Origin: Chloroflexota bacterium
GTDB lineage: Bacteria; Chloroflexota; UBA11872; VXOZ01
DNA length: 64,000 nucleotides
Direction of reading: 5' to 3'
Assembly: GCA_965221905.1 (NCBI GenBank)
Contig: OZ244922.1
Coordinates: 2,720,001 to 2,784,000 of the forward strand
Shown here piece by piece: positions 1-64,000 of the stretch. Within the stretch, counting starts at the first letter, position 1. The number at the start of each line of letters is the position of its first letter. The notes beneath the pieces were generated by a model. It searched no databases. It saw only the letters and a list, made by a program, of their open reading frames with translations, and was not told where the DNA came from. The position numbers and the translations under genes were made by a program.

Positions 1-380
1 CCCGCCGCGACTACGGCAACCCGGCCCTGTGCAATAGGGCGTATGCTGCGACGGACCACGATGGCACGGGCGTCATCATAGTACTCGGCAGCCGAAATCC
101 GCGACTTGACCTCTGCGTAGACTTCCGGGGTCGCGCGTGTGGCCAGTACCGTCTGATCGTGGGCGAGCAACTCCTCGGCAATACCGATGATCTGTGCCGA
201 GGTCTTGCCCGGACAGTAGATGACCTCCGGAAAGCCGACACGCAGCTGGCGCTGCGCATCAACCTTGGCGAAGCCTAGGTCCTCATACGGAGCCAGGCGT
301 ATGCGTCGCTCGACGTGCTCAACGTCGATTGTTCCTCGTTGCAAGTCCGTCAATAGCGTGCGCAGAGTCTCGGGGTTCAT
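1..380 (-). CDS. larB: Nickel-pincer cofactor biosynthesis protein LarB (5' part; runs off the window edge)
   Basis: Not in the ORF track. Manual translation from ATG at 380: MNPETLRTLLTDLQRG...YEDLGFAKVDAQRQLRVGFPEVIYCPGKT...VLATRA...GRVAVVAAG, the typical LarB N-terminal signature. Confidence 0.88.
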   Translation of the reverse strand, partial: MNPETLRTLLTDLQRGTIDVEHVERRIRLAPYEDLGFAKVDAQRQLRVGFPEVIYCPGKTSAQIIGIAEELLAHDQTVLATRATPEVYAEVKSRISAAEYYDDARAIVVRRSIRPIAQGRVAVVAA

Positions 381-634
381 TAGACGATGCCAATCTCCAA
401 CGTTCGCAGTCCTTTATCCAAGCACATGTACAGCAATCAGCGGGTACGCCACTCCCATCATTTTAGCGCAGTTGGGAGGGCGTGCCAGCGGCGCAACGAG
501 CCGAAACAATGCATATCAACGCGCACGACCGTGGCGACGTATGCCGAGCGGCCCAATGCATGCTCAAGCAGGCGGCTGCACGTCTTCACATGCATGTCCC
601 ACGTGAACTCAATTGAGAACGCAGCAATTCACGT

Positions 635-2823
<2,189 letters not shown>

Positions 2824-2950
2824 TCCGCTCCAACCCCTTCACTGAACTAGCCAGACTCTTTCACTTGGTCTTAGCGCCGCAGGAAGTTCTACAGACTTTG
2901 GTTCCCTGCATCTCTCTCATGTTCTTCCCCAAGAGCCGCCGGCGCTGACG

Positions 2951-3562
2951 CTATGGGCTCAGCGATAGCGCCGCTTCGCGTTTCTCCGCCACCTGTTCAT
3001 ATGAGGTCAGACGGGCACGCATTGTCGCTACCACGCTCGGATCTTTGATAAAACCAAGGCTTGACCGGATTGTAATTACGCTCCCCTGCAACGCTGCCTC
3101 CGCCAAGAGCACCGCCATGACGGCATCCGCCACGAGATTTCTATTGCCATGCTCGGCCAGCCACAAGGCATGATCGCTTACGCCCACACACGCATCGGCG
3201 ATGGCAAAGAGCACCTCAGTGGCCTTCACTGAAGCCTGCTGGATGTGCCTTGAGCGCGCTGCTTGCTCTGCATCGGTGCCGCGTGGCATCGCAAAGCCCG
3301 CCCCCACGGCGCCATATGCATCAATGTCTTCTTGCACCAGGTCTTCCAGCTCTTGCAGGGCTCGATTCAGATTCGCGAGCCGCTCCTCAACCTGGGCACT
3401 AACACTCGCATATTTCTTCCTGCCCAACGTGAAGTTGGCAACCATGACGCCCAGGCCGGCGGCAAGCGCCCCAACTAGCGCCGCTACGCTGCCTCCCCCG
3501 GGTGTCGGTTCGTGCGCGGAGAGCGCTTCCAAGTAGGTATGAATACTTCGCTCGGTAATCAC
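2951..3562 (-). CDS. fchA: Cyclodeaminase/cyclohydrolase family protein (FTCD C-terminal domain; FchA-like methenyl-THF cyclohydrolase)
   Basis: PTPGGGSVAAL, MVANFTLGRKKY, GNRNLVADA motifs; directly upstream of folD. Confidence 0.85.
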   Translation of the reverse strand: MITERSIHTYLEALSAHEPTPGGGSVAALVGALAAGLGVMVANFTLGRKKYASVSAQVEERLANLNRALQELEDLVQEDIDAYGAVGAGFAMPRGTDAEQAARSRHIQQASVKATEVLFAIADACVGVSDHALWLAEHGNRNLVADAVMAVLLAEAALQGSVITIRSSLGFIKDPSVVATMRARLTSYEQVAEKREAALSLSP

Positions 3563-3591
3563 CGCACGCTCCTCCTTCTAAGCGTTGCTTG

Positions 3592-4251
3592 CTAGGCTTC
3601 ATTCCACCAGCGTGACGGGATCACACCCGCTACCCGCACCCGATCATTCTCAATGCGTACCCTACCTTCGGCAAACCACTGCACGACACAAGGCAGCAGA
3701 CGATGCTCCTGCGCCAAAATGCGTTTCGCCAGTGACTCTACCGTATCGTCCGTCAGCACGGGCACTGCGGCCTGGGCGATTATTGGCCCTGCGTCCACAT
3801 CATCAGTAGCAATGTGTACCGTACATCCCGCAATCTTAGCGCCGGCTTCCAAGGCATCCTGCTGTGGTTTGGGGTTCATCCCGCCCGCAAAGGCCGGCAG
3901 CAAGGACGGGTGAACGTTGATGATCCGATTGGGATAGGCCTGTACCCATGCCCGCGATAGAATGCGGTCGAAGCCGCCGAGTACGATCAATTCCGAACCA
4001 TGCCGTTGCGCACATGCCAGCATCGCCTCATGTTGAGCCTCTCGAGACTCATAGTCGCGCCGTACAATAACGTAGGTGGCGATACCGGCTGCTTGTGCCC
4101 GCTGAACGCCCGGCGCGTTGCGATGATTGCAGATCACAGCAACGATCTGCGCGTCGAGGCGCCCTTCGTCAATCGCGTCAATGAGCGCCTGCAAGTTGCT
4201 ACCGCGACCGGAAATGAGCACTGCCAGGCGCAAGGCGGGCTCTCTAACCAC
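3592..4251 (-). CDS. purN: Phosphoribosylglycinamide formyltransferase
   Basis: LISGRGSNLQALI, INVHPSLLPAF, GCTVH, DAGPII motifs. Confidence 0.97.
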   Translation of the reverse strand: MVREPALRLAVLISGRGSNLQALIDAIDEGRLDAQIVAVICNHRNAPGVQRAQAAGIATYVIVRRDYESREAQHEAMLACAQRHGSELIVLGGFDRILSRAWVQAYPNRIINVHPSLLPAFAGGMNPKPQQDALEAGAKIAGCTVHIATDDVDAGPIIAQAAVPVLTDDTVESLAKRILAQEHRLLPCVVQWFAEGRVRIENDRVRVAGVIPSRWWNEA

Positions 4252-4284
4252 TTTCGACTTGATACCTCTCTAATGCCCGCGCAT

Positions 4285-5316
4285 TCATCTTGCAATTTCA
4301 ACGCGCGGCTCGCCGGCATGATCCTCAACCACGCCGATGCGGCAGAGCGCCGATGCGATACGCTGGGCTTCCGCGGCATCTTTCTCTCCACAAATGACCA
4401 CATACCCAACACCCATGTTGAACGTGTGGCACATCTCTTCAAACGCCACTTTTCCGCGCTCCTGAATGAGCTGGAAGATTGGTGGCGCCGGCCACGACCC
4501 CCAGTGCAGGCGCACCTGTGTTCCTTGAGGCAGGATTCGAGGGATGTTGTCCCAAAGTCCGCCGCCGGTGATGTGTGCCATTCCTTTTATGTCGAGTTCA
4601 GACAGTAGGCGCTCCACGGGGTGCAAGTAACTTGTGTGGACCGCCAGCAAGGCATCCGCCAGCGTCGCCCCCAGCGCGGGCACGAACTCCTCCAGGGAGT
4701 CCTCAGAGAAGACACGGCGCGCAAGCGAATACCCGTTCGTATGCAAGCCATTGCTGGGAAAGGCCAGAACCGCGTCTCCCGGCTCGATGCGCTCGCCGCT
4801 TACAATCCCTTCACGCTCCACGACACCCACAATCGTACCGGCAAAGTCGAAATCGCCATCAGCGTAGAGGTCCGGCATTTCTGCCAACTCCCCGCCCAGC
4901 AGCGCGCACCCGGCTTCCTTGCATGCCGTCGCCGCGCCGGAAACGATATCGCCCATTACCTCAGGCACCAGCCTGCCCACGCCGACGTAATCCAAGAAGA
5001 AGAGCGGACGCGCTCCCAGGGTGAGAATGTCGTTGATGCAATGGTTGACCAGGTCTTGGCCCACCGTATCGTAGCGTTCCAATTGAGTCGCGAGCTTGAC
5101 CTTGGTTCCGACGCCGTCGGTACTCGTGGCGAGTACCGGCTCGGCATAGTGCATTGGAAACTGAAAGAGACCGCCAAAACTCCCGATGCCTGTGAGCACC
5201 TCGGGCCCGTGGGTAGCTTCCACGTGCGACTTAAAGAGTTGCACAGCCCTAGTGCCGGCTTTGATATCTACGCCGGCTTGACGATAGGTTGATGGCGGGT
5301 GACGGGTGTCACGCAT
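4285..5316 (-). CDS. purM: Phosphoribosylaminoimidazole (AIR) synthetase
   Basis: YRQAGVDI, STDGVGTK, DLVNHCINDI, SNGLHTNGYSL, AHITGGG, TFNMGVG motifs. Confidence 0.97.
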   Translation of the reverse strand: MRDTRHPPSTYRQAGVDIKAGTRAVQLFKSHVEATHGPEVLTGIGSFGGLFQFPMHYAEPVLATSTDGVGTKVKLATQLERYDTVGQDLVNHCINDILTLGARPLFFLDYVGVGRLVPEVMGDIVSGAATACKEAGCALLGGELAEMPDLYADGDFDFAGTIVGVVEREGIVSGERIEPGDAVLAFPSNGLHTNGYSLARRVFSEDSLEEFVPALGATLADALLAVHTSYLHPVERLLSELDIKGMAHITGGGLWDNIPRILPQGTQVRLHWGSWPAPPIFQLIQERGKVAFEEMCHTFNMGVGYVVICGEKDAAEAQRIASALCRIGVVEDHAGEPRVEIAR

Positions 5317-5487
5317 AGACCTGAAATCACCGATCAACGAGCAAAACAGCCGGAATCAACGCCAGGGTCGTAGCAGTGGGTGTCCAATCAATTACCCCCG
5401 AGCATACAGGGGGTATCTGCTCACGGAAACGATTGATACAGGCGCAGTGTAGTTTCTGCTCACCCCACGCAATCGTCTGTACCACTC

Positions 5488-6942
5488 TCATGACACCGGT
5501 GCTCGAATTTGCTCTAGGGAAAGCTTGTCGAATTCCATCTGCACCGGGACCGGGTAGTCGCCATTGAAGCACGCTAGGCAGTATTGATCGTACGGCAAGC
5601 CAACAGCCTCTACGATGCCCTTGATGCTCAGGTACCCCAAGCTATCTGCCTGAATTACCGCCCCGACGGCTGATTCCGCCTCTTCCCGGGATTGGAAAGC
5701 GGAGGCAATGATCTCCCCCCGTGTCGGCATATCTACGCCCAAGAAGCATGGGTGGCGAATAGGCGGCGCCGCAATGCGCACGTGCACTTCCACCGCACCC
5801 GCCTGGCGCAGCATCTTTACAATAGGACGCGTATTCGTGCCGCGCACAATAGAATCGTCTACCACAACTACGCGCTGGCCTTCCAGCACCTCCGGCATGG
5901 GATTGTACTTCATGAGCGCACCCTCACGCCGCAATTGGTCGGTCGGCTGGATGAATGTACGGTGTATATAGCGATTGCGCACCAAGCCGTCGCGCAGCGG
6001 TATACCGCTCTCCTCGGCGTATCCCTGGGCGGCAGCGATAGCGCATTCAGGCACGCCCATTACTAAGTCGGCGCCCGGCGTGGGCCGCTCACGTGCAAGC
6101 TGTCGTCCCATCTCACGACGCGCGTGATAGAGCAGTTTGCCCTCGATGTACGAATCCGGTCGGGCAAGATACATGAACTCGAACATACAGACTGCCCGCT
6201 TCTTGACGGGTTGAATGCGATAGGACCGTAGCCCTTCTTCACCGACCGAGATCAACTCTCCCGGCTCTACCTCGCGCACGAACTCTGCGCCAACGGTATT
6301 CAAAGCGCAACTCTCGGATGCTACTACCCAAGAGCCATCGGCATTCCCCAAACAAAGGGGCCTATTTCCTAGCGGGTCCCGCGCTGCCAGAATATGATCG
6401 GTCGTCGCCATGACAAAACTGTATGAACCAACCAAGCGCGGCAGCGTGTGCTGCAGCTTTTCCGGCCACGTACTGCCCGGAGCAAGCGCCATGAGCCACG
6501 CCGCTATCTCGCTATCGGTGGATGACTTAGGGCGCACGCCGAGTTCTTCAAGGTCTTCCAGCAACTGGTCGGCATTGACGAGATTGCCATTGTGGGCCAA
6601 GGCAAACTGGCCCAGCGGGCCTTCTACAAAAATGGGCTGGGAGTTGTCCTCCCGGCTCGCACCCTTTGTGGAGTAGCGAGTATGCCCAACGGCTAAGATA
6701 CCGCTCAAGTCTTCCAGGATTTCTTCGGAAAACACGTGGGAGACAAGACCCATCCTGCGGTAGACCTGCATCTGCTTACCGTCAGCACTGGCAATGCCCG
6801 CACTCTCCTGACCGCGATGCTGAAGCGCATGCAAGCCAAAGTACGTGAGCTTTGCGACGTCGAGATCGGGACCGTAAATACCGAAGACGCCACACGCCTC
6901 ACGCGGCGAATCAGTCTCAGCAGTAGCTAGTGTAGGATCCAT
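5488..6942 (-). CDS. purF: Amidophosphoribosyltransferase
   Basis: Propeptide then EACGVFG, LQHRGQESAG, GHTRYST, VVDDSIVRG, C-terminal CLAC Fe-S ligands. Probable ATG at 6942. Confidence 0.97.
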   Translation of the reverse strand: MDPTLATAETDSPREACGVFGIYGPDLDVAKLTYFGLHALQHRGQESAGIASADGKQMQVYRRMGLVSHVFSEEILEDLSGILAVGHTRYSTKGASREDNSQPIFVEGPLGQFALAHNGNLVNADQLLEDLEELGVRPKSSTDSEIAAWLMALAPGSTWPEKLQHTLPRLVGSYSFVMATTDHILAARDPLGNRPLCLGNADGSWVVASESCALNTVGAEFVREVEPGELISVGEEGLRSYRIQPVKKRAVCMFEFMYLARPDSYIEGKLLYHARREMGRQLARERPTPGADLVMGVPECAIAAAQGYAEESGIPLRDGLVRNRYIHRTFIQPTDQLRREGALMKYNPMPEVLEGQRVVVVDDSIVRGTNTRPIVKMLRQAGAVEVHVRIAAPPIRHPCFLGVDMPTRGEIIASAFQSREEAESAVGAVIQADSLGYLSIKGIVEAVGLPYDQYCLACFNGDYPVPVQMEFDKLSLEQIRAPVS

Positions 6943-6964
6943 AGCTCGCGCTGCCCTCTCCGAT

Positions 6965-9199
6965 TCATTGCGTCTTTGGTCTCTCCGCGGCCAGTGCCTC
7001 CGCCATTCCATTCTGCCACGCCCGTCGCGCAGACGCTAGTGGCACACACACCTTGTCGCCCAGCACCAGGGCACTGCCTTGGACGCGTCCGATGACCGCG
7101 AACGGTACTTGATGCTCGTCGGCTACCGCACGCCCTGCCGCAAGCTCTTTCTCCGGCAGACTAATGACGATCCGTGATTGACCTTCACCGAAGAGAAGGC
7201 CGTCTGCACGTCCGTCGCCCGGCAACTCCACCTGAAACCCAATTCCGCCCGCGATAGCGCTCTCCGCGAGAGCCACGGCGAGACCGCCCTGGGAACAATC
7301 GTGTGCGCTGCTAATGAGCCCTGCGCGAATGAGCCGCCGACAGGCAGACTGGACGTTTGCTTCCATTTCGAGGTCTATCGGCGGCGCATGACCGGAGACG
7401 AGGCCGTGCATTACCGCAAGATACTCACTGCCGCCGCAATAGTCGCTCTGCGGGCCAAGCAGTGCAATAACGTCTCCCTCGTGCTTGAATGCCGATGCGA
7501 CGCTCTGTTCCACAGCTTCCAGCATGCCCACCATGCCCACCATTGGCGTCGGATAGATAGCCTGGCCGCGGGCCTCGTTATAGAGACTGACATTGCCGCT
7601 CACTACCGGCACACCCAGTACCTCGCAGGCGGCAGCCATCCCGCGCACTACCTGCTCCAATTGGTAGTAGACATCGGTCTTCTCCGGATTCCCGAAGTTC
7701 AAGCAATTCGTGAGGGCAAGCGGCTCGGCGCCAACGCACGACAGGTTGCGGGCCGCCTCCGCTACTGCGATCGCTCCGCCCGTAAATGGGTCCAAGTAAC
7801 AGTATTGACCATTGCCGTCTATGGTGACGGCAAGTCCTGCCGGAGTGCCCTTGATCCGAAGTATCGCCGCGTCGCCACCCGGCCCCTGCACCGTGTTTAC
7901 CTGAACACTATAGTCATACTGCTGAAAGACGCTCTCCTTGCTCGCAACATTGGGGCTAGCCAGCAACGTGAGCCAAGCGTCATTGTAGTCCGATATCTCC
8001 GGCAGCGACTGCTGTTCGAAGCCATGCGCTTCCCGCATATAGGCCGGCACGGTGCCTTCCCGCACGTAGGTGGGTGCATCCGCGAGCAAATGGGCGGGTA
8101 TCTCAGCCACAACCTCCGCGCCGTTGCGCACGCGCACCATGCTGTCAGCGGTGACCTGACCGATTACTGTGGAGTGAAGCCCCCAGCGCGAAAAGATCGC
8201 TGCTACGTGCTCTTCAGCGCCCCGTCGCACAATGGCAAGCATGCGCTCCTGGCTCTCACTGAGCATGATCTCGTAGGGGGTCATACCCTCTTCCCGGCAC
8301 GGCACACGGCTTACGTCGATATCAACACCGCTCTCGCCCTTGTGGGCAGCCTCAACGGAAGAGCTCGTCAATCCGGCCGCCCCGAGGTCCTGCAGTCCCA
8401 CGAGATAGTCGGTCTCACCCAATTCGAGACACGCCTCGATGAGCAGCTTTTCCATGAAGGGATCGCCCACTTGCACCACGCCGCGGTGCGACAGTTCAGG
8501 ATCATCCAATGAGGCGAAGGAAGCACCGTGAATGCCGTCCCGGCCGGTTGCCGCTCCCACCAGCATTAGGGTATTGCCTGCCCCGCGCGCACGAGCGCTA
8601 ATGAGCTTCTCTTGGCGAATAAGACCGACGCACATCGCATTAACGAGCGGGTTCCCAGCGTAGCAGGACGCGAAATTCACTTCGCCGCCCACGTCCGGGA
8701 TACCCACACAATTGCCGTAGTGGCTGATGCCGCCAACGACACCATTGAACAAGTACCGGTTGCGCGCGTCATCCAGAGGACCGAATCGCAAGGAATTGAG
8801 CAACGCAATGGGACGCGCGCCCATGGTAAAAATGTCTCGCACGATGCCGCCCACACCGGTGGCTGCTCCCTGAAATGGTTCAACAGCACTGGGATGGTTG
8901 TGGCTTTCGACCTTGAAGACAACGGCGAGCCCATGGCCGATATCAACTGCGCCTGCATTTTCCTCTCCCGCGCCGACTAATACATGCTCGCCGTCAGTGG
9001 GCAGCAACTTCAGTAGCGGTCGCGAGTTCTTGTAGCCGCAGTGTTCGCTCCACATAGCGCCGAACATGCCAAGTTCGACACGATTCGGTGCGCGGCCAAG
9101 TTGGACGCAAATGCGATCGTACTCGCTCCGGGTGAGCGAGACTTCCCGCAGGTCGGCGTCAGTTACCGCAGTATCTGTTTGAGACACAGTGCCCCTCAC
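6965..9199 (-). CDS. purL: FGAM synthase subunit PurL
   Basis: MWSEHCGYK, KVESHNHPS, QDLGAAG, MLSESQERM, NCLNFGNPE motifs. Confidence 0.98.
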   Translation of the reverse strand: MRGTVSQTDTAVTDADLREVSLTRSEYDRICVQLGRAPNRVELGMFGAMWSEHCGYKNSRPLLKLLPTDGEHVLVGAGEENAGAVDIGHGLAVVFKVESHNHPSAVEPFQGAATGVGGIVRDIFTMGARPIALLNSLRFGPLDDARNRYLFNGVVGGISHYGNCVGIPDVGGEVNFASCYAGNPLVNAMCVGLIRQEKLISARARGAGNTLMLVGAATGRDGIHGASFASLDDPELSHRGVVQVGDPFMEKLLIEACLELGETDYLVGLQDLGAAGLTSSSVEAAHKGESGVDIDVSRVPCREEGMTPYEIMLSESQERMLAIVRRGAEEHVAAIFSRWGLHSTVIGQVTADSMVRVRNGAEVVAEIPAHLLADAPTYVREGTVPAYMREAHGFEQQSLPEISDYNDAWLTLLASPNVASKESVFQQYDYSVQVNTVQGPGGDAAILRIKGTPAGLAVTIDGNGQYCYLDPFTGGAIAVAEAARNLSCVGAEPLALTNCLNFGNPEKTDVYYQLEQVVRGMAAACEVLGVPVVSGNVSLYNEARGQAIYPTPMVGMVGMLEAVEQSVASAFKHEGDVIALLGPQSDYCGGSEYLAVMHGLVSGHAPPIDLEMEANVQSACRRLIRAGLISSAHDCSQGGLAVALAESAIAGGIGFQVELPGDGRADGLLFGEGQSRIVISLPEKELAAGRAVADEHQVPFAVIGRVQGSALVLGDKVCVPLASARRAWQNGMAEALAAERPKTQ

Positions 9200-9320
9200 T
9201 CATGCATTCGCAGCACAGTCGAGTCTCTCGGATTGCACCATTAGTTTCCAGGAGTTAGTAATCGCGTGGAAGGCCTGCTTAGCGGCCAGCGGCGTCGCAT
9301 AGAAACAACGAACGCTAGGC

Positions 9321-10028
9321 TCACGCTCGCGAGGGCACGGCAGAGAGCGCGAGGATGATTGCCTGCCAAATGCCCAAGCCGTCTTCACTGCCCAATACGG
9401 CTTCTGCGCACCGTTCAGGGTGCGGCATAAGACCGAAGACATTGCCGGCCTCATTGCACACCCCCGCGATATTGCCCGCAGACCCATTGGGGTTCGCTGC
9501 CGGCGAAACATCACCCAGAGTATCGCAATAGCGCATGACTATTTGGCCGTTGTCATGCATGCGATCGAGAACCGCTTGGTCGGCAACATAACTGCCGTCA
9601 CCGTGGGCAATCGGCATGCGCAGCACCTGCCCGTGATGATAGGACGCCATGAAAGGCGACCCCATGCTCTCGACGCGCAAATGAACCCAACCGCAGCGGA
9701 ATTCCAGCATACGGTTCTTGATCAATGCGCCCGGCAAGAGTCCTGCTTCGGTAAGGATTTGAAAGCCGTTGCAAATGCCCAGCACAAGCCCGCCGGCTTC
9801 TGCGAACGATGTTACCGCGCGCATTACTGGGGAGAATCGCGCAATTGACCCCGACCGCAGGTAATCTCCGTACGAAAAGCCGCCCGGCAGCACGAGAGCA
9901 TCGTAATCTGAAAGATGTGTCTCTTCATGCCAGACCAGATCTGCCTGCTGGCGGAGCACGGAGCGCACAACGTGAAGGCAGTCGTGGTCGCAGTTGGAAC
10001 CGGGGAACTGCACGATGCCAATCTTCAC
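9321..10028 (-). CDS. purQ: FGAM synthase glutaminase subunit PurQ
   Basis: [33 protein letters not shown] motifs. GTG start overlaps the purS stop (GTGA). Confidence 0.97.
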
Positions 10029-10276
10029 TGCACGGTCTCCAGATCGAAACGATAGCTCTCGATGACGGGATTGGCTAAGAGTTGCCGGCACATCGCTTCC
10101 ACTGCCTCGCCGGCTTCGGAGGCGCTATCGGTTCCCAGTTCTACCTCCAGGTACTTTCCCATCCGCACCGATTCCACGTCCTCGAATCCGAGGTGGTGCA
10201 ATGCATCGCGGATAGTATTCCCTTGCGGGTCCAGGACCGTCGACTTATACGTAACGTAGATACGTGCTTTCGTCAC
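10025..10276 (-). CDS. purS: FGAM synthase subunit PurS
   Basis: [22 protein letters not shown] motifs; 83 aa. Confidence 0.97.
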
Positions 10277-10397
10277 TGCAGAGTAGACCTCGACAAGAAC
10301 CTACACATGTGTACACTTACACCGTTCGACATGCAACTGCCCACTTTGACCGGTTTAGAACGCGCGGTCCCAAATCTCCACATGAAGCCCGCTCTTA

Positions 10398-10423
10398 CCG
10401 TTCGCCCTGAGCTTGTCGAAGGG
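10398..10423. repeat. REP-like palindrome, family A (CCGTTCGnnCTGAGCyTGTCGAAG)
   Basis: CCGTTCGCCCTGAGCTTGTCGAAGGG; the same motif recurs more than 10 times in intergenic DNA. Confidence 0.8.
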
Positions 10424-10582
10424 CCGGTTCTACTATCGTGGAACTGGCCCGATCGAGCCTAAAGATGAACAAGCAAAATGCTGCTAGGTCACTCCATCAG
10501 TCCGGTAGTGCCTCCACCAGGCGCATGCGCCAAAGTCAAGGCACTACCTCTATCCAGTCTTTCTGGTCATCCAGCCGGAGCG

Positions 10583-13471
10583 CTACTCCTCATCCTCAAT
10601 CTGGTTTTGCAACTCATCGAGGAGTTGCTGATTCAGTTCTAGCTGCTGTTGTATCAACTCATTTTGGCGTTGGAGCGCGTCGAGCAGGTTCTGGATGGAA
10701 TTATCAGGCCCTGGCGTGGCTGAAGCCGGTGGCGTGAGTTGACTTGGCTGTGGCGTTGCGCCGACTTGAGGCGTCGCCTGTGGTTGTGCCGTCGGCTGCA
10801 CCGCTGTAGTAGGCGTGGGCAAGACTACAGGCGCGGGCGTGGACGTAGCGGTGGGAGTAGTGCTCGAACCACTCTGAGTCCCGCTGCTTCCAGACGTCGC
10901 AGCAGTCCCAGTGAAGATCTCGTTTACCCCCTCTCCTAACAACTCTTGCAGTGCTAACTGCACACTCTCGGCCATCACGACGTTGGGGCCGTTTGCAATG
11001 ATGACGCGCTTGAGCTCAGGCAACTGTCCCTGCTCCGACTGAAGGTAGATCGGCTCAACGTACAAGTTTGATTGGCCGATAGGCACGACAAGAAGATTGC
11101 CTCGAATCACTCGCGACCCGCCCTGCCCCCAGAGCGTAAATTGCTGCGAGATCGTGGTATCTTGGTCGGCGCGCGCTTCAATTTGCATCGGCCCAAATAT
11201 GAGTTTGTCCTTGGGATACTTGAAGGCAAAGAGCGAACCGTAGCCCTCAGGATCCGACCGCGCAGCCAGCCAGGCCACCATATTGTCCTTTTGTATCGGC
11301 GTATACGGCATGATCAGAATGAACTCTTCACGTGGGAAGTCGGGAAGACGCATGATGACGTAGTATGGCCGCACGGGCACTTGGCTGGCGCCATACAGTT
11401 CACGCGGCCGCGAAAACGCATCTTCGCGATTGTAGAAGATGTCCGCTTTCTGCATGTGGTAGAGGGAGTACAACTCCACCTGTACCTGGAAGAGAAACGC
11501 CGGATATCGAATGTGCTGGAGTATTGACGGAGGCATCTCGCTCAGGGGGTGGAAGAGGTCTGGGAATGCCTGCGAATACGCCTGGAGAATCGGTTCGTCT
11601 TCCTCGACCGCATACAGGCGAACTGAACCGTCATACGCGTTAACTGTGGCCTTCACGCTGTTACGGATATAGTTGAATGCGCCGGCCAGCGGTTGCGAGT
11701 AAGGGTAGCGGTTCGTAAAGGTATACGCGTCAACAATCCAGAACAACTGACCGTCGGCTACGACAATATACGGATCCTGGTCAACGACGAGAAACGGCGC
11801 GACCGTTGCCACACGCTCGCGCACGTGGCGGCGGTAGAGAATTTGGCTATCGGGTTCAAGCTGATCGGAGAGCAGGATATTCACGTCCTTGAGATACCAG
11901 GCATACAGCAACTTGCGGAGGTAAGACCCAATCCCTACTCCCGTACGCGATTGGTAAGTGGAACGGACGTTATCGTCTCCACTCGGATAGTCTATCTCCT
12001 GAACTTGCGCATTGACAATGATATAGTCTATCGTCTTTTCGCCATAGTAGATTTCCGGTCGTTCAATATCCATGATGCCCGTTGGGGGCACATCTTTTAG
12101 GAAGAAGGACGGCAAGCCCTCCGGTGAGACCTCATTCACGGGACTCATTACAACCCCGTAGCCATGGGTAAACTGGAGCCTGCGGTTGACCCACGTTTGC
12201 GCCGAGCCCGGCAGTTTCTCCGTTGAGAGTTCGCGCGCGCCCACCATCACTTGGCGATACTCGCCATCGACGTAATAGCGGTCCACGTCCGCATCGAGAA
12301 TGTCGTAGTAAAGTCGGATGCTCTGCACCTGGTTATAGGTAATGAGCAGCGGTTCGGGGTCCCAGAGACGGAAGTTTCGCACTGTCAGGGGATTGCCAAC
12401 CAACTCTTCTAGCGTCACCGCCGGCTCGCCCGGGTGCTCCTGTTCGACAATACGGTTGAGACCGTACGCCTCGCGCGTGAATTCTATGTTGTTCTCGATG
12501 TAGGGGCGCTCGCGCTCCAACTCGTTCGGCTGCACCTCCAGGCGATGCGCCAAGCCGGGATATGCCCACGCGCCCGCGACCAGCACGAGCAGCCAAAGCC
12601 CGATACCGCCGATGGGCAGCCACTGCTGATTGAATACGGCACCCAGGACGAGACCAAGTGCAGCCACCACAGCCAACACAATGAGCACTTGCTGTACCGG
12701 CTGCATAATATTGACGTCAATGTAGCTCGCTCCGTAGGCCGCGCCCCGCGTGGAGAACTCAAGCGTGTGAAGGCGCAGCCAATGGGTCCCCGCCATTAAA
12801 ACCATCACAAGGAAGCCCAGCACCGAGAGATGAATGCGAATGGGCGCCCCGGCGATGATATTGCGGGGGATCTCACGCCGTTCACCTTCATCGTCTTCCG
12901 GCGAAATCATGTATGGCAGCACAAGACGGAAACCGTATGCAAAGACCGCCACAAGCAACACGACAATAGACGCACGGAAGAGCCAGCCTTGAATGAACTC
13001 AAGCAGCGGGAGTGTAAAGACGAAGAACGAGAGGTCCCTCTCGAATAGAGGGTCCGTGATACCGAATGGGATGAGGTTTTGGGCGCGGAGCACCGTGTTC
13101 CATTGTCCGGCGGCCATTAGACCAAAGATCACGGAGGCAATCACACCCACAACGCCGGAGATTATCCGGGAAGCAAGCTCGGTCCGCCGCGCCGAAGTGG
13201 AAAGGAAGTCTTCGCCAGTATTGTACGCTTGCCGCGCTACGATCTTCCTTACTAAGGTCATATTGCCAAAGTAAAGCACGCCAAAACCGACTAGACCGGC
13301 GGCGAAGAGGCCTAGCTGCAGTGTAATGATTCTGGAAAAGACGTCAGTGCGGTCGAGGCTTTGGTACCAGAGCCAGTCGGCAATGATGTTCGGTACAACG
13401 AGCACCATCGCGATGAACACGATGATACTGACAAATGCTGTACCAACCGCGGTATTGCGCTGCATGGACAT
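10583..13471 (-). CDS. UPF0182 family membrane protein
   Basis: DWLWY, FGITDPLF, several TM helices, RLWD, FTHGYG, RPEIYYGE, NYIRNSVKA, GNLLVVP, EPIYLQ; Pro/Thr-rich tail. Confidence 0.93.
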   Translation of the reverse strand: MSMQRNTAVGTAFVSIIVFIAMVLVVPNIIADWLWYQSLDRTDVFSRIITLQLGLFAAGLVGFGVLYFGNMTLVRKIVARQAYNTGEDFLSTSARRTELASRIISGVVGVIASVIFGLMAAGQWNTVLRAQNLIPFGITDPLFERDLSFFVFTLPLLEFIQGWLFRASIVVLLVAVFAYGFRLVLPYMISPEDDEGERREIPRNIIAGAPIRIHLSVLGFLVMVLMAGTHWLRLHTLEFSTRGAAYGASYIDVNIMQPVQQVLIVLAVVAALGLVLGAVFNQQWLPIGGIGLWLLVLVAGAWAYPGLAHRLEVQPNELERERPYIENNIEFTREAYGLNRIVEQEHPGEPAVTLEELVGNPLTVRNFRLWDPEPLLITYNQVQSIRLYYDILDADVDRYYVDGEYRQVMVGARELSTEKLPGSAQTWVNRRLQFTHGYGVVMSPVNEVSPEGLPSFFLKDVPPTGIMDIERPEIYYGEKTIDYIIVNAQVQEIDYPSGDDNVRSTYQSRTGVGIGSYLRKLLYAWYLKDVNILLSDQLEPDSQILYRRHVRERVATVAPFLVVDQDPYIVVADGQLFWIVDAYTFTNRYPYSQPLAGAFNYIRNSVKATVNAYDGSVRLYAVEEDEPILQAYSQAFPDLFHPLSEMPPSILQHIRYPAFLFQVQVELYSLYHMQKADIFYNREDAFSRPRELYGASQVPVRPYYVIMRLPDFPREEFILIMPYTPIQKDNMVAWLAARSDPEGYGSLFAFKYPKDKLIFGPMQIEARADQDTTISQQFTLWGQGGSRVIRGNLLVVPIGQSNLYVEPIYLQSEQGQLPELKRVIIANGPNVVMAESVQLALQELLGEGVNEIFTGTAATSGSSGTQSGSSTTPTATSTPAPVVLPTPTTAVQPTAQPQATPQVGATPQPSQLTPPASATPGPDNSIQNLLDALQRQNELIQQQLELNQQLLDELQNQIEDEE

Positions 13472-13636
13472 CCTCACAGACTACATCGTGAAGCGTTAAT
13501 ACGATGTTCCACTAAACGTGCATAACGAGCGGAGAACAACAGCGCACTATCCTCATGCCATCCCAAGCACGCTGATAGTGCGCCGTCTTTGACGAAGTCG
13601 CCATGAGCCAAACGTAATCAGCCTTTCCGGGCGCTG

Positions 13637-15469
13637 CTATTGGGACTCAGTTTCCTTATCCGCTTCCTCGCTAGATTTCGCTTGGCCTTCCGGTGGATTG
13701 ACCGGGTTACCATTTGGGCCGGGCGTTTCCGCCGGGCCGTTAGACTGTTGGCCCAAAGCCAGGCCGCCAGCGTAGCCGGTCAGCGCGGCGACACCCACAC
13801 CTGCGGGGCCACGACGCTGCACTCCGCGTGACTCCAGGATTTCCTTAACATCCTCGCCGTGTAGCTCCAATTCTTCCTGCAATCGTTCAGAAACTATGTG
13901 CACCTCATCCGCATGCTCTGCCAGCAGTTGCTTCACCTCGCGGTACTGCTCGTCGAGCAACGCTTCGATGCGGCGCTTCGTGTCCGGGTCAATGCCACCC
14001 AAACCGCTGGGCATCGCGAGGTACGAATAGAAGCTATTGCCCATGCCATAGTAGCCGAAATACCCCATCGCCAGGCGTGTCGCCTGCTGCAGGTCGGATG
14101 TTACACCTGTAAGCCCGGTGCCAAGGAAGAGTTCCTCAGCCGCGCGACTAGCAAGGGCAACCTTGATTTCCGAAAGTACCTCTTCGCGGGTCTGCGTATA
14201 GCGCTCTTCAAGCGGCGTACTGGCAGCGAGACCCAGCGCACGGCCGTAGCGTATGATCGTGACCTTGTAGAGCTGATTCTCAGGTTGCAGCAAGGCCATC
14301 GCTATCGCGTGACCGGTTTCATGGTAGGCAAGCCGCCGTCGTTCCTTTTCGCTCATGCTGCGGATCGGCTGGCGCAAGCCCCATTCATTCGTCTCTCGCG
14401 CTTGGCTAAAGTCTGTATATGAGATATAGTCCCGGCCTTCGAAGTGCGCTACTACGGCCGCCTCGTTGATAAGGTACTTGATGCTGACCGGCGTGTAACT
14501 CACCGTGTCGGCAGCAATCTTGTCGATGTCTATGTCAGGGTCATGACGAACCTTATCCATGTAGTATTGGATAACATCCTTGCGGCCATCGAAGTCAGGC
14601 GGGTCGATTGTAATCTTGCGGTCGAAGCGGCCCGGTCGCAACAGAGCCTGGTCCAGCACTTCAGAAATGTTCGTCGCGCCAATCGTGAGCACCACGGGTG
14701 GCACGGCTCTCCCTCTGCGCAGACCGAGGCGGCGTAAGACCCGTGCCCTCCAACTCGTATCCACGTTTGGAGGTTCCATCTCGAGGAGCAGTGTATTGAT
14801 CATACCCATCCCACCACCGCCGAACATCCCCCCCATCATGCCCCCGCCCCCGCCCATTTGCGAGGTACGAGCAGCGCCAACGGCATCAATTTCATCGATG
14901 AAGATGATTGCGGAGCCATACTTCCGCGCGAGCCGCCGCGCCTTTGCGTAGAGCATCGTGATGCGCAAGTTACCGACGCCCATGAACATGTTTTGAAAAC
15001 CGGGCGCAGAAGCATAAGCGAAAGGCACTCCAGCCTCAGTGGCAATGGCTTGCGCCAAATAGGTCTTACCGGTTCCGGGCGGTCCGATCAGCAGCAAGCC
15101 GCGTGAAACTTCGCCGCCCATACGCTTGAAATCGCGTACGCCGCGGAGCAAAGTCACAATCCGCGCTGAGACTTCCAGCACTTGCTCGTTGCCGCGATAG
15201 TCCTTGAAGGATATTCCGGTCTCGCCCCCGGGCATAATCCAATAGACACGCCCGCGGCCAAGAAACCAAAAGAGCGCAACGAATTGTATCAGTACGAAGA
15301 GGATCGCAAAGGCAAGCTGGAATAGCGTGGCAAAAATTTGAAACACTATGAACAGGACACTGGGCGCGCCGAAGACGGCAACAGACCACCAAAATCCGAT
15401 CGCAACCAGCACCCAAAGTAGGATACCGCGCCAGTGCCGACCGATGAACCCCAGGACTCCGCCTATCAT
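13637..15469 (-). CDS. FtsH-like membrane AAA+ zinc metalloprotease (M41), atypical paralogue
   Basis: N-terminal TMs, Walker A GPPGTGKT, Walker B IIFIDEID, SRH DQALLRPGRFDR, HETGH zinc motif, RAAEEL, SDL. Confidence 0.88.
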   Translation of the reverse strand: MIGGVLGFIGRHWRGILLWVLVAIGFWWSVAVFGAPSVLFIVFQIFATLFQLAFAILFVLIQFVALFWFLGRGRVYWIMPGGETGISFKDYRGNEQVLEVSARIVTLLRGVRDFKRMGGEVSRGLLLIGPPGTGKTYLAQAIATEAGVPFAYASAPGFQNMFMGVGNLRITMLYAKARRLARKYGSAIIFIDEIDAVGAARTSQMGGGGGMMGGMFGGGGMGMINTLLLEMEPPNVDTSWRARVLRRLGLRRGRAVPPVVLTIGATNISEVLDQALLRPGRFDRKITIDPPDFDGRKDVIQYYMDKVRHDPDIDIDKIAADTVSYTPVSIKYLINEAAVVAHFEGRDYISYTDFSQARETNEWGLRQPIRSMSEKERRRLAYHETGHAIAMALLQPENQLYKVTIIRYGRALGLAASTPLEERYTQTREEVLSEIKVALASRAAEELFLGTGLTGVTSDLQQATRLAMGYFGYYGMGNSFYSYLAMPSGLGGIDPDTKRRIEALLDEQYREVKQLLAEHADEVHIVSERLQEELELHGEDVKEILESRGVQRRGPAGVGVAALTGYAGGLALGQQSNGPAETPGPNGNPVNPPEGQAKSSEEADKETESQ

Positions 15470-15591
15470 AGCTTCACCGTGCCTTCCATAATTCTGGAGG
15501 ATCTAGGTACTGCAACTGTAACACTTTTCTCAATTCGCTTGACCCCATCGCTGCCAATACGCCTATATGATCCCTGTGACAACTGCTACCC

Positions 15592-15600
15592 ATTATAGCA
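15592..15600 (-). promoter_or_regulatory. Putative extended -10 promoter (TGcTATAAT) for the FtsH-like gene
   Basis: Reverse complement reads TGCTATAAT about 125 bp upstream of the start, in an AT-rich gap. Confidence 0.5.
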
Positions 15601-15931
15601 TGGGGTATTATGTCGTTTGTCGCTGGGCTCTAGACAACATTAAGAATTATATAAGAGTCTGACGTTTACGGTAAGAAATGTTACATTTCCGCTTCCCAAT
15701 TAGGCTAATCATCACTTGGCAGTATCGAGGAGGTAGGTGTACGCTGCCAATCAAGGCCGCTATTGCCCGCGGGGCCTAACAAAAGTGCGAATCTGATAAC
15801 GGACGAGCATCCGACTTGGCAAAAAGCTCGCCGCGGCCCGGCTTTCTCAATGGCATAGAAGAGATGATGGTATTAGTCTGAGGTAGAGTAGCTGAGGGAT
15901 CACACCACTCCCTAAACGCGAGGGTCGGCCC

Positions 15932-16686
15932 ATGACAGTTGACAGAGCCATGATTCTTTCAGGAATCCGGGATGTCGGAGTTACCTCCGGCGATGTACTG
16001 CTGGTCCATAGTTCCCTGCGCAGTTTCGGATACGTGACCGGCGGCGCCGAAACGGTGATCGACGCGCTCTTAGAGTCAGTCGGCGACGGCGGCACCCTAC
16101 TTGTCCCAACGCTAACCTTCTCAGTTCTCAAGACCTGGCCGCATCACTTCTCCATCAGGAAGACGCCTTCAACCTCAGGTCGAATTACGGAGACCCTTCG
16201 CCAACGGGCACAGTCTCTGCGCAGCCGGCATCCCGTCTCTTCAGCCGCAGCCATCGGACCGCAAGCAGCCTATCTGACTGCCGACCATCGAGACACGCCC
16301 TGCGGGCCGGACTCACCCTATTACCGCCTCTACGAGCTTGGCGGCAAAGTCGTCTTCTTCGGCGCGACGCTCGCCAGTAACTCGGTCTTTCACTGTGCGG
16401 AGGAGATCGTTAATCCCGATTACTTGGGCTACGCATCCATTGAAGGCGCCATCGTGGAAGATGCGGACGGCCGTGTACGGTCTCTGCGCGCCGCTACGAC
16501 TGCTCTGACCGCGGCATAGTTCGCCACCTCGGCAACATGGAGCCGGTGTTTCTTGAGCGGGGCCTGCTGCGGCGCACCAAGATTGGGGAAAGTCGGACCT
16601 ACGCAATCGACGCTAAAGCAAACGTTGGCGTATCCTGTGAAGTCTTGAAGACAAGCCCGGACTACATCCTCACGTCACTGCCTTAG
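15932..16686 (+). pseudogene. AAC(3)/YokD-family N-acetyltransferase with a frameshift near 16470-16480
   Basis: LLVHSSLRSFG, GTLLVPT, SRHPVSS, HCAEE in frame 1, which stops at 16519. A family-like C-terminus (VSARRYDC...LERGLLRRTKIGES...PDYIL) continues in the -1 frame to TAG at 16686. Confidence 0.75.
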
Positions 16687-16731
16687 CTATATCTTGTAGA
16701 TAGCATCTTTTATGGAATCTACATAATGTGC
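16684..16731 (+). promoter_or_regulatory. Tandem NrdR boxes upstream of nrdR
   Basis: CTATATCTTGTA (16687) and CTACATAATGTG (16719) fit the acaCwAtATaTwGtg consensus and are 32 bp apart. The second abuts an extended -10, TGcTATAGT (16729-16737). Confidence 0.7.
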
Positions 16732-16827
16732 TATAGTGTTGGGTGTCTGGCGTAGCGTACGTTCTTGATGGACTCGTGAACGTTTGCTTGCCGGAGTGTA
16801 GCGATAGAAGCCAACGGAGGTATGGAC

Positions 16828-17466
16828 ATGCGTTGCCCGCAATGCAATAAGCATGATACCCGCGTGGTTGATAGTCGTCCGGAAGAGATGAGCATTCGCC
16901 GTCGCCGCGAGTGCGCGAATTGCGGCCACCGCTACACCACCTATGAGCGACTGGAGTTCCTGGCTTGTCCGCACTGTGAATCTGTTGAATCTCGCGTGGC
17001 TTCCTATCAGCTTCTTAGGGCCGGATCGCGGCGTTTTCGGGAGTGCCTGCGCTGTGGCCGGGAGTTTACAACGACGGAGCGGGTCGATCCCGTGCCGCTT
17101 ACGGTGGTTAAGCGAGACGGCCGGCGAGAGGAATTCAACCGGGGCAAGTTGCGCGATAAGATCAGCACAGCATGCTGGAAGCGCCCGGTCGGCTCGGAAG
17201 AGGTCGGGTGCATAGTCGACCGCATTGAGCGCGAGTTGCTTGAAATCGGTGAACCCGAGGTAGAGTCCACAGTCATTGGCGATAAAGTGATGCAGCGACT
17301 GCGCGTCCTCGATGAAATTGCCTACGTGCGGTTCGCATCCGTGTATCGCCACTTTGAAGACATCGACAGCATCGCTGAGGAAATTGCTGAATACCAGCAG
17401 TGGAAGCGCCGCCGCGCTCAGCCCGATCAGATCGCTCTCCTGCCGGAAGAAACGCCAATTAGCTAG
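16828..17466 (+). CDS. nrdR: Transcriptional repressor NrdR with two tandem Zn-ribbon domains
   Basis: MRCPQC..VVDSR..IRRRRECANCGHRYTTYE, then a second CPHC..RRFRECLRCGREFTTTE, then ATP cone VVKRDGRREEF...IAYVRFASVY. GGAGG RBS before ATG 16828. Confidence 0.93.
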   Translation: MRCPQCNKHDTRVVDSRPEEMSIRRRRECANCGHRYTTYERLEFLACPHCESVESRVASYQLLRAGSRRFRECLRCGREFTTTERVDPVPLTVVKRDGRREEFNRGKLRDKISTACWKRPVGSEEVGCIVDRIERELLEIGEPEVESTVIGDKVMQRLRVLDEIAYVRFASVYRHFEDIDSIAEEIAEYQQWKRRRAQPDQIALLPEETPIS

Positions 17467-17579
17467 GCGAACTTTGATAGCTCGACGGGCCTGCATACGG
17501 GTTGGCAAACTACCATGACGGCTCTCAAGCTCCAGTATGTGCAACCTAAATTGCCAGTAAGAAGCCTTTCGCTCAAGAA

Positions 17580-17999
17580 ATGCCATCATACGTACGCAGC
17601 TTTCTCCTTTACTGGGCGCCTCCGCTGATCTGGATGGCCCTCATCTTCTACGGTTCCTCGCAACCCACGCTGCCTGCGCTCTCAGATAGCTTCCTGGACT
17701 TCTTGATTAAGAACGGCGCCCACTTCATGGAATACGCCGTGTTGGCCTTGCTTTGGTACCGTGCCATCTACTCTCGCTTCCCAGACCCCAGAATTCAGCC
17801 GCTGGCGTTCATCATCGTTGTCATCTACGCCCTTAGCGATGAATTCCACCAGTATTTCGTGCCGGGAAGGAGCGCCACCTGGCAGGACGTGGCAATCGAC
17901 GTGATTGGCGGCGCTTGCGCTCTGCTGTTCTGGAACGCCGTGCATCAGCGGTGGAACCAACGTAAGGCCCTGCACAATGAGGACGGCCTGGAGCCCTAG
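17580..17999 (+). CDS. VanZ family membrane protein
   Basis: WMALIFYGSS, AHFMEYAVL, YALSDEFHQYFVPGRSATWQDVAID. Confidence 0.9.
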   Translation: MPSYVRSFLLYWAPPLIWMALIFYGSSQPTLPALSDSFLDFLIKNGAHFMEYAVLALLWYRAIYSRFPDPRIQPLAFIIVVIYALSDEFHQYFVPGRSATWQDVAIDVIGGACALLFWNAVHQRWNQRKALHNEDGLEP

Positions 18000-18012
18000 A
18001 CCCGAATCGCGG

Positions 18013-19416
18013 CTACTTTCCGATACAGAATTCCCCGAAGATGCGGTCGAGGAGGTCCTCCGTCGCGCTCTCACCCGTTAGCTCGCCGCACGCATTAATT
18101 GCCGCGCGCAGGCCGATGCAGACGAAGTCCTCTGGGAGACAGTCTGCTGCTGCTTGCTGCGCCTCCATCAGCGCCGCGTGCGCTTCTTGCAACACTGCTT
18201 GATGGCGGAGCGAGGTCACGACGGCACTTTCGCCTGGCAGCCCATTCTGCAAGAGCATTCGTCCGATTTCCGCCCGCAGCGCCTGCAGGCCATCGCCGGC
18301 AAGTGCCGATGTAAGCACCACCGGACAATCTTGCAGCAAACCCTCCACATCTTTCGGCAGGAGAGAGCGTGACTTATCGGCTTTATTCAGCGCGATAATT
18401 GTCCTTTGGTCCGGGTCTGCTTCTCGCGCTTGTTGCACTTCTCTTATCACGCTGCGGTCTTCCGGCCGGAGGGGCATGCTGCTATCCAAGACCAGGATTA
18501 CTAGGCGGGCAGCCGCCAATGACGCCCGACTGCGTTCCACACCGATTCGCTCAACCACGTCGTCGGTTGCTACTATGCCCGCGGTATCCGCTAGCACAAG
18601 GGGAATACCGTCAACGTCAACGGTCTCTTCCAGCACGTCCCTCGTTGTGCCGGGAATGTCCGTTACAATGGCCCGATCGGCGGACAAGAAGGCGTTGAGC
18701 AGGCTCGACTTACCCACGTTCGGGCGACCGACCAGCACCGTCGGCACGCCATCGCGCACCATGGCGCCGCTCTGAGCCGTCTCTAGCAGTTGCTCCAAGG
18801 CAGTAAGCGCGTTACCGATTGCTGCTTCCACCTCGCTTGAGGGGACCGGCGGCACGTCGTCCTCGCTGAAATCGATGTTGGCTTCCAGGCGCGCAAGGAG
18901 CCCAAGCACCTGCTGCCTCAGATCGCGAACCTGCCGCGACAACTTACCTTCAAGCTGATCGAGCGCGAATGACAGCCCCTTGCCGGTGCGTGCCCGCACT
19001 ACGTCCATAACCGCTTCGGCCTGTGCCAAATCGAGCTTTCCGTTAAAGAAGGCGCGCAGCGTAAATTCACCCGGTTGGGCCAGGCGTGCGCCCTGGCCTA
19101 CGAGCAATTCCAGGGTCCGGCGAAGCACTGCCGGGCTGCCGTGACAAGAAAACTCGACCACGTCTTCACCCGTGTACGAGTGCGGACCCCGCATGTAGGT
19201 ACACAACGCCTGGTCCAAATGGGCGTTGGTCAACGGATTGACCACCAGACCGACGTAGGAGCGATGGCTTTGCCACCTGCCCCGCTTCTGCCGCCAAAAG
19301 CAGCGTTTGCCAATCGCCAGAGCCTCCCTGCCGCTCAAGCGCACGATCCCAATTGCGCCTTCGCCCGGCGGCGTGGCCACGGCGGCAATGGTATCCTCAG
19401 GGTTCGCCAGAGACAT
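18013..19416 (-). CDS. mnmE: tRNA modification GTPase MnmE/TrmE
   Basis: DTIAAVATP, SYTGED, GRPNVGKSSL, IPGTTRD, DTAG, NKAD, C-terminal FCIGK. Confidence 0.98.
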   Translation of the reverse strand: MSLANPEDTIAAVATPPGEGAIGIVRLSGREALAIGKRCFWRQKRGRWQSHRSYVGLVVNPLTNAHLDQALCTYMRGPHSYTGEDVVEFSCHGSPAVLRRTLELLVGQGARLAQPGEFTLRAFFNGKLDLAQAEAVMDVVRARTGKGLSFALDQLEGKLSRQVRDLRQQVLGLLARLEANIDFSEDDVPPVPSSEVEAAIGNALTALEQLLETAQSGAMVRDGVPTVLVGRPNVGKSSLLNAFLSADRAIVTDIPGTTRDVLEETVDVDGIPLVLADTAGIVATDDVVERIGVERSRASLAAARLVILVLDSSMPLRPEDRSVIREVQQAREADPDQRTIIALNKADKSRSLLPKDVEGLLQDCPVVLTSALAGDGLQALRAEIGRMLLQNGLPGESAVVTSLRHQAVLQEAHAALMEAQQAAADCLPEDFVCIGLRAAINACGELTGESATEDLLDRIFGEFCIGK

Positions 19417-19459
19417 AGTTCATTCCGATACATCCACAGACTAAAGAGGCAAAACGGCC

Positions 19460-20023
19460 TTAGCTCTCACCCTTTGCGGGTTCAATACCCAAGTCCTCGA
19501 TTGTGAAGACAGCCTGAAACGGATAACCGGCCCGTGCAATGGCTGCGGCGCCACCCTGCAGGCGATCCACGAGAGTCCATATGCCGGTTACTACACCGCC
19601 GACCTCCGTGACGGCTTCCGCAGCGCGCAACACCGAGCCACCTGTTGTTACCGTATCCTCCACAATCGCCACTTTCATGCCCGTTTGCAGAGGGCCCTCT
19701 ACCAGTTTGCCGGTACCATGCTCCTTCGCGCGGCTGCGCACGATCAGCGCCTGGATGGGCGTGCCCGCGGTAAAACTGGCAATTGCGATAGCCGTCACCA
19801 CCGGGTCTGCGGCAACCGACATACCGGCGACCGCATCCGGCAATTCCGCGCCCAACGCTTCCAGCATCACATGACCGGTAAGATATGCTCCTGCCGCCGA
19901 CAGCGTTACAAGGCGGCAATCGATGTAATAACTTGCGCGCTTGCCGGAGCTGAGGACGAAGTCCCCCTCCTTGACCGCTTCGGTTTGCAGCAACTTGCAC
20001 AGCCGCTCTCGCTCTGAATCCAC
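19460..20023 (-). CDS. pyrE: Orotate phosphoribosyltransferase
   Basis: GDFVLSSG, YYIDCR, KEHGTG, IVEDTVTTGGS. Confidence 0.95.
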   Translation of the reverse strand: MDSERERLCKLLQTEAVKEGDFVLSSGKRASYYIDCRLVTLSAAGAYLTGHVMLEALGAELPDAVAGMSVAADPVVTAIAIASFTAGTPIQALIVRSRAKEHGTGKLVEGPLQTGMKVAIVEDTVTTGGSVLRAAEAVTEVGGVVTGIWTLVDRLQGGAAAIARAGYPFQAVFTIEDLGIEPAKGES

Positions 20024-20281
20024 AGTGCTTCCCTTCTCTAAATCAATGTGGCGCCAAACACGATTCTACCGAGCCATGGCTGCGCTGACCAGAGCCATTT
20101 CCAATTGGCAGAATCATGCCTTTCACTCCGCACTTAACAAGGAGGGGGAGACATCATAGCGAGCTATCTCCCTCTCAAGCATTATAGGACTTGCCGACGG
20201 TCGCCTCATCCGGTTGACAGGTGCCTTCATATCCACGGACAATATATTTAACCCACAGCACAAGAACACCACTCCACGCTC

Positions 20282-21022
20282 ATGTCCAATGAAACGCGGA
20301 AAGCCATATTCTTTGATCTCGGCGGCACGCTGGCGACAGTGTATCCCTCCGTCGCCGAACATATTACACAATCCCTCGCAGACCTTGGACATCCGGTTCC
20401 CCATCGAGACGTTGCGGGCGCCCTGGACAGAATCTCGCCCCAATTTGACGATCCTAACAATCATGGATGGACACTGACGCATGAACGCTCATACGCCTTC
20501 TGGAATCAGTACTACGTTCGGCTGTTGCAGGAAGTCGGCATTTCACGCGCAAACCGCGTGACGTACGCCTTGCACATTTATTGCAAATTGAGCCGGCCTC
20601 AGGGATATGCGCTCTATACCGACGTCATTCCGGTGCTGGAGCGACTAACGGGCGAGGAGTACATGCTCGGTCTGATCTCCAATTGGGAAGCCTGGGGCAT
20701 GGACCTCATTGAGCACTTAGGCATTCATCGATACTTCCCCACGCAGGTGCTCTCAGGCTGTGTCGGCCTGGAAAAGCCGGACACTGCTATCTTTGCGCTC
20801 GCCCTCGCTGAAGCCAAGATCGCTCCCGAGCAGGTTCTCTACGTCGGCGACAGCGTGCAATTCGACATCGAACCCGCCCAAGCCATCGGCATGCGCACGG
20901 TCCTAATCGATCGGCACGCCGAGCGCAGCAACGCGGATAACTCGTCCATCCGCTCACTCCGCGAGTTGCACGACCACGAATTCTTACAATCCAAGAATTT
21001 TAACTCTGGGGCCGAGGGCTGA
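20282..21022 (+). CDS. HAD-IA family hydrolase
   Basis: FFDLGGTL, ISNW, EKPD, YVGDS..FDI. Confidence 0.88.
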   Translation: MSNETRKAIFFDLGGTLATVYPSVAEHITQSLADLGHPVPHRDVAGALDRISPQFDDPNNHGWTLTHERSYAFWNQYYVRLLQEVGISRANRVTYALHIYCKLSRPQGYALYTDVIPVLERLTGEEYMLGLISNWEAWGMDLIEHLGIHRYFPTQVLSGCVGLEKPDTAIFALALAEAKIAPEQVLYVGDSVQFDIEPAQAIGMRTVLIDRHAERSNADNSSIRSLRELHDHEFLQSKNFNSGAEG

Positions 21023-21040
21023 ATCCAAGGTAGCGCATTG

Positions 21041-23473
21041 ATGGCTGGAGCAATCGAAACCCCTGAGCTTGGCAGCGAGCTTAAGGCTCTCCTTGAGTCA
21101 AAGTTTGGGCATAAGAAATTCTTGCCATTGCAAGCCGAAGTCATCAGGAATGTCCTGGATGGAAGGGATTCACTCGCATTGATGCCTACGGGCAGTGGCA
21201 AGTCGCTGTGCTACCAACTGCCCGCCCTCTGTCTCGACGGCGTGACGCTGGTCATTTCACCCCTCATTGCACTGATGAAGGACCAGGTCGATGCCCTGCA
21301 GAGTCGCGGCATCGCCGCCGATTGCATCAACAGCACCATGAGCCCTGCCCACGTACGGCGCGTGCAGATTGCGGCCTACAAGGGCGACCTCGATATCCTG
21401 TACGTTGCTCCAGAGAGGGTAGTAAACCCCAAGTTTCGCGACTTTCTCCACGCCGTGAAGCTCAGCCTCATTGCCATCGATGAGGCGCACTGCATCTCGG
21501 AGTGGGGCCACGACTTTCGGCCGGATTACCGCGCCCTCCAGGTGCTGCGCGACAACTTCCCCGCGGTGCCGGTGATCGGGCTCACGGCTACCGCGACAGA
21601 GCGCGTGCGGCAGGACATCCTCAATCAACTGCGCATGCCCGACGCCACGAAATTCGTCGCCAGCTTCAATCGGCCGAACCTCACGTATTGCGTCAGACCT
21701 AAGCGGCGGAGTTTCGAAGCGCTTACAGAACTGTTAAGTGCACATCGCGACGGCTCCACCATAATCTATCGTTTCTCGCGGCAGAACACCGAGAAACTCG
21801 CCGCCGATCTCCGCGAACGCGGCTATAGGGCTCTGCCGTATCACGCCGGGCTGGAAGACGACGTGCGCCGGGAGACCCAGGAACGGTTTCTGCGGGATGA
21901 CGTGCCGATCATCGTGGCAACGATCGCGTTCGGCATGGGCATAGACAAACCGAATGTCCGGTTGGTCGTGCACTACGACCTTCCTAAGACAATCGAGGGC
22001 TACTATCAAGAAACCGGACGCGCCGGGCGCGACGGAAACCCCAGCACGTGCATGCTCTTCTACTCCTACGGCGACAAGATCAACCAAGAGTATTTCATCA
22101 ACCAGATTGGGGATGAAGCGGAGCGCAACAATGCCAAGGAAAAGCTCGCCAAGATGGTCGCCTACGGAGAGACCAATTCGTGCCGTAGGGCGTTTCTTCT
22201 CGGCTACTTTGGCGAGGAGTGGGGAGAAGAGAATTGCGGCGCTTGCGACGTATGCCGAGCCAAGTCGGAGCAACAAGATGCCGCGCACACCTATGATGGT
22301 ACGGAAATCGGGCAAAAAGTGCTGTCGGCAGTGATACGGACGGGCGAACGGTTCGGCGTCAATCATGTCGTCGACGTGCTACGGGGCAGCCACTCGCGGC
22401 GAGTCCAACAGTTCCGCCATGCTACGCTGCCGGTCCACGGCATTGCACGTGATTTTACGAAGGAGGAGTTACAGGACGTCGTCGACCAGCTCATCGACAA
22501 TGGACTCATCGCCCGCAGTACAACCGGCAACTTTCCGACTCTGTTTGTTACAACCAAAGGAAAGGCCTTTCTCAAGAGTGGTGAGTCCTTGGAACTCGTT
22601 GGGCAGCCGCCGATTGCTGATTCAGGAGGGGAACCCGACGAGCTTCTTTTTGAGAAACTGCGCTCTCTGCGTCAAGAATTCGCTACAGAGTTGGCCGTGC
22701 CGACGTACGTAGTCTTTCCCGATTCGTCGCTGCGGCAGATGGCCGCCCAACTACCAACGGACGACGAAGCGCTGCTCCGAATAAAGGGCGTGGGCGAAAA
22801 CAAGCTCCGGCAATTCGGCGACCGGTTCATCGCCGTGATTTGCGAACATTTGGGAGAGCGCGCCGGACCGGATGTTTCCGGCAACTCCAAAATCAACAGT
22901 CACGCCACAGCCGACTCATCCGTAGAGCAAAACCGAAATTCTTCCCCTCGCGCATACGAAAAGTGGCAGCCGGAGGAAAATGAACGGCTTGGCCGCCTAT
23001 TCAAAACGGGACGCTCTATCCTGGAGATCGCGTCGGAACTTGGCCGCCAACCATCTGCCATCGCATCGCGGCTGCGACAGTCCGGCACTGCACCTGAGCG
23101 CCGCTTGTACCTCAGCAATACCGAGGCGCAAACTCTAGAACTGGTGCGCTCCGGCTTGAATTTGGCAGAGATTGCCACGCGACGCGACCTTGCGCCGGGC
23201 ACCGTGCTCACGCATCTTGAGCGGATCGCGGAGACGGAAGAAGCTCTTGACCTCACGCACATGCTGCCGCCGGCACACCGCTATGCGCGCATTGTGGACG
23301 CCTTCCGCGCCGAAGATGATGACTACTTGCTATCGCCGGTCAAGCAGCGGCTTGGCGACGATTACTCGTTTGAGGAGCTGCGCCTGGTGCGACTGCGCTT
23401 GCGCCAACTTTCAACCACCATTGCATTGAGTTCTTCTAAGTTCGACACACCTTCAACAGGGCAACATTCATGA
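21041..23473 (+). CDS. recQ: DNA helicase RecQ (helicase, Zn, RQC, HRDC, extra Myb-like repeat, C-terminal HTH)
   Basis: MPTGSGKSLCYQ, DEAHCISEWGHDFRPDY, ATIAFGMGIDK, YYQETGRAGRDG, CRR...CGACDVC. Confidence 0.96.
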   Translation: MAGAIETPELGSELKALLESKFGHKKFLPLQAEVIRNVLDGRDSLALMPTGSGKSLCYQLPALCLDGVTLVISPLIALMKDQVDALQSRGIAADCINSTMSPAHVRRVQIAAYKGDLDILYVAPERVVNPKFRDFLHAVKLSLIAIDEAHCISEWGHDFRPDYRALQVLRDNFPAVPVIGLTATATERVRQDILNQLRMPDATKFVASFNRPNLTYCVRPKRRSFEALTELLSAHRDGSTIIYRFSRQNTEKLAADLRERGYRALPYHAGLEDDVRRETQERFLRDDVPIIVATIAFGMGIDKPNVRLVVHYDLPKTIEGYYQETGRAGRDGNPSTCMLFYSYGDKINQEYFINQIGDEAERNNAKEKLAKMVAYGETNSCRRAFLLGYFGEEWGEENCGACDVCRAKSEQQDAAHTYDGTEIGQKVLSAVIRTGERFGVNHVVDVLRGSHSRRVQQFRHATLPVHGIARDFTKEELQDVVDQLIDNGLIARSTTGNFPTLFVTTKGKAFLKSGESLELVGQPPIADSGGEPDELLFEKLRSLRQEFATELAVPTYVVFPDSSLRQMAAQLPTDDEALLRIKGVGENKLRQFGDRFIAVICEHLGERAGPDVSGNSKINSHATADSSVEQNRNSSPRAYEKWQPEENERLGRLFKTGRSILEIASELGRQPSAIASRLRQSGTAPERRLYLSNTEAQTLELVRSGLNLAEIATRRDLAPGTVLTHLERIAETEEALDLTHMLPPAHRYARIVDAFRAEDDDYLLSPVKQRLGDDYSFEELRLVRLRLRQLSTTIALSSSKFDTPSTGQHS

Positions 23474-24045
23474 GCAGGAACACACAAGACGAGTCCGGCC
23501 CGCCGCTGGGGTGGAGGGTAGTAGAATCGAAAGTCGCCTACAACGGACGGTTCCCGGTACGTGAAGACGTGCTGGAGGCTGAGCTGGACGGCAGGCGCAT
23601 GCTGTACACATATCTGGATATCCGGCGGGATGCGGTAGCCGTGCTGGCACTTACCGCTGCGGGTGAAGCCGTGCTCGTCCGCCAATACCGACACCCGCTG
23701 CGACGCACAACGCTCGAAGTGCCCGCGGGCGCGCTCGATCCCGATGAAGACCCCGCGTCCGGCGCACTGCGCGAATTGGAAGAAGAAACCGGCTATCGTG
23801 CGGGACAAATACGGCCCTTAGGTCTCTACCATCCAAGCACACCCTTGCTGCCGATCATGATGCGTCTTTACTTTGCGACCGATCTTGACTATCATGCTCC
23901 CAGGCCTGACGCGTTTGAGATCATTCAGGTTGAGTTCGTGCCGGTGGGAGATCTCTTGCGGCAGGTGCTCGACGGCAAGCACCCGGAGGCGACGTTGACG
24001 GTAAGCGTGCTACTCGCCGCCCAACGCGGCTGGCTGCCGGTATGA
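23470..24045 (+). CDS. Nudix hydrolase (ADP-ribose pyrophosphatase-like)
   Basis: VRQYRHP, EVPAG, Nudix box RELEEETGY; ATGA overlap with recQ. Confidence 0.9.
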   Translation: MSRNTQDESGPPLGWRVVESKVAYNGRFPVREDVLEAELDGRRMLYTYLDIRRDAVAVLALTAAGEAVLVRQYRHPLRRTTLEVPAGALDPDEDPASGALRELEEETGYRAGQIRPLGLYHPSTPLLPIMMRLYFATDLDYHAPRPDAFEIIQVEFVPVGDLLRQVLDGKHPEATLTVSVLLAAQRGWLPV

Positions 24046-24108
24046 AAGCCAGGGGCAGAGTCTCATTATTCCCGCGTTCGCGGGAGTACGAACAAGATGA
24101 AGTAGAAT

Positions 24109-25005
24109 ATGCGCAATCAATCTGTGCTCCTTGTCGGTGCGGATAATCTCGCTGAACGTGTGGAGGCGTATAAACGCCTGCTACCGGCAGACTCAATTAC
24201 TATCCTCAAGCCCGCGAGTACCAGCGAATCTCGAAACACGTTTCTCGGCGTGCCGGTTGCCCACGAGTGGCCGCAGGAAAACGGCGGCATTGCAGATATC
24301 GCCGGTGACATTTCCACAAGATCGGTCACGGCGCAACACGCTTTGGAGAGCGGTCGGCAGGCAATCATTCACCCACCTTTCGGCGATTCGCACGCCAACG
24401 CAGAGGCTATTCTTGATGCGGCCGGCGGCGGCGTGCGCGTTGCGCTGCCGGTTCACTTCACCCACAAGTACGAGACCGCCGCACAATCCGCGCGCACAGG
24501 CATCGGCGAAATCATCACCGTGCGTGCCATTCGGGTGTTCGCTCCCGCCCAGGCATGGCAGCAGAGCCTCTTTCAACTCATGGAATCGCTTGTGTTGCTG
24601 GGGGGCCCGCTGCAGAGAATCTACGCGAAAGCCGCTTCACTTAAGGCATCCAATACCGACACCGTGTATTGCAATGGCCGCTATGCAAATCGTGCGATCT
24701 TCTACGGCGAGATGAGTGCTGCGTATCCGAGCCAATACCGCAAGGAAGTGATCGAAGTCACGGGGCGCGAAGGCATGGTGGAGTACGATTCCAATGCCCG
24801 TAGCTTCTGGATGGCGTCCGAGAGTGGGGTTACGCTCACGGAGGCGTACCACCGTTCGCCATATGAGAAGATGGCTGCCGCCTATCTGCAGTTCTGGGAA
24901 GAAGACAGCGAGTCAACCCAGGGCCTCCCCGATCCCTTGCCAATGCTGCACGCCTATTGGGCAGCCATGGAGAGCATCGAGCGAAATGAGGTGGTTACGC
25001 TATGA
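24109..25005 (+). CDS. Degenerate Gfo/Idh/MocA-like protein
   Basis: GIGEIITVR, IEVTGREGMVEY and C-terminal AAMESI resemble the family; the EKP motif is replaced by HPP. Confidence 0.6.
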   Translation: MRNQSVLLVGADNLAERVEAYKRLLPADSITILKPASTSESRNTFLGVPVAHEWPQENGGIADIAGDISTRSVTAQHALESGRQAIIHPPFGDSHANAEAILDAAGGGVRVALPVHFTHKYETAAQSARTGIGEIITVRAIRVFAPAQAWQQSLFQLMESLVLLGGPLQRIYAKAASLKASNTDTVYCNGRYANRAIFYGEMSAAYPSQYRKEVIEVTGREGMVEYDSNARSFWMASESGVTLTEAYHRSPYEKMAAAYLQFWEEDSESTQGLPDPLPMLHAYWAAMESIERNEVVTL

Positions 25006-26033
25006 GTGCGACACGGGCACTGAACCTCGGCGTCATTTCGTTCGATCACGGCCATCAGAATGGCTACGTCTCGGAGGCTCTCAAACTGCCGTCCGCCCAG
25101 CTTGTCGCGGCAGCGGATGTCATCCCAGAGCAACTAGACCGCATGCAGGCCATGCTCGCCGCGCATCCTGAAGCTCCGGCAGTGAAAGTCTTTTCCGATT
25201 ACCATGAACTACTGGAGCTTGACGAGGTCGAGGCGGTCTCTATATGCTCGGCAAACATCGATCATGCCCAAATGACGATCGACGCCGCCAGGGCCGGCAA
25301 GCACGTTCTCTGCGAGAAACCGCTTTCCATTACTCTGGAAGAGTCCGACGCAATGATTGCTGCTTGCAGAGAAGCGGGCGTGTTCTTGGGCACAGCGTAT
25401 CCATGTCGCTTTGCGCCTGTTGCCTGGCACGCCAAGCAGCGTGTGGATGCGGGGGAAATAGGTGAGATACTTGCAATGCACGGCACGAATCATCTGCGGC
25501 CGATGACGACCGGATGGTTCATCGATCCAGAACGCTCGGGCGGCGGTACGATCCGCGACCATATTGTCCACGTCACCGACTTGATGCGCTGGTTTACCGG
25601 GAAGGAAGTGGCCGAAGTGTATGCCGAAGGGGATACGCTCAAGCGGCCGCACATCGACGTGGACGATACCGCGATACTCGTTGAGACCTTTGAAGGCGGT
25701 GCTATTGCCTCCACCGACCCCTCGTGGAATAGGCCCGAAAACTGGTCCAAGTGGGGCAATGTGTATCTGCGCTTGCTTGGCACACGCGGAATGATCGAGT
25801 TTGAAGTCACGGGACAGGCGGTCGTGCGGACGGAAACGAAGAGCGGTTCCGTCACGTCGATTGATACATCAGAGTCAATGAATTACTATTTGCTTAAGGA
25901 TTTTTGCGAGGCAATTATCGCTGGACGCTCTCCGTTGGTCACAGGGGAAGATGGTCGTGCCGGCGTGGAAGCAATCCTGGCAGCGTACCGGTCCATCGAA
26001 GAGGGACGACCAATTCGGCTGCGCGATGTCTAG
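25002..26033 (+). CDS. Gfo/Idh/MocA family oxidoreductase
   Basis: AGKHVLCEKP, GEIGEI, GWFIDPERSGGG, DHIVHVTD. Confidence 0.93.
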   Translation: MSATRALNLGVISFDHGHQNGYVSEALKLPSAQLVAAADVIPEQLDRMQAMLAAHPEAPAVKVFSDYHELLELDEVEAVSICSANIDHAQMTIDAARAGKHVLCEKPLSITLEESDAMIAACREAGVFLGTAYPCRFAPVAWHAKQRVDAGEIGEILAMHGTNHLRPMTTGWFIDPERSGGGTIRDHIVHVTDLMRWFTGKEVAEVYAEGDTLKRPHIDVDDTAILVETFEGGAIASTDPSWNRPENWSKWGNVYLRLLGTRGMIEFEVTGQAVVRTETKSGSVTSIDTSESMNYYLLKDFCEAIIAGRSPLVTGEDGRAGVEAILAAYRSIEEGRPIRLRDV

Positions 26034-26093
26034 GATAAATGGTCCTTGTGATAGAGAGCCCATGTATAACGCTCCGGTGAGTGGAGGAAAGTA

Positions 26094-26474
26094 ATGCGAC
26101 GACGTCTCTTCTTGGTAATGGCAGGCGGCAGTATGCTCAGCGCGTGTAAGCTCGGCATTGGGGAAGCGCCACCCTATGAAGCCCAGTTCATCCCCTTGCG
26201 AATTCTCACGTACTCCGAGATCGTCCACCGTGGAAAAGTTGCGGTCTTGATGGCGGGCTCGAAAGAAGGCAGCGAGATCACGCCCGCGCTCATGCGCGGC
26301 GAGGATACGATCTCGATTGAGGAGTTCACGTCGAAGACTGCGGGAGTGAACGGTCTAGTGCATTGGGCGTGGACGGTGCCGGAGAGCTTAGAGCCTGGCA
26401 AATACACGATCATGGTCACGGCAGTAGCCGAGGAAGGCGAGATTTCCTGGACTGAGGAGTTCGAAATCAGGTAA
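26094..26474 (+). CDS. Small Tat-type lipoprotein with a beta-rich domain
   Basis: MRRRLFL...LSAC signal; WAWTVP..LEPGKYTI. Confidence 0.7.
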   Translation: MRRRLFLVMAGGSMLSACKLGIGEAPPYEAQFIPLRILTYSEIVHRGKVAVLMAGSKEGSEITPALMRGEDTISIEEFTSKTAGVNGLVHWAWTVPESLEPGKYTIMVTAVAEEGEISWTEEFEIR

Positions 26475-26495
26475 CGCCGAATGAAGGGCACGACC

Positions 26496-27533
26496 ATGGC
26501 GGACGATTTCCTAAATACTGCCGTTGTCGGCGTGGGCCTCATTGGTGAGCAGCACGCCGACGTTTATGCCGCGTATGAACGATCGAACCTCTCGCTTGTA
26601 TTTGACGCTAACCCGGACCGCGCCCAAACAGTGGCAGAGCGACTGGGTAGCAAAGCGGCTCCCGATCTGGACACCATTGCAGCTTCCGACGTAGCGCTCG
26701 TGAGCGTGGCTACACCTGATTTTGCCCATCGTGATGCGGTTGTTGCCATGCTCGAGGCCGGCAAGCACGTGCTAGTCGAAAAGCCGTTGGCCACGAGTGT
26801 CGCCGATGCCTTGGCAATGGTGCAGGCCGCCGAGCGCAACAATCGGCTCCTAAGCGTTAGCCTGGGCAATCGCTGGAGTGAGGATATCCAAGATCTCCGC
26901 GACTGCGTGCAGAGCGGCGAAATCGGCGACCCGATCTTTGGCTTCTCCCGCCTCTCCGATACGGTTTGGGTGCCAACGAAAATGCTCTCGTGGAGCAGCG
27001 AATCCGGCCCCCACTGGTTCCTGTTTCCCCACACGATGGACTACATGCGCTGGATCCTCGGGCAAGAAGCCGTGCGGGTCTATGCGCGCGGCGAAAAGCG
27101 CCTCTTGCCCCAGAAAGGCGTGGACGCCTATGATTTCGTGCAGGCAATGGTAGAGTTTGAAAATTGCACGGTGACCTTCGAAACCTCTTGGATTGTGCCG
27201 GAAGGCTACCCTGCCATCGTGGAACAGTATCTTTCCCTCTACGGCACGAAAGGGAAAGTAACCCTCGACCGCTCCAATCGCGGCTTCGCGCTGGATACGG
27301 AAGAGCGCCAACTGTCCATTAGACCCAAGATGTGGTCGTACTTCAAGACTCCGGAATCCTGGGGCAATTCCATGCGGAATATGGTGGATTGCGTTCTGGA
27401 CGGCGGCGAACCGGCGATACCCGGTCGGGATGGACTGGCTGTGGTCGCGATGATCGAAGCCGCCGAACGCTCCATCATCACCGGTCAGCCGGTAGAACCG
27501 GCCGGTTTGATCATGCAGCAGGTGGAGCACTAG
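26496..27533 (+). CDS. Gfo/Idh/MocA family oxidoreductase
   Basis: VVGVGLIG, ATPDFAH, AGKHVLVEKP, GEIGDP. Confidence 0.93.
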   Translation: MADDFLNTAVVGVGLIGEQHADVYAAYERSNLSLVFDANPDRAQTVAERLGSKAAPDLDTIAASDVALVSVATPDFAHRDAVVAMLEAGKHVLVEKPLATSVADALAMVQAAERNNRLLSVSLGNRWSEDIQDLRDCVQSGEIGDPIFGFSRLSDTVWVPTKMLSWSSESGPHWFLFPHTMDYMRWILGQEAVRVYARGEKRLLPQKGVDAYDFVQAMVEFENCTVTFETSWIVPEGYPAIVEQYLSLYGTKGKVTLDRSNRGFALDTEERQLSIRPKMWSYFKTPESWGNSMRNMVDCVLDGGEPAIPGRDGLAVVAMIEAAERSIITGQPVEPAGLIMQQVEH

Positions 27534-27673
27534 TTTCGGCCGGCCGTAAGTAAGCCGGTGCGGCTACCCACTGACAGGCGGGGATCGCTTCGGCTGCAAG
27601 TCAGACAAAATGCATCGAAAATACGTGGGGCGTGTTTGTGCGCCTCCTCTTCGTGTACGGGGGAATTGGGGAA

Positions 27674-28681
27674 ATGGACCAAATTGGCATCGGCGTGATT
27701 GCCGCCGGACAAATGGGTCAACGGCACGCGAACGTTTACCGGCAGCTTCCCGAAGTGCAACTGCGGGCCGTAGCCGACCTTAATCCACAGGCCGCCCACG
27801 CTGCCGCCGATCCGGCCGGCGCCGACGTATACGCTGACTGGCATGACGTGCTCGCGCGCGACGACACTCAGGCAGTGAGCATCTGCCTGCCGGACTGGCT
27901 TCACCGCGACGCGGTGATTGCGGCCGCTGAGGCCGGCAAGCACATCTTGCTGGAAAAGCCGTTGGCCATAGTACTTGCAGACGCGGATGCCATGGTCGCT
28001 GCCGTGGAGCGCGCCGGCATTACGCTCCTGGTAGGGCATACGCTCCACTTCGACCCCCGTTACGCCATGCCGCTGGAGTCATACCGACGCGGCGATATCG
28101 GCGACATCATCCACGTATTCGCCCGGCGCAACAACCCCATCACCAGCGCCCGGAAGTTCGAGGGCAACACCACGGTACTACAATTCCTGGGTATTCACGA
28201 CATCGAATACGTGCTTTCAATGGTTGATGAACCGGTTGTCCGCGTGACGGCGGAGTCGCACCAAGTGCTGGCGACTAACCTTGGCATCGATGACGCGGTC
28301 TTCACGCTTGTGAAATTCGCCTCGGGAGCGGTTGCCAGCTTCGAGCACGCGTGGACTCTGCCCGTCCAGACGTATCGCGCGCTGGACGCGCGCCTCGACG
28401 CCGTCGGTACTCAGGGGATGATCCGCATCGATTGCGCCCCAGCCACCAGCATGACGATCTCAACGCACGGCGTTGACACCCACGATACGTGGTACGGTCC
28501 GACCTTCGGCGATGATTACGCGGGCGCCATCTACCACGAGGTCAGACACTTCGTGGACTGCGTGCGCACTGGCGCTGAACCGGCAGTGAAGCTGGCCCAC
28601 GCGCATGAAGCAGTGCGGGTCGTGGCAGCGGCCCAGCAGTCAGCCGCAAGCGGCAATTCTGTCTCTCTATTGACTAGGTGA
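27674..28681 (+). CDS. Gfo/Idh/MocA family oxidoreductase
   Basis: AGQMG, CLPDWLH, AGKHILLEKP, GHTLHFDP. Probable ATG at 27674. Confidence 0.92.
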   Translation: MDQIGIGVIAAGQMGQRHANVYRQLPEVQLRAVADLNPQAAHAAADPAGADVYADWHDVLARDDTQAVSICLPDWLHRDAVIAAAEAGKHILLEKPLAIVLADADAMVAAVERAGITLLVGHTLHFDPRYAMPLESYRRGDIGDIIHVFARRNNPITSARKFEGNTTVLQFLGIHDIEYVLSMVDEPVVRVTAESHQVLATNLGIDDAVFTLVKFASGAVASFEHAWTLPVQTYRALDARLDAVGTQGMIRIDCAPATSMTISTHGVDTHDTWYGPTFGDDYAGAIYHEVRHFVDCVRTGAEPAVKLAHAHEAVRVVAAAQQSAASGNSVSLLTR

Positions 28682-28741
28682 GGACGGCAAGACAATTTCA
28701 TTGCAAGAAACCGCCGGCCTGCAGTTGAAACCCATTGCCTA

Positions 28742-28890
28742 CCGTTCGTGCTGAGCTTGTCGAAGCACATTCGTGAAAAGAGTACGGAGGCAGTCCTGCC
28801 TACCGTTCGTGCTGAGCTTGTCGAAGCACACTCCTGGTGAAGCGCGAAGACCGGCCCCCACATCCGTTCGTGCTGAGCTTGTCGAAGCAC
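28742..28890. repeat. Three identical 27-bp family-A REP direct repeats with an exact 61-bp period
   Basis: CCGTTCGTGCTGAGCTTGTCGAAGCAC at 28742, 28803 and 28864, separated by two 34-bp intervals. Confidence 0.9.
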
Positions 28891-28923
28891 GCGAGTTGCG
28901 GTGGCTGAAAGGTCACCTTGCTC

Positions 28924-30195
28924 TCACGCCACCACCCGCTCAAGCTGGCTAAACACCTTCTCAAACGCCCGCACGTAAGCCGCCATCAAAGTCTCATCGT
29001 TCGGAGGAGTCAGCCCCATTAACGGAATGACCCTATCCACCGCGTTAGCCGCGTGCGGATAGTCTTCGGGGCGGTATTCAATCGGCTCGCCGTAGCAGCA
29101 CGTCCAGGGACAGCCGCGGCCATAGCCCTCCTGCTCTTGGAAGAGCGTCATGCGGGGCAGCAAAAACTCCGCGCGGCCGAGGCCGACGCCTTCCGCCCGC
29201 AGCGCTTCTCGCACTTTCTCGCTTGCCGGCCCCGGTTCAACGTCCAATCCCGCCTCCTCCGGCGCGAACTCCGCCACGTAACGAAAATAGACGTGCGTGC
29301 GGTCGGACGGCACGTGCGGCAAGCGCAGACCGGGAATGCCAGCCAGATGCTCGTTCAGATAGGCGGCGTTTGCTTGAATGCGGGCAGTTGTTTCAGCGGT
29401 GCGCGTCATTTGCGAGCGGATGAACGCATTGGTCATCTCCGTCCCACGGTACATCCAGCCCATGCCGTAAACGTTGTATTCGCGCTCGCCGTCGGTGCGC
29501 CGTCGTTCGCCGAATTGCTGCACGCGCGCCGCCAAGTCCCAGGCTTCTTCATCGTCGGTTACCAGCGCGCCGCCTTCGCCGCCGGGCAGATTCTTGTTGC
29601 CGTTGAAGCTAAACGCGCCGATGTGACCGAGGGTGCCGACCGAGCGCCCGTTGTACGTCGCCGCCTGCGCCTGGCAGCAGTCCTCGATAACTTTCACGCC
29701 GTGTTTCTCCGCTACCGCCATGATGCCGTCCATGTCGGCGGGCAGACCGTAGAGGTGCACCGGCAAGATAGCACGCGTGCGCGGCGTGATCTTGGCCTCG
29801 ATCTGCTTGGGGTCCAGCGTGTAGGTCTCCGGATCGATGTCGGCAAAGACCGGAATCGCGTTGTGATGCAGGATGCTGGTCGCCGTAGACGACCAGGACA
29901 TGGGCGTGGTGATAACCTCATCACCCGGCTGAACACCGGCAGCAGCCACGGCCATGTGCAAGGCCGCCGTGCCGCTGTTCGTCACCAGGCAATGGCGCGC
30001 GCCCACGTACGCCGACCATTCCTCCTGCAGCGCCATCGCCTCCGGCGCTGCCGCGCCCCACAACACGCCTCGCTCCAGCACACCCATCACCGCCGCTTTA
30101 TCCCCCGCCGCCACCTGCGGCCACGGTTGCACGGCCCCCTCATCCACCGCCGCCAGCCCTCCCAATATCGCCAGTTCCTCCTGTGAACCCAGCAT
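28924..30195 (-). CDS. DegT/DnrJ/EryC1/StrS PLP-dependent sugar aminotransferase
   Basis: LAILGG, NSGTAALH, PVHLYG, IEDCCQA, FSFNGNKNL.GGEGG. Confidence 0.93.
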   Translation of the reverse strand: MLGSQEELAILGGLAAVDEGAVQPWPQVAAGDKAAVMGVLERGVLWGAAAPEAMALQEEWSAYVGARHCLVTNSGTAALHMAVAAAGVQPGDEVITTPMSWSSTATSILHHNAIPVFADIDPETYTLDPKQIEAKITPRTRAILPVHLYGLPADMDGIMAVAEKHGVKVIEDCCQAQAATYNGRSVGTLGHIGAFSFNGNKNLPGGEGGALVTDDEEAWDLAARVQQFGERRRTDGEREYNVYGMGWMYRGTEMTNAFIRSQMTRTAETTARIQANAAYLNEHLAGIPGLRLPHVPSDRTHVYFRYVAEFAPEEAGLDVEPGPASEKVREALRAEGVGLGRAEFLLPRMTLFQEQEGYGRGCPWTCCYGEPIEYRPEDYPHAANAVDRVIPLMGLTPPNDETLMAAYVRAFEKVFSQLERVVA

Positions 30196-30276
30196 TGCTT
30201 CCTTCTTTCTTTGGCATGCCCAACAAAGTCGTAATCTATTGGCTGCACTAACTATGGAGGTCTATGTGTAGACCGG

Positions 30277-30954
30277 CTACTCTTCGCTAAACACCACGTA
30301 CCCAAACCGGTTTGGCATGTGGAACTGGATCTCGCCGGTGGGGGACCAGGCGGTGTATTCATCGGCGTCGTGGGCGCGGTCGATGCGGTAAAAGTTGGCG
30401 CGCCAGCGGTCGCCATGGCGGGGCGGCACGTGGGGCGCGGTCATGCACTGGTCGAAGGGGATCGCTATCTCGGTCGTCCAAGCGCGGTCGGTACCTGTGC
30501 GGGAGTTAACCACGCCATCCACCTGCACTGCCGTTTGCAGGTCGGGGCAATCCCAGCAGAAGAGCTCGTGACTCTTATCTCCGCGCCGGAAGCAGGCCAG
30601 ATCTACGATCACGTTGTTCGGGCTGACCTCAAACTCCAGAAACGACCATTCGTCGCAGTCGTCATCCAGGAAGACCTCCACCACCTCTTCATCCCACAGG
30701 GGTTCATCCCGATTCGTGTAGGTTCCCCAGATGTCCGGGTCTTCTGCCCGAAAGCCCACGTATAGGAAAGTATCGTCCCAGAGTGCGCGTACTTCCGTTG
30801 GGTAGCGCGGGGCATCGCCGCTGACGGTTTCTACGAGATGCAACGGTTCCGCATGCTGCCAGGCTGGTTCGTCGAGCGCGCCGTCGACCGTGATCGGCGA
30901 CGTGGCGCGACGGCAGATGTAGGAAGGAATTGGAGGAAGTATGGAGTTTGTCAT
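30277..30954 (-). CDS. Carbohydrate-binding family 9-like protein
   Basis: VDGALDEPAW, LWDDTFLY, VEVFLD, EFEVSP, WTTEIAIP, WRANFYR, AWSPT..FH.P.RFG. Confidence 0.85.
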   Translation of the reverse strand: MTNSILPPIPSYICRRATSPITVDGALDEPAWQHAEPLHLVETVSGDAPRYPTEVRALWDDTFLYVGFRAEDPDIWGTYTNRDEPLWDEEVVEVFLDDDCDEWSFLEFEVSPNNVIVDLACFRRGDKSHELFCWDCPDLQTAVQVDGVVNSRTGTDRAWTTEIAIPFDQCMTAPHVPPRHGDRWRANFYRIDRAHDADEYTAWSPTGEIQFHMPNRFGYVVFSEE

Positions 30955-31100
30955 TGGTCCTAAGTCCTTATTGTGCTTTGGCAGCCTAGGTCAGCCACTA
31001 TAGGGACAAGCGCAAGTATTCACCAGGTTCATTTCTTGATGGAGGAGATTTCTGCAAGACTGTTCCAAGCAAGCGAAATGCATTGCCATGACGAGGAATC

Positions 31101-31135
31101 CCCCCTCACCGTAACCCTCTCCCCCAGGAGAGGGA
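31101..31135. repeat. REP-like palindrome (CCCCTCACCnnAACCCTCTCCC type)
   Basis: CCCCCTCACCGTAACCCTCTCCCCCAGGAGAGGGA hairpin in an intergenic gap. Confidence 0.55.
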
Positions 31136-31224
31136 ACTGGAGACGGCGGAAAGGGCGCTCTGACCCGTTACTCAATCTATGTGACGTCTTCCCAATGAAG
31201 TGGCAGACAACCCGGTCTGCCCTA

Positions 31225-33528
31225 TTACGTCACATCTAACCATACCGGGCTTGACCACGCCATCTCGTCATCTTCTTGCGTTACGCGCACGTAGTAGTAG
31301 TCTCCCGTGCGCGCTGCGCCAGCGTCCTCCCATGTAAGGTCAACACCGTGAGCGGGATTCTGCCACGTATGCACGTCCTCGTTGTTCTTTATCACCGTCA
31401 CGCTGCCGAGCGGCGCGGTGCCGATCACGTTCACGACCAGCCGACGGGGATCGGTGGACCCAAGCGCAAGATCAGACCCCATCCAGCAGTCATTCACCTT
31501 GAATGAGAGTAAAATGCGCGCGCCGGAGGTGGCATAGGTGCGCCGCGCCCGCCAGGCCGCGAAGATCTCCTTACGCGTGAGGCCCGTCGCCCACACGACC
31601 GCCAGTCCCGACGGTTTCCAAATCGCGTCGGCCACAGACTTGCTGAACTGCTCACCGATACCCGCGTAGCCGGGACGGGCGTCGTGGTTGTCGCTGCCGG
31701 CGATCACGCCCACGCGCGATCCGGTAGCCAGCACTTCCTGCAGCGAAAGGCCGCCCTGTGTCCGCCACGGCTGGCGCGGATTGCCCCGAATCTCCGAGTT
31801 ACCCCAGCCGGAATACATCTCCAGCAGCCGTTCATACTTGGGATTGTGCTGGTGCCAGCGAATGCCCGCCAGCGGGTGGTGGCCGAATGCCAGCACGTCC
31901 TCGCGGCCTTCCAGGTGATGCCACACGCGCTCGAGATTCCCCGTCGCGACCGCACTCCCGCGCAGAATTTGATGGTAGTCGTTTTCGCTGTAGACGTTGC
32001 GGTGTCCCAGGCCGTGCCCTTCTTCATCCGCATTCATGTACGCCCACTCGAAGCCGCTGATCGGTACGAATTCACCCGGCTTGTGGTAGCGCTGCACCAG
32101 GACTTGATTGGCGGTCCACTGGTTGTCGGTCTCGTACTCGGCGTGCTCCGAGGCGCACATGAAGTCAAGATTCGCCACGTGGCGCCCGTGCTCATACTGG
32201 GCCTCGATTTCTCCAACCGCATCACCGGAGTAGATGGAATGAGAGTGAATATCGCCGAAGTACACGCGCAACTCCGGCAGCTCCGGCGCGCTCACGACCG
32301 GACTGGAAACGCCCGCAAGGCCGTCATCGGTCTCGGCCGTAATCACGTATGTGCCCTCGCCCTGGGGCACCCACGTCACCCGGCAATGGCTGCCGTCTTC
32401 CTCCCGCAAGTGAATTGGGGCGGGGAGTTCTACGTCATCCCGGTCGCAGGAGAAGCGCACGCGCCCGGTGTACGCCGGCACGGCCAGCGCCTGAAACCGG
32501 TCCAACACCGCTATGTTCAGATCATGGGGCACGCCGACCTGGGCATGGGCTTTGGCCGTGACGAAGAGCTTGGCGGGCCTATCCGGGACCACCGTGAAAG
32601 TGTGCGCATGGTCGCGCGCAAGCGGCAGAAACGTCTCCGTGGCGCGGGCGTCAACCCAGACCGTGAGCACGGGCATGCGGTGCCACCACGCCCGCTTGTA
32701 GTTGTGGGTATAGGTCCAAGCGACGACGTTGGCTTGCGCGCCAGGGCCGCCCCCACTCCGGTCGCCGAAGACGAGCGTGATAGTATCGCCCGTCCGTAAC
32801 GGCGCAACGGACACGGTCACACGAATTCCAAACTCACGGTCGTGCAGGCCGGTTACCGGTTCGACGATTTCGGTTATGTCAACGCGGCTGCTTCCTGCAT
32901 GCGATACGGTTACGTAGCCCGGTCCACTCGGATCCTCGGTCTGTGGGATATGGTTGTCACGCCACAGCGAACCCTCCACAAATGCCAAGATGCCGCCGCC
33001 CACGGCAATGCCCTCTTTGCCCACGGTGTGGGTCATGCGAAACTCGTGGCGGGAGCAAGAGACCACCCGATTCGGCGTCAATTCGCTGAATCCGCTGGGA
33101 TCGCTAAACAGCGCGTGCAGATCGGACTCGGTGCGCACTGCCGGGGGTACCTCCAAAGCCAGGTCATCGCTGAGGACAACGCCGTGAAAACCCCGCAGTG
33201 TCGCTTCCGGCATGGAGACGCGCATCTGCAGGAAATTCGCACGCAACGAAACGGTGGCAACCCGCGTCCACACGAGTTCCGGCCGCACCCGCGGATCAAG
33301 GCGTACGCGGCCGCTGGCGCCATCCAACTCAACTTCAACGTAGCGCTCTTCCGCAGGGTGCGGCGAGACACCCAGCCACAGGTCGTAAGGGCGGTCCACG
33401 TTCCAGCCGCGAGCTTGGAGCGTGAGGTCGGCAACCGTGCGTTGGTAGTGCTGGCCCCGGAACGCGACCTTCTGCTCGCTGTAGGCGAACTCGGTCGGCT
33501 CGAATAATAGATAGCGTCGGTCGTTCAT
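31225..33528 (-). CDS. DUF3604 / PHP-fold metallohydrolase
   Basis: YFGDIHSHS, SEH, SGFEW, GHRNV, HHP, AGSDNH, RRTYATSG, YYYVRVTQ..MAWSSPVW. Confidence 0.82.
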   Translation of the reverse strand: MNDRRYLLFEPTEFAYSEQKVAFRGQHYQRTVADLTLQARGWNVDRPYDLWLGVSPHPAEERYVEVELDGASGRVRLDPRVRPELVWTRVATVSLRANFLQMRVSMPEATLRGFHGVVLSDDLALEVPPAVRTESDLHALFSDPSGFSELTPNRVVSCSRHEFRMTHTVGKEGIAVGGGILAFVEGSLWRDNHIPQTEDPSGPGYVTVSHAGSSRVDITEIVEPVTGLHDREFGIRVTVSVAPLRTGDTITLVFGDRSGGGPGAQANVVAWTYTHNYKRAWWHRMPVLTVWVDARATETFLPLARDHAHTFTVVPDRPAKLFVTAKAHAQVGVPHDLNIAVLDRFQALAVPAYTGRVRFSCDRDDVELPAPIHLREEDGSHCRVTWVPQGEGTYVITAETDDGLAGVSSPVVSAPELPELRVYFGDIHSHSIYSGDAVGEIEAQYEHGRHVANLDFMCASEHAEYETDNQWTANQVLVQRYHKPGEFVPISGFEWAYMNADEEGHGLGHRNVYSENDYHQILRGSAVATGNLERVWHHLEGREDVLAFGHHPLAGIRWHQHNPKYERLLEMYSGWGNSEIRGNPRQPWRTQGGLSLQEVLATGSRVGVIAGSDNHDARPGYAGIGEQFSKSVADAIWKPSGLAVVWATGLTRKEIFAAWRARRTYATSGARILLSFKVNDCWMGSDLALGSTDPRRLVVNVIGTAPLGSVTVIKNNEDVHTWQNPAHGVDLTWEDAGAARTGDYYYVRVTQEDDEMAWSSPVWLDVT

Positions 33529-33752
33529 ACGTGCTTCCTCCCTAGAGAATCAGGAACGCCCGACCTACATTGCGGGCAGATCCGGCGTCCTAGCCTTACA
33601 CAATTTGACACGCACATCTTCTTCAATCTAGAGCGTTCGCCCTATCACGGCGCAAACCGGAGTCTATTGCAGGAAATCGACTGCAATTCTAGCACGAACG
33701 CACATGATCGGCCATGAAAATGTACTTTTGAGGGTTATGCCGTCCTAGGCGC

Positions 33753-35123
33753 TTACTTTTCTATGCCCAGCCGCGCCAATTCCTCTTGCTCTTTTTCGAG
33801 GACGAGATTACCAGCCTTTACGGCGGTGTCAACCGCTTCCTCTATGCTAACTTCATTAAGCCAGCCCTTGTTCAATTCATTCCGCACCGCTGCTACCCAT
33901 TCATTCGTAAAGTATGAGTACGGGTAGGCGTAGCCAACTTCCATAGCCTGCACAAACACTTTTGCGGCCTCGGGGTAGTCGCTCAGCTCTGCCCAATTAG
34001 CCGCGCCGCGCCACGTGGCAGGCAAGTTCCACACAGCCGTAGACTGTTCGCCCACCTCGGAAGTTGTAGAGTGCTTGATGAATTCCCATGCGGCATCCGG
34101 GTGAGCGATTGGGTTCAGCACGGCCAAGGCGCCGGCATGAATCACGCTGGCCGGTCGCACGCTGGCGGGCAGCATCTGCGCATGCCAGTTGAATTCCCTC
34201 ATCTGCGGGCGGCCGAAGAGAAAGGACCCACTCGAGTACAGCGCTATCGCTCCCGAGGTAAACATCGTGAAGTGATTACCAAGATCTGTCATCTCTTGGT
34301 TTGTTGGCGCCACGCGGTACTTGTAGACCAGGTCATGAACGAATTTTATCGCTTCCAGGCCGGGTTCCTCCCCAAACTTAAAAGCGGTTTTGTCTTCGTT
34401 GAGGATGTCGCCGCCGTTAAGCACGATCCAGTTGTAGCCCTGCGTCTGACCCCACGGACTCACCTGGGTGCCAAAGCGCTCAACTTTGTCCCCCTGACGG
34501 GTTGTTAGCTTCTCAGACAGATCAAGCCAATCTTCCCAATTCCACCCCTCTTGCGGGGCATCCAGACCCGCCTGCTGCAGCGCATCCACATTGTAGAACA
34601 TATTGACGGTTGCTTGATTCTTCGGCATGCCCCAGAACTTGCCGAACACCGTGTAAATGCTGAGCGCGTAGGGGGCGAAAATATCCTGCATGTCGATCCC
34701 ATCGCGCGCTATGTACGAGTCGAGCTCCGTCAGTAGTCCACCGGCCGCAAAGGACATAATTCCGTGTGCGTTGATCCACAAGAGATCATAGGGGATGGAA
34801 CCGGCAGCCGCCGCGATCTTGAGGTTGTTTTGCATCTCGCCCTGATTGGGGCTGATGTCCGTGGTCACATTTATGCGACCGCCGTTTTGCGCCACAAAAT
34901 CCTCATTAACCCGGTCATTATCGTCGGCAACCACTTGGGCGTGCGTAATGGCCTTGATCTCAATCGTCTCCGGCTCAGGAGCAGGCTTAGTCTCCGGCTT
35001 CGCTTCAGCCTGCTCCGCCTCTGGCGCAGTGGCGACGGTGGCGGTCCCACAAGCTGCAAGTGTGACTGGAACGCTCGCCGCTCCAATGAGTGCTAGTACT
35101 CGTCGACGTGTTGTGGCAATCAT
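33753..35123 (-). CDS. Sugar ABC transporter substrate-binding Tat lipoprotein (orphan)
   Basis: TTRRRVL...LAAC signal; MFYNVD, WNWEDWL, AAWEFIK. Confidence 0.9.
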   Translation of the reverse strand: MIATTRRRVLALIGAASVPVTLAACGTATVATAPEAEQAEAKPETKPAPEPETIEIKAITHAQVVADDNDRVNEDFVAQNGGRINVTTDISPNQGEMQNNLKIAAAAGSIPYDLLWINAHGIMSFAAGGLLTELDSYIARDGIDMQDIFAPYALSIYTVFGKFWGMPKNQATVNMFYNVDALQQAGLDAPQEGWNWEDWLDLSEKLTTRQGDKVERFGTQVSPWGQTQGYNWIVLNGGDILNEDKTAFKFGEEPGLEAIKFVHDLVYKYRVAPTNQEMTDLGNHFTMFTSGAIALYSSGSFLFGRPQMREFNWHAQMLPASVRPASVIHAGALAVLNPIAHPDAAWEFIKHSTTSEVGEQSTAVWNLPATWRGAANWAELSDYPEAAKVFVQAMEVGYAYPYSYFTNEWVAAVRNELNKGWLNEVSIEEAVDTAVKAGNLVLEKEQEELARLGIEK

Positions 35124-35162
35124 GAGATATCTCCATGAATTACTTTCTACACACAACTACAT

Positions 35163-36086
35163 TTAGGACGAATCTACGCTTGAAGCATAGTGGCCTAACG
35201 CATCGTCTGTCAACCGCGACCACGTATCGAGCTCGCGCAGCGATTGCGCGTCTACTGTCGTGACCGGCTCACGCACGGTCGCATGCGCGATGGCGCCCGC
35301 GCGCACGAGGAGATGCTTTGCGGACTGGATGAACATCTGCAGATTTGCTCCCTTTGCCACGAGCACCGGCAGGATCGCGGCATAAATGGCCCGCGCTCCG
35401 TCAATATCGCCCGCCAGATAGCGCTCGTAGACCTGAGCCATTGGACCAATCGCATCAGCGCCGGGCATGCACCCTACGGCACCGCGCTCCAGCGCCTCGA
35501 TGAAGCCGATCCCGCCCCAACCCACGAGCATGGCAAGGCGATCGCCGCTTTGCTCACGAAGCGCTTCCATGAGCGGCCACGCGGGCTGCGCCTCAAGTTT
35601 CACATATTGAATGTTCGAGCATCGCTCCGCCATCTGCGCAATCATGCCGGCCGTAAGGCCGTAACCCACCACTTGCGGACAGTCCTGTACCATGATGGGC
35701 ACGTTGACGGCGTCCGCCACCGCCGTGTAGAACTGCACGACACTCGCAGCGTCTACCGGACCGGGCGGCGGCAATACCATGAGCCCGACCACACCCGCTG
35801 CCACCAGCCAACGCGCTTGACGCACAGCTTCCACTGTGGCTGCCGCCTGAAGACCGGAAATCACAGGCACGCGGTCGCCCACTTGCGCCACGACGGTCTC
35901 CACAACGAGCAGCTTTTCCTCCTCGCTCAAGCGATTGGTCTCACTGGCAAGGCCCAGGCATACCACGGCATGCGCGCCTTCATCCAAGACATGATCGGTC
36001 AAGCGGCGCAGACTGTCGTAGTCCAGCGACTCATCCGGCATGAAGGGCGTGCAAAGCACCGCCAAGACGCCGTGAAAGTCGTCCAT
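35163..36086 (-). CDS. DapA-like aldolase/dehydratase (2-keto-3-deoxy-sugar-acid dehydratase-like subtype)
   Basis: TPF, GLASE, IMVQD, VKLE (Schiff-base Lys), GCMPG. Confidence 0.85.
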   Translation of the reverse strand: MDDFHGVLAVLCTPFMPDESLDYDSLRRLTDHVLDEGAHAVVCLGLASETNRLSEEEKLLVVETVVAQVGDRVPVISGLQAAATVEAVRQARWLVAAGVVGLMVLPPPGPVDAASVVQFYTAVADAVNVPIMVQDCPQVVGYGLTAGMIAQMAERCSNIQYVKLEAQPAWPLMEALREQSGDRLAMLVGWGGIGFIEALERGAVGCMPGADAIGPMAQVYERYLAGDIDGARAIYAAILPVLVAKGANLQMFIQSAKHLLVRAGAIAHATVREPVTTVDAQSLRELDTWSRLTDDALGHYASSVDSS

Positions 36087-36118
36087 TGAATTACTCCCTC
36101 CAGGGCAAGAGAACTGCG

Positions 36119-36145
36119 TGTCACTCCGAGCGCAGCGAGGAATCT
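36119..36145. repeat. REP-like palindrome (GTCAyTCCGAGCGCAGCGAGGAATCT type)
   Basis: TGTCACTCCGAGCGCAGCGAGGAATCT just upstream of the dapA-like gene RBS. Confidence 0.55.
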
Positions 36146-36347
36146 AGAGCGTAACGCGGGGGCTTGTCGTCCTTGTCTTGCTAGATCGTAGCGCGGGCGC
36201 TTGGCCCCCGCCTTTCGGCACGGGAAGATAAAAACTGCTACGGTAATCTGCTCAAGTCCCATGCTACCTTGTATCCCAAGAAGCCACAGTTATGTGGTCT
36301 GTTCCTTGTGGAATTACCAAAAGTCTGGTGCACCAGGCCCGACAAGG

Positions 36348-37316
36348 CTATCCTCCGCCTGCACCATCAGACTGCGCCGTCAACGCCTCGCTCACCTCCC
36401 ACAGCCGCTGGGCCGCTTCCGTATCATTGGAAGCTGGCGACGACTCCACGACTTCCCGTCGTTCAAAATAGCAGCCGGTGACCTCGGCTACCTCAGGAGC
36501 AGCGGCAAGGTAGATTGCCGTGTCGGCCCCTTGCGCGGGCGTGAGCAACATCGGGCGAGCAATTCTAACCGAAAGCCCTAGTAACCGCGGCAAATGACGA
36601 AAGAGCGCCGTCGAAACCACGCCGGGATGGAGGCAATTGGCGGTGACGCCTGTCCCCTCCAGGCGGCGCGCCAACTCATACGTAAAGTACACGTTAGCCA
36701 GCTTCGTTTGACTGTAGACGTCAAACGGCACGTACCGCTGCTCGTTCTGCAGGTCGTCAAAGTCTAGTGTCACCCGCCGGTGCGCCCCCGAACTAACAGT
36801 GACGACACGCGCCGGGGCACTCGCCTTGAGCCGGTCAAGCAGAAGGCTAGTAAACAGGAACGGCGCCAGGTGGTTCACGGCGAACGTCAGCTCCAGCCCG
36901 TCTTCTGCTGCCGCGCGCCACTGCCACGGAGTCACACCCGCGTTGTTGACCAGCACGTCGAGACGGTCGAACTGCTCAAGAAACGACGCCGCTACTTCAC
37001 GCACCTGCCGCTGCGAATTGAAGTCTGCCAAGAGAAGCGCAACAGAGTCGTTGCCGGTGCGCTGCTTAATCTCAGCCAGCGCCTCGCTCCCCCGGTACTC
37101 ACTGCGGCATACCAGCACAACCGTCGCGCCCATGTGCGCCAGGCTGAGCGCCGTCTCCTTGCCAATGCCGGAGTTTGCGCCGGTGACCACACAGACTTTG
37201 CCGCGCATATCGACATTAACGGCGGCAAAGTTCGGTCTCTTCATGCGGCGAACCCCGGCAATACCCACGCGAAGCGTGGAAATTCCCGCTCTTGCTTTCT
37301 TGATAACACTACTCAT
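36348..37316 (-). CDS. SDR oxidoreductase (retinol dehydrogenase-like)
   Basis: TGANSGIG, NNAG, VNHLAPF, YSQTK, LHPG. Confidence 0.92.
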   Translation of the reverse strand: MSSVIKKARAGISTLRVGIAGVRRMKRPNFAAVNVDMRGKVCVVTGANSGIGKETALSLAHMGATVVLVCRSEYRGSEALAEIKQRTGNDSVALLLADFNSQRQVREVAASFLEQFDRLDVLVNNAGVTPWQWRAAAEDGLELTFAVNHLAPFLFTSLLLDRLKASAPARVVTVSSGAHRRVTLDFDDLQNEQRYVPFDVYSQTKLANVYFTYELARRLEGTGVTANCLHPGVVSTALFRHLPRLLGLSVRIARPMLLTPAQGADTAIYLAAAPEVAEVTGCYFERREVVESSPASNDTEAAQRLWEVSEALTAQSDGAGGG

Positions 37317-37428
37317 AGCGGTCTGCCGTACCCATGGTGGTCTCCTATCGCAATTGTAGGTCTTGAGTGATTTGCCGGCAGAGCCCGCTTTCCAGCACCT
37401 GCTATAGGAAACAAAGTTTGTGCAGCTC

Positions 37429-37497
37429 CGTCATTCCGGCGAAAGCCGGAATCCATCTTCGCTACACCCCCTGGAATCCGGTTTTCGCCGGAGGGAC
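37429..37497. repeat. Inverted pair of REP-like palindromes, family B (GTCATTCCGGCGAAAGCCGGAATCCA)
   Basis: CGTCATTCCGGCGAAAGCCGGAATCCA plus degenerate inverted TGGAATCCGGTTTTCGCCGGAGGGAC; another copy at 50091. Confidence 0.75.
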
Positions 37498-37686
37498 CAC
37501 TACCAAACCGACCGCCCTTGAGATCCCGATTACTGTTGCGGCACGTCTAACGGATACTGCCACCTCCGCACACAATTCCTTGCAAGTTGGCTCTAACTGC
37601 TCCCCCGCTTCGCCAGCCAACTTGCCATCAGACCACCCAGACACTGATGACAATAGGCCTGCAAGTATTAAATGATGGTGGATCGC

Positions 37687-39168
37687 TCAGTGTCGCACGT
37701 CAACCTTCCAATACTCTGTATGCGCCCCCGGTTGCCCTTGGTTGCGCATCTCGGTATCGGGTACGTGCTGAACGGCGCGCACCGGCAACTCCCCATCTTC
37801 CAGCAATCCGCCGCCGCGCTCGCGTTGGCGTCTGATGAGTTCGTCCCGCAGCTCCTCTTTCTTGTCAGCGGCCCCTTTCGCGTGGGCGAGGTTGTGTGCT
37901 TCCTGTGGGTCGGATTCCAAGTCAAACAGTTGCTCGGCGGATCCTTCCGGATACCATATATACTTCCAGCATCCATCGGTGATTGCTAGATAAATGCAGT
38001 CAAGGCGTAGGTCCTTGCCCGTCGGCCCCGGCCCGTTCATCCCTTCCAGGTAGCGCCGTGGCGACTCAAGCTCGCCTCGCGCTACGGCGACCAGGTCTTG
38101 GCCGTCGGTATCAGCCGGTGGTTCGCCCCCGGCCGCCTTCAGCAGCGTGGGCAGAATGTCGGCATGCGTAACCGGCGTTGCAACTTGCGTGCCGTGGCAG
38201 CGATTGTCCCAGCTACTCGGCATGCGCATTGCGAAGGGCACGTGCGCCGAGGGCTCGTGGAAGTGACTCTTGCCGCCGGCACGGTGATCGCCCAGAAACT
38301 CCCCGTGGTCGGACGTATAGATGATAAGCGTCTCGTGGTAGAGCCTCAGGTCTTCAAGCGCGCTGTACACCCGCGCCAGATTATAGTCTATCTGCGTTAT
38401 CAAGCCGTAGTACGCGGAACGCGCCTCGCGGATAACTTCCGGCGTCAGGATGTCATAGGAGCGCCGCTTCTGTTGCTTCGCAAAGGCCGGCGGACAATCG
38501 TCGGTATCCCGCCAGTCGCCAATGACCGGATCGGGGATAGACTCTTGGCGGTACATCGAGTAATACGGTTCCGGCGGGTCGAACGGCGGATGCGGCTTGG
38601 TGAAAGAACACCACAGGAAGAACGGCACGGAAGGATCGCGGCGAAAGTGGATGTACTGTACACACTGCTCGGCAATCCAGGAAGTCAGCGTCAGGGCTTC
38701 CGGCACGGTGGCCATGCCGGGATAGAGTTCGTTCTGGCCGAGGCCGTGCCGCATCGGCTGGAAGTCATTGCCTGAATGGCGCATCTGGCGGTAGTAATCA
38801 TCGGGCAGGATCATTTCATCGAAGCCGTGCCGCACGCGCTCCGGGCCGAAGTGCATCTTGCCGATAGCAATCGTCTGGTACCCCAACTCGCGCAGATACC
38901 ACGGCAGTGTGCCTTCTCTTCCCAGTATCCTCGAGGTAATGCCGTTGCCGGTCATGCCGTGGGAAAAGACCTGCTTGCCCGTCATGATGCCCATGCGCGA
39001 GGGCACGCAAACCGGATCATCCGTATAGCCGCTGGTAAACTCAACACCCTCGTAACGCAGGCGGTCGTAGTGCGGCGTGCGGAGGAAGGACGGCCCGGCG
39101 CCGCCGGACGCATCATAGCGCTGTTGGTCGGTGGTAATGAGGAGAATGTTTGGTTGCTCTACAGCCAT
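37687..39168 (-). CDS. Formylglycine-dependent sulfatase
   Basis: PNILLITTDQQR, CVPSR, GKMH, KPHPPF, TSDHGE. Confidence 0.93.
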   Translation of the reverse strand: MAVEQPNILLITTDQQRYDASGGAGPSFLRTPHYDRLRYEGVEFTSGYTDDPVCVPSRMGIMTGKQVFSHGMTGNGITSRILGREGTLPWYLRELGYQTIAIGKMHFGPERVRHGFDEMILPDDYYRQMRHSGNDFQPMRHGLGQNELYPGMATVPEALTLTSWIAEQCVQYIHFRRDPSVPFFLWCSFTKPHPPFDPPEPYYSMYRQESIPDPVIGDWRDTDDCPPAFAKQQKRRSYDILTPEVIREARSAYYGLITQIDYNLARVYSALEDLRLYHETLIIYTSDHGEFLGDHRAGGKSHFHEPSAHVPFAMRMPSSWDNRCHGTQVATPVTHADILPTLLKAAGGEPPADTDGQDLVAVARGELESPRRYLEGMNGPGPTGKDLRLDCIYLAITDGCWKYIWYPEGSAEQLFDLESDPQEAHNLAHAKGAADKKEELRDELIRRQRERGGGLLEDGELPVRAVQHVPDTEMRNQGQPGAHTEYWKVDVRH

Positions 39169-39180
39169 GAATAGTAACCC

Positions 39181-40206
39181 TTAGAGCTCCTGATACGCTT
39201 CGACCACCATCTGCCACGCCAGGGCCGGATCGCCGCCGTGATGATACGCTGTGCCGCCCGGTTCCCCCAAGAACGACCACACGGCCAGCATGTCCGCGCC
39301 CATCTCGGCCGCCGCCAGCAAGCTGCGCTTCACGTCGGGCTCTCTGTTGGGCGGAATCCAAATTGACTGCACCCAAATCTGACAGGGCTTCTTATACTTG
39401 TGAGATAAGTCAATCGCCTTCTGGGTATTCTGCTCAAAGTACTCCCAGTCGCCGCCGTGGCGATGGATCCAATACGGATCGGTGGAGAACACGTCCACCT
39501 CAGGAAGCGCGACAAATGGTTCCCAGTCGTCTACACCGTACCAACCGGGACCGGAAGACGGGTGCCGTCCGCTCTCATCCAGCGGCATGAGGCAGAGTAC
39601 GTTCTCGCCTCCGCCTACCTCTTTACCGGCGCGGAGCAGCCGCGTCAGGAAGATCTGCAGAGAATCTTGACGAAATTGCCGTACGTCGTCGTCGAGTTGC
39701 GTCGGCATGGCCCGCTTGAAACGGCGGGAATACGCCTCTTGGCACGAGGCGCAACGGCACGCCCAGACCTGAGGAAAGTTGCTGTCGCTTGAAAAGTGCG
39801 GCTCGTCCCAAAAGACGCCGTCCGGCTGAAAGTGCGCAATGATTTCCCGGGCGCGTTCCTCCATCCAGGCGGCGTATTCCGGGTTGTTCGGACACGCCAT
39901 CGCCTCGGTAGAACGGACGCCGTTCGAGAAATACTGCGCGGCTTCCGGGTGTTCCAAGAGGTAGCGCGTGGACTGTATGTATGAAGCAAACGCGCCAAAG
40001 CCGTGCCAGTTGAGATAGAACTTCAGACCCAACTCCCGGGCTTTCTCCACAATGCGTTCCCGTGCCGCGCGGAACAGATACCAATCGGTCTCGTTCACCG
40101 TCATGTTGATTGAGGTGCACCCGGCGGCCTTGATCTCTTCGAGGTCTTGATCGTTATGGTGCGGATACCATCCACCGGCATAGGCAACATTCTTATCAAT
40201 GACCAT
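39181..40206 (-). CDS. Glycoside-hydrolase-like TIM-barrel protein with a Cys cluster
   Basis: ACPNNP, FWDEPH, CRCASC, STDPYW resemble GH42-like barrels; family not assignable by eye. Confidence 0.55.
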   Translation of the reverse strand: MVIDKNVAYAGGWYPHHNDQDLEEIKAAGCTSINMTVNETDWYLFRAARERIVEKARELGLKFYLNWHGFGAFASYIQSTRYLLEHPEAAQYFSNGVRSTEAMACPNNPEYAAWMEERAREIIAHFQPDGVFWDEPHFSSDSNFPQVWACRCASCQEAYSRRFKRAMPTQLDDDVRQFRQDSLQIFLTRLLRAGKEVGGGENVLCLMPLDESGRHPSSGPGWYGVDDWEPFVALPEVDVFSTDPYWIHRHGGDWEYFEQNTQKAIDLSHKYKKPCQIWVQSIWIPPNREPDVKRSLLAAAEMGADMLAVWSFLGEPGGTAYHHGGDPALAWQMVVEAYQEL

Positions 40207-40291
40207 TCGCAGACACCTTTCTCACGGCCGAAACCGCTCGCCTAAAGCTAAGTCGTATCCAAAAGGGTGCGTGAAGTGCCTCACCCGTTCG

Positions 40292-40430
40292 CCGTTCATG
40301 GTTCGACAGGCTCACCACGAACGGACGTCTTTCCGCGGATGGAAGAGACTAGAGTTCGTCCTGATAGTCAGTATCCGTTCGTCCTGAGCGTGCCTGTCCT
40401 GAGCTTGTCGAAGGGTCGAAGGATGAATGG
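40292..40430. repeat. Family-A REP pair; the second copy carries a nested 23-bp palindrome
   Basis: CCGTTCATGGTTCGACAGGCTCACCACGAACGG (40292) and CCGTTCGTCCTGAGCGT[GCCTGTCCTGAGCTTGTCGAAGG]GTCGAAGGATGAATGG (40375). Confidence 0.85.
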
Positions 40431-40451
40431 ATACTCCACTAGCACACCCGC

Positions 40452-41573
40452 TTACCGAATCTTGCCCCGCGCCCAGATCGGCCAATTTGCCACCACCTCG
40501 CCGTTGCGGTGCATCGCTACTTCATCGAAATTGTTCGTCGCGCCGCAGGCGTGATTTGCTATTACGGAGACGCGCTCGCCGATCTCCGGCGTGCGTTCGC
40601 ATTGGCTCACGTCCACGTGGCCGTGCTCTTCGGACTGCGCAAACATGCGGGCTTCAGGGTACTCGATGATGTGGCAGAACGTACTGCGTGGATCACCAAC
40701 TTGCGGCATGTCGCTCGTAAACGTCTTGGTGCCGCCGTCGAGAATCACGCGCTCCGGCGTGGGCTTGCTCACAACGGTACAAATAATACGCTGGGCGCAC
40801 TGCGCATACGTCATGACGCCGTTGCCGACCGTATTGCGATCGCCGTAGTTGAAGGTGCCGACGCGCACCTCGGTAGCGTGAGGAATCTTGTGCAGGTTGT
40901 GGAAGTCCACTGATCCGCCGCCGCTGACAATTTCCACCGGCATGCCCTGCTGCTTGAAGTAGTCCCTCGCCGCCACGGTCGCCTGCTGCTGTTCCGGTTT
41001 CGTGGTGGGATACATCATGAGACCGCGAAAGTGCACGCCCCGCAGCTTATCTATCGTCTTGGCCAGCGTCAGCGCGTCTTCTTTAGTCGGCACACCCGTA
41101 CGCTCGAAATTCGGCATAGCAAGCTCGACAACGAGGTTTATCGGATGATTGGAATCGGCGTAGGCGGAGATCCCGCGGGCCGTGTATTCCGAGTCAACGG
41201 TGAGGGTAATGTCCGTAAGTTGCGAGACCGCGCGCAGGCGCTCGAGCTTCTGCGCGCCCATCACGTTGTAGCAAAGCATGATGTCGCCGGTGATGCCGGC
41301 TTCCACCATCACTTCAACCTCGCCCAGTTTCTGACACGCAATGCCGGTCGCCCCGGCATCGAGCTGCATCTTGGCGATATAGGTTACTTTATGCGTCTTG
41401 ATGTGGGGTCGGTTATTCAGGCCGTGGGCATCGCAATACGCCTGCAGTTCATTGATATTCGCCTGCAAGCGGTCCAAGTCTACGACCATTGCCGGTGTAT
41501 CGAGGTCTTCAATTGTAAGCGGTTTGCCGCGCGCCGGAGCCGCCGCAACTGCCGCCTGTGCCGCACTCGTCAT
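40452..41573 (-). CDS. Fold-type III PLP enzyme, D-threonine aldolase / D-serine dehydratase family
   Basis: LDTPA, RPHIKTHK, SGGGS, SEEHG, NHAC. Confidence 0.9.
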   Translation of the reverse strand: MTSAAQAAVAAAPARGKPLTIEDLDTPAMVVDLDRLQANINELQAYCDAHGLNNRPHIKTHKVTYIAKMQLDAGATGIACQKLGEVEVMVEAGITGDIMLCYNVMGAQKLERLRAVSQLTDITLTVDSEYTARGISAYADSNHPINLVVELAMPNFERTGVPTKEDALTLAKTIDKLRGVHFRGLMMYPTTKPEQQQATVAARDYFKQQGMPVEIVSGGGSVDFHNLHKIPHATEVRVGTFNYGDRNTVGNGVMTYAQCAQRIICTVVSKPTPERVILDGGTKTFTSDMPQVGDPRSTFCHIIEYPEARMFAQSEEHGHVDVSQCERTPEIGERVSVIANHACGATNNFDEVAMHRNGEVVANWPIWARGKIR

Positions 41574-41676
41574 GTTCGCCTCACTTCCCTGTTCGTTGAC
41601 ACTCAGTATGCATACGATACCATAGAACTACTTATCTCTCCGTGCGGACTCAGCCGTTAGAGAAGGACGACAGTGG

Positions 41677-42603
41677 ATGGCTCTAGCTTCACGATACGCT
41701 GACCTGGCCGGCAACATTCCCACCATCTCGACACCCATGCGTGACGGTGCAGTCGACCACGCGAGCTTGCGGAGTCTATTGGCCTACATCTACCCTCACG
41801 TTGACGGCTATCTAACGTGCGGCAGCGTTGGCGAAGGCGCAAGCCTTACGCTCGACGAACGCATCGCCGTAATGCAGACCGTGGCTGCGTTCCGCGAGAA
41901 TACTACGCCGCGCGGCACCTGGTTCTTTGGTACATCGGGCACGGCCCTTCCTGAAATTGAGCGCCTTGTGCGGGTCTGCGTGGACTACGGCGTGGACGCG
42001 CTCTTGACCCCTCAGCCGTCATATTTCGCCATCTCACCCCCCATGCCCCAGCAGTTCTTCGCGGCCGTCGCGGGCATGAGCGACCTGCCCGTTGTGATTT
42101 ATGACAACCCGTACCCTACGAGCTACTATCTGGGTACCGATGAGATAATCGCCTTGGCGGCTGACAACCCAACCATCGTCGGTGTGAAGATTACGGACCC
42201 GAATGTGCAGAAGGTCAGCGCGCTCAAGGCCCGCAGCGACATGCTCGTTTACACGGGCGATGACTTCATCTGCTGGCGCATGCTCTGCCGCGGCGCTGAC
42301 GGCGCCATGCTCGCCTATCCGATGATCTTGCCGGAGACTTTCGCGCGCATGTACCGCCAGCTTAGAGAGGGCCGTCGCGATGAAGCGTTTGCGGTCTGGT
42401 CGCAGGAGATACTCCCTTTTGTAAATGAGTGTCTGCGCGACACGGACTACGTGCAGACCAGCAAGGCCGCGCTCCACCGCCTCGGCGTAATCGCTTCCGC
42501 GGAGATGCGTTTGCCGCTAACGCCCTTGGACGCCACGCGCCGGCAAGAGGTAGACGAAGCGCTCGCGTTCATCCCTGAGGCGCAATCACGCTTGAGCATT
42601 TAG
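41677..42603 (+). CDS. DapA-like (class I aldolase) protein
   Basis: CGSVGEG, VIYDNP, VGVKIT, YTGDD. Confidence 0.88.
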   Translation: MALASRYADLAGNIPTISTPMRDGAVDHASLRSLLAYIYPHVDGYLTCGSVGEGASLTLDERIAVMQTVAAFRENTTPRGTWFFGTSGTALPEIERLVRVCVDYGVDALLTPQPSYFAISPPMPQQFFAAVAGMSDLPVVIYDNPYPTSYYLGTDEIIALAADNPTIVGVKITDPNVQKVSALKARSDMLVYTGDDFICWRMLCRGADGAMLAYPMILPETFARMYRQLREGRRDEAFAVWSQEILPFVNECLRDTDYVQTSKAALHRLGVIASAEMRLPLTPLDATRRQEVDEALAFIPEAQSRLSI

Positions 42604-42715
42604 TACATCCTGCGCTCGAACTAAAGCGCAGTCACGTCACTAAAGGGATAGTTTCTGGAGAACTGGATGTCGGGCCAACAAGACAATCCGATGGATAACA
42701 AGCATGAGCCGACCT

Positions 42716-43004
42716 GCACTTCGACAGGCTCAGTGCGAACGGATAAGTGAGGGCCGTAAGGTCAATAAATGAGAGCCGGTAGGTCAACAAAGCACTTTGT
42801 CAAGAGTTAACTCTTGGTGGGTAGGCTCTTCAAGAATTCGCTCATGAAATGCCGGCTCGCAGAGGGTGGACATTCACAAGTTCGCACATGGAGCGTTGGC
42901 TTGCGACGAGCGCGTTCAAAAGAGTAAGGATTTCGTTCAGCCCAAGCCCGTTCGTGCTGAGCCTCGCCCGTCCTGAGCTTGCCGAAGGATCGAAGCATGA
43001 ACGG
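42716..43004. repeat. Family-A REP pair; the second copy carries a nested 23-bp palindrome
   Basis: GCACTTCGACAGGCTCAGTGCGAACGG (42716) and CCGTTCGTGCTGAGCCTC[GCCCGTCCTGAGCTTGCCGAAGG]ATCGAAGCATGAACGG (42948). Confidence 0.85.
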
Positions 43005-43131
43005 AAACATCGAAAGAACGTGCACTGGCTCTGAAATCAAAATGCGCAGCGGCCCCATTCTTCCCATTCTCAGCGCAGATATGGCAAAGTGAACAACACG
43101 ATAACATCCAAGACAAAGAAGGAGGCAGCTA

Positions 43132-44433
43132 ATGGCCGATCCGGCGCAGCAAATTGACGACTGGGTAGAAACCCACAAAGATGAGCTTATAAAATTCCTG
43201 CAGCAGCTTGTGCAAATCCCGTCGGAGTCGCTCCCGCCCGAGGGACACGAGGCGGCTGCCCAAGAGTTCGTTGCCAACGCCTTCCGTCAGGCCGGTGCGG
43301 ACGTTGACGTATTCGACCCCATCGACGTGCCCGGCCTCACCGAACACCCCATCTACCTGCCGGTGTGGGGAGACATGCCCCGCAAATTAGAGGATCGACC
43401 CTGTGTCGTCGGCGTCTTTCGGGGTTCCGGCGGTGGCAAATCCTTGCTTGTTTCGAGCCACATTGACACCGTTGGCGCCGATGATCCCGCGTTGTGGACG
43501 GAAGCCGCACCCTTTAGTGCGGCAATTATCGACGGCAAGATGTACGGTCGCGGCACCTACGATACCAAGGCCGGCATCGCCTCCAGCCTCTTTGCCATTC
43601 GCTGCCTGCGCGAGCTTGGGCTGCCGCTCAAAGGCGACGTCATCGTCGAGAGCGTCTCGGACGAGGAGTTTGGCGGCTCCCACGGCACGCTGGCGTGTCG
43701 CCTCAAGGGCTACAACGCCGACATTGCCATTAACTCCGAACCGACGAACATGCACGTTGCTCCGGCCACTCGCGGCGGCGGCCAGTGGAAGATCACCGTG
43801 CAAGGTGAAGCCGGCATGGCGCTCGGCGGCGCGGAGCGTGTGAGTTCATCATTCAAGATCGCCTGGGTCATTGAAGCGCTGCGCCAATACAACCTCAAGC
43901 GCAATCGGGACATCCCCACACCGCCGCATTACGCCCATGATCCGGGCCTGCCGCTCTATGTCTCCCAGATCGGCGGCGGCGGCGATACGTTTGCGGAAGA
44001 CCAAGGCGCAGCGCCGCCATCCTGCTACGCGAACGTGTGGTGCGAGGTTTATGCCGGTATGACGGCGGAAGAGCACATGCAGGAGATCAAGACGTTCGTC
44101 AACTCCTACCTGGACGGCATCGAGGGTTTCGACGGCGAATACCCTGAGTACAAGCTGGAACTGCGTTTCCTGCCGGGCAGCGAAACCAGCACCGAGCACC
44201 CCATCTTTGACCACTTAGCCGATGCGTACCAGTCGGCGAATCGCGACTACCAGATTCAGGGTGCGCCCTTTGCTTCCGACGGCTACGTTTTCAACCTGCA
44301 CAGTCCCACGCCGGTCATCACCGTGGGCGTAGGCGGCGATAACGCCCATGCGCCCAACGAGTACATTTACGTGCAGGACCTGATCGACCTCACCCGTATC
44401 TTTGCACGCACCATGACCTCGTGGTGCGGCTAG
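43132..44433 (+). CDS. M20 metallopeptidase / ArgE-DapE-like deacylase
   Basis: SHIDTV, GRGTYDTK, DEEFGG, SEPT, AHAPNE. Confidence 0.92.
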   Translation: MADPAQQIDDWVETHKDELIKFLQQLVQIPSESLPPEGHEAAAQEFVANAFRQAGADVDVFDPIDVPGLTEHPIYLPVWGDMPRKLEDRPCVVGVFRGSGGGKSLLVSSHIDTVGADDPALWTEAAPFSAAIIDGKMYGRGTYDTKAGIASSLFAIRCLRELGLPLKGDVIVESVSDEEFGGSHGTLACRLKGYNADIAINSEPTNMHVAPATRGGGQWKITVQGEAGMALGGAERVSSSFKIAWVIEALRQYNLKRNRDIPTPPHYAHDPGLPLYVSQIGGGGDTFAEDQGAAPPSCYANVWCEVYAGMTAEEHMQEIKTFVNSYLDGIEGFDGEYPEYKLELRFLPGSETSTEHPIFDHLADAYQSANRDYQIQGAPFASDGYVFNLHSPTPVITVGVGGDNAHAPNEYIYVQDLIDLTRIFARTMTSWCG

Positions 44434-44454
44434 AAGGGTTCGTGAAATGAGTAG

Positions 44455-44684
44455 CCGTTCATCCTTAGACCCTTCGACAAGCTCAGGACAGGCAGGCTCA
44501 GTGGCTGCCCCGTACTCGATACGGGGACGAACGGATATTGGCTTTCTTCAAGGAATTCTTCTTTCTTCCCTTCGTAGTGAGCCTGTCGAACGAGGAATTA
44601 TCCTTTCTTCCGTTCGTGGTGAGCTTGTCGAGCGAGGTATTATTATTTCTTCCGTTCGTGGTGAGCCTGTCGAACCATGAACGG
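44455..44684. repeat. Family-A REP cluster: a doubly nested copy plus three tandem 42-bp units
   Basis: 44455-44534 CCGTTCATCCTTAGAC[CCTTCGACAAGCTCAGGACAGGC]AGGCTCAG[..CCCCGTACTCGATACGGG]GACGAACGG; 42-bp units at 44551, 44593 and 44635. Confidence 0.85.
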
Positions 44685-44729
44685 CGATTGGCTGAGATTT
44701 TTCGCACATCCCCTAAGAGAGGTCTTGCC

Positions 44730-46142
44730 ATGCAGCAACCCCACATTCTGCTGATCACGTCCGATCAGCATCGCGGTGACAGCTTAGGCATCAACGGGCA
44801 TCCGGTGGTCAGCGCGCCCAATCTCGACTATCTCGCCGCCTCCGGCGCCAACTTCCCACGTGCCTACGTGGAAGGGCCCTCCTGCATCGCCGCGCGCCGC
44901 ACGATTATCTCCGGCCAGAAGCCGGTGACCCACGGCATGGTGACCTATTGGGACGGCGTGCCCTGGGAAATCGAACACACTCTGCCGGGTGAGCTAGGCA
45001 AAGCGGGGTACCAGACCCAACTCGTAGGCAAGCTCCACATGCATCCGCCCCGCAAGCGCTATGGGTTCGATCACGTGATTTGGGCCGATTCGCCCTGGGG
45101 AGATAACGACTACACGAACTGGCTGCACGAGAACGGCGTTCAGTCCGTCGCGCCGGGGGTTGCCCACGGCCAGGACATGAACTCCTGGGTTGCCCGACCT
45201 TCTCATCTGCCGGAAGAACTGGAGCACACCACCTGGTGCACCAACGAGGCCATGCGTTTCCTTGACCGCCGTGATCCGTCGGCGCCCTTCTTTCTCTATG
45301 TGTCGTACTTTGCGCCCCATCCACCGCTCACGCCGCCGCAGTTCTACTACGACCGCTATCTGTCGCTGCCCACGCCTGAACCCGTCGTCGGCGACTGGGC
45401 GGACAAATATGACGGTCCGGTGGTTGGGCTTGACCCCAACGCTCCGCGCGGCTCGTGGGACCCCGAGGCCATGCATCGCTGCCGCGCGGCGTACTACGGG
45501 CTGATAAACTTCGTCGACGACCAGGTAGCCCGCCTCCTGCAGCACGTGCGCAAGCTTGGTCTCTTGCAAGACACGTTCATTCTCTATACCTCCGACCACG
45601 GCGAGATGCTGGGCGACCACAACCTCTTCCGCAAGACGTTTGCCTACGAAGGATCCGCCCGCATTCCGTTCATGGTCAATGCGCCGGACTGGCTGGTGAA
45701 CGAGAGTGGTACGGCCAGCGCAAACGTGGTGGGGCTGCAAGACGTCATGCCGACGCTCCTCGACGCAGCCGGCGCGCCCATCCCTGACACGGTTGACGGC
45801 GCCAGCCTGCTGCCGCTCATGCGCGGCGAGGACACGGCGTGGCGCGACTACCTCCACGGCGAGCACCTGGGCACCTATCGCCCGGAAGACGCCATGCAAT
45901 ACCTCACCGACGGCAAGGAGAAGTACATCTGGTACACGGTAAAAGGCGAAGAACAGCTCTTCAACCTGGCAGACGACCCGCAGGAGTGCCTTAATCTTGC
46001 CCCAGACCCCAACCACCAGGATTGCCTCATGCTCTGGCGCAAGCGCATGATCCAAGAGCTATCGAGCCGCACTGAAGGCTACACAGACGGCCAAACCCTC
46101 ATCTCCGGCCGCCGTCCAAATGCTTTCCAACCGGATGAGTGA
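44730..46142 (+). CDS. Formylglycine-dependent sulfatase (CxAxR variant)
   Basis: PHILLITSDQHR, CIAAR, GKLH, APHPP, TSDHGEMLGDH. Real start is ATG 44730; the longer ORF reads through the repeats. Confidence 0.93.
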   Translation: MQQPHILLITSDQHRGDSLGINGHPVVSAPNLDYLAASGANFPRAYVEGPSCIAARRTIISGQKPVTHGMVTYWDGVPWEIEHTLPGELGKAGYQTQLVGKLHMHPPRKRYGFDHVIWADSPWGDNDYTNWLHENGVQSVAPGVAHGQDMNSWVARPSHLPEELEHTTWCTNEAMRFLDRRDPSAPFFLYVSYFAPHPPLTPPQFYYDRYLSLPTPEPVVGDWADKYDGPVVGLDPNAPRGSWDPEAMHRCRAAYYGLINFVDDQVARLLQHVRKLGLLQDTFILYTSDHGEMLGDHNLFRKTFAYEGSARIPFMVNAPDWLVNESGTASANVVGLQDVMPTLLDAAGAPIPDTVDGASLLPLMRGEDTAWRDYLHGEHLGTYRPEDAMQYLTDGKEKYIWYTVKGEEQLFNLADDPQECLNLAPDPNHQDCLMLWRKRMIQELSSRTEGYTDGQTLISGRRPNAFQPDE

Positions 46143-46212
46143 TTCCAAGAGAGGAAAGGGTTGGTGCGAAGGGAATTCTAGGCATTGCAAGAACACGTGG
46201 TGAGTGGAATCA

Positions 46213-46247
46213 CAAAGGGGGCGCTCTTTGAAAGAGCGCCCCCTTTG
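46213..46247. terminator. Bidirectional terminator-like hairpin between convergent genes
   Basis: CAAAGGGGGCGCTCTTT-G-AAAGAGCGCCCCCTTTG, a perfect 17-bp inverted repeat. Confidence 0.8.
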
Positions 46248-46279
46248 ACTATGTGCCTATCGCAGATGCAAGTCTGCTG

Positions 46280-47653
46280 CTAGCTGATGACGCCCAAGCG
46301 CTTGAGCTCTACCTGCTCCTCTTCCAGAATCTTGTTGCCGATGGCGACGCCGGTGGCGACGGCTTCATCCATTGTCACCTCGTTGTCCACGGCCTTGTTA
46401 AGCTCGGCCGGGATGGCGCTGTTCCACTCCAGGGTGGAGTACGACTGCGGGTAGTCGTAGCCCCAGTCCATGGAGTCTAGGAACTTCTGGGCCAATTCGG
46501 GGAAATCGTTATTGGCGGTCCAATTGCGGGAGCCCTTCCAACTGCCGGGCATGGTGAACTCGGCAGTGGAGTTTTCGCCGGTGTCCGACGTGGTGGCGTA
46601 CTTGATAAATTCCCACGAGTGGTCCGGCGTTTCCACCTGGTCGCCCGCCGAGAATGAGGAGCCGTGTACCACGTTGGCCTGCCGGGCGTTCATGGGCAGG
46701 TACTGCACGCCCCAGTTGATGTGATCCAGCGGCGCGAGATGACCGAATTCCCACGGGCCGCTGGCGCGGAACGTAATTAAACCGTTGTGGAACATATTCC
46801 GCTTGCCGCCGGAATCGGAGGCTTCCGGACGCGTGGGCGCCACGCCATGCTGGTGAATGAGGCCGTGCATGAAGTTAAACGCTTCCAGCCCTTCCGGCTG
46901 ACCAAAGAGGAACTCCGTCTTCTCTTTGTTCAGGATTTCGCCGCCATTCGCAAGGACGTAGTTGTAGCCTTCGGTCTGTCCCCAAACCGAGACGTAGGTA
47001 CCCCAGCGCTCCGGCGTTTCGCCCTTGCGGACCGTGAGCTTCTGCGACATCTCCAACCAGTCATCAAACGTCCAGCCCACTGCCGGCTCGTCCAGTCCTG
47101 CCTCTCCCAAATGCTCTCGGTTGTAGTACATGCCGATGGTGGCGTGGAAGTTGGGTAGACCCCAAACCTTGCCGAACAGTGTATAGACGTTCACGAGATA
47201 CCCTGGGAACGTCTCCAGCATGTCTATGTTGTCGGCCTTTACGTAGGGCGAAAGGTCGAAGAGGATGTTGTTCGCCGCGTGGAACATGATGTTGGGGCCG
47301 TTCATGATCATCACATCGAACGGTGTGCCCGCGGCGGCTGAGGTCTTGAGCTTCGGCCAATACTCTCCCCACGCCGTAATATCGATGGAGAGGTCGAGAT
47401 TCGCGCTGACCTCCTGCTTGTAGCCGTCAATACACCGTTGGTAGTCCCCGCCCTGCGCCTCCGTATAGCAGATGGCATTGAGCGCCACCGTTTCCGGCTC
47501 CGCCGGTTTTGCTTCCGCCGCCGGTTTCTCAGCCATGTCCGCGTCCGGCTCGCTCGTCATTGTGGCCTGGCCGCACGCCGCGAGCAGCAGCGCGCCGCTC
47601 CACCCAAGCATGCCCGCCAGCACCCCACGTCGTGTTGCTCTGTTCTGAAGCAT
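46280..47653 (-). CDS. Sugar ABC transporter substrate-binding Tat lipoprotein (orphan; paralogue of 33753-35123)
   Basis: ATRRGVL...LAAC signal; shares FGKxWG, WGQTxGYN and NGG.ILN blocks with the other binding protein. Confidence 0.9.
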   Translation of the reverse strand: MLQNRATRRGVLAGMLGWSGALLLAACGQATMTSEPDADMAEKPAAEAKPAEPETVALNAICYTEAQGGDYQRCIDGYKQEVSANLDLSIDITAWGEYWPKLKTSAAAGTPFDVMIMNGPNIMFHAANNILFDLSPYVKADNIDMLETFPGYLVNVYTLFGKVWGLPNFHATIGMYYNREHLGEAGLDEPAVGWTFDDWLEMSQKLTVRKGETPERWGTYVSVWGQTEGYNYVLANGGEILNKEKTEFLFGQPEGLEAFNFMHGLIHQHGVAPTRPEASDSGGKRNMFHNGLITFRASGPWEFGHLAPLDHINWGVQYLPMNARQANVVHGSSFSAGDQVETPDHSWEFIKYATTSDTGENSTAEFTMPGSWKGSRNWTANNDFPELAQKFLDSMDWGYDYPQSYSTLEWNSAIPAELNKAVDNEVTMDEAVATGVAIGNKILEEEQVELKRLGVIS

Positions 47654-47984
47654 TGCTCTCCTCCTTGAATTGCTTTCAACGCTCCTACGATATGGGCAGT
47701 ATACCCACCAATAGTCATGCCAGCAAGGCCGTAGGACTTGGGCAATGGTGACCTGCGGTCAATGAAATGAGCGACGTGACTATTCAAGAACGTCTGAGAG
47801 GCCAAAGCAATTGAGACTTACCCCCCCCCTCGGATGACGCCTGCATGACCCGAAAACGCGACCAGTGAAGATTCGGGAGACGAATTGCTCCAAGACCTCC
47901 GTGATATTGCTATGCTGGAATAGAGTGAAATTCCCAAACTGGCGACGGAGAGTTAGAGGTCTTCACAATAGGGCGGAGGTAGTC

Positions 47985-48329
47985 ATGGCACCACTAGCCG
48001 CAGAGAATTGCGTGGTCTGTCGCGTAGGCGCGCCGACGATGACCGCAGACGAAATAGCCGAATTTCAGCCCCAAATCCCCGAATGGAAGCTCGTTGAGCG
48101 GGATGGCATTCCGCAGTTGGAGCGAGTCTACGCCTTTCGGAATTTTACCCAATCGCTGGCATTCACCAACAAAATCGGCGCCTTGGCGGAAGAGGAAGGA
48201 CATCATCCCGCTATTCTCACCGAGTGGGTGGGCGTCACTGTGTCGTGGTGGACCCACAAGATACGCGGGCTGCACCGCAACGACTTCATCATGGCGGCCA
48301 AGACGGACGCACTCTATGGGAGCGATTAG
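47985..48329 (+). CDS. phhB: Pterin-4-alpha-carbinolamine dehydratase
   Basis: CVVC, EEEGHHP, WWTHKIRGLHRNDFIMAAKTD; GGAGG RBS before ATG 47985. Confidence 0.93.
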   Translation: MAPLAAENCVVCRVGAPTMTADEIAEFQPQIPEWKLVERDGIPQLERVYAFRNFTQSLAFTNKIGALAEEEGHHPAILTEWVGVTVSWWTHKIRGLHRNDFIMAAKTDALYGSD

Positions 48330-48445
48330 CGTTCCTGAATGCCACCTCTACACTAGGGCCGTTCATCTAAAGTGCACGTGAGAATTAACCGCATCTCCTT
48401 CCCCAACCTAGCCTGGTTCCGCGTCCCTAGAGAGTGAGGCGCTCT

Positions 48446-48541
48446 CCGTTCGTGCTGAGCTTGTCGAAGTACGGACGGAGAACGGGAACCACCAACCTGC
48501 CATCTCTGCCGTTCACCCTTCGACAGGCTCAGGGCGAACGG
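48446..48541. repeat. Inverted family-A REP pair
   Basis: CCGTTCGTGCTGAGCTTGTCGAAGTACGGACGG ... CCGTTCACCCTTCGACAGGCTCAGGGCGAACGG between convergent genes. Confidence 0.85.
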
Positions 48542-48639
48542 CAGGGCTTGCCCAACGTTCGCAACCGTCTTGCGCCGGACGCGTCGAGATACGACGAGGA
48601 ACACGCCACGGGAAATAGTTAGCGTGATTCTCTTGAATT

Positions 48640-50073
48640 TCAGCCTTCCCCTAGTTCTTCCTCGGCATTGCGGCGCAGTATCAGCGGGCTGAGCACGGCG
48701 TAGAGTACAAACGCCACGATGAATGACGGCAGCGAGCCGCCGAAGCCCGTCAGTGCGTCCGGCACGAGGCCCTGTACACCTGAAACGTACGTGCTTAAGA
48801 GCGTAGGGCTCACGGCGTGGTAGACAATGACGCCGGCTGCCCAGCAGAACAGCCCCAGCCAGTTCACACCGCCCAGGTACCAGTATTTGCCATCACGCTC
48901 GTAAAGCTCCGCAGTCTCATACTCCTGCCGCCGCACCACGAAGTAGTCCGCCGCCATCACGCCAAAAAGCGAGATAAAGATCGAGCCAATGAGCAGCAGG
49001 AATATCTCGTACGTCACCATGTTCAAGAACGACGCCAAGATCAGGCCGATCGCGGCGACAATCACGACGAAAACCCGCTGCGGGATGCGCGTGAACACAT
49101 TTTGAGCGGTGACGGCCGCCGAGTAGATGTCGGCGAAGGCCTGATCGGTCTCCACGGCCAGGGTGGCAAGCAGCGCCAGCCAGCCGGCGGTAAACACAAG
49201 GATCGCGCCTGCGATTGCCACTGCCGGGTTGCTCAAGTCGCCGAGCGTCACCGTCGCCACCAACAGTATGCCGAGCGCGTAGAACCAGATGTTCGCCAAG
49301 AGATACCCCAGCCCGGATCCGGCAAACGCGCCGTTATCGCTGCGGCCAAACCGGCTGTAGTCCGCGATGAGCGGTATCCAGGAAATCGGCATGGCGATGA
49401 CGAGATCCACACCTACCCAGAAAGGCGCGCCATCCGTACTCGACTGGGAGAGCACGTCGCCAAGGTTGAAACTGCTCACGATGGAGTAAGTGAGCCAGAG
49501 CGACGCCGCCGTCATTACCCAAATGCCGAACTTCTCCATCCACTGACGCACAACCACAATCGGGCCGCCCAGGGCAAACGCTGTGCAAATAATCGCAAAG
49601 ATGACGAGCCAGAGCAGGTACGCGTCAAAGCCGAACACGGTCTTTGCGACATGATTTGCCGCCCACGACATGGCCCACAGCTCAAATGCCGTCCACCCCA
49701 CAAGCTGCAGGAAGTTGAAGGCGCTAGGCACATAGGAACCGCGAATGCCCAAGACGGGACGCAACAGTACCATGGTGGGCACGTTCACGCGAGCGCCTGC
49801 ATAGGCCATGAGTGCCAGCAGAAAGACTCCGATAATGCTGCCGACGATTACCGCCAGCAGCGCCTGCCGGGGGGCCATGCCCAGGCCGTGGTCTTCTGCC
49901 GGCAGCACCAGCAAGGCGCCGGTGAGAATAACAAGCAGACCGATCCCGAGGTTGAACCAGAGCACGAAATGCTGCCGAAACGTCATGCGGCGCTCTGACG
50001 GCGGTACGGGGTCGACGCCCCATTCCGGCGGTACCTCGACCCTTGGCAGTACCTTGGACAGTGATCCGAGCAT
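48640..50073 (-). CDS. cytX: NCS1-family permease, probable hydroxymethylpyrimidine transporter
   Basis: About 12 TM segments; QLVGWTAFE, MPISWIPLIADYSR, DIYSA; preceded by a TPP riboswitch. Confidence 0.8.
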   Translation of the reverse strand: MLGSLSKVLPRVEVPPEWGVDPVPPSERRMTFRQHFVLWFNLGIGLLVILTGALLVLPAEDHGLGMAPRQALLAVIVGSIIGVFLLALMAYAGARVNVPTMVLLRPVLGIRGSYVPSAFNFLQLVGWTAFELWAMSWAANHVAKTVFGFDAYLLWLVIFAIICTAFALGGPIVVVRQWMEKFGIWVMTAASLWLTYSIVSSFNLGDVLSQSSTDGAPFWVGVDLVIAMPISWIPLIADYSRFGRSDNGAFAGSGLGYLLANIWFYALGILLVATVTLGDLSNPAVAIAGAILVFTAGWLALLATLAVETDQAFADIYSAAVTAQNVFTRIPQRVFVVIVAAIGLILASFLNMVTYEIFLLLIGSIFISLFGVMAADYFVVRRQEYETAELYERDGKYWYLGGVNWLGLFCWAAGVIVYHAVSPTLLSTYVSGVQGLVPDALTGFGGSLPSFIVAFVLYAVLSPLILRRNAEEELGEG

Positions 50074-50090
50074 CGGTGCAAACCTCCTTC

Positions 50091-50117
50091 TGGATTCCGG
50101 CTTTCGCCGGAATTACG
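50091..50117. repeat. Family-B REP inside the cytX leader
   Basis: TGGATTCCGGCTTTCGCCGGAATTACG, directly abutting the GAAGGAGGT RBS. Confidence 0.75.
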
Positions 50118-50156
50118 ATAGTTTTGCGCCTGGACCTTACCAGGCAATCTGTTAAC

Positions 50157-50188
50157 AAAAACAGGCGTGCTGCGGATTCAGCACGCCT
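50157..50188 (-). terminator. Intrinsic terminator of the riboswitch expression platform
   Basis: Minus strand AGGCGTGCTG-AATCCG-CAGCACGCCT-GTTTTT. Confidence 0.8.
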
Positions 50189-50210
50189 AAAGTATGCAAG
50201 GCTTTGCAGT

Positions 50211-50306
50211 GCATTCCCTCCGCAGGTATTACCCTGATCAGGTTCAAGGGTATGAGGACGTAAGCGCGTCTCTCGTCTCAGCCCGGACTCTCGGGCTCCC
50301 CTATCA
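50211..50306 (-). ncRNA. TPP riboswitch (THI box)
   Basis: Minus strand AGGGGAGCCC...GGGCTGAGA...ATACCCTTGAACCTGATCAGGGTAATACCTGCGGAGGGAA has all the hallmark elements. Confidence 0.93.
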
Positions 50307-50367
50307 CGCCACTCTTCAATTGTCCGACGCCGTTTACTCTATCACTATCGTGTCAAACGTGCAACAG

Positions 50368-51093
50368 CTATCGTCCCCCCAGAAACGCTTCGAGCACAAG
50401 CCGAAACTGACGCAAGCATTCTATTGCAAAATTGCGCTGATTAGCCACACGTCCGGAATCCGCAAGTAAGTGCGTGGTTGTCCAGACCTGCTCCTGTCCA
50501 GCATGTAAGTCAGCCGTAGACTGGGACCTGGCGCCCCGCCCACATGTGTGTTCTCCTTCATCGCTTGACTCTGCCGTAGCGCGGGGACTTGTCCCCCGCT
50601 CCTCTGCCAGTGGACCGATTCCACTCGGCCCAGCCACGGCAAGACACGCCATTCCCACCGGTTTCGCGGAACGGCGGCCGGTTTGGGGACCGGCAATGCC
50701 ACTCTCCGCCAGCGCCCAATCGGACGCAAAGGTGCGCCGGGCTAATTGTGCCAGGGCTGCCGCGTATTCCTCGCTCACAACACCGTGTTCGCTTGCTACG
50801 CCCTGAATACTCTGCACGAGCGGCGTCCTGCTGCCCGCGTATACAATAATCCCACCGCGAAACCACTCTTCATGCGCGGGAATAGCATGGATGAGCATGG
50901 CGATGGCGCCACCGGCGGCAGTCTCTGCCACTGCGAGCGTCTCTCCCCTTTTGGCAAGTGTCGTTCCAACTCCATCGAGCAGACGCTGCAGGTTGAGGCT
51001 TGTTTTCGCCCCCGCACCTTGACTGCGCGCCTCGGCATCTGAGCCCCGGTCTAAAGATGACCTTGCCGGACTATTCAGCCAGGGTGCGTTCAT
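50368..51093 (-). CDS. CinA C-terminal / PncC-like protein, divergent (start uncertain)
   Basis: LAVAETAAGG, FRGGIIVY, HGVVSEE, ESGIAGP, KPVG. Confidence 0.7.
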   Translation of the reverse strand: MNAPWLNSPARSSLDRGSDAEARSQGAGAKTSLNLQRLLDGVGTTLAKRGETLAVAETAAGGAIAMLIHAIPAHEEWFRGGIIVYAGSRTPLVQSIQGVASEHGVVSEEYAAALAQLARRTFASDWALAESGIAGPQTGRRSAKPVGMACLAVAGPSGIGPLAEERGTSPRATAESSDEGEHTCGRGARSQSTADLHAGQEQVWTTTHLLADSGRVANQRNFAIECLRQFRLVLEAFLGGR

Positions 51094-52942
51094 CGCCATC
51101 TCGCTGGGTGACATTATCACGGTCCATTTGCTCCAACAATGGCAGCACGTACTTCCGACTTGTGCCAAAGACGTCTCGTAGCTGTGCCACCGTGGCGCGA
51201 GCTTCCCGCGCCAAATGCTCACGCACCTGCGCCACCGCCTGTTGGTAGGCTCGACGCGAATAGATGAGGTCATTGTTCACCCGGACAATCCGGCCCTGCG
51301 CTGCCAACACGTTCACCAAGTCATCGTCCAATGCGAGCGACGTACGAAGGTCGCCCAGACTCGGGGGCGCCATTGGCTCTCGTTCCAGCACGTCGAGCAA
51401 AGCCGTCGCCACTTCCTCTTGCACCGCGCTCAACGCAATCGCAAACCCAAATTGACGCAGGTCGCCTCTCTCTTCCGCTATCACCTCGTCGGCACAGAGC
51501 CGCCGCACGATCTGGTTGAAGACGCGGCTTTCCAATCCAAGCTGCCGCCGCACTTCCTCTTTTCCCATGCCGTTGCGCAAGGAGTAGCGCACGTGAAAGT
51601 CCTGGACTACAGAGACCAAACGCTCTGTAATCTCGGCCCAACCGGCAGCGGAATAAAGAAAACTGCCCAAGTCTACGGCTCGTTCCGCACCCAGCAGCCC
51701 TGCCAAAACGTCGTCAATCTGCGCGGTGGTGAGAGGCAACACTCGATTGAGCACGTCTTGCGTGCAGGGCTCCCGCTGCCGAATAGCCTGCAGCACCACG
51801 TCATCGGGCGAGCCGCGCTCCAACGTATCCAAGGTCGAAATCACGTCTTCCGCAAAGCGTTTATGGCGGGGCGGGTATGGGTCGAGGACTTCGCCGCCAC
51901 CAAGGGTACAAGACGGGCTGAGTTGCCGGATGATGAAAAGATCGCCCTTGATGAGACTTGCAGGTTTAACGAGAAGCAGTTGTACAAGCCCATCTTCCCC
52001 TGGCGAGATGGTCTCACGATCGAGAAGCCTAACACGGGCGAGAGTTTCCATGGTCCCGGCATGGAATGTAACCATAGTCCCGTGAACCAGCGGGCGAGGC
52101 GCGGCAGGCAAGAGCCGGATGCGTACGTCCGCAAAGCGCGTAGCGGCAAGCATGCGGGGCAATGTGAGTACCTGTCCGCGATAGACTTCATCAACGTCAA
52201 CCCCGCCTACGTTGACGGCAACGCGATTACCAGGCAGAGCGTTCTCGATCTTGTGCTTATGACTCTGCAGCCCGCGTATGCGGCCGCTCATGTTGCCGGG
52301 AACGACGTGGACGTCGTCACCGACGTGGAGTTGACCGTCGAGCAGCGTGCCGGTGACCACGGTGCCAAAGCCACTGAGGGTGAAGGCCCGATCGATAGGC
52401 AGGCGCGGGCGGCCTACGTCCCGTTTAGCTTCCGTATCTGCGAGCAAGTCATCGAGGACACTGCACAGTTCGTCTAATCCCTCTCCAGAAATTGCGGATA
52501 CACGCACTAGCGGGCTATCGGCGAGTACAGTACCTGCCACCGTTTCACGCAGCTCTTCCTCAACAAGGTGCAACCAATCTTCGTCTTCAACCAGGTCGCA
52601 CCGCGTTAGCACCAGTACTCCCGCCGGCACCCGCAGCAAGTCCAGAATGTCAAGGTGCTCGCGAGTCTGGGGCATCACGCCTTCATCGGCGGCAACCACC
52701 AACAGACCCGCATCAATTCCACCCACACCCGCCAGCATGTTCTTGATGAAACGCTCGTGACCGGGCACGTCGACTATTGAAATCTCCTTGCCGCTGGGCA
52801 GCGTAAGCCACGCGAATCCCAGATCGATCGTCAGCCCACGCTCTTTTTCTTCGCGCAGCCGGTCCGGGTCTATACCCGTAAGCGCCTGAATCAGCGTAGA
52901 CTTGCCGTGGTCGACGTGACCTGCAGTGCCAATCGTGAACAT
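51071..52942 (-). CDS. selB: Selenocysteine-specific elongation factor
   Basis: GTAGHVDHGKS, DRLREEKERGLTIDLGFA, DVPGHERFIKNMLAG, C-terminal winged helix with SRKYVLPLLE. Confidence 0.96.
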   Translation of the reverse strand: MFTIGTAGHVDHGKSTLIQALTGIDPDRLREEKERGLTIDLGFAWLTLPSGKEISIVDVPGHERFIKNMLAGVGGIDAGLLVVAADEGVMPQTREHLDILDLLRVPAGVLVLTRCDLVEDEDWLHLVEEELRETVAGTVLADSPLVRVSAISGEGLDELCSVLDDLLADTEAKRDVGRPRLPIDRAFTLSGFGTVVTGTLLDGQLHVGDDVHVVPGNMSGRIRGLQSHKHKIENALPGNRVAVNVGGVDVDEVYRGQVLTLPRMLAATRFADVRIRLLPAAPRPLVHGTMVTFHAGTMETLARVRLLDRETISPGEDGLVQLLLVKPASLIKGDLFIIRQLSPSCTLGGGEVLDPYPPRHKRFAEDVISTLDTLERGSPDDVVLQAIRQREPCTQDVLNRVLPLTTAQIDDVLAGLLGAERAVDLGSFLYSAAGWAEITERLVSVVQDFHVRYSLRNGMGKEEVRRQLGLESRVFNQIVRRLCADEVIAEERGDLRQFGFAIALSAVQEEVATALLDVLEREPMAPPSLGDLRTSLALDDDLVNVLAAQGRIVRVNNDLIYSRRAYQQAVAQVREHLAREARATVAQLRDVFGTSRKYVLPLLEQMDRDNVTQRDGDERTLAE

Positions 52943-53148
52943 TGCGCAGTCTCAATTGCTTCCTGCACGTAACCACTTATCGATGCCAGCCTGCCATTTA
53001 CTACAGCTAGGCCTGCTGGACTTCGGCCCAGCATCTTCACTGCCTCCGCAGATACCGATAGACCACCGGCCGCCATGGTCTTGCGCGCAGCGTATCACAT
53101 TGTTGGAGGCCGGTGCGGTCGCACCCCACCACCTTCGCATCGTCTCGC

Positions 53149-54180
53149 CTAAGCGGCTTTCTCGATCTTGTACACGCTCGCCTTCTTCCCCGAAACGAGC
53201 ACATCGTAGCGCTTCAGTACCGTGAACTTGCCCGCGAAGTCACGCATACAGTCTTCGAAGATATCCGGCGTCCCTACGATCAATACCAGGAGGCCCTTAA
53301 GCCGTAGGACTCTATGAAACTCCTTTAACATCGCCTGGTTAAACTGTCTCGGGTCGGCGTTTTGCATGCGGTAGAAGCCCCATGGCGGGTCGGTAATGAT
53401 CTTACCAACAGAATCCGATGCAAACGTTCGCAGGTTTAGGGCGTCCCAACGACCGATGACAACTTTCTGCCTCTGCCGCCGCAGTTTCATGCGCAAGCTC
53501 TTTATGAGCTTTGCATCGATGTCTCCCGTCAAGACTGTTTGATAGGGAAAGGCGTTTGCACGTGCCAGCGGGATCGCTCCAGACCCGCAGAAGGGGTCGA
53601 GCACGACGTCCATTTCCGAGGGATCTGAGATTAGACAAAGTAGATGGCAGAGCTCCGGGCGTAACTCGCCGCGCTCCAGGGTCTTTTCGTATGCCGTGTG
53701 GCGGGTAATGCGCATGCCCACAAAGCCAAAGCCCTCACGCCGGGCGAGCAGCCAAAACTCGACGTCGGGATTGCTGTGATCGGGCTTGAGCCGGGTATTG
53801 CCCGAGAGAAGCCGCTCCAGGCCGGTACGGCTGCGCTGGGGAATCGAGACGAATTGGTTGCCGTACGAGGCGACAAACCGGTAGGTCTTGACCTTGCCGG
53901 GCAAGAAGGGCGTTAAGCGGCGCAAGAGCTGCCCGTCCGCCTGGACAGTCTGGACCATCTCCGCAATGGGATCACGGCCCAGCCCATCGAACAACATGAG
54001 ACAGACGAAGCTATTGTTGCAGAACCGCAGCGCTTGCACGTTCGCAACACTGGACGAAGAACGGTAAACAACCAGGCCGTCGAGGAGCAGGTCAATTTCT
54101 AGGTTCTCGAGCCCATGCCTGAGCGCTTCCGCGACGACTTCTCCCATGCCGGGAATGAAAGAAGAAACGTATGTGGTCAT
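53149..54180 (-). CDS. SAM-dependent RNA methyltransferase (Trm11/UPF0020-like)
   Basis: GELRPEL, LDPFCGSG, ITDPPWG. Confidence 0.8.
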   Translation of the reverse strand: MTTYVSSFIPGMGEVVAEALRHGLENLEIDLLLDGLVVYRSSSSVANVQALRFCNNSFVCLMLFDGLGRDPIAEMVQTVQADGQLLRRLTPFLPGKVKTYRFVASYGNQFVSIPQRSRTGLERLLSGNTRLKPDHSNPDVEFWLLARREGFGFVGMRITRHTAYEKTLERGELRPELCHLLCLISDPSEMDVVLDPFCGSGAIPLARANAFPYQTVLTGDIDAKLIKSLRMKLRRQRQKVVIGRWDALNLRTFASDSVGKIITDPPWGFYRMQNADPRQFNQAMLKEFHRVLRLKGLLVLIVGTPDIFEDCMRDFAGKFTVLKRYDVLVSGKKASVYKIEKAA

Positions 54181-54309
54181 GCAAATAGCTTACCCGGAGT
54201 TGCGCGGGAGCGTACAGCGCAGCCGGGAAATCTCGCTAGGAAGGAACGCATTTCACCACGACAGAAACTGCAATTGGCGCGATCGCAACCGGTCGTCATT
54301 GGCGCTTTT

Positions 54310-55500
54310 CTATTTCTCGCACACTACGCCATCGCCGTCGCCGTCCCGCGGCGGATCGGTGAACAACCCAATCGGAAAGCCACGTCCGGCACCAGAGTCC
54401 CCCTGAATGCGTTCTTCTCCAGCGGCAATTGCTTCATCGCAGCTTGCGTACTTGGCTGTTGGGGTCGCAGATGCAGACGGTGTCGGTGTAGGTGTGTGCG
54501 TTGGGGTTGCCGTCGGCGTTGGTGTGCGCGTCGGTCTTGGCGTAGGCAGAGGCGTAGGCGTCGGAGTGCCCAAAATTGCCGGCCTTGGTGACGGCGTCGG
54601 CAAGAGTGAGGGCCGAGGAATCGGGCTGGAAGTTGGCGCGGGCGTGCGCCCCGCAGTTGGCGTAGGAGTTGGCGTGCGCCGAATCAACGATCCGGGTGTC
54701 GGCGTCGACGTTGGCGTCCCCGACGGCGTCGGCGTAGCACTCGGCGTGGGTGTCGGCGTAGGAGTTGGCAGCACAATCAATGGATCTTCATCACACGCTT
54801 CCAGCATCGTGCGCAGTGCGCTCACCTCATCGTCATCCGCGCTCAGTCCCCAAAATACCTTGACAGCAATCCAATCTTGCGCGTATTGGCACCATGCAGA
54901 CTCCGCAGGCGGTTTCCATTCACCTGGATCGCGCGCCCCTTTTGAGCGATTGCTCGACGCCGAGACCGCCGTCAAGGTCTGCGGCAAGGTCAGATCGTTC
55001 GCATACGCGTAGCGCCGCTCATAAGACCACCGCCATCCTCCCGATTCATGCACTTCGGCGAGCGGCACCATGTGGTCGATGTCCACGCCTGACGCGCTCG
55101 TAATCGTCCTCTCGTCGTACCACGACAACCATGTGCCGTCCGGCACGCAAGACTCATCGTCACTTTCGAGCGTACTCGCTTCGGCAACCAAGACTTCCTC
55201 GCGCGTGTCACAGCCGTCGTCATCTATGTCACCCCAACCGTTCTGCTCGTACCTCCAGCGTCCGTAGGTCACGCCGCCATCGGATTCCGGCGCTGTCTTG
55301 AGCTGCACACCCGCAATATACGTCGTCGAAGGAATGGCTTGCTCCGGTTCGCAATTGGCCTCGTAGAAAACATCTACGCCGCTCCAGCCAGCGAGTTTCA
55401 AGCTCTCCCGCGCAGCATTGAGTTGTGTGCATACATCCGTTGTCGGGCCATCGTCGATGGTGATGGCAAACCAAACGATCGCTAGGAACAACGCCAGCAC
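54310..55500 (-). CDS. Secreted/anchored HNH (DUF1524-like) nuclease with a Pro/Thr linker and Excalibur-like Ca-binding tail
   Basis: N-terminal hydrophobic helix; DGCDTREEVL, DIDHMVPL, YAND, NRSKG, WCQYA; (PT)n linker; YASC...RDGDGDGVVCE. Confidence 0.85.
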   Translation of the reverse strand: MLALFLAIVWFAITIDDGPTTDVCTQLNAARESLKLAGWSGVDVFYEANCEPEQAIPSTTYIAGVQLKTAPESDGGVTYGRWRYEQNGWGDIDDDGCDTREEVLVAEASTLESDDESCVPDGTWLSWYDERTITSASGVDIDHMVPLAEVHESGGWRWSYERRYAYANDLTLPQTLTAVSASSNRSKGARDPGEWKPPAESAWCQYAQDWIAVKVFWGLSADDDEVSALRTMLEACDEDPLIVLPTPTPTPTPSATPTPSGTPTSTPTPGSLIRRTPTPTPTAGRTPAPTSSPIPRPSLLPTPSPRPAILGTPTPTPLPTPRPTRTPTPTATPTHTPTPTPSASATPTAKYASCDEAIAAGEERIQGDSGAGRGFPIGLFTDPPRDGDGDGVVCEK

Positions 55501-55687
55501 GTCTCACCTCTTTGTGACTAGAGCGCACATCAACGTGCACTCAAACGACTAAACCCTCCAACTGCCCTGAGCCCAGCAGCAAGCATACTGCCCTATAACG
55601 CAATAGTCAAGAAGATTGAGCGCATCGTACGGGTGCATCCGGCCTGTCTCTTTATCGGTAATGCTAAAGGAGCTGCAACCCGCAACC

Positions 55688-57112
55688 CTACTCACCGGCA
55701 GAATCAGGCGCAGTCCAACGCTCTGCCAGCAAATACAAGCCCATGCCATGCGAACCTTTGATGAGCACCACGTCGTGCGGCCGGACTTCCCTGGCGAGAT
55801 GCGCCTCGGCAGCGTCCAGGGCCGCCTCGAGCGAGTCGCCACCCGCGTGGTCTGCCGGTATTTCGGTAATCTGTGCCGGGTCCATGCCGGCTGCGCGAGC
55901 GCCGGCCGCAATATGAGTACTCTCACTGCCTATGGTCAATAGATGGTCGGCAAATTGCGCCACAGAATGGCCGAGCAGGCGGTGCTCTTCCGCGGCATAC
56001 GGGCCAAGCTCCAGCATGTCACCGAGCACTGCAATGCGTTTGCCATTCGCTCCCAACTGCGCGAGCGATTCTAGGGCTACAACAGCCGAAACGCGATTGG
56101 CATTGTAAGCGTCATCGAGCAGGACCGATCCGTTACGGCCCTTTCGCACGTGCAGGCGACCCGGCGCGGGACGAACCTTCGCCAACCCCGCCGCAATCTC
56201 GTCCAGTGAGAGGCCATACTCACAACCCACTGCCGTCGCCGCCAACGCAGCGTAAACCCCGGCTTGGCCGAGGATGTGTGTAACGACTTTGCCCCTTTGG
56301 GTTCCCGCAAGGACATCGAACTGCGTCCGGCCGTCAGACAGCACCCTTACGTCTTGTGCCGAAACATCCGTCGATCCATCGACGCCGTAGGTAATTATGT
56401 TTGCGCGCGTTCGGGCGGACATCTGCCTGACCCGCGAGTCGTCCCCATTGAGTACGGCCCTGCCGCGTGCAGGCAGCGCTTGTACTAATTCGGCCTTTGC
56501 TTGCTGCACAACGTCAAGCGACCCAAAGAGTTCCAGATGCACCGGCCCCACCGCCGTTACGACACCAATATGGGGCCTGATCCTGCGGCAATAGCTCGCA
56601 ATCTCACCGCGCCACTGGGCGCCCATCTCAAGCACAAGCACTTCGTCTTCCGGCCCGCAACGGGCAACCGAGCGGGGAATGCCAATCTCATTGTTCTCTG
56701 TGCCAAGCGCCCTGCAAACGGCAAAGCGTTCCGCCAGTACCGATGCAATCGCCTCTTTTGTGGTCGTCTTGCCATAGCTACCGGTCACGGCAACAATTCG
56801 CAGATCGGTTCGTTGCCGCACCAGGTAGCGGGCAAGCTTCCAAGCAGCATCGTTTGGGTTTCGCACCCGTATTTGGGGTACGGCGACATCAGGCCGGGGT
56901 CGCTGGCAAAGAATTGCAGCGGCGCCCTTCGCAACGGCGTCATCGATGAACGCATGCCCGTCGCGCTGGTTGGTGCGCAACGCAAGAAAGACCTCGCCCG
57001 GTTGGAGTATGCGCGAATCGTGGCAAAGTCCCGTGCACACGACACTCTCCGCCACTGGGGTTGGCGGCGGCGTGCGTCGCAATGCGCGGTAGACGTCGGC
57101 AAGGAAGAACAA
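55688..57112 (-). CDS. murF: UDP-MurNAc-tripeptide--D-Ala-D-Ala ligase
   Basis: DSR, DGH, VTGSYGKTTTKE, NNEIG, LEMG, DDAYNAN, LGDMLELG, KGS. Confidence 0.93.
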   Translation of the reverse strand: MFFLADVYRALRRTPPPTPVAESVVCTGLCHDSRILQPGEVFLALRTNQRDGHAFIDDAVAKGAAAILCQRPRPDVAVPQIRVRNPNDAAWKLARYLVRQRTDLRIVAVTGSYGKTTTKEAIASVLAERFAVCRALGTENNEIGIPRSVARCGPEDEVLVLEMGAQWRGEIASYCRRIRPHIGVVTAVGPVHLELFGSLDVVQQAKAELVQALPARGRAVLNGDDSRVRQMSARTRANIITYGVDGSTDVSAQDVRVLSDGRTQFDVLAGTQRGKVVTHILGQAGVYAALAATAVGCEYGLSLDEIAAGLAKVRPAPGRLHVRKGRNGSVLLDDAYNANRVSAVVALESLAQLGANGKRIAVLGDMLELGPYAAEEHRLLGHSVAQFADHLLTIGSESTHIAAGARAAGMDPAQITEIPADHAGGDSLEAALDAAEAHLAREVRPHDVVLIKGSHGMGLYLLAERWTAPDSAGE

Positions 57113-57454
57113 CGGTGGCAGTGCTCCTTAATTCGTCCGTCTCGACTTTGACAGATCGCTGCAAAGTCTTGACACGTGTGATGCGGGATTGTGCCAAAAG
57201 CAGCAGGTGCTTGGCTCGTCGCTCTCGTCGGGACACAAGGCGGACTGCACGTGGGCGGCCCCTTGAGGAATGTGCCATTCGCACCGAGGAGTAGGGAAAG
57301 TGCCCCGCACAGTGCCTATGGCGGCTCTGGAAAACCCAGCAAGACCGCGCCTAGGGAGCACTCCGCGGAGTATTTTCCCATGCAGAGCACGCAACTACTA
57401 CTCGTTCCGGGCTTCCTGGGCCAAGACTGCATCCTAGGAGAGTCTACGCCAACC

Positions 57455-57463
57455 TGCTATAAT
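57455..57463 (+). promoter_or_regulatory. Putative extended -10 promoter for ddl-prs
   Basis: TGCTATAAT about 50 bp upstream of the ddl ATG. Confidence 0.55.
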
Positions 57464-57513
57464 GATGCCACCTCTCGTCAGCATAGCAAACGGACACCGG
57501 TGCTTCTTCAACT

Positions 57514-58623
57514 ATGAGCAACAAGCTCCGAGTTGGCCTGCTATTTGGCGGCCGTTCAGCCGAACATGACGTTTCTGTAGTTTCCGCCCGCTCGGTGATG
57601 GCAGCGCTTGATCCAACCAAATACGAGTTGATTCCTATCGGCATTATGCGTGACGGACGTTGGCTGCTGAACGTTAACCCTCAGCGTGCGCTGGCGGACC
57701 AACTGCACCTGGCAAGCGACGCCACTTCATTGCAGCTTGCCTTCAGCCCTCCGACCGCTTTGACCGATCCCCATGCGTCTCAGGATTCTGGCGAACCCAA
57801 AGGAGCAGGCGCGCTAGACGTAATCTTCCCAATTCTTCACGGCCCAAACGGCGAAGACGGCAGCATCCAAGGCCTGTTGCAACTCGCTGACGTGCCATAC
57901 GTTGGTTGCGACGTGCTGAGTTCGGCGCTGGGCATGGACAAGATTGTGCAAAAGAAGCTCTTTGCTCACGCAGGGCTGCCAATTGTTGACTTTGTCGCGG
58001 TGCGCCGCAAGCACTGGCGCGCGCAACCGGATGCATGCATAGCTGAGATCGAGGGGAGCCTCTCTTACCCGCTCTTCGTAAAGCCGGCCGCTCTCGGTTC
58101 GAGCGTCGGCATTTCGAAAACCTACGACCGCGCTGCACTCACACGTGCCCTCGATGAGGCTGCGCGCTACGGTCGCAAGATGATTGTCGAGGCCGCGGTT
58201 CCTCATGCGCGGGAAATCGAGTTCTCGGTACTCGGCAACGACGATCCGATTGTGTCCGTTCCGGGAGAGATCGTGGCCGCACATGAGTTCTACGACTACG
58301 CGGCAAAATATGAGGCAGACTCGGCGCTGCACGTTCCGGCGCAAATTACGGACGCGCTAACAAACGAACTGCAAGCACTGGCGGTCCGCGCCTTTCAGGC
58401 GCTTGAGTGTTGCGGCATGGCGCGGGTGGACTTTCTACTCGACGGAAAAACCGGCGATGCATACATAAGCGAAATCAATACCATACCCGGTTTTACGTCG
58501 ATAAGCATGTATCCAAAGCTGTGGGAAGCCTCCGGTCTAGCGTATCCCGACCTGCTAGACGAACTCATTAGGCTAGCTCTGGAACGCCACCGGGAAGTCA
58601 GTGAACAGGAAACCGCGCGCTAA
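57514..58623 (+). CDS. ddl: D-alanine--D-alanine ligase
   Basis: FGGRSAEHDVS, HGPNGEDG, KPAALGSSVG, FYDYAAKY, EINTIPGFT. Confidence 0.97.
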   Translation: MSNKLRVGLLFGGRSAEHDVSVVSARSVMAALDPTKYELIPIGIMRDGRWLLNVNPQRALADQLHLASDATSLQLAFSPPTALTDPHASQDSGEPKGAGALDVIFPILHGPNGEDGSIQGLLQLADVPYVGCDVLSSALGMDKIVQKKLFAHAGLPIVDFVAVRRKHWRAQPDACIAEIEGSLSYPLFVKPAALGSSVGISKTYDRAALTRALDEAARYGRKMIVEAAVPHAREIEFSVLGNDDPIVSVPGEIVAAHEFYDYAAKYEADSALHVPAQITDALTNELQALAVRAFQALECCGMARVDFLLDGKTGDAYISEINTIPGFTSISMYPKLWEASGLAYPDLLDELIRLALERHREVSEQETAR

Positions 58624-58668
58624 TGCGCGACAAATGGGGGAATAGCATGTTCAGAGGGGACAGCCGCA

Positions 58669-59619
58669 ATGGTTAATGGGGACATCAAGATCTTCTCCGG
58701 CATGGCCAACAATCCTTTGGCTGCCGAGATCGCCGACCTGCTCGGCACTGGTCTCGGTGACGTCAGCATTCACGAGGCTCCGGATTCAGAGACCTTGGTC
58801 ATGGTCAACGAAAGTGTGCGCGGCTGCGACGTGTACGTCGTTCAACCCACCTCGGCGCCGGTCAACGACAACTTGATGCACCTCTTGCTCATAGTCGACG
58901 CTCTCCGTCGGGCCTCCGCCAAGCGCATAACTGCGGTCATACCTTACTTCGGGTATTCCCGCCAGGAACGAATGGCCCACGGACGCGAGCCGATCAGCGC
59001 CAAGGTGGTGGCGGACATGCTCCAATCCGTGGGGGTTGACCGCATCATACTCACCGACATCCATGCGCCGGCAATGCAGGGCTTTTTCAATATCCCCCTT
59101 GAAACCCTCTCTGCCGTACCTCTAATCATTGACTACTTGAAGCAGCGAGACCTATCGGACTCGGTGATAGTCGCGCCGGACGTAGGCCGCGCGAAACTTG
59201 CGGAGAGATATGCAGAGAGCTTGGGAGTTCCCCTCGCCTTGATTCACAAAGCGCGTGAATCTGCCACCACGTCCCGCATCGTTGGCATGATAGGCGATCT
59301 GAAAGGCAAGTACCCTATCATCATCGATGACATCATCTCCACCGGCGGCACCATCGTCGAGACCGCGCACGCGGTCATCAATGCCGGAGCAAGACCTCAA
59401 TTGTGCTTAGCGGCAGTACACGGGCTGCTTGCAGGCTCCGCACCGGACCGGTTGAATCAGGACTTCATTAATGAGGTGGTCCTCACTGACACAGTGCATA
59501 TACCGCCCGATAGGCGGACGCCCAACATGACCATCCTCTCCGTGGCCCAGCTCTTTGCCGAGGCGATACACCGCTCCCACAATGAAAAATCGGTGAGCGG
59601 ACTCTACCTCCTCACGTAG
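58669..59619 (+). CDS. prs: Ribose-phosphate pyrophosphokinase
   Basis: ESVRG, PYFGYSRQ, DIHA, APDVG, IDDIISTGGT. Confidence 0.96.
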   Translation: MVNGDIKIFSGMANNPLAAEIADLLGTGLGDVSIHEAPDSETLVMVNESVRGCDVYVVQPTSAPVNDNLMHLLLIVDALRRASAKRITAVIPYFGYSRQERMAHGREPISAKVVADMLQSVGVDRIILTDIHAPAMQGFFNIPLETLSAVPLIIDYLKQRDLSDSVIVAPDVGRAKLAERYAESLGVPLALIHKARESATTSRIVGMIGDLKGKYPIIIDDIISTGGTIVETAHAVINAGARPQLCLAAVHGLLAGSAPDRLNQDFINEVVLTDTVHIPPDRRTPNMTILSVAQLFAEAIHRSHNEKSVSGLYLLT

Positions 59620-59970
59620 GGCCATTGAACGCAACGTCTCAAGACTTCCTCACGATTTTCTGTATTCTCCAGGCCAAAGTGAAGCGATGTATTGCATTAT
59701 TCTGTAGGCATACATACAGAATCGGGCTGTCACCTTGGTATACTTAGAGCCAAGCAGGTCGGATGTACACCCAAGGCGCGGCAACCCAAAAAACCCGCGC
59801 CGAAGTTACATGCGGCGCTGGCGACCGGGCACACAGAACGCCTGGTTGCAGTGCGCTGACTCTGCAACAGATAGCCAAGGTGGTTTGGCTTATCAGAGCG
59901 CAACGGCGATCCATGCTGTGGCGTTGACCGTTTCGTTCAATGAACGTGTTGGGAAGGGAGGGCATATCGC

Positions 59971-60708
59971 ATGTTTCTCGATGTAGGAATTGCATTCGGC
60001 GGTGGAATTCTCTCTTTTCTCTCGCCGTGCTTTCTCCCACTCATACCGGCCTACCTTGTTTACCTCGGTGGACGCCAAGCCAACGCCGTCCGCCACGATA
60101 AGTCACCGCGCCGTGCCGTCTTCATCAATGCCCTCGCTTTCATTCTCGGATTTGGCACGATATTCATCGCCCTCGGTGTAGCCATTACCTTCGTCGGCCT
60201 TGCCTTTCAGCAGGGGCTGCCTACGATGCGGCTTGTCGGCGGCGGGTTGCTCGTCATCTTTGGACTAAGTTTCCTGGGCCTCCTCCGTGTGCCCTGGCTG
60301 CAGCAAATCCTGCAGCGTGAAGTTTCGCTCCGCAACACGCCGCTGGGCCGCATCGACACGGAGAAGACCGGTCCAATCACCTCTTACTTGATCGGTCTCG
60401 TATTCGGGACGGGCTGGACGCCCTGTGTCGGCCCGATACTCGGGGCAATTCTGCTCCAGGCTTCCGGTTCCGACACTGTGCTCCGCGGGGGCATCTTGCT
60501 GGCAATTTACGCCGCCGGCATGGGCATTCCGTTTCTCGCCATGGCAGTGGCCATCGATCGGGCCTCTGCGCTTCTCAAATGGCTCAGGTCCCACATGTTG
60601 GCGGTCGAACGGGTGAGTGGCGTGTTCCTGATCCTAATGGGGATTGCGGTCGCAACGAACTTTCTAGCGATGATCTCTGGCATACTCGGGATATACTCGC
60701 TAGGATAG
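59971..60708 (+). CDS. ccdA: CcdA/DsbD-beta transmembrane electron transporter
   Basis: FLSPCFLP and GWTPCVGP redox Cys motifs; about 6 TM segments. Confidence 0.94.
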   Translation: MFLDVGIAFGGGILSFLSPCFLPLIPAYLVYLGGRQANAVRHDKSPRRAVFINALAFILGFGTIFIALGVAITFVGLAFQQGLPTMRLVGGGLLVIFGLSFLGLLRVPWLQQILQREVSLRNTPLGRIDTEKTGPITSYLIGLVFGTGWTPCVGPILGAILLQASGSDTVLRGGILLAIYAAGMGIPFLAMAVAIDRASALLKWLRSHMLAVERVSGVFLILMGIAVATNFLAMISGILGIYSLG

Positions 60709-60911
60709 CAGGTAAGGGATCAAATTCTTCACTAGGGTGGTGTACGATCAGTGCCGGTATGTTCGAGACTCCAAAGACGAATGAGGTCAAAGGACGGTAG
60801 TTCCGGAGTGGGCACTGGATGTTAGTATGCCGGACTATGCCTAATAGGGTCTGAGGCCATAGAACTTTCTGAGTGTCGCGTGTAAGAAAGAAACAATAGG
60901 GAGTGAGAGCA

Positions 60912-61580
60912 ATGCGACGACGATCTGTATGCTCGCTACTGCTCAGCGGTGCGTCCGTAGCCGCGCTAGCGGCGTGTGGCGGCGGCTCAACACTGCTAGA
61001 AACTGAGGAGCAAGAGCCGGCAAGCGCCAAGCAAGAGGCCGCGGCGGAGCCGACCGCCGCCCCTGCGGAAGCTCAACCGACGGCTGAACCCGCGAAGCAA
61101 GCTGAAGTTGAGCCGACGGCCGCGCCAACCCTTGACCTGCCCAACTTTGGGAAGGCACCGGAGATTACGCTCACGGAATGGCTCAATTCCGAGCCCATTA
61201 CGTTGGCAAGCTTGGAGGGCAAGGCTTCCGCTCTAATTGTCTTCTGGACATACACCTGACCGATTTGCCGCGGCGAAATCCCCAGTTGGGTGGATATTCA
61301 GAGCAAGTACGTTGACGACGGCTTCAAACTCATCAGCATCCACATCCCGGCCTTGGGTGCTTCCACGGACGTAAGCGTCATTGCCGAACAGGCATCAAAA
61401 CTTAACGCTGCCTTTCCGATTGGGATAGACAACGGTAAGGTAATCTGGGACGCCTTCGGCAACAATGCCTTTCCGGTAGCCTACGGTATCGATAAGCAAG
61501 GGAACATTCGCTCTAAGCAGGTCGGTCCCGGCATCGATACGATCATTGAGGTAATAGAGAAGCTCAAAGCGGCGGGCTAG
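60912..61580 (+). CDS. Selenoprotein: Tat-lipoprotein TlpA/DipZ-like thioredoxin, UPIC active site (Sec at TGA 61257-61259)
   Basis: ORFs 60903-61259 and 61290-61580 are in the same frame and read FWTYT-U-PICRGEIP...ISIH.P...IDN...FP...IDKQGNIR; signal RRRS..LAAC. Confidence 0.88.
61278..61295 (+). promoter_or_regulatory. Putative bacterial SECIS hairpin
   Basis: ATCC-CC-AGTTG-GG-T-GGAT beginning 18 nt after the UGA; G near the loop start, bulged U. Confidence 0.7.
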
Positions 61581-61617
61581 CACTACGCCACTTGAGTTAG
61601 CGCTCTTTGGAAGAGTT

Positions 61618-61654
61618 GCCCGCTTGCGGTCCGATAGTCTCACCGCAAGCGGGC
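61618..61654. terminator. Hairpin between the convergent selenoprotein genes
   Basis: GCCCGCTTGCGGT-N11-ACCGCAAGCGGGC followed by CTTATT. Confidence 0.6.
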
Positions 61655-61868
61655 CTTATTGCCTAGAGTCGCAAACCGGCGTGCCAGATGCGAGTCTCTT
61701 GTGCCGTGAAGACGAAGGGCTGCAGGAACCAACGGCGCATACTTGAGCGGGGAGGGGTCTCCTTTAGCTGACGATCAGACTGTGATGCTTACGGACCCCT
61801 CAAACTAAACTTTCTTCCTTACGAACGAGCTACATGTATCCGAAACTATTGAGCAGCGCCCCCACCTC

Positions 61869-62540
61869 TTAGCCAAATTCCTTGAGCTTCTCCACGGCTT
61901 CAATCACGATCTCGAAGTTACCGCCGCCGAATTTCGCAAACCGGATATTGCCCTGCCGATCGATGCCGTAGAATGCCGGCCACGTACGGTTGCCAAAGGC
62001 ATTCCAAAGTACCAGATCGTTGTCCACTACCACCGGATAGTTGACGCCGAGGGCGTCGGCCCGCTCCTTAATCTGGCTGATGTCACCAGAAGAACCGGCG
62101 TGCGGAAAGTGCACGCTGATCAGCTTGAAGCGGTCGTCGTGGTAGGTATTGAAGAGGTCCACCAAACTGGGGACTTCGCCGCGGCACACCGGTCAGGTGT
62201 AAGTCCAGAAGACCACCAGGGCAGCGGCTTTGCCTTCCAGACTCGCCATGGTGATGGGTTCAGAGTTGAACCAACCTGTGAGGGTAATCTCGGGTGCCTT
62301 GCCGAGGTTAGGCAGGTCAAGTGTTGGCGCCTGTGTGGCCGCAGGTTGCGCCTCCGCTTGGCTCTCAGACTTTGGCTGCTCTTGCGCCGGGGCGGCAGTC
62401 GGCTCCGCCGCGGCCTCTTGCGTGGTGCTTGCCGGCTCTTGCTCCTCAGATTCCGGCAGTGCTGAGCCGCCGCCGCACGCTGCCAGCGCGGCTACGGACG
62501 CGCCGCTGAGCAATAGCGAGCATACAGAACGTCGTTGCAT
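61869..62540 (-). CDS. Selenoprotein: Tat-lipoprotein TlpA/DipZ-like thioredoxin, UPVC active site (Sec at TGA 62195-62193)
   Basis: ORFs 62193-62540 and 61869-62189 are in frame and read FWTYT-U-PVCRGEVP...ISVHFP...VVDND...NRTWP...IDRQGNIR. Confidence 0.88.
62157..62174 (-). promoter_or_regulatory. Putative bacterial SECIS hairpin
   Basis: GTCC-CC-AGTTT-GG-T-GGAC at the same offset as in the paralogue, with a compensatory A-U to G-C base pair. Confidence 0.7.
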
Positions 62541-62787
62541 CGTTCGCCTCCAATTCCATTACCGTGCCAGCTAGCTGCTGTTTATCCAAAGCGCGCTTTG
62601 TTCCGCTGAACCGCTCTCTCCCGTACTGTTTCACATGGCATCGCGGCCTTCACGCTTCACTTATTTCTATCGTAACGAGTACGATCCAAGATTTCCAATT
62701 ACATAGTCTCTGAACACTTCAGCTACTGAGCACGCCTGTGCTAGGCTACTCGAAAAGGTAACTATACAAAGACAAGGAGCGAGTCTA

Positions 62788-64000
62788 ATGGACTCTCCGG
62801 ATCTTCCCCAGCCCGAACCAACGCTCGGCAATACCGCTTGGTGGACACATGACCGTTTCGGCATTTTCATTCACTGGGGAATCTACGCGCTGGCCGCCCG
62901 CCACGAATGGGTGAAGAAGTACGAGGAAATCAGCGACGCGGACTACCAACCGTACTTCGACCACTTCGACCCCGATCTCTACGACCCGGCGGCCTGGGCG
63001 CGGAGCGCGCGGGAGGCAGGGATGCGCTATGTCGTCCTCACCAGCAAGCACCATGACGGTTTCTGCTTGTGGGACAGCCGGCTTACCGATTACAAGGCCA
63101 CGAATACCCCCGCCCGGCGCGACCTCTTGCAGCCGTTCGTCGAGGCCTTCCGCGCTGAGGGACTCAAGGTCGGCTTCTACTATTCGCTGATTGACTGGCA
63201 CCATCCTGAGTTTCCCGTAGACGGCGTGCATCCCCAGGCAAACGACCTCGCGTTCCGGGAGGCTACCAAAGATCGCGACGTGCGCAAGTACGCCGCATAC
63301 CTCCACGGCCAGGTGCGTGAAATTCTCACCATGTTCGGCACCATCGATCTCCTCTGGCTCGACTTCTCCTACTCCCAGCAAGACTATGGCTGGAGCAAGG
63401 GCAAGGGCAAAGACGACTGGCAGAGTGAGGAACTCATCCGGATGGTGCGCGAGTTACAGCCCGATATCATCATCAACAATCGCTCTGAATTGGAGCAGGA
63501 CTTCCACACGCCCGAGCAATTCATCCCGCCCAGTTGGCTGCACGTAGACGGCAAGCCCGTCAATTGGGAAGCCTGCCAGACCCTCAATGGCTCCTGGGGC
63601 TACCACCGGGACAATCTGGACTGGAAGTCGCCCAAACTGCTCGTGCAGATGCTCATCGATTGCGTCTCCAAGGGCGGCAATATGCTGATGAACGTCGGCC
63701 CCACGGGACGCGGCGAGTTCGATCCACGCGCCCAGGCGACGTTGGCAGAAATCGGCGAATGGATGCGGCAGCACGGGCGCTCGATCTACGGGTGCACGCA
63801 AGCGCCGTTCACACCGCCGGCGGATTGCCGATACACGTATAACCCGGAGACGAATCGGCTCTATCTTCACGTCTTCGCCTGGCCGCTCAAGTATCTGCAC
63901 TTGCCGGGCCTCCGCAACCGCGTACGCTACGCGCAACTCCTGAACGACGGTTCCGAAGTCAAGACCTTCGACTTCACCCAGCATCACCGCTATCCCAGCG
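62788..64000 (+). CDS. Alpha-L-fucosidase (GH29), 3' end beyond the window
   Basis: Not in the ORF track because it has no stop. Manual translation: MDSPDL...WWTHDRFGIFIHWG, TSKHHDGFCLW, YYSLIDWHHP, WLDFS, WEACQT, VSKGGNMLMNVGP. Confidence 0.93.
   Translation, partial: MDSPDLPQPEPTLGNTAWWTHDRFGIFIHWGIYALAARHEWVKKYEEISDADYQPYFDHFDPDLYDPAAWARSAREAGMRYVVLTSKHHDGFCLWDSRLTDYKATNTPARRDLLQPFVEAFRAEGLKVGFYYSLIDWHHPEFPVDGVHPQANDLAFREATKDRDVRKYAAYLHGQVREILTMFGTIDLLWLDFSYSQQDYGWSKGKGKDDWQSEELIRMVRELQPDIIINNRSELEQDFHTPEQFIPPSWLHVDGKPVNWEACQTLNGSWGYHRDNLDWKSPKLLVQMLIDCVSKGGNMLMNVGPTGRGEFDPRAQATLAEIGEWMRQHGRSIYGCTQAPFTPPADCRYTYNPETNRLYLHVFAWPLKYLHLPGLRNRVRYAQLLNDGSEVKTFDFTQHHRYPS

What the first reader, a model, noticed from the sequence alone, without database searches (positions are those of the whole stretch)
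59971..62540. Hidden extracytoplasmic selenium redox module: CcdA plus two Tat-lipoprotein UxxC thioredoxins
Seen: four small ORFs are really two genes of about 222 aa. Each has a twin-Arg/lipobox signal, an Ala/Pro/Glu stalk and a thioredoxin fold in which TGA occupies exactly the first Cys of CxxC (FWTYT-U-PIC and FWTYT-U-PVC). ccdA is directly upstream and selB about 8 kb away. Known: FWTYxCxxC...H.P...N..WP is the DipZ/TlpA-like signature, CcdA delivers electrons to such domains, and Sec typically replaces the attacking Cys. Inference: a split, selenium-using DipZ-like relay feeding two surface reductases with diverged substrate faces; no cytochrome c maturation or Msr target is adjacent. 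UxxC thioredoxin-fold selenoproteins are known in general; the paired, Tat-exported, CcdA-linked arrangement is what seems unusual, and standard annotation would miss it.
Basis: partly seen in the sequence, partly recalled or inferred. Interest (0 to 1): 0.85.

Follow-up and report, generated by a model that had tools for sequence, protein, structure and literature searches.

The report
Two unannotated surface selenoprotein reductases
Two neighbouring genes that look broken by a stop codon really encode membrane-tethered thioredoxin-like enzymes with selenocysteine in the active site, a well-supported but not surprising addition to a known class of bacterial selenoproteins.

Summary
Window 60912-61580 (+) and 61869-62540 (-) are two convergent genes of 222 and 223 aa. 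Each has one in-frame TGA at the first position of a U-P-[IV]-C redox motif.

The TGA is very likely read as selenocysteine:
- It is kept in 32 of 32 copies from the 17 genomes of the genus.
- The downstream half evolves as coding sequence.
- A hairpin 18 nt after the UGA is conserved, with one covarying pair and frozen third-codon positions. It fits three of the four criteria of the published bacterial SECIS model; the energy criterion is met by gene B and narrowly missed by gene A.
- The genome has tRNA-Sec, selA, selB and selD, and uses TGA as an ordinary stop elsewhere.

The proteins are lipobox lipoproteins on an Ala/Pro/Glu-rich stalk. Their closest relative by sequence and fold is the thioredoxin-like ectodomain of M. 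tuberculosis DipZ. ccdA is adjacent in 16 of 16 loci of the genus. It is adjacent or fused to the Cys homologues in other Chloroflexota examined.

Not supported:
- Tat export is unproven.
- The arrangement is not very unusual. UxxC AhpC/TSA-type selenoproteins are a catalogued family, and CcdA plus two thioredoxin lipoproteins is known in Cys form (pneumococcal Etrx1/2).
- The substrate is unknown.

Verdict: a new member of a known kind, missed by public gene calls. Interest is moderate.

The parts
59971..60708 (+). ccdA: membrane thiol-disulfide electron transporter, 245 aa. Both Pro-Cys motifs are present (…SPC… in the first helix, …TPC… mid-protein).
   Evidence: Pfam DsbD_TM 68.6 bits, cut-off 27.1. 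Cys20 and Cys152 are invariant in 13 aligned CcdA sequences. It is adjacent to the selenoprotein gene in 16 of 16 loci of the genus.
60912..61580 (+). Gene A: DipZ-type thioredoxin-fold selenolipoprotein, 222 aa plus stop, motif FWTYT-U-PIC
60912..60977 (+). Gene A signal peptide MRRR…LAAC, with the lipobox Cys at residue 22
   Evidence: Read from the sequence; conserved in the orthologues
60978..61136 (+). Gene A stalk, residues 23-75, rich in Ala/Pro/Glu/Gln/Thr and predicted disordered
   Evidence: 79% A/P/E/Q/T over residues 24-75. Block-mean pLDDT is 41-51 over residues 1-70.
61257..61259 (+). Sec codon (TGA) of gene A, residue 116
61275..61298 (+). Candidate SECIS hairpin of gene A (core 61278-61295): 6-bp stem with a bulged U, loop AGUUG, 24 nt between the UGA and the loop
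   Evidence: Criteria taken from PMC13188914.
61137..61577 (+). Gene A thioredoxin-like domain
   Evidence: Block-mean pLDDT is 93-98 over residues 81-220 (85 for residues 71-80); 142 residues have pLDDT >=90. Best fold match is DipZ 5cyy/2hyx.
61618..61654 (.). 12-bp perfect inverted repeat (61618-61629 / 61643-61654) between the two convergent genes; a possible two-way terminator without a T-tract
   Evidence: Read directly. The consensus scan did not call it.
61869..62540 (-). Gene B: paralogous selenolipoprotein, 223 aa plus stop, motif FWTYT-U-PVC, 65% identical to gene A
62193..62195 (-). Sec codon (TGA) of gene B, residue 116
62154..62177 (-). Candidate SECIS hairpin of gene B (core 62157-62174); the closing pair is G-C where gene A has A-U
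62475..62540 (-). Gene B signal peptide MQRR…LAAC, with the lipobox Cys at residue 22
51071..52942 (-). selB, the Sec-specific elongation factor. It belongs to the decoding machinery, not to the locus.
   Evidence: TIGR00475 360.7 bits, cut-off 242. SelB wing and beta-barrel domains.

Best explanation
Genes A and B encode two paralogous extracytoplasmic thiol/selenol-disulfide reductases of the DipZ/TlpA/ResA type.

How they are made. Each is made with a lipoprotein signal peptide and is lipid-anchored at Cys22 to the outer face of the cytoplasmic membrane. A disordered stalk of about 50 residues holds it away from the membrane. During translation, SelB with Sec-tRNA(Sec) binds a short hairpin that starts 18 nt after the in-frame UGA and inserts selenocysteine. 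This is the N-terminal, attacking residue of the U-P-[IV]-C motif at the start of helix 1.

How they work. The oxidised selenenylsulfide is recycled by the adjacent CcdA, which carries reducing equivalents from cytoplasmic thioredoxin across the membrane through its two Pro-Cys motifs. The reduced proteins then reduce oxidised targets outside the cell. The targets are unknown.

How they arose. They are a split, shortened DipZ ectodomain without the C-terminal Thioredoxin_10 domain. Cys became Sec, and the gene was then duplicated within this Chloroflexota genus.

What is shown and what is inferred. Shown by computation: gene structure, conservation of the TGA, the hairpin, a complete Sec machinery, the fold, and the ccdA linkage. 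Inferred: actual Sec insertion, lipidation, electron flow from CcdA, and the substrates.
For: (1) The TGA is kept. All 32 copies from 17 genomes of the genus carry TGA at this codon: 30 A/B-type copies (14 genomes hold two, 2 hold one) and the 2 third-paralogue copies I fetched. In one search, all 47 matches with E<=6e-35 carry an in-frame TGA. The 31-sequence protein alignment A2, which mixes Sec and Cys forms, has this column and the partner Cys invariant.

(2) Homologues have Cys at this position. Examples are DipZ of M. tuberculosis (alignment) and the Cys forms in other Chloroflexota with FWTFACINC.

(3) The part after the TGA evolves as coding sequence. Differences by codon position 1/2/3 over 90 codons are 758/721/1864 in clade A and 1162/989/3661 in clade B.

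(4) A SECIS-like hairpin is conserved.
- Pairs 22-27 with 33-39, counted from the U of UGA, are 100% paired in 26 distinct rows.
- Pair 22-39 is A-U in 23 sequences and G-C in 9 and is never broken. It changes state about 4 times on the gene tree, at least 2 of them forced by well-supported branches.
- Third-codon positions 24, 27, 30, 33 and 36 are invariant, while positions 9, 45, 48, 51 and 57 vary.
- Distant Sec forms have perfect hairpins at the same place with different stem letters and loops AGUUUG or GUU. L054/L056 are 38-39% identical to gene A by search; L057/L058 are 34-36% by search and 30-31% in alignment A2.
- The loop, the G at loop position 2 followed by U, and the 24-nt spacing fit the published bSECIS model (PMC13188914, section 5, read).
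- The energy is -9.5 kcal/mol for B and -7.2 for A, against the model's -7.5.

(5) The machinery is complete: tRNA-Sec 67.1 bits with anticodon TCA, selA 565.6 bits, selB 360.7 bits, and selD 380.4 bits, itself with one in-frame TGA.

(6) TGA is a normal stop in this genome. It closes 592 of 1861 frames of 300 codons or more.

(7) Family. Pfam AhpC-TSA and Redoxin hit above cut-off. The best PDB sequence and fold matches are DipZ, then YkuV, ResA and Etrx2. The model is confident over the domain, with block-mean pLDDT 93-98 over residues 81-220.

(8) CcdA link.
- ccdA is adjacent in 16 of 16 loci of the genus.
- It is adjacent to the Cys homologue in 3 of 3 loci of another family (L050-52).
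- It is fused to the homologous domain in L053: DsbD_TM plus Redoxin in one 436-aa ORF by Pfam. L055 shows the same by read-through frame and tblastn only.

(9) Contigs from RNA libraries of three studies lie over both genes and bridge both TGAs. This is weak evidence; see evidence against.
Against: - No protein-level evidence exists for Sec insertion.
- Folding 64-88 nt around each UGA is no more stable than shuffled sequence (z +0.6 to -0.5). The hairpin of gene A misses the -7.5 kcal/mol criterion by 0.3.
- Only one of the six stem pairs covaries within the genus; the other five never vary.
- Rfam gives no match. No hit reached a gathering score, and the best E-value was 6.7.
- The sequences come from kin, so counts overstate independence.
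- CcdA as donor rests on adjacency, fusion in relatives and family knowledge. The genome has a second ccdA. The third Sec paralogue and the Sec forms in L054 and L056-58 have no ccdA within about 1.5 kb.
- No substrate gene is adjacent.
- The RNA-library contigs may contain DNA and cannot show strand or a single transcript (warning).
Confidence: 0.72

Rival explanations
1. Same proteins and same Sec decoding, but they act chiefly as extracytoplasmic seleno-peroxidases or sulfenic-acid reductases. The selenolate would react directly with peroxides and CcdA would recycle it, rather than the proteins reducing protein disulfides.
For: The best Pfam family is AhpC/TSA, and the catalogue name for such UxxC proteins is 'Prx-like thiol:disulfide oxidoreductase' (PMC13188914). 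DsbD-family transporters are known to feed a cell-envelope peroxiredoxin (PMC3322552, title and abstract start seen). No MsrA or MsrB was found in this 99.6%-complete genome, so the Etrx-to-Msr route cannot apply. RNA-library contigs from one run labelled 'sponge metagenome' lie on the stretch (X17).
Against: The motif and fold are those of TlpA/ResA/DipZ reductases (W-x-x-U-x-x-C with a cis-Pro loop), not of peroxiredoxins. The nearest structures are all reductases.
Confidence: 0.15
2. They are the CcmG/ResA-type reductases of cytochrome c maturation, fed by CcdA.
For: The best NCBIfam hit is ResA PRK03147 (51 and 42.8 bits). The genome has CcmF and CcmC. Its ccm cluster also holds CcmH and a CcmE-like ORF, which I named by eye. 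I saw no thioredoxin-like gene in that cluster. ResB was not found.
Against: The ResA score is far below its cut-off of 170. The dsbE model TIGR00385 finds two Cys-type proteins elsewhere (94.4 and 69.4 bits) and neither gene A nor B at E<=0.01. The ccm cluster lies about 170 kb away. Three Sec paralogues are more than that task needs.
Confidence: 0.06
3. The TGA is a true stop. The genes are split or decaying, only N-terminal fragments of about 115 aa are made, and the C-terminal ORFs are separate or dead.
For: This is how public gene calls treat them. The search for short proteins returned 48 fragments of 74-121 aa, mostly 96-115 aa, unnamed or 'hypothetical' apart from one jgi name that does not fit a thioredoxin. 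No close full-length protein was found (4 hits, all 36% identity or less).
Against: One and the same stop at one codon in 32 of 32 copies down to 42% identity, with no other stops or frameshifts, is not decay. The downstream part is under purifying selection. A fragment ending before CxxC would lack the fold. The hairpin and the Sec machinery are present.
Confidence: 0.03

Closest known systems
DipZ (Rv2874) ectodomain of Mycobacterium tuberculosis, PDB 2hyx / 5cyy
   Same: It is the closest solved relative by sequence (E 2.3e-19) and by fold (E 2.6e-14, 32% identity, rmsd 2.4 over 152 columns). The FW-x-Y-x-C/U-x-x-C motif is shared, and so is the functional link to a CcdA-type membrane domain.
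   Different: DipZ is one polypeptide (CcdA domain, thioredoxin-like domain, C-terminal domain) and uses Cys. Here CcdA is a separate gene. PF17991, which the split Cys homologue L051 carries, is absent from genes A and B. Anchoring is by a lipobox and stalk, the attacking residue is Sec, and the gene is duplicated.
'Prx-like thiol:disulfide oxidoreductase' selenoprotein family (PF00578, UxxC/UxxU), as listed in reviews of prokaryotic selenoproteomes (PMC13188914, PMC9312934; table passages read)
   Same: PF00578 hits above the gathering score, with a UxxC motif. By the reviews' own naming rule (domain plus Sec motif) genes A and B fall in this class.
   Different: The reviews' example is a different protein, which I did not compare. 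The passages I read say nothing about a DipZ-type subfamily, a lipoprotein anchor or a ccdA link. The supplements were closed and may list such members.
CcdA1-Etrx1 / CcdA2-Etrx2 of Streptococcus pneumoniae (PMC3914529, outline and abstract read)
   Same: CcdA works with two paralogous surface-exposed thioredoxin-family lipoproteins of the same fold. Etrx2 structures 4hqz and 2yp6 are among the fold matches.
   Different: The Etrx proteins use Cys and reduce MsrAB2. This genome gave no MsrA or MsrB match. Here a single ccdA is adjacent to both genes. Sequence similarity is low (20% identity in the fold alignment).
NCBIfam selenoprotein models NF041057 (Rcas_1661 family thioredoxin-like (seleno)lipoprotein) and NF041054 (ResA-like WAxxUGC)
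   Same: Both are thioredoxin-fold proteins with Sec in the redox motif, and the first is a lipoprotein. Weak matches: NF041054 at 39.5 and 27.6 bits, NF041057 at 16.3 and 15.4 bits.
   Different: The scores are far below the cut-offs of 300 and 190, and the motif differs. These are other families.

Membership tests
Bacterial selenoprotein gene (UGA decoded as Sec) | In-frame UGA aligned with Cys in homologues | tested here: met
   U116 aligns with the first Cys of CxxC in DipZ and in Cys forms from other Chloroflexota. The column is invariant in alignment A2.
Bacterial selenoprotein gene (UGA decoded as Sec) | bSECIS per the published model: 3-9 nt loop, 4-16 bp stem, G in the first two loop positions, 16-37 nt from the UGA to the loop | tested here: met
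   Loop AGUUG or AGUUU, 6-bp stem with a bulged U, 24-nt spacing. The criteria are quoted from PMC13188914.
Bacterial selenoprotein gene (UGA decoded as Sec) | bSECIS folding energy of -7.5 kcal/mol or lower | tested here: inconclusive
   Gene B gives -9.5 and gene A -7.2 kcal/mol for positions 16-45. G19-C42 is present in 29 of 32 copies and is G-U in gene A of the window.
Bacterial selenoprotein gene (UGA decoded as Sec) | Genome encodes tRNA-Sec, SelA, SelB and SelD | tested here: met
   all four score above the curated cut-offs.
Bacterial selenoprotein gene (UGA decoded as Sec) | Selenium actually present in the protein | not testable with these tools
   This needs 75Se labelling or mass spectrometry.
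Prx-like thiol:disulfide oxidoreductase selenoproteins (PF00578, UxxC) | PF00578 domain and a UxxC motif | tested here: met
   43 and 50.8 bits against a cut-off of 26. The motifs are U-P-I-C and U-P-V-C.
DipZ (fused CcdA-thioredoxin-like electron transporter) | Thioredoxin-like domain of the DipZ type | tested here: met
   Best PDB hit by sequence and by fold.
DipZ (fused CcdA-thioredoxin-like electron transporter) | CcdA membrane domain in the same polypeptide | tested here: not met
   ccdA is a separate ORF ending 203 nt upstream. Fused forms exist in L053, confirmed by Pfam, and in L055, by read-through frame and tblastn only.
DipZ (fused CcdA-thioredoxin-like electron transporter) | C-terminal domain after the thioredoxin-like domain (PF17991 Thioredoxin_10) | tested here: not met
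   There is no PF17991 hit, and the proteins end after the thioredoxin domain. The Cys homologue L051 has it at 67.7 bits.
ResA / CcmG (DsbE) of cytochrome c maturation | Score above the NCBIfam cut-offs (PRK03147: 170; TIGR00385: 123) | tested here: not met
   PRK03147 gives 51 and 42.8 bits. TIGR00385 finds other genes, not A or B, at E<=0.01.
Rcas_1661 thioredoxin-like selenolipoprotein (NF041057) and WAxxUGC (NF041054) | Score above the curated cut-offs (190; 300) | tested here: not met
   NF041057 gives 16.3 and 15.4 bits; NF041054 gives 39.5 and 27.6 bits.
Bacterial lipoprotein | Lipobox [LVI][ASTVI][GAS]C at the end of a signal peptide (consensus recalled) | tested here: met
   L-A-A-C at residues 19-22 in 30 of 30 A/B-type copies. 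Lgt and LspA were not searched for.
Tat substrate | Twin-arginine signal recognised by Tat signal profiles (PF10518, TIGR01409) | tested here: inconclusive
   RR is invariant in the 30 A/B copies, and TatC is present. No Tat profile hit appears at E<=10 for A or B. Of 8 RR-bearing control signals from this genome, 3 gave weak Pfam TAT_signal hits and 5 gave none. The own third paralogue has R-S-R, and L057/L058 have no RR.
CcdA | DsbD_TM domain with two conserved Cys | tested here: met
   68.6 bits. Cys20 and Cys152 are invariant in 13 sequences.
CcdA-Etrx-MsrAB pathway | An extracytoplasmic methionine sulfoxide reductase as acceptor | tested here: not met
   PF01625 and PF01641 gave no match in the own genome, which is 99.64% complete in one contig.

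The most novel reading that the evidence does not exclude
In this uncultured Chloroflexota genus, the DipZ ectodomain was detached from CcdA, switched from Cys to Sec, put on a long lipid-anchored stalk and multiplied to three copies. Near-identical pieces occur in RNA-library runs, one labelled 'sponge metagenome'. Together the copies would form a selenium-dependent surface redox shield that reaches away from the membrane. It would take over the repair or detoxifying work that other bacteria give to Msr and envelope peroxiredoxins, which this genome appears to lack. If so, the oxidative-stress defence of the organism's surface would depend on selenium supply.
Probability: 0.15. Interest if true: 0.6.

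Novelty: new member of a known kind. Interest (0 to 1): 0.4.

Why it matters
Three points matter.

1. It is a clean, well-controlled case of selenoprotein genes that gene callers split. In a collection of 5.8 billion proteins I found only halves of these genes and no close full-length form. That argues for a dedicated profile for this DipZ-type U-P-[IV]-C / U-I-N-C subfamily.

2. It extends Sec use to the DipZ branch of extracytoplasmic reductases. The Cys/Sec homologue pairs and the fused, split and lipid-anchored forms within one phylum make good material for asking why Sec replaces Cys outside the cell.

3. The conserved hairpin, whose stem differs in letters between distant lineages, gives a SECIS example for Chloroflexota.

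It does not overturn anything. Sec at the attacking Cys of a thioredoxin fold, and CcdA feeding such proteins, are both established ideas.

Tried and rejected
- Rfam scan of 59900-62800 at E<=10 gave only three chance snoRNA-like rows.
- Single-sequence folding around the UGA is not better than shuffles. The case for the hairpin rests on comparison between sequences instead.
- The promoter and terminator consensus scan gave nothing usable.
- G146 showed '1 TGA'. In the stretch I fetched (L059) I could not find a U..C frame of the family, so that genome is not counted as a verified Sec form.
- My attempt to list the other thioredoxin-like ORFs of the genome with a read-through ORF script returned nothing useful. 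I used the dsbE family search instead.
I stopped there, so no complex was predicted and CcdA-protein contact remains untested.
- The RNA-library contigs cannot rank expression or show strand. None of the 40 listed differences falls on either TGA, but 141 more were not shown.
- I considered genome-wide TGA recoding and rejected it: TGA closes 592 of 1861 long frames.
- I considered the Etrx-to-Msr pathway and rejected it, because no Msr was found.
- Literature: 'CcdA' plus 'selenoprotein' gave 12 papers, of which 11 were listed, none on this topic by title. 'DipZ' plus 'selenocysteine' gave 1 off-topic paper. Supplements were closed, so family lists there were not seen.
Full report
**What is there**

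Under the standard code the region holds a 245-aa ORF (59971-60708, +) and four short ORFs. Reading TGA through joins the short ORFs into two convergent genes with one TGA each.
- Gene A runs 60912-61580 (+), 222 aa. Its start at ATG 60912 is fixed by the orthologues.
- Gene B runs 61869-62540 (-), 223 aa.
- The TGAs lie at 61257-61259 and 62193-62195, in FWTYT-U-PIC and FWTYT-U-PVC.
- The two proteins are 65% identical.
- Both begin M-[RQ]-R-R-S-V-C-S-L-L-L-S-G-A-S-V-A-A-L-A-A-C, that is, a signal peptide ending in an L-A-A-C lipobox. A stretch follows that is 79% Ala/Pro/Glu/Gln/Thr over residues 24-75, then a thioredoxin-like domain.
- GGAG-type ribosome-binding sites precede both ATGs (read).

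**Is the TGA decoded as selenocysteine?**

1. The own genome has the whole machinery. It is one contig of 3.52 Mb, 99.64% complete.
   - tRNA-Sec: 67.1 bits, anticodon TCA.
   - selA: 565.6 bits.
   - selB: 360.7 bits, at window 51071-52942.
   - selD: 380.4 bits, with an in-frame TGA of its own.
2. TGA is an ordinary stop in this genome. It closes 592 of 1861 long frames.
3. The TGA is conserved across the genus.
   - In a search of 61 related genomes, all 47 matches with E<=6e-35 contain an in-frame TGA. All are from the 17 genomes of the genus, the own genome included.
   - I extracted 32 copies: 30 of the A/B type and 2 of a third paralogue. All 32 have TGA at the same codon, and none has any other stop within the conserved coding region.
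   - Fourteen genomes hold two A/B-type genes on opposite strands and two hold one. The 69%-complete genome G014 gave only the third paralogue and a fragment.
4. The sequence after the TGA evolves as protein-coding. Third-position differences dominate: 758/721/1864 in clade A and 1162/989/3661 in clade B over 90 codons.
5. Homologues carry Cys at this column.

**The SECIS candidate**

Counting from the U of UGA, positions 22-27 pair with 33-39, with U35 bulged. The loop is AGUUG in gene A and AGUUU in gene B.
- On 26 distinct sequences every cell is paired.
- Pair 22-39 is A-U in 23 of 32 sequences and G-C in 9, and is never mixed. It needs about four changes on the gene tree, at least two of them forced by well-supported branches. 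The A/G change is an Ile/Val replacement and the U/C change is synonymous, so the link between them is at the RNA level.
- Third-codon positions inside the hairpin (24, 27, 30, 33, 36) are invariant in all 32 sequences. Those outside it (9, 45, 48, 51, 57) vary freely.
- Sec forms from two other genera of the phylum have perfect hairpins at the same distance with different stem letters and loops AGUUUG or GUU. L054/L056 are 38-39% identical to gene A by search, with motif FWTYG-U-INC. L057/L058 are 34-36% identical by search and 30-31% in alignment A2, with motif DMWTFG-U-INC.
- The published consensus asks for a 3-9 nt loop, a 4-16 bp stem, G in the first two loop positions, 16-37 nt from the UGA to the loop, and an energy of -7.5 kcal/mol or lower (PMC13188914, section 5 and Fig. 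2 legend). All are met except the energy for gene A: -7.2 against -9.5 for gene B.
- Weaknesses: single-sequence folds are no better than shuffles, five of the six pairs never vary within the genus, and Rfam has no matching model.

**What the proteins are**

- Pfam gives AhpC-TSA and Redoxin above cut-off.
- NCBIfam gives only sub-threshold hits: ResA at 51 and 42.8 bits against 170, WAxxUGC at 39.5 and 27.6 against 300, and the Rcas_1661 selenolipoprotein at 16.3 and 15.4 against 190. No curated selenoprotein model covers them.
- The closest solved protein is the DipZ ectodomain of M. tuberculosis, by sequence (E 2.3e-19) and by fold (E 2.6e-14). YkuV, ResA, SOQ1, NHLRC2 and pneumococcal Etrx2 follow.
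- The AlphaFold model is confident over the thioredoxin domain: block-mean pLDDT 93-98 over residues 81-220, and 142 residues at 90 or more. It is disordered over residues 1-70. U116 sits at the start of helix 117-133.

**Link to CcdA**

- The upstream ORF is a DsbD_TM protein (68.6 bits) with both Cys invariant.
- ccdA is next to the A/B-type gene in 16 of 16 loci of the genus.
- In another family of the class, the Cys homologue is a 403-aa membrane-anchored protein with the DipZ C-terminal domain PF17991. It sits beside a ccdA in 3 of 3 loci.
- In L053 the homologous domain is fused to a CcdA domain in one 436-aa ORF, confirmed by Pfam. L055 shows the same by read-through frame and tblastn only.
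- This fusion, plus family knowledge that CcdA/DsbD reduce such domains (recalled, and stated in PMC3781833, passage read), is the basis for the electron path. It is inference.
- Against it: there is a second ccdA in the genome, and no ccdA lies within about 1.5 kb of the third paralogue or of the Sec forms in L054 and L056-58.

**Distribution**

- In 301 genomes sampled across the phylum, 65 have a match at E<=1e-15.
- The 27 rows from the genus all carry a TGA.
- Of the 61 rows outside the genus, 5 carry one TGA and 56 carry none. Three of those 56 rows come from the unpublished genomes G303 and G216.
- I verified U at the motif in four of the five TGA rows and could not verify G146.
- The relatives are titled 'MAG: Chloroflexota bacterium'.
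- So the Sec form predates the genus, while the ccdA-linked U-P-[IV]-C pair looks like an expansion within the genus.

**Substrate**

- The neighbours are Mur ligase, Ddl, Prs and an alpha-L-fucosidase. None is a redox partner.
- No MsrA or MsrB match exists in the genome, so the pneumococcal Etrx-to-MsrAB route cannot apply.
- ResB was not found. CcmF and CcmC, CcmH and a CcmE-like ORF that I named by eye lie about 170 kb away. The dsbE model prefers two Cys-type proteins elsewhere, at 94.4 and 69.4 bits. A CcmG role for genes A and B is therefore unlikely.
- Clades A and B differ at 22 fixed positions. These include 185-186 and 189-190 around the invariant cis-Pro188, and 126-134 on helix 1. 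This is compatible with different partners but proves nothing.

**Tat export**

- RR is invariant in the 30 A/B copies and TatC is present.
- A rough scan found 82 lipobox signals in the genome, 46 of them with RR. Many look like classical [ST]-R-R-x-F-L signals ending in …LAACG.
- Pfam and NCBIfam gave no Tat-related hit for gene A or B at E<=10. Of 8 RR-bearing control signals, 3 gave weak Pfam TAT_signal hits (E 0.002-0.055, all below the cut-off) and 5 gave none.
- The own third paralogue has R-S-R, and two distant Sec forms have plain MKR signals.
- I rate Tat export at roughly 35-40%. It remains unproven.

**Annotation and expression**

- A near-length search of 5.8 billion proteins gave 4 hits, all at 36% identity or less.
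- The search for shorter proteins gave 48 fragments of 74-121 aa, mostly 96-115 aa. They match one half or the other. They are unnamed or 'hypothetical', apart from one jgi name that does not fit a thioredoxin.
- Contigs from RNA libraries of three studies cover the stretch at 90-99% likeness and bridge both TGAs. Records 10, 20 and 25 bridge the TGA of gene A, and records 24 and 26 that of gene B.
- The tool warns that DNA may be present in such libraries and that contigs show neither strand nor transcript units.

**Comparison with what is known**

- Reviews list 'Prx-like thiol:disulfide oxidoreductase' (PF00578, UxxC/UxxU), 'thiol:disulfide interchange protein', and DsbA-like and DsbG-like (NF041057) selenoproteins (PMC13188914 and PMC9312934, table passages read).
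- Two surface thioredoxin lipoproteins fed by CcdA are described in S. pneumoniae (PMC3914529, abstract and outline).
- 'CcdA' plus 'selenoprotein' returned 12 papers, of which 11 were listed, none on this topic by title. 'DipZ' plus 'selenocysteine' returned one off-topic paper. Supplements were closed.

**Verdict**

This is a real, well-supported pair of unannotated selenoprotein genes: a DipZ-type branch of a known class.

Noticed in passing
G000:C1:414862-415341 (+), outside the window; locus L028 1432-1992: A third paralogue of 187 aa with motif FWTYG-U-INC, a lipobox signal and the same hairpin, but no ccdA within 1.5 kb. It is flanked by what looks by eye like the 3' end of a leucyl-tRNA synthetase gene and by another ORF; neither neighbour was scanned. 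It is present with a TGA in every genome of the genus searched.
   Followed up: partly
Whole genome G000: No MsrA (PF01625) or MsrB (PF01641) match in a 99.64%-complete single-contig genome. This is unusual for a free-standing bacterium, and it removes the usual acceptor of CcdA-Etrx systems.
   Followed up: no
G000:C1:1231935-1232864 (-), locus L021: selD itself carries an in-frame TGA at the usual N-terminal Cys/Sec site. A GCGCAG-GUU-CUGCGC hairpin follows about 28 nt downstream, with the same GUU loop as in genes A and B.
   Followed up: partly
G000:C1:2321088-2321519 (+), and many genomes of the class: Further weak thioredoxin-like matches with one in-frame TGA: a 295-aa frame in the own genome and 500-790-aa frames in other families. 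They suggest a larger set of thioredoxin-fold selenoproteins in these Chloroflexota. I did not inspect them.
   Followed up: no
Whole genome G000: A rough scan found 82 lipobox signal peptides, 46 with twin arginines. Many are of the form [ST]-R-R-x-F-L…LAACG on proteins of about 450-480 aa. Tat-type lipoprotein signals may be common in this organism.
   Followed up: partly
window 61618-61654: A perfect 12-bp inverted repeat with a 13-nt loop lies midway between the two convergent genes. It has no T-tract and the terminator scan did not call it.
   Followed up: no
window 62378-62415: RNA-library contigs of two runs skip 36 nt inside the stalk-coding part of gene B. This is most simply stalk-length variation among related strains; orthologue stalks also differ in length.
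   Followed up: no
window 54310-55500 (-): A 396-aa ORF between a methyltransferase gene and a Mur ligase gene has no Pfam hit at E<=1e-5.
   Followed up: no
G000:C1:2513079-2513789 (locus L070 4079-4789): A second ccdA (237 aa) sits between a 480-aa lipoprotein gene with an RR signal and two large ORFs of 927 and 394 aa on the opposite strand. The two large ORFs were not scanned for families.
   Followed up: no
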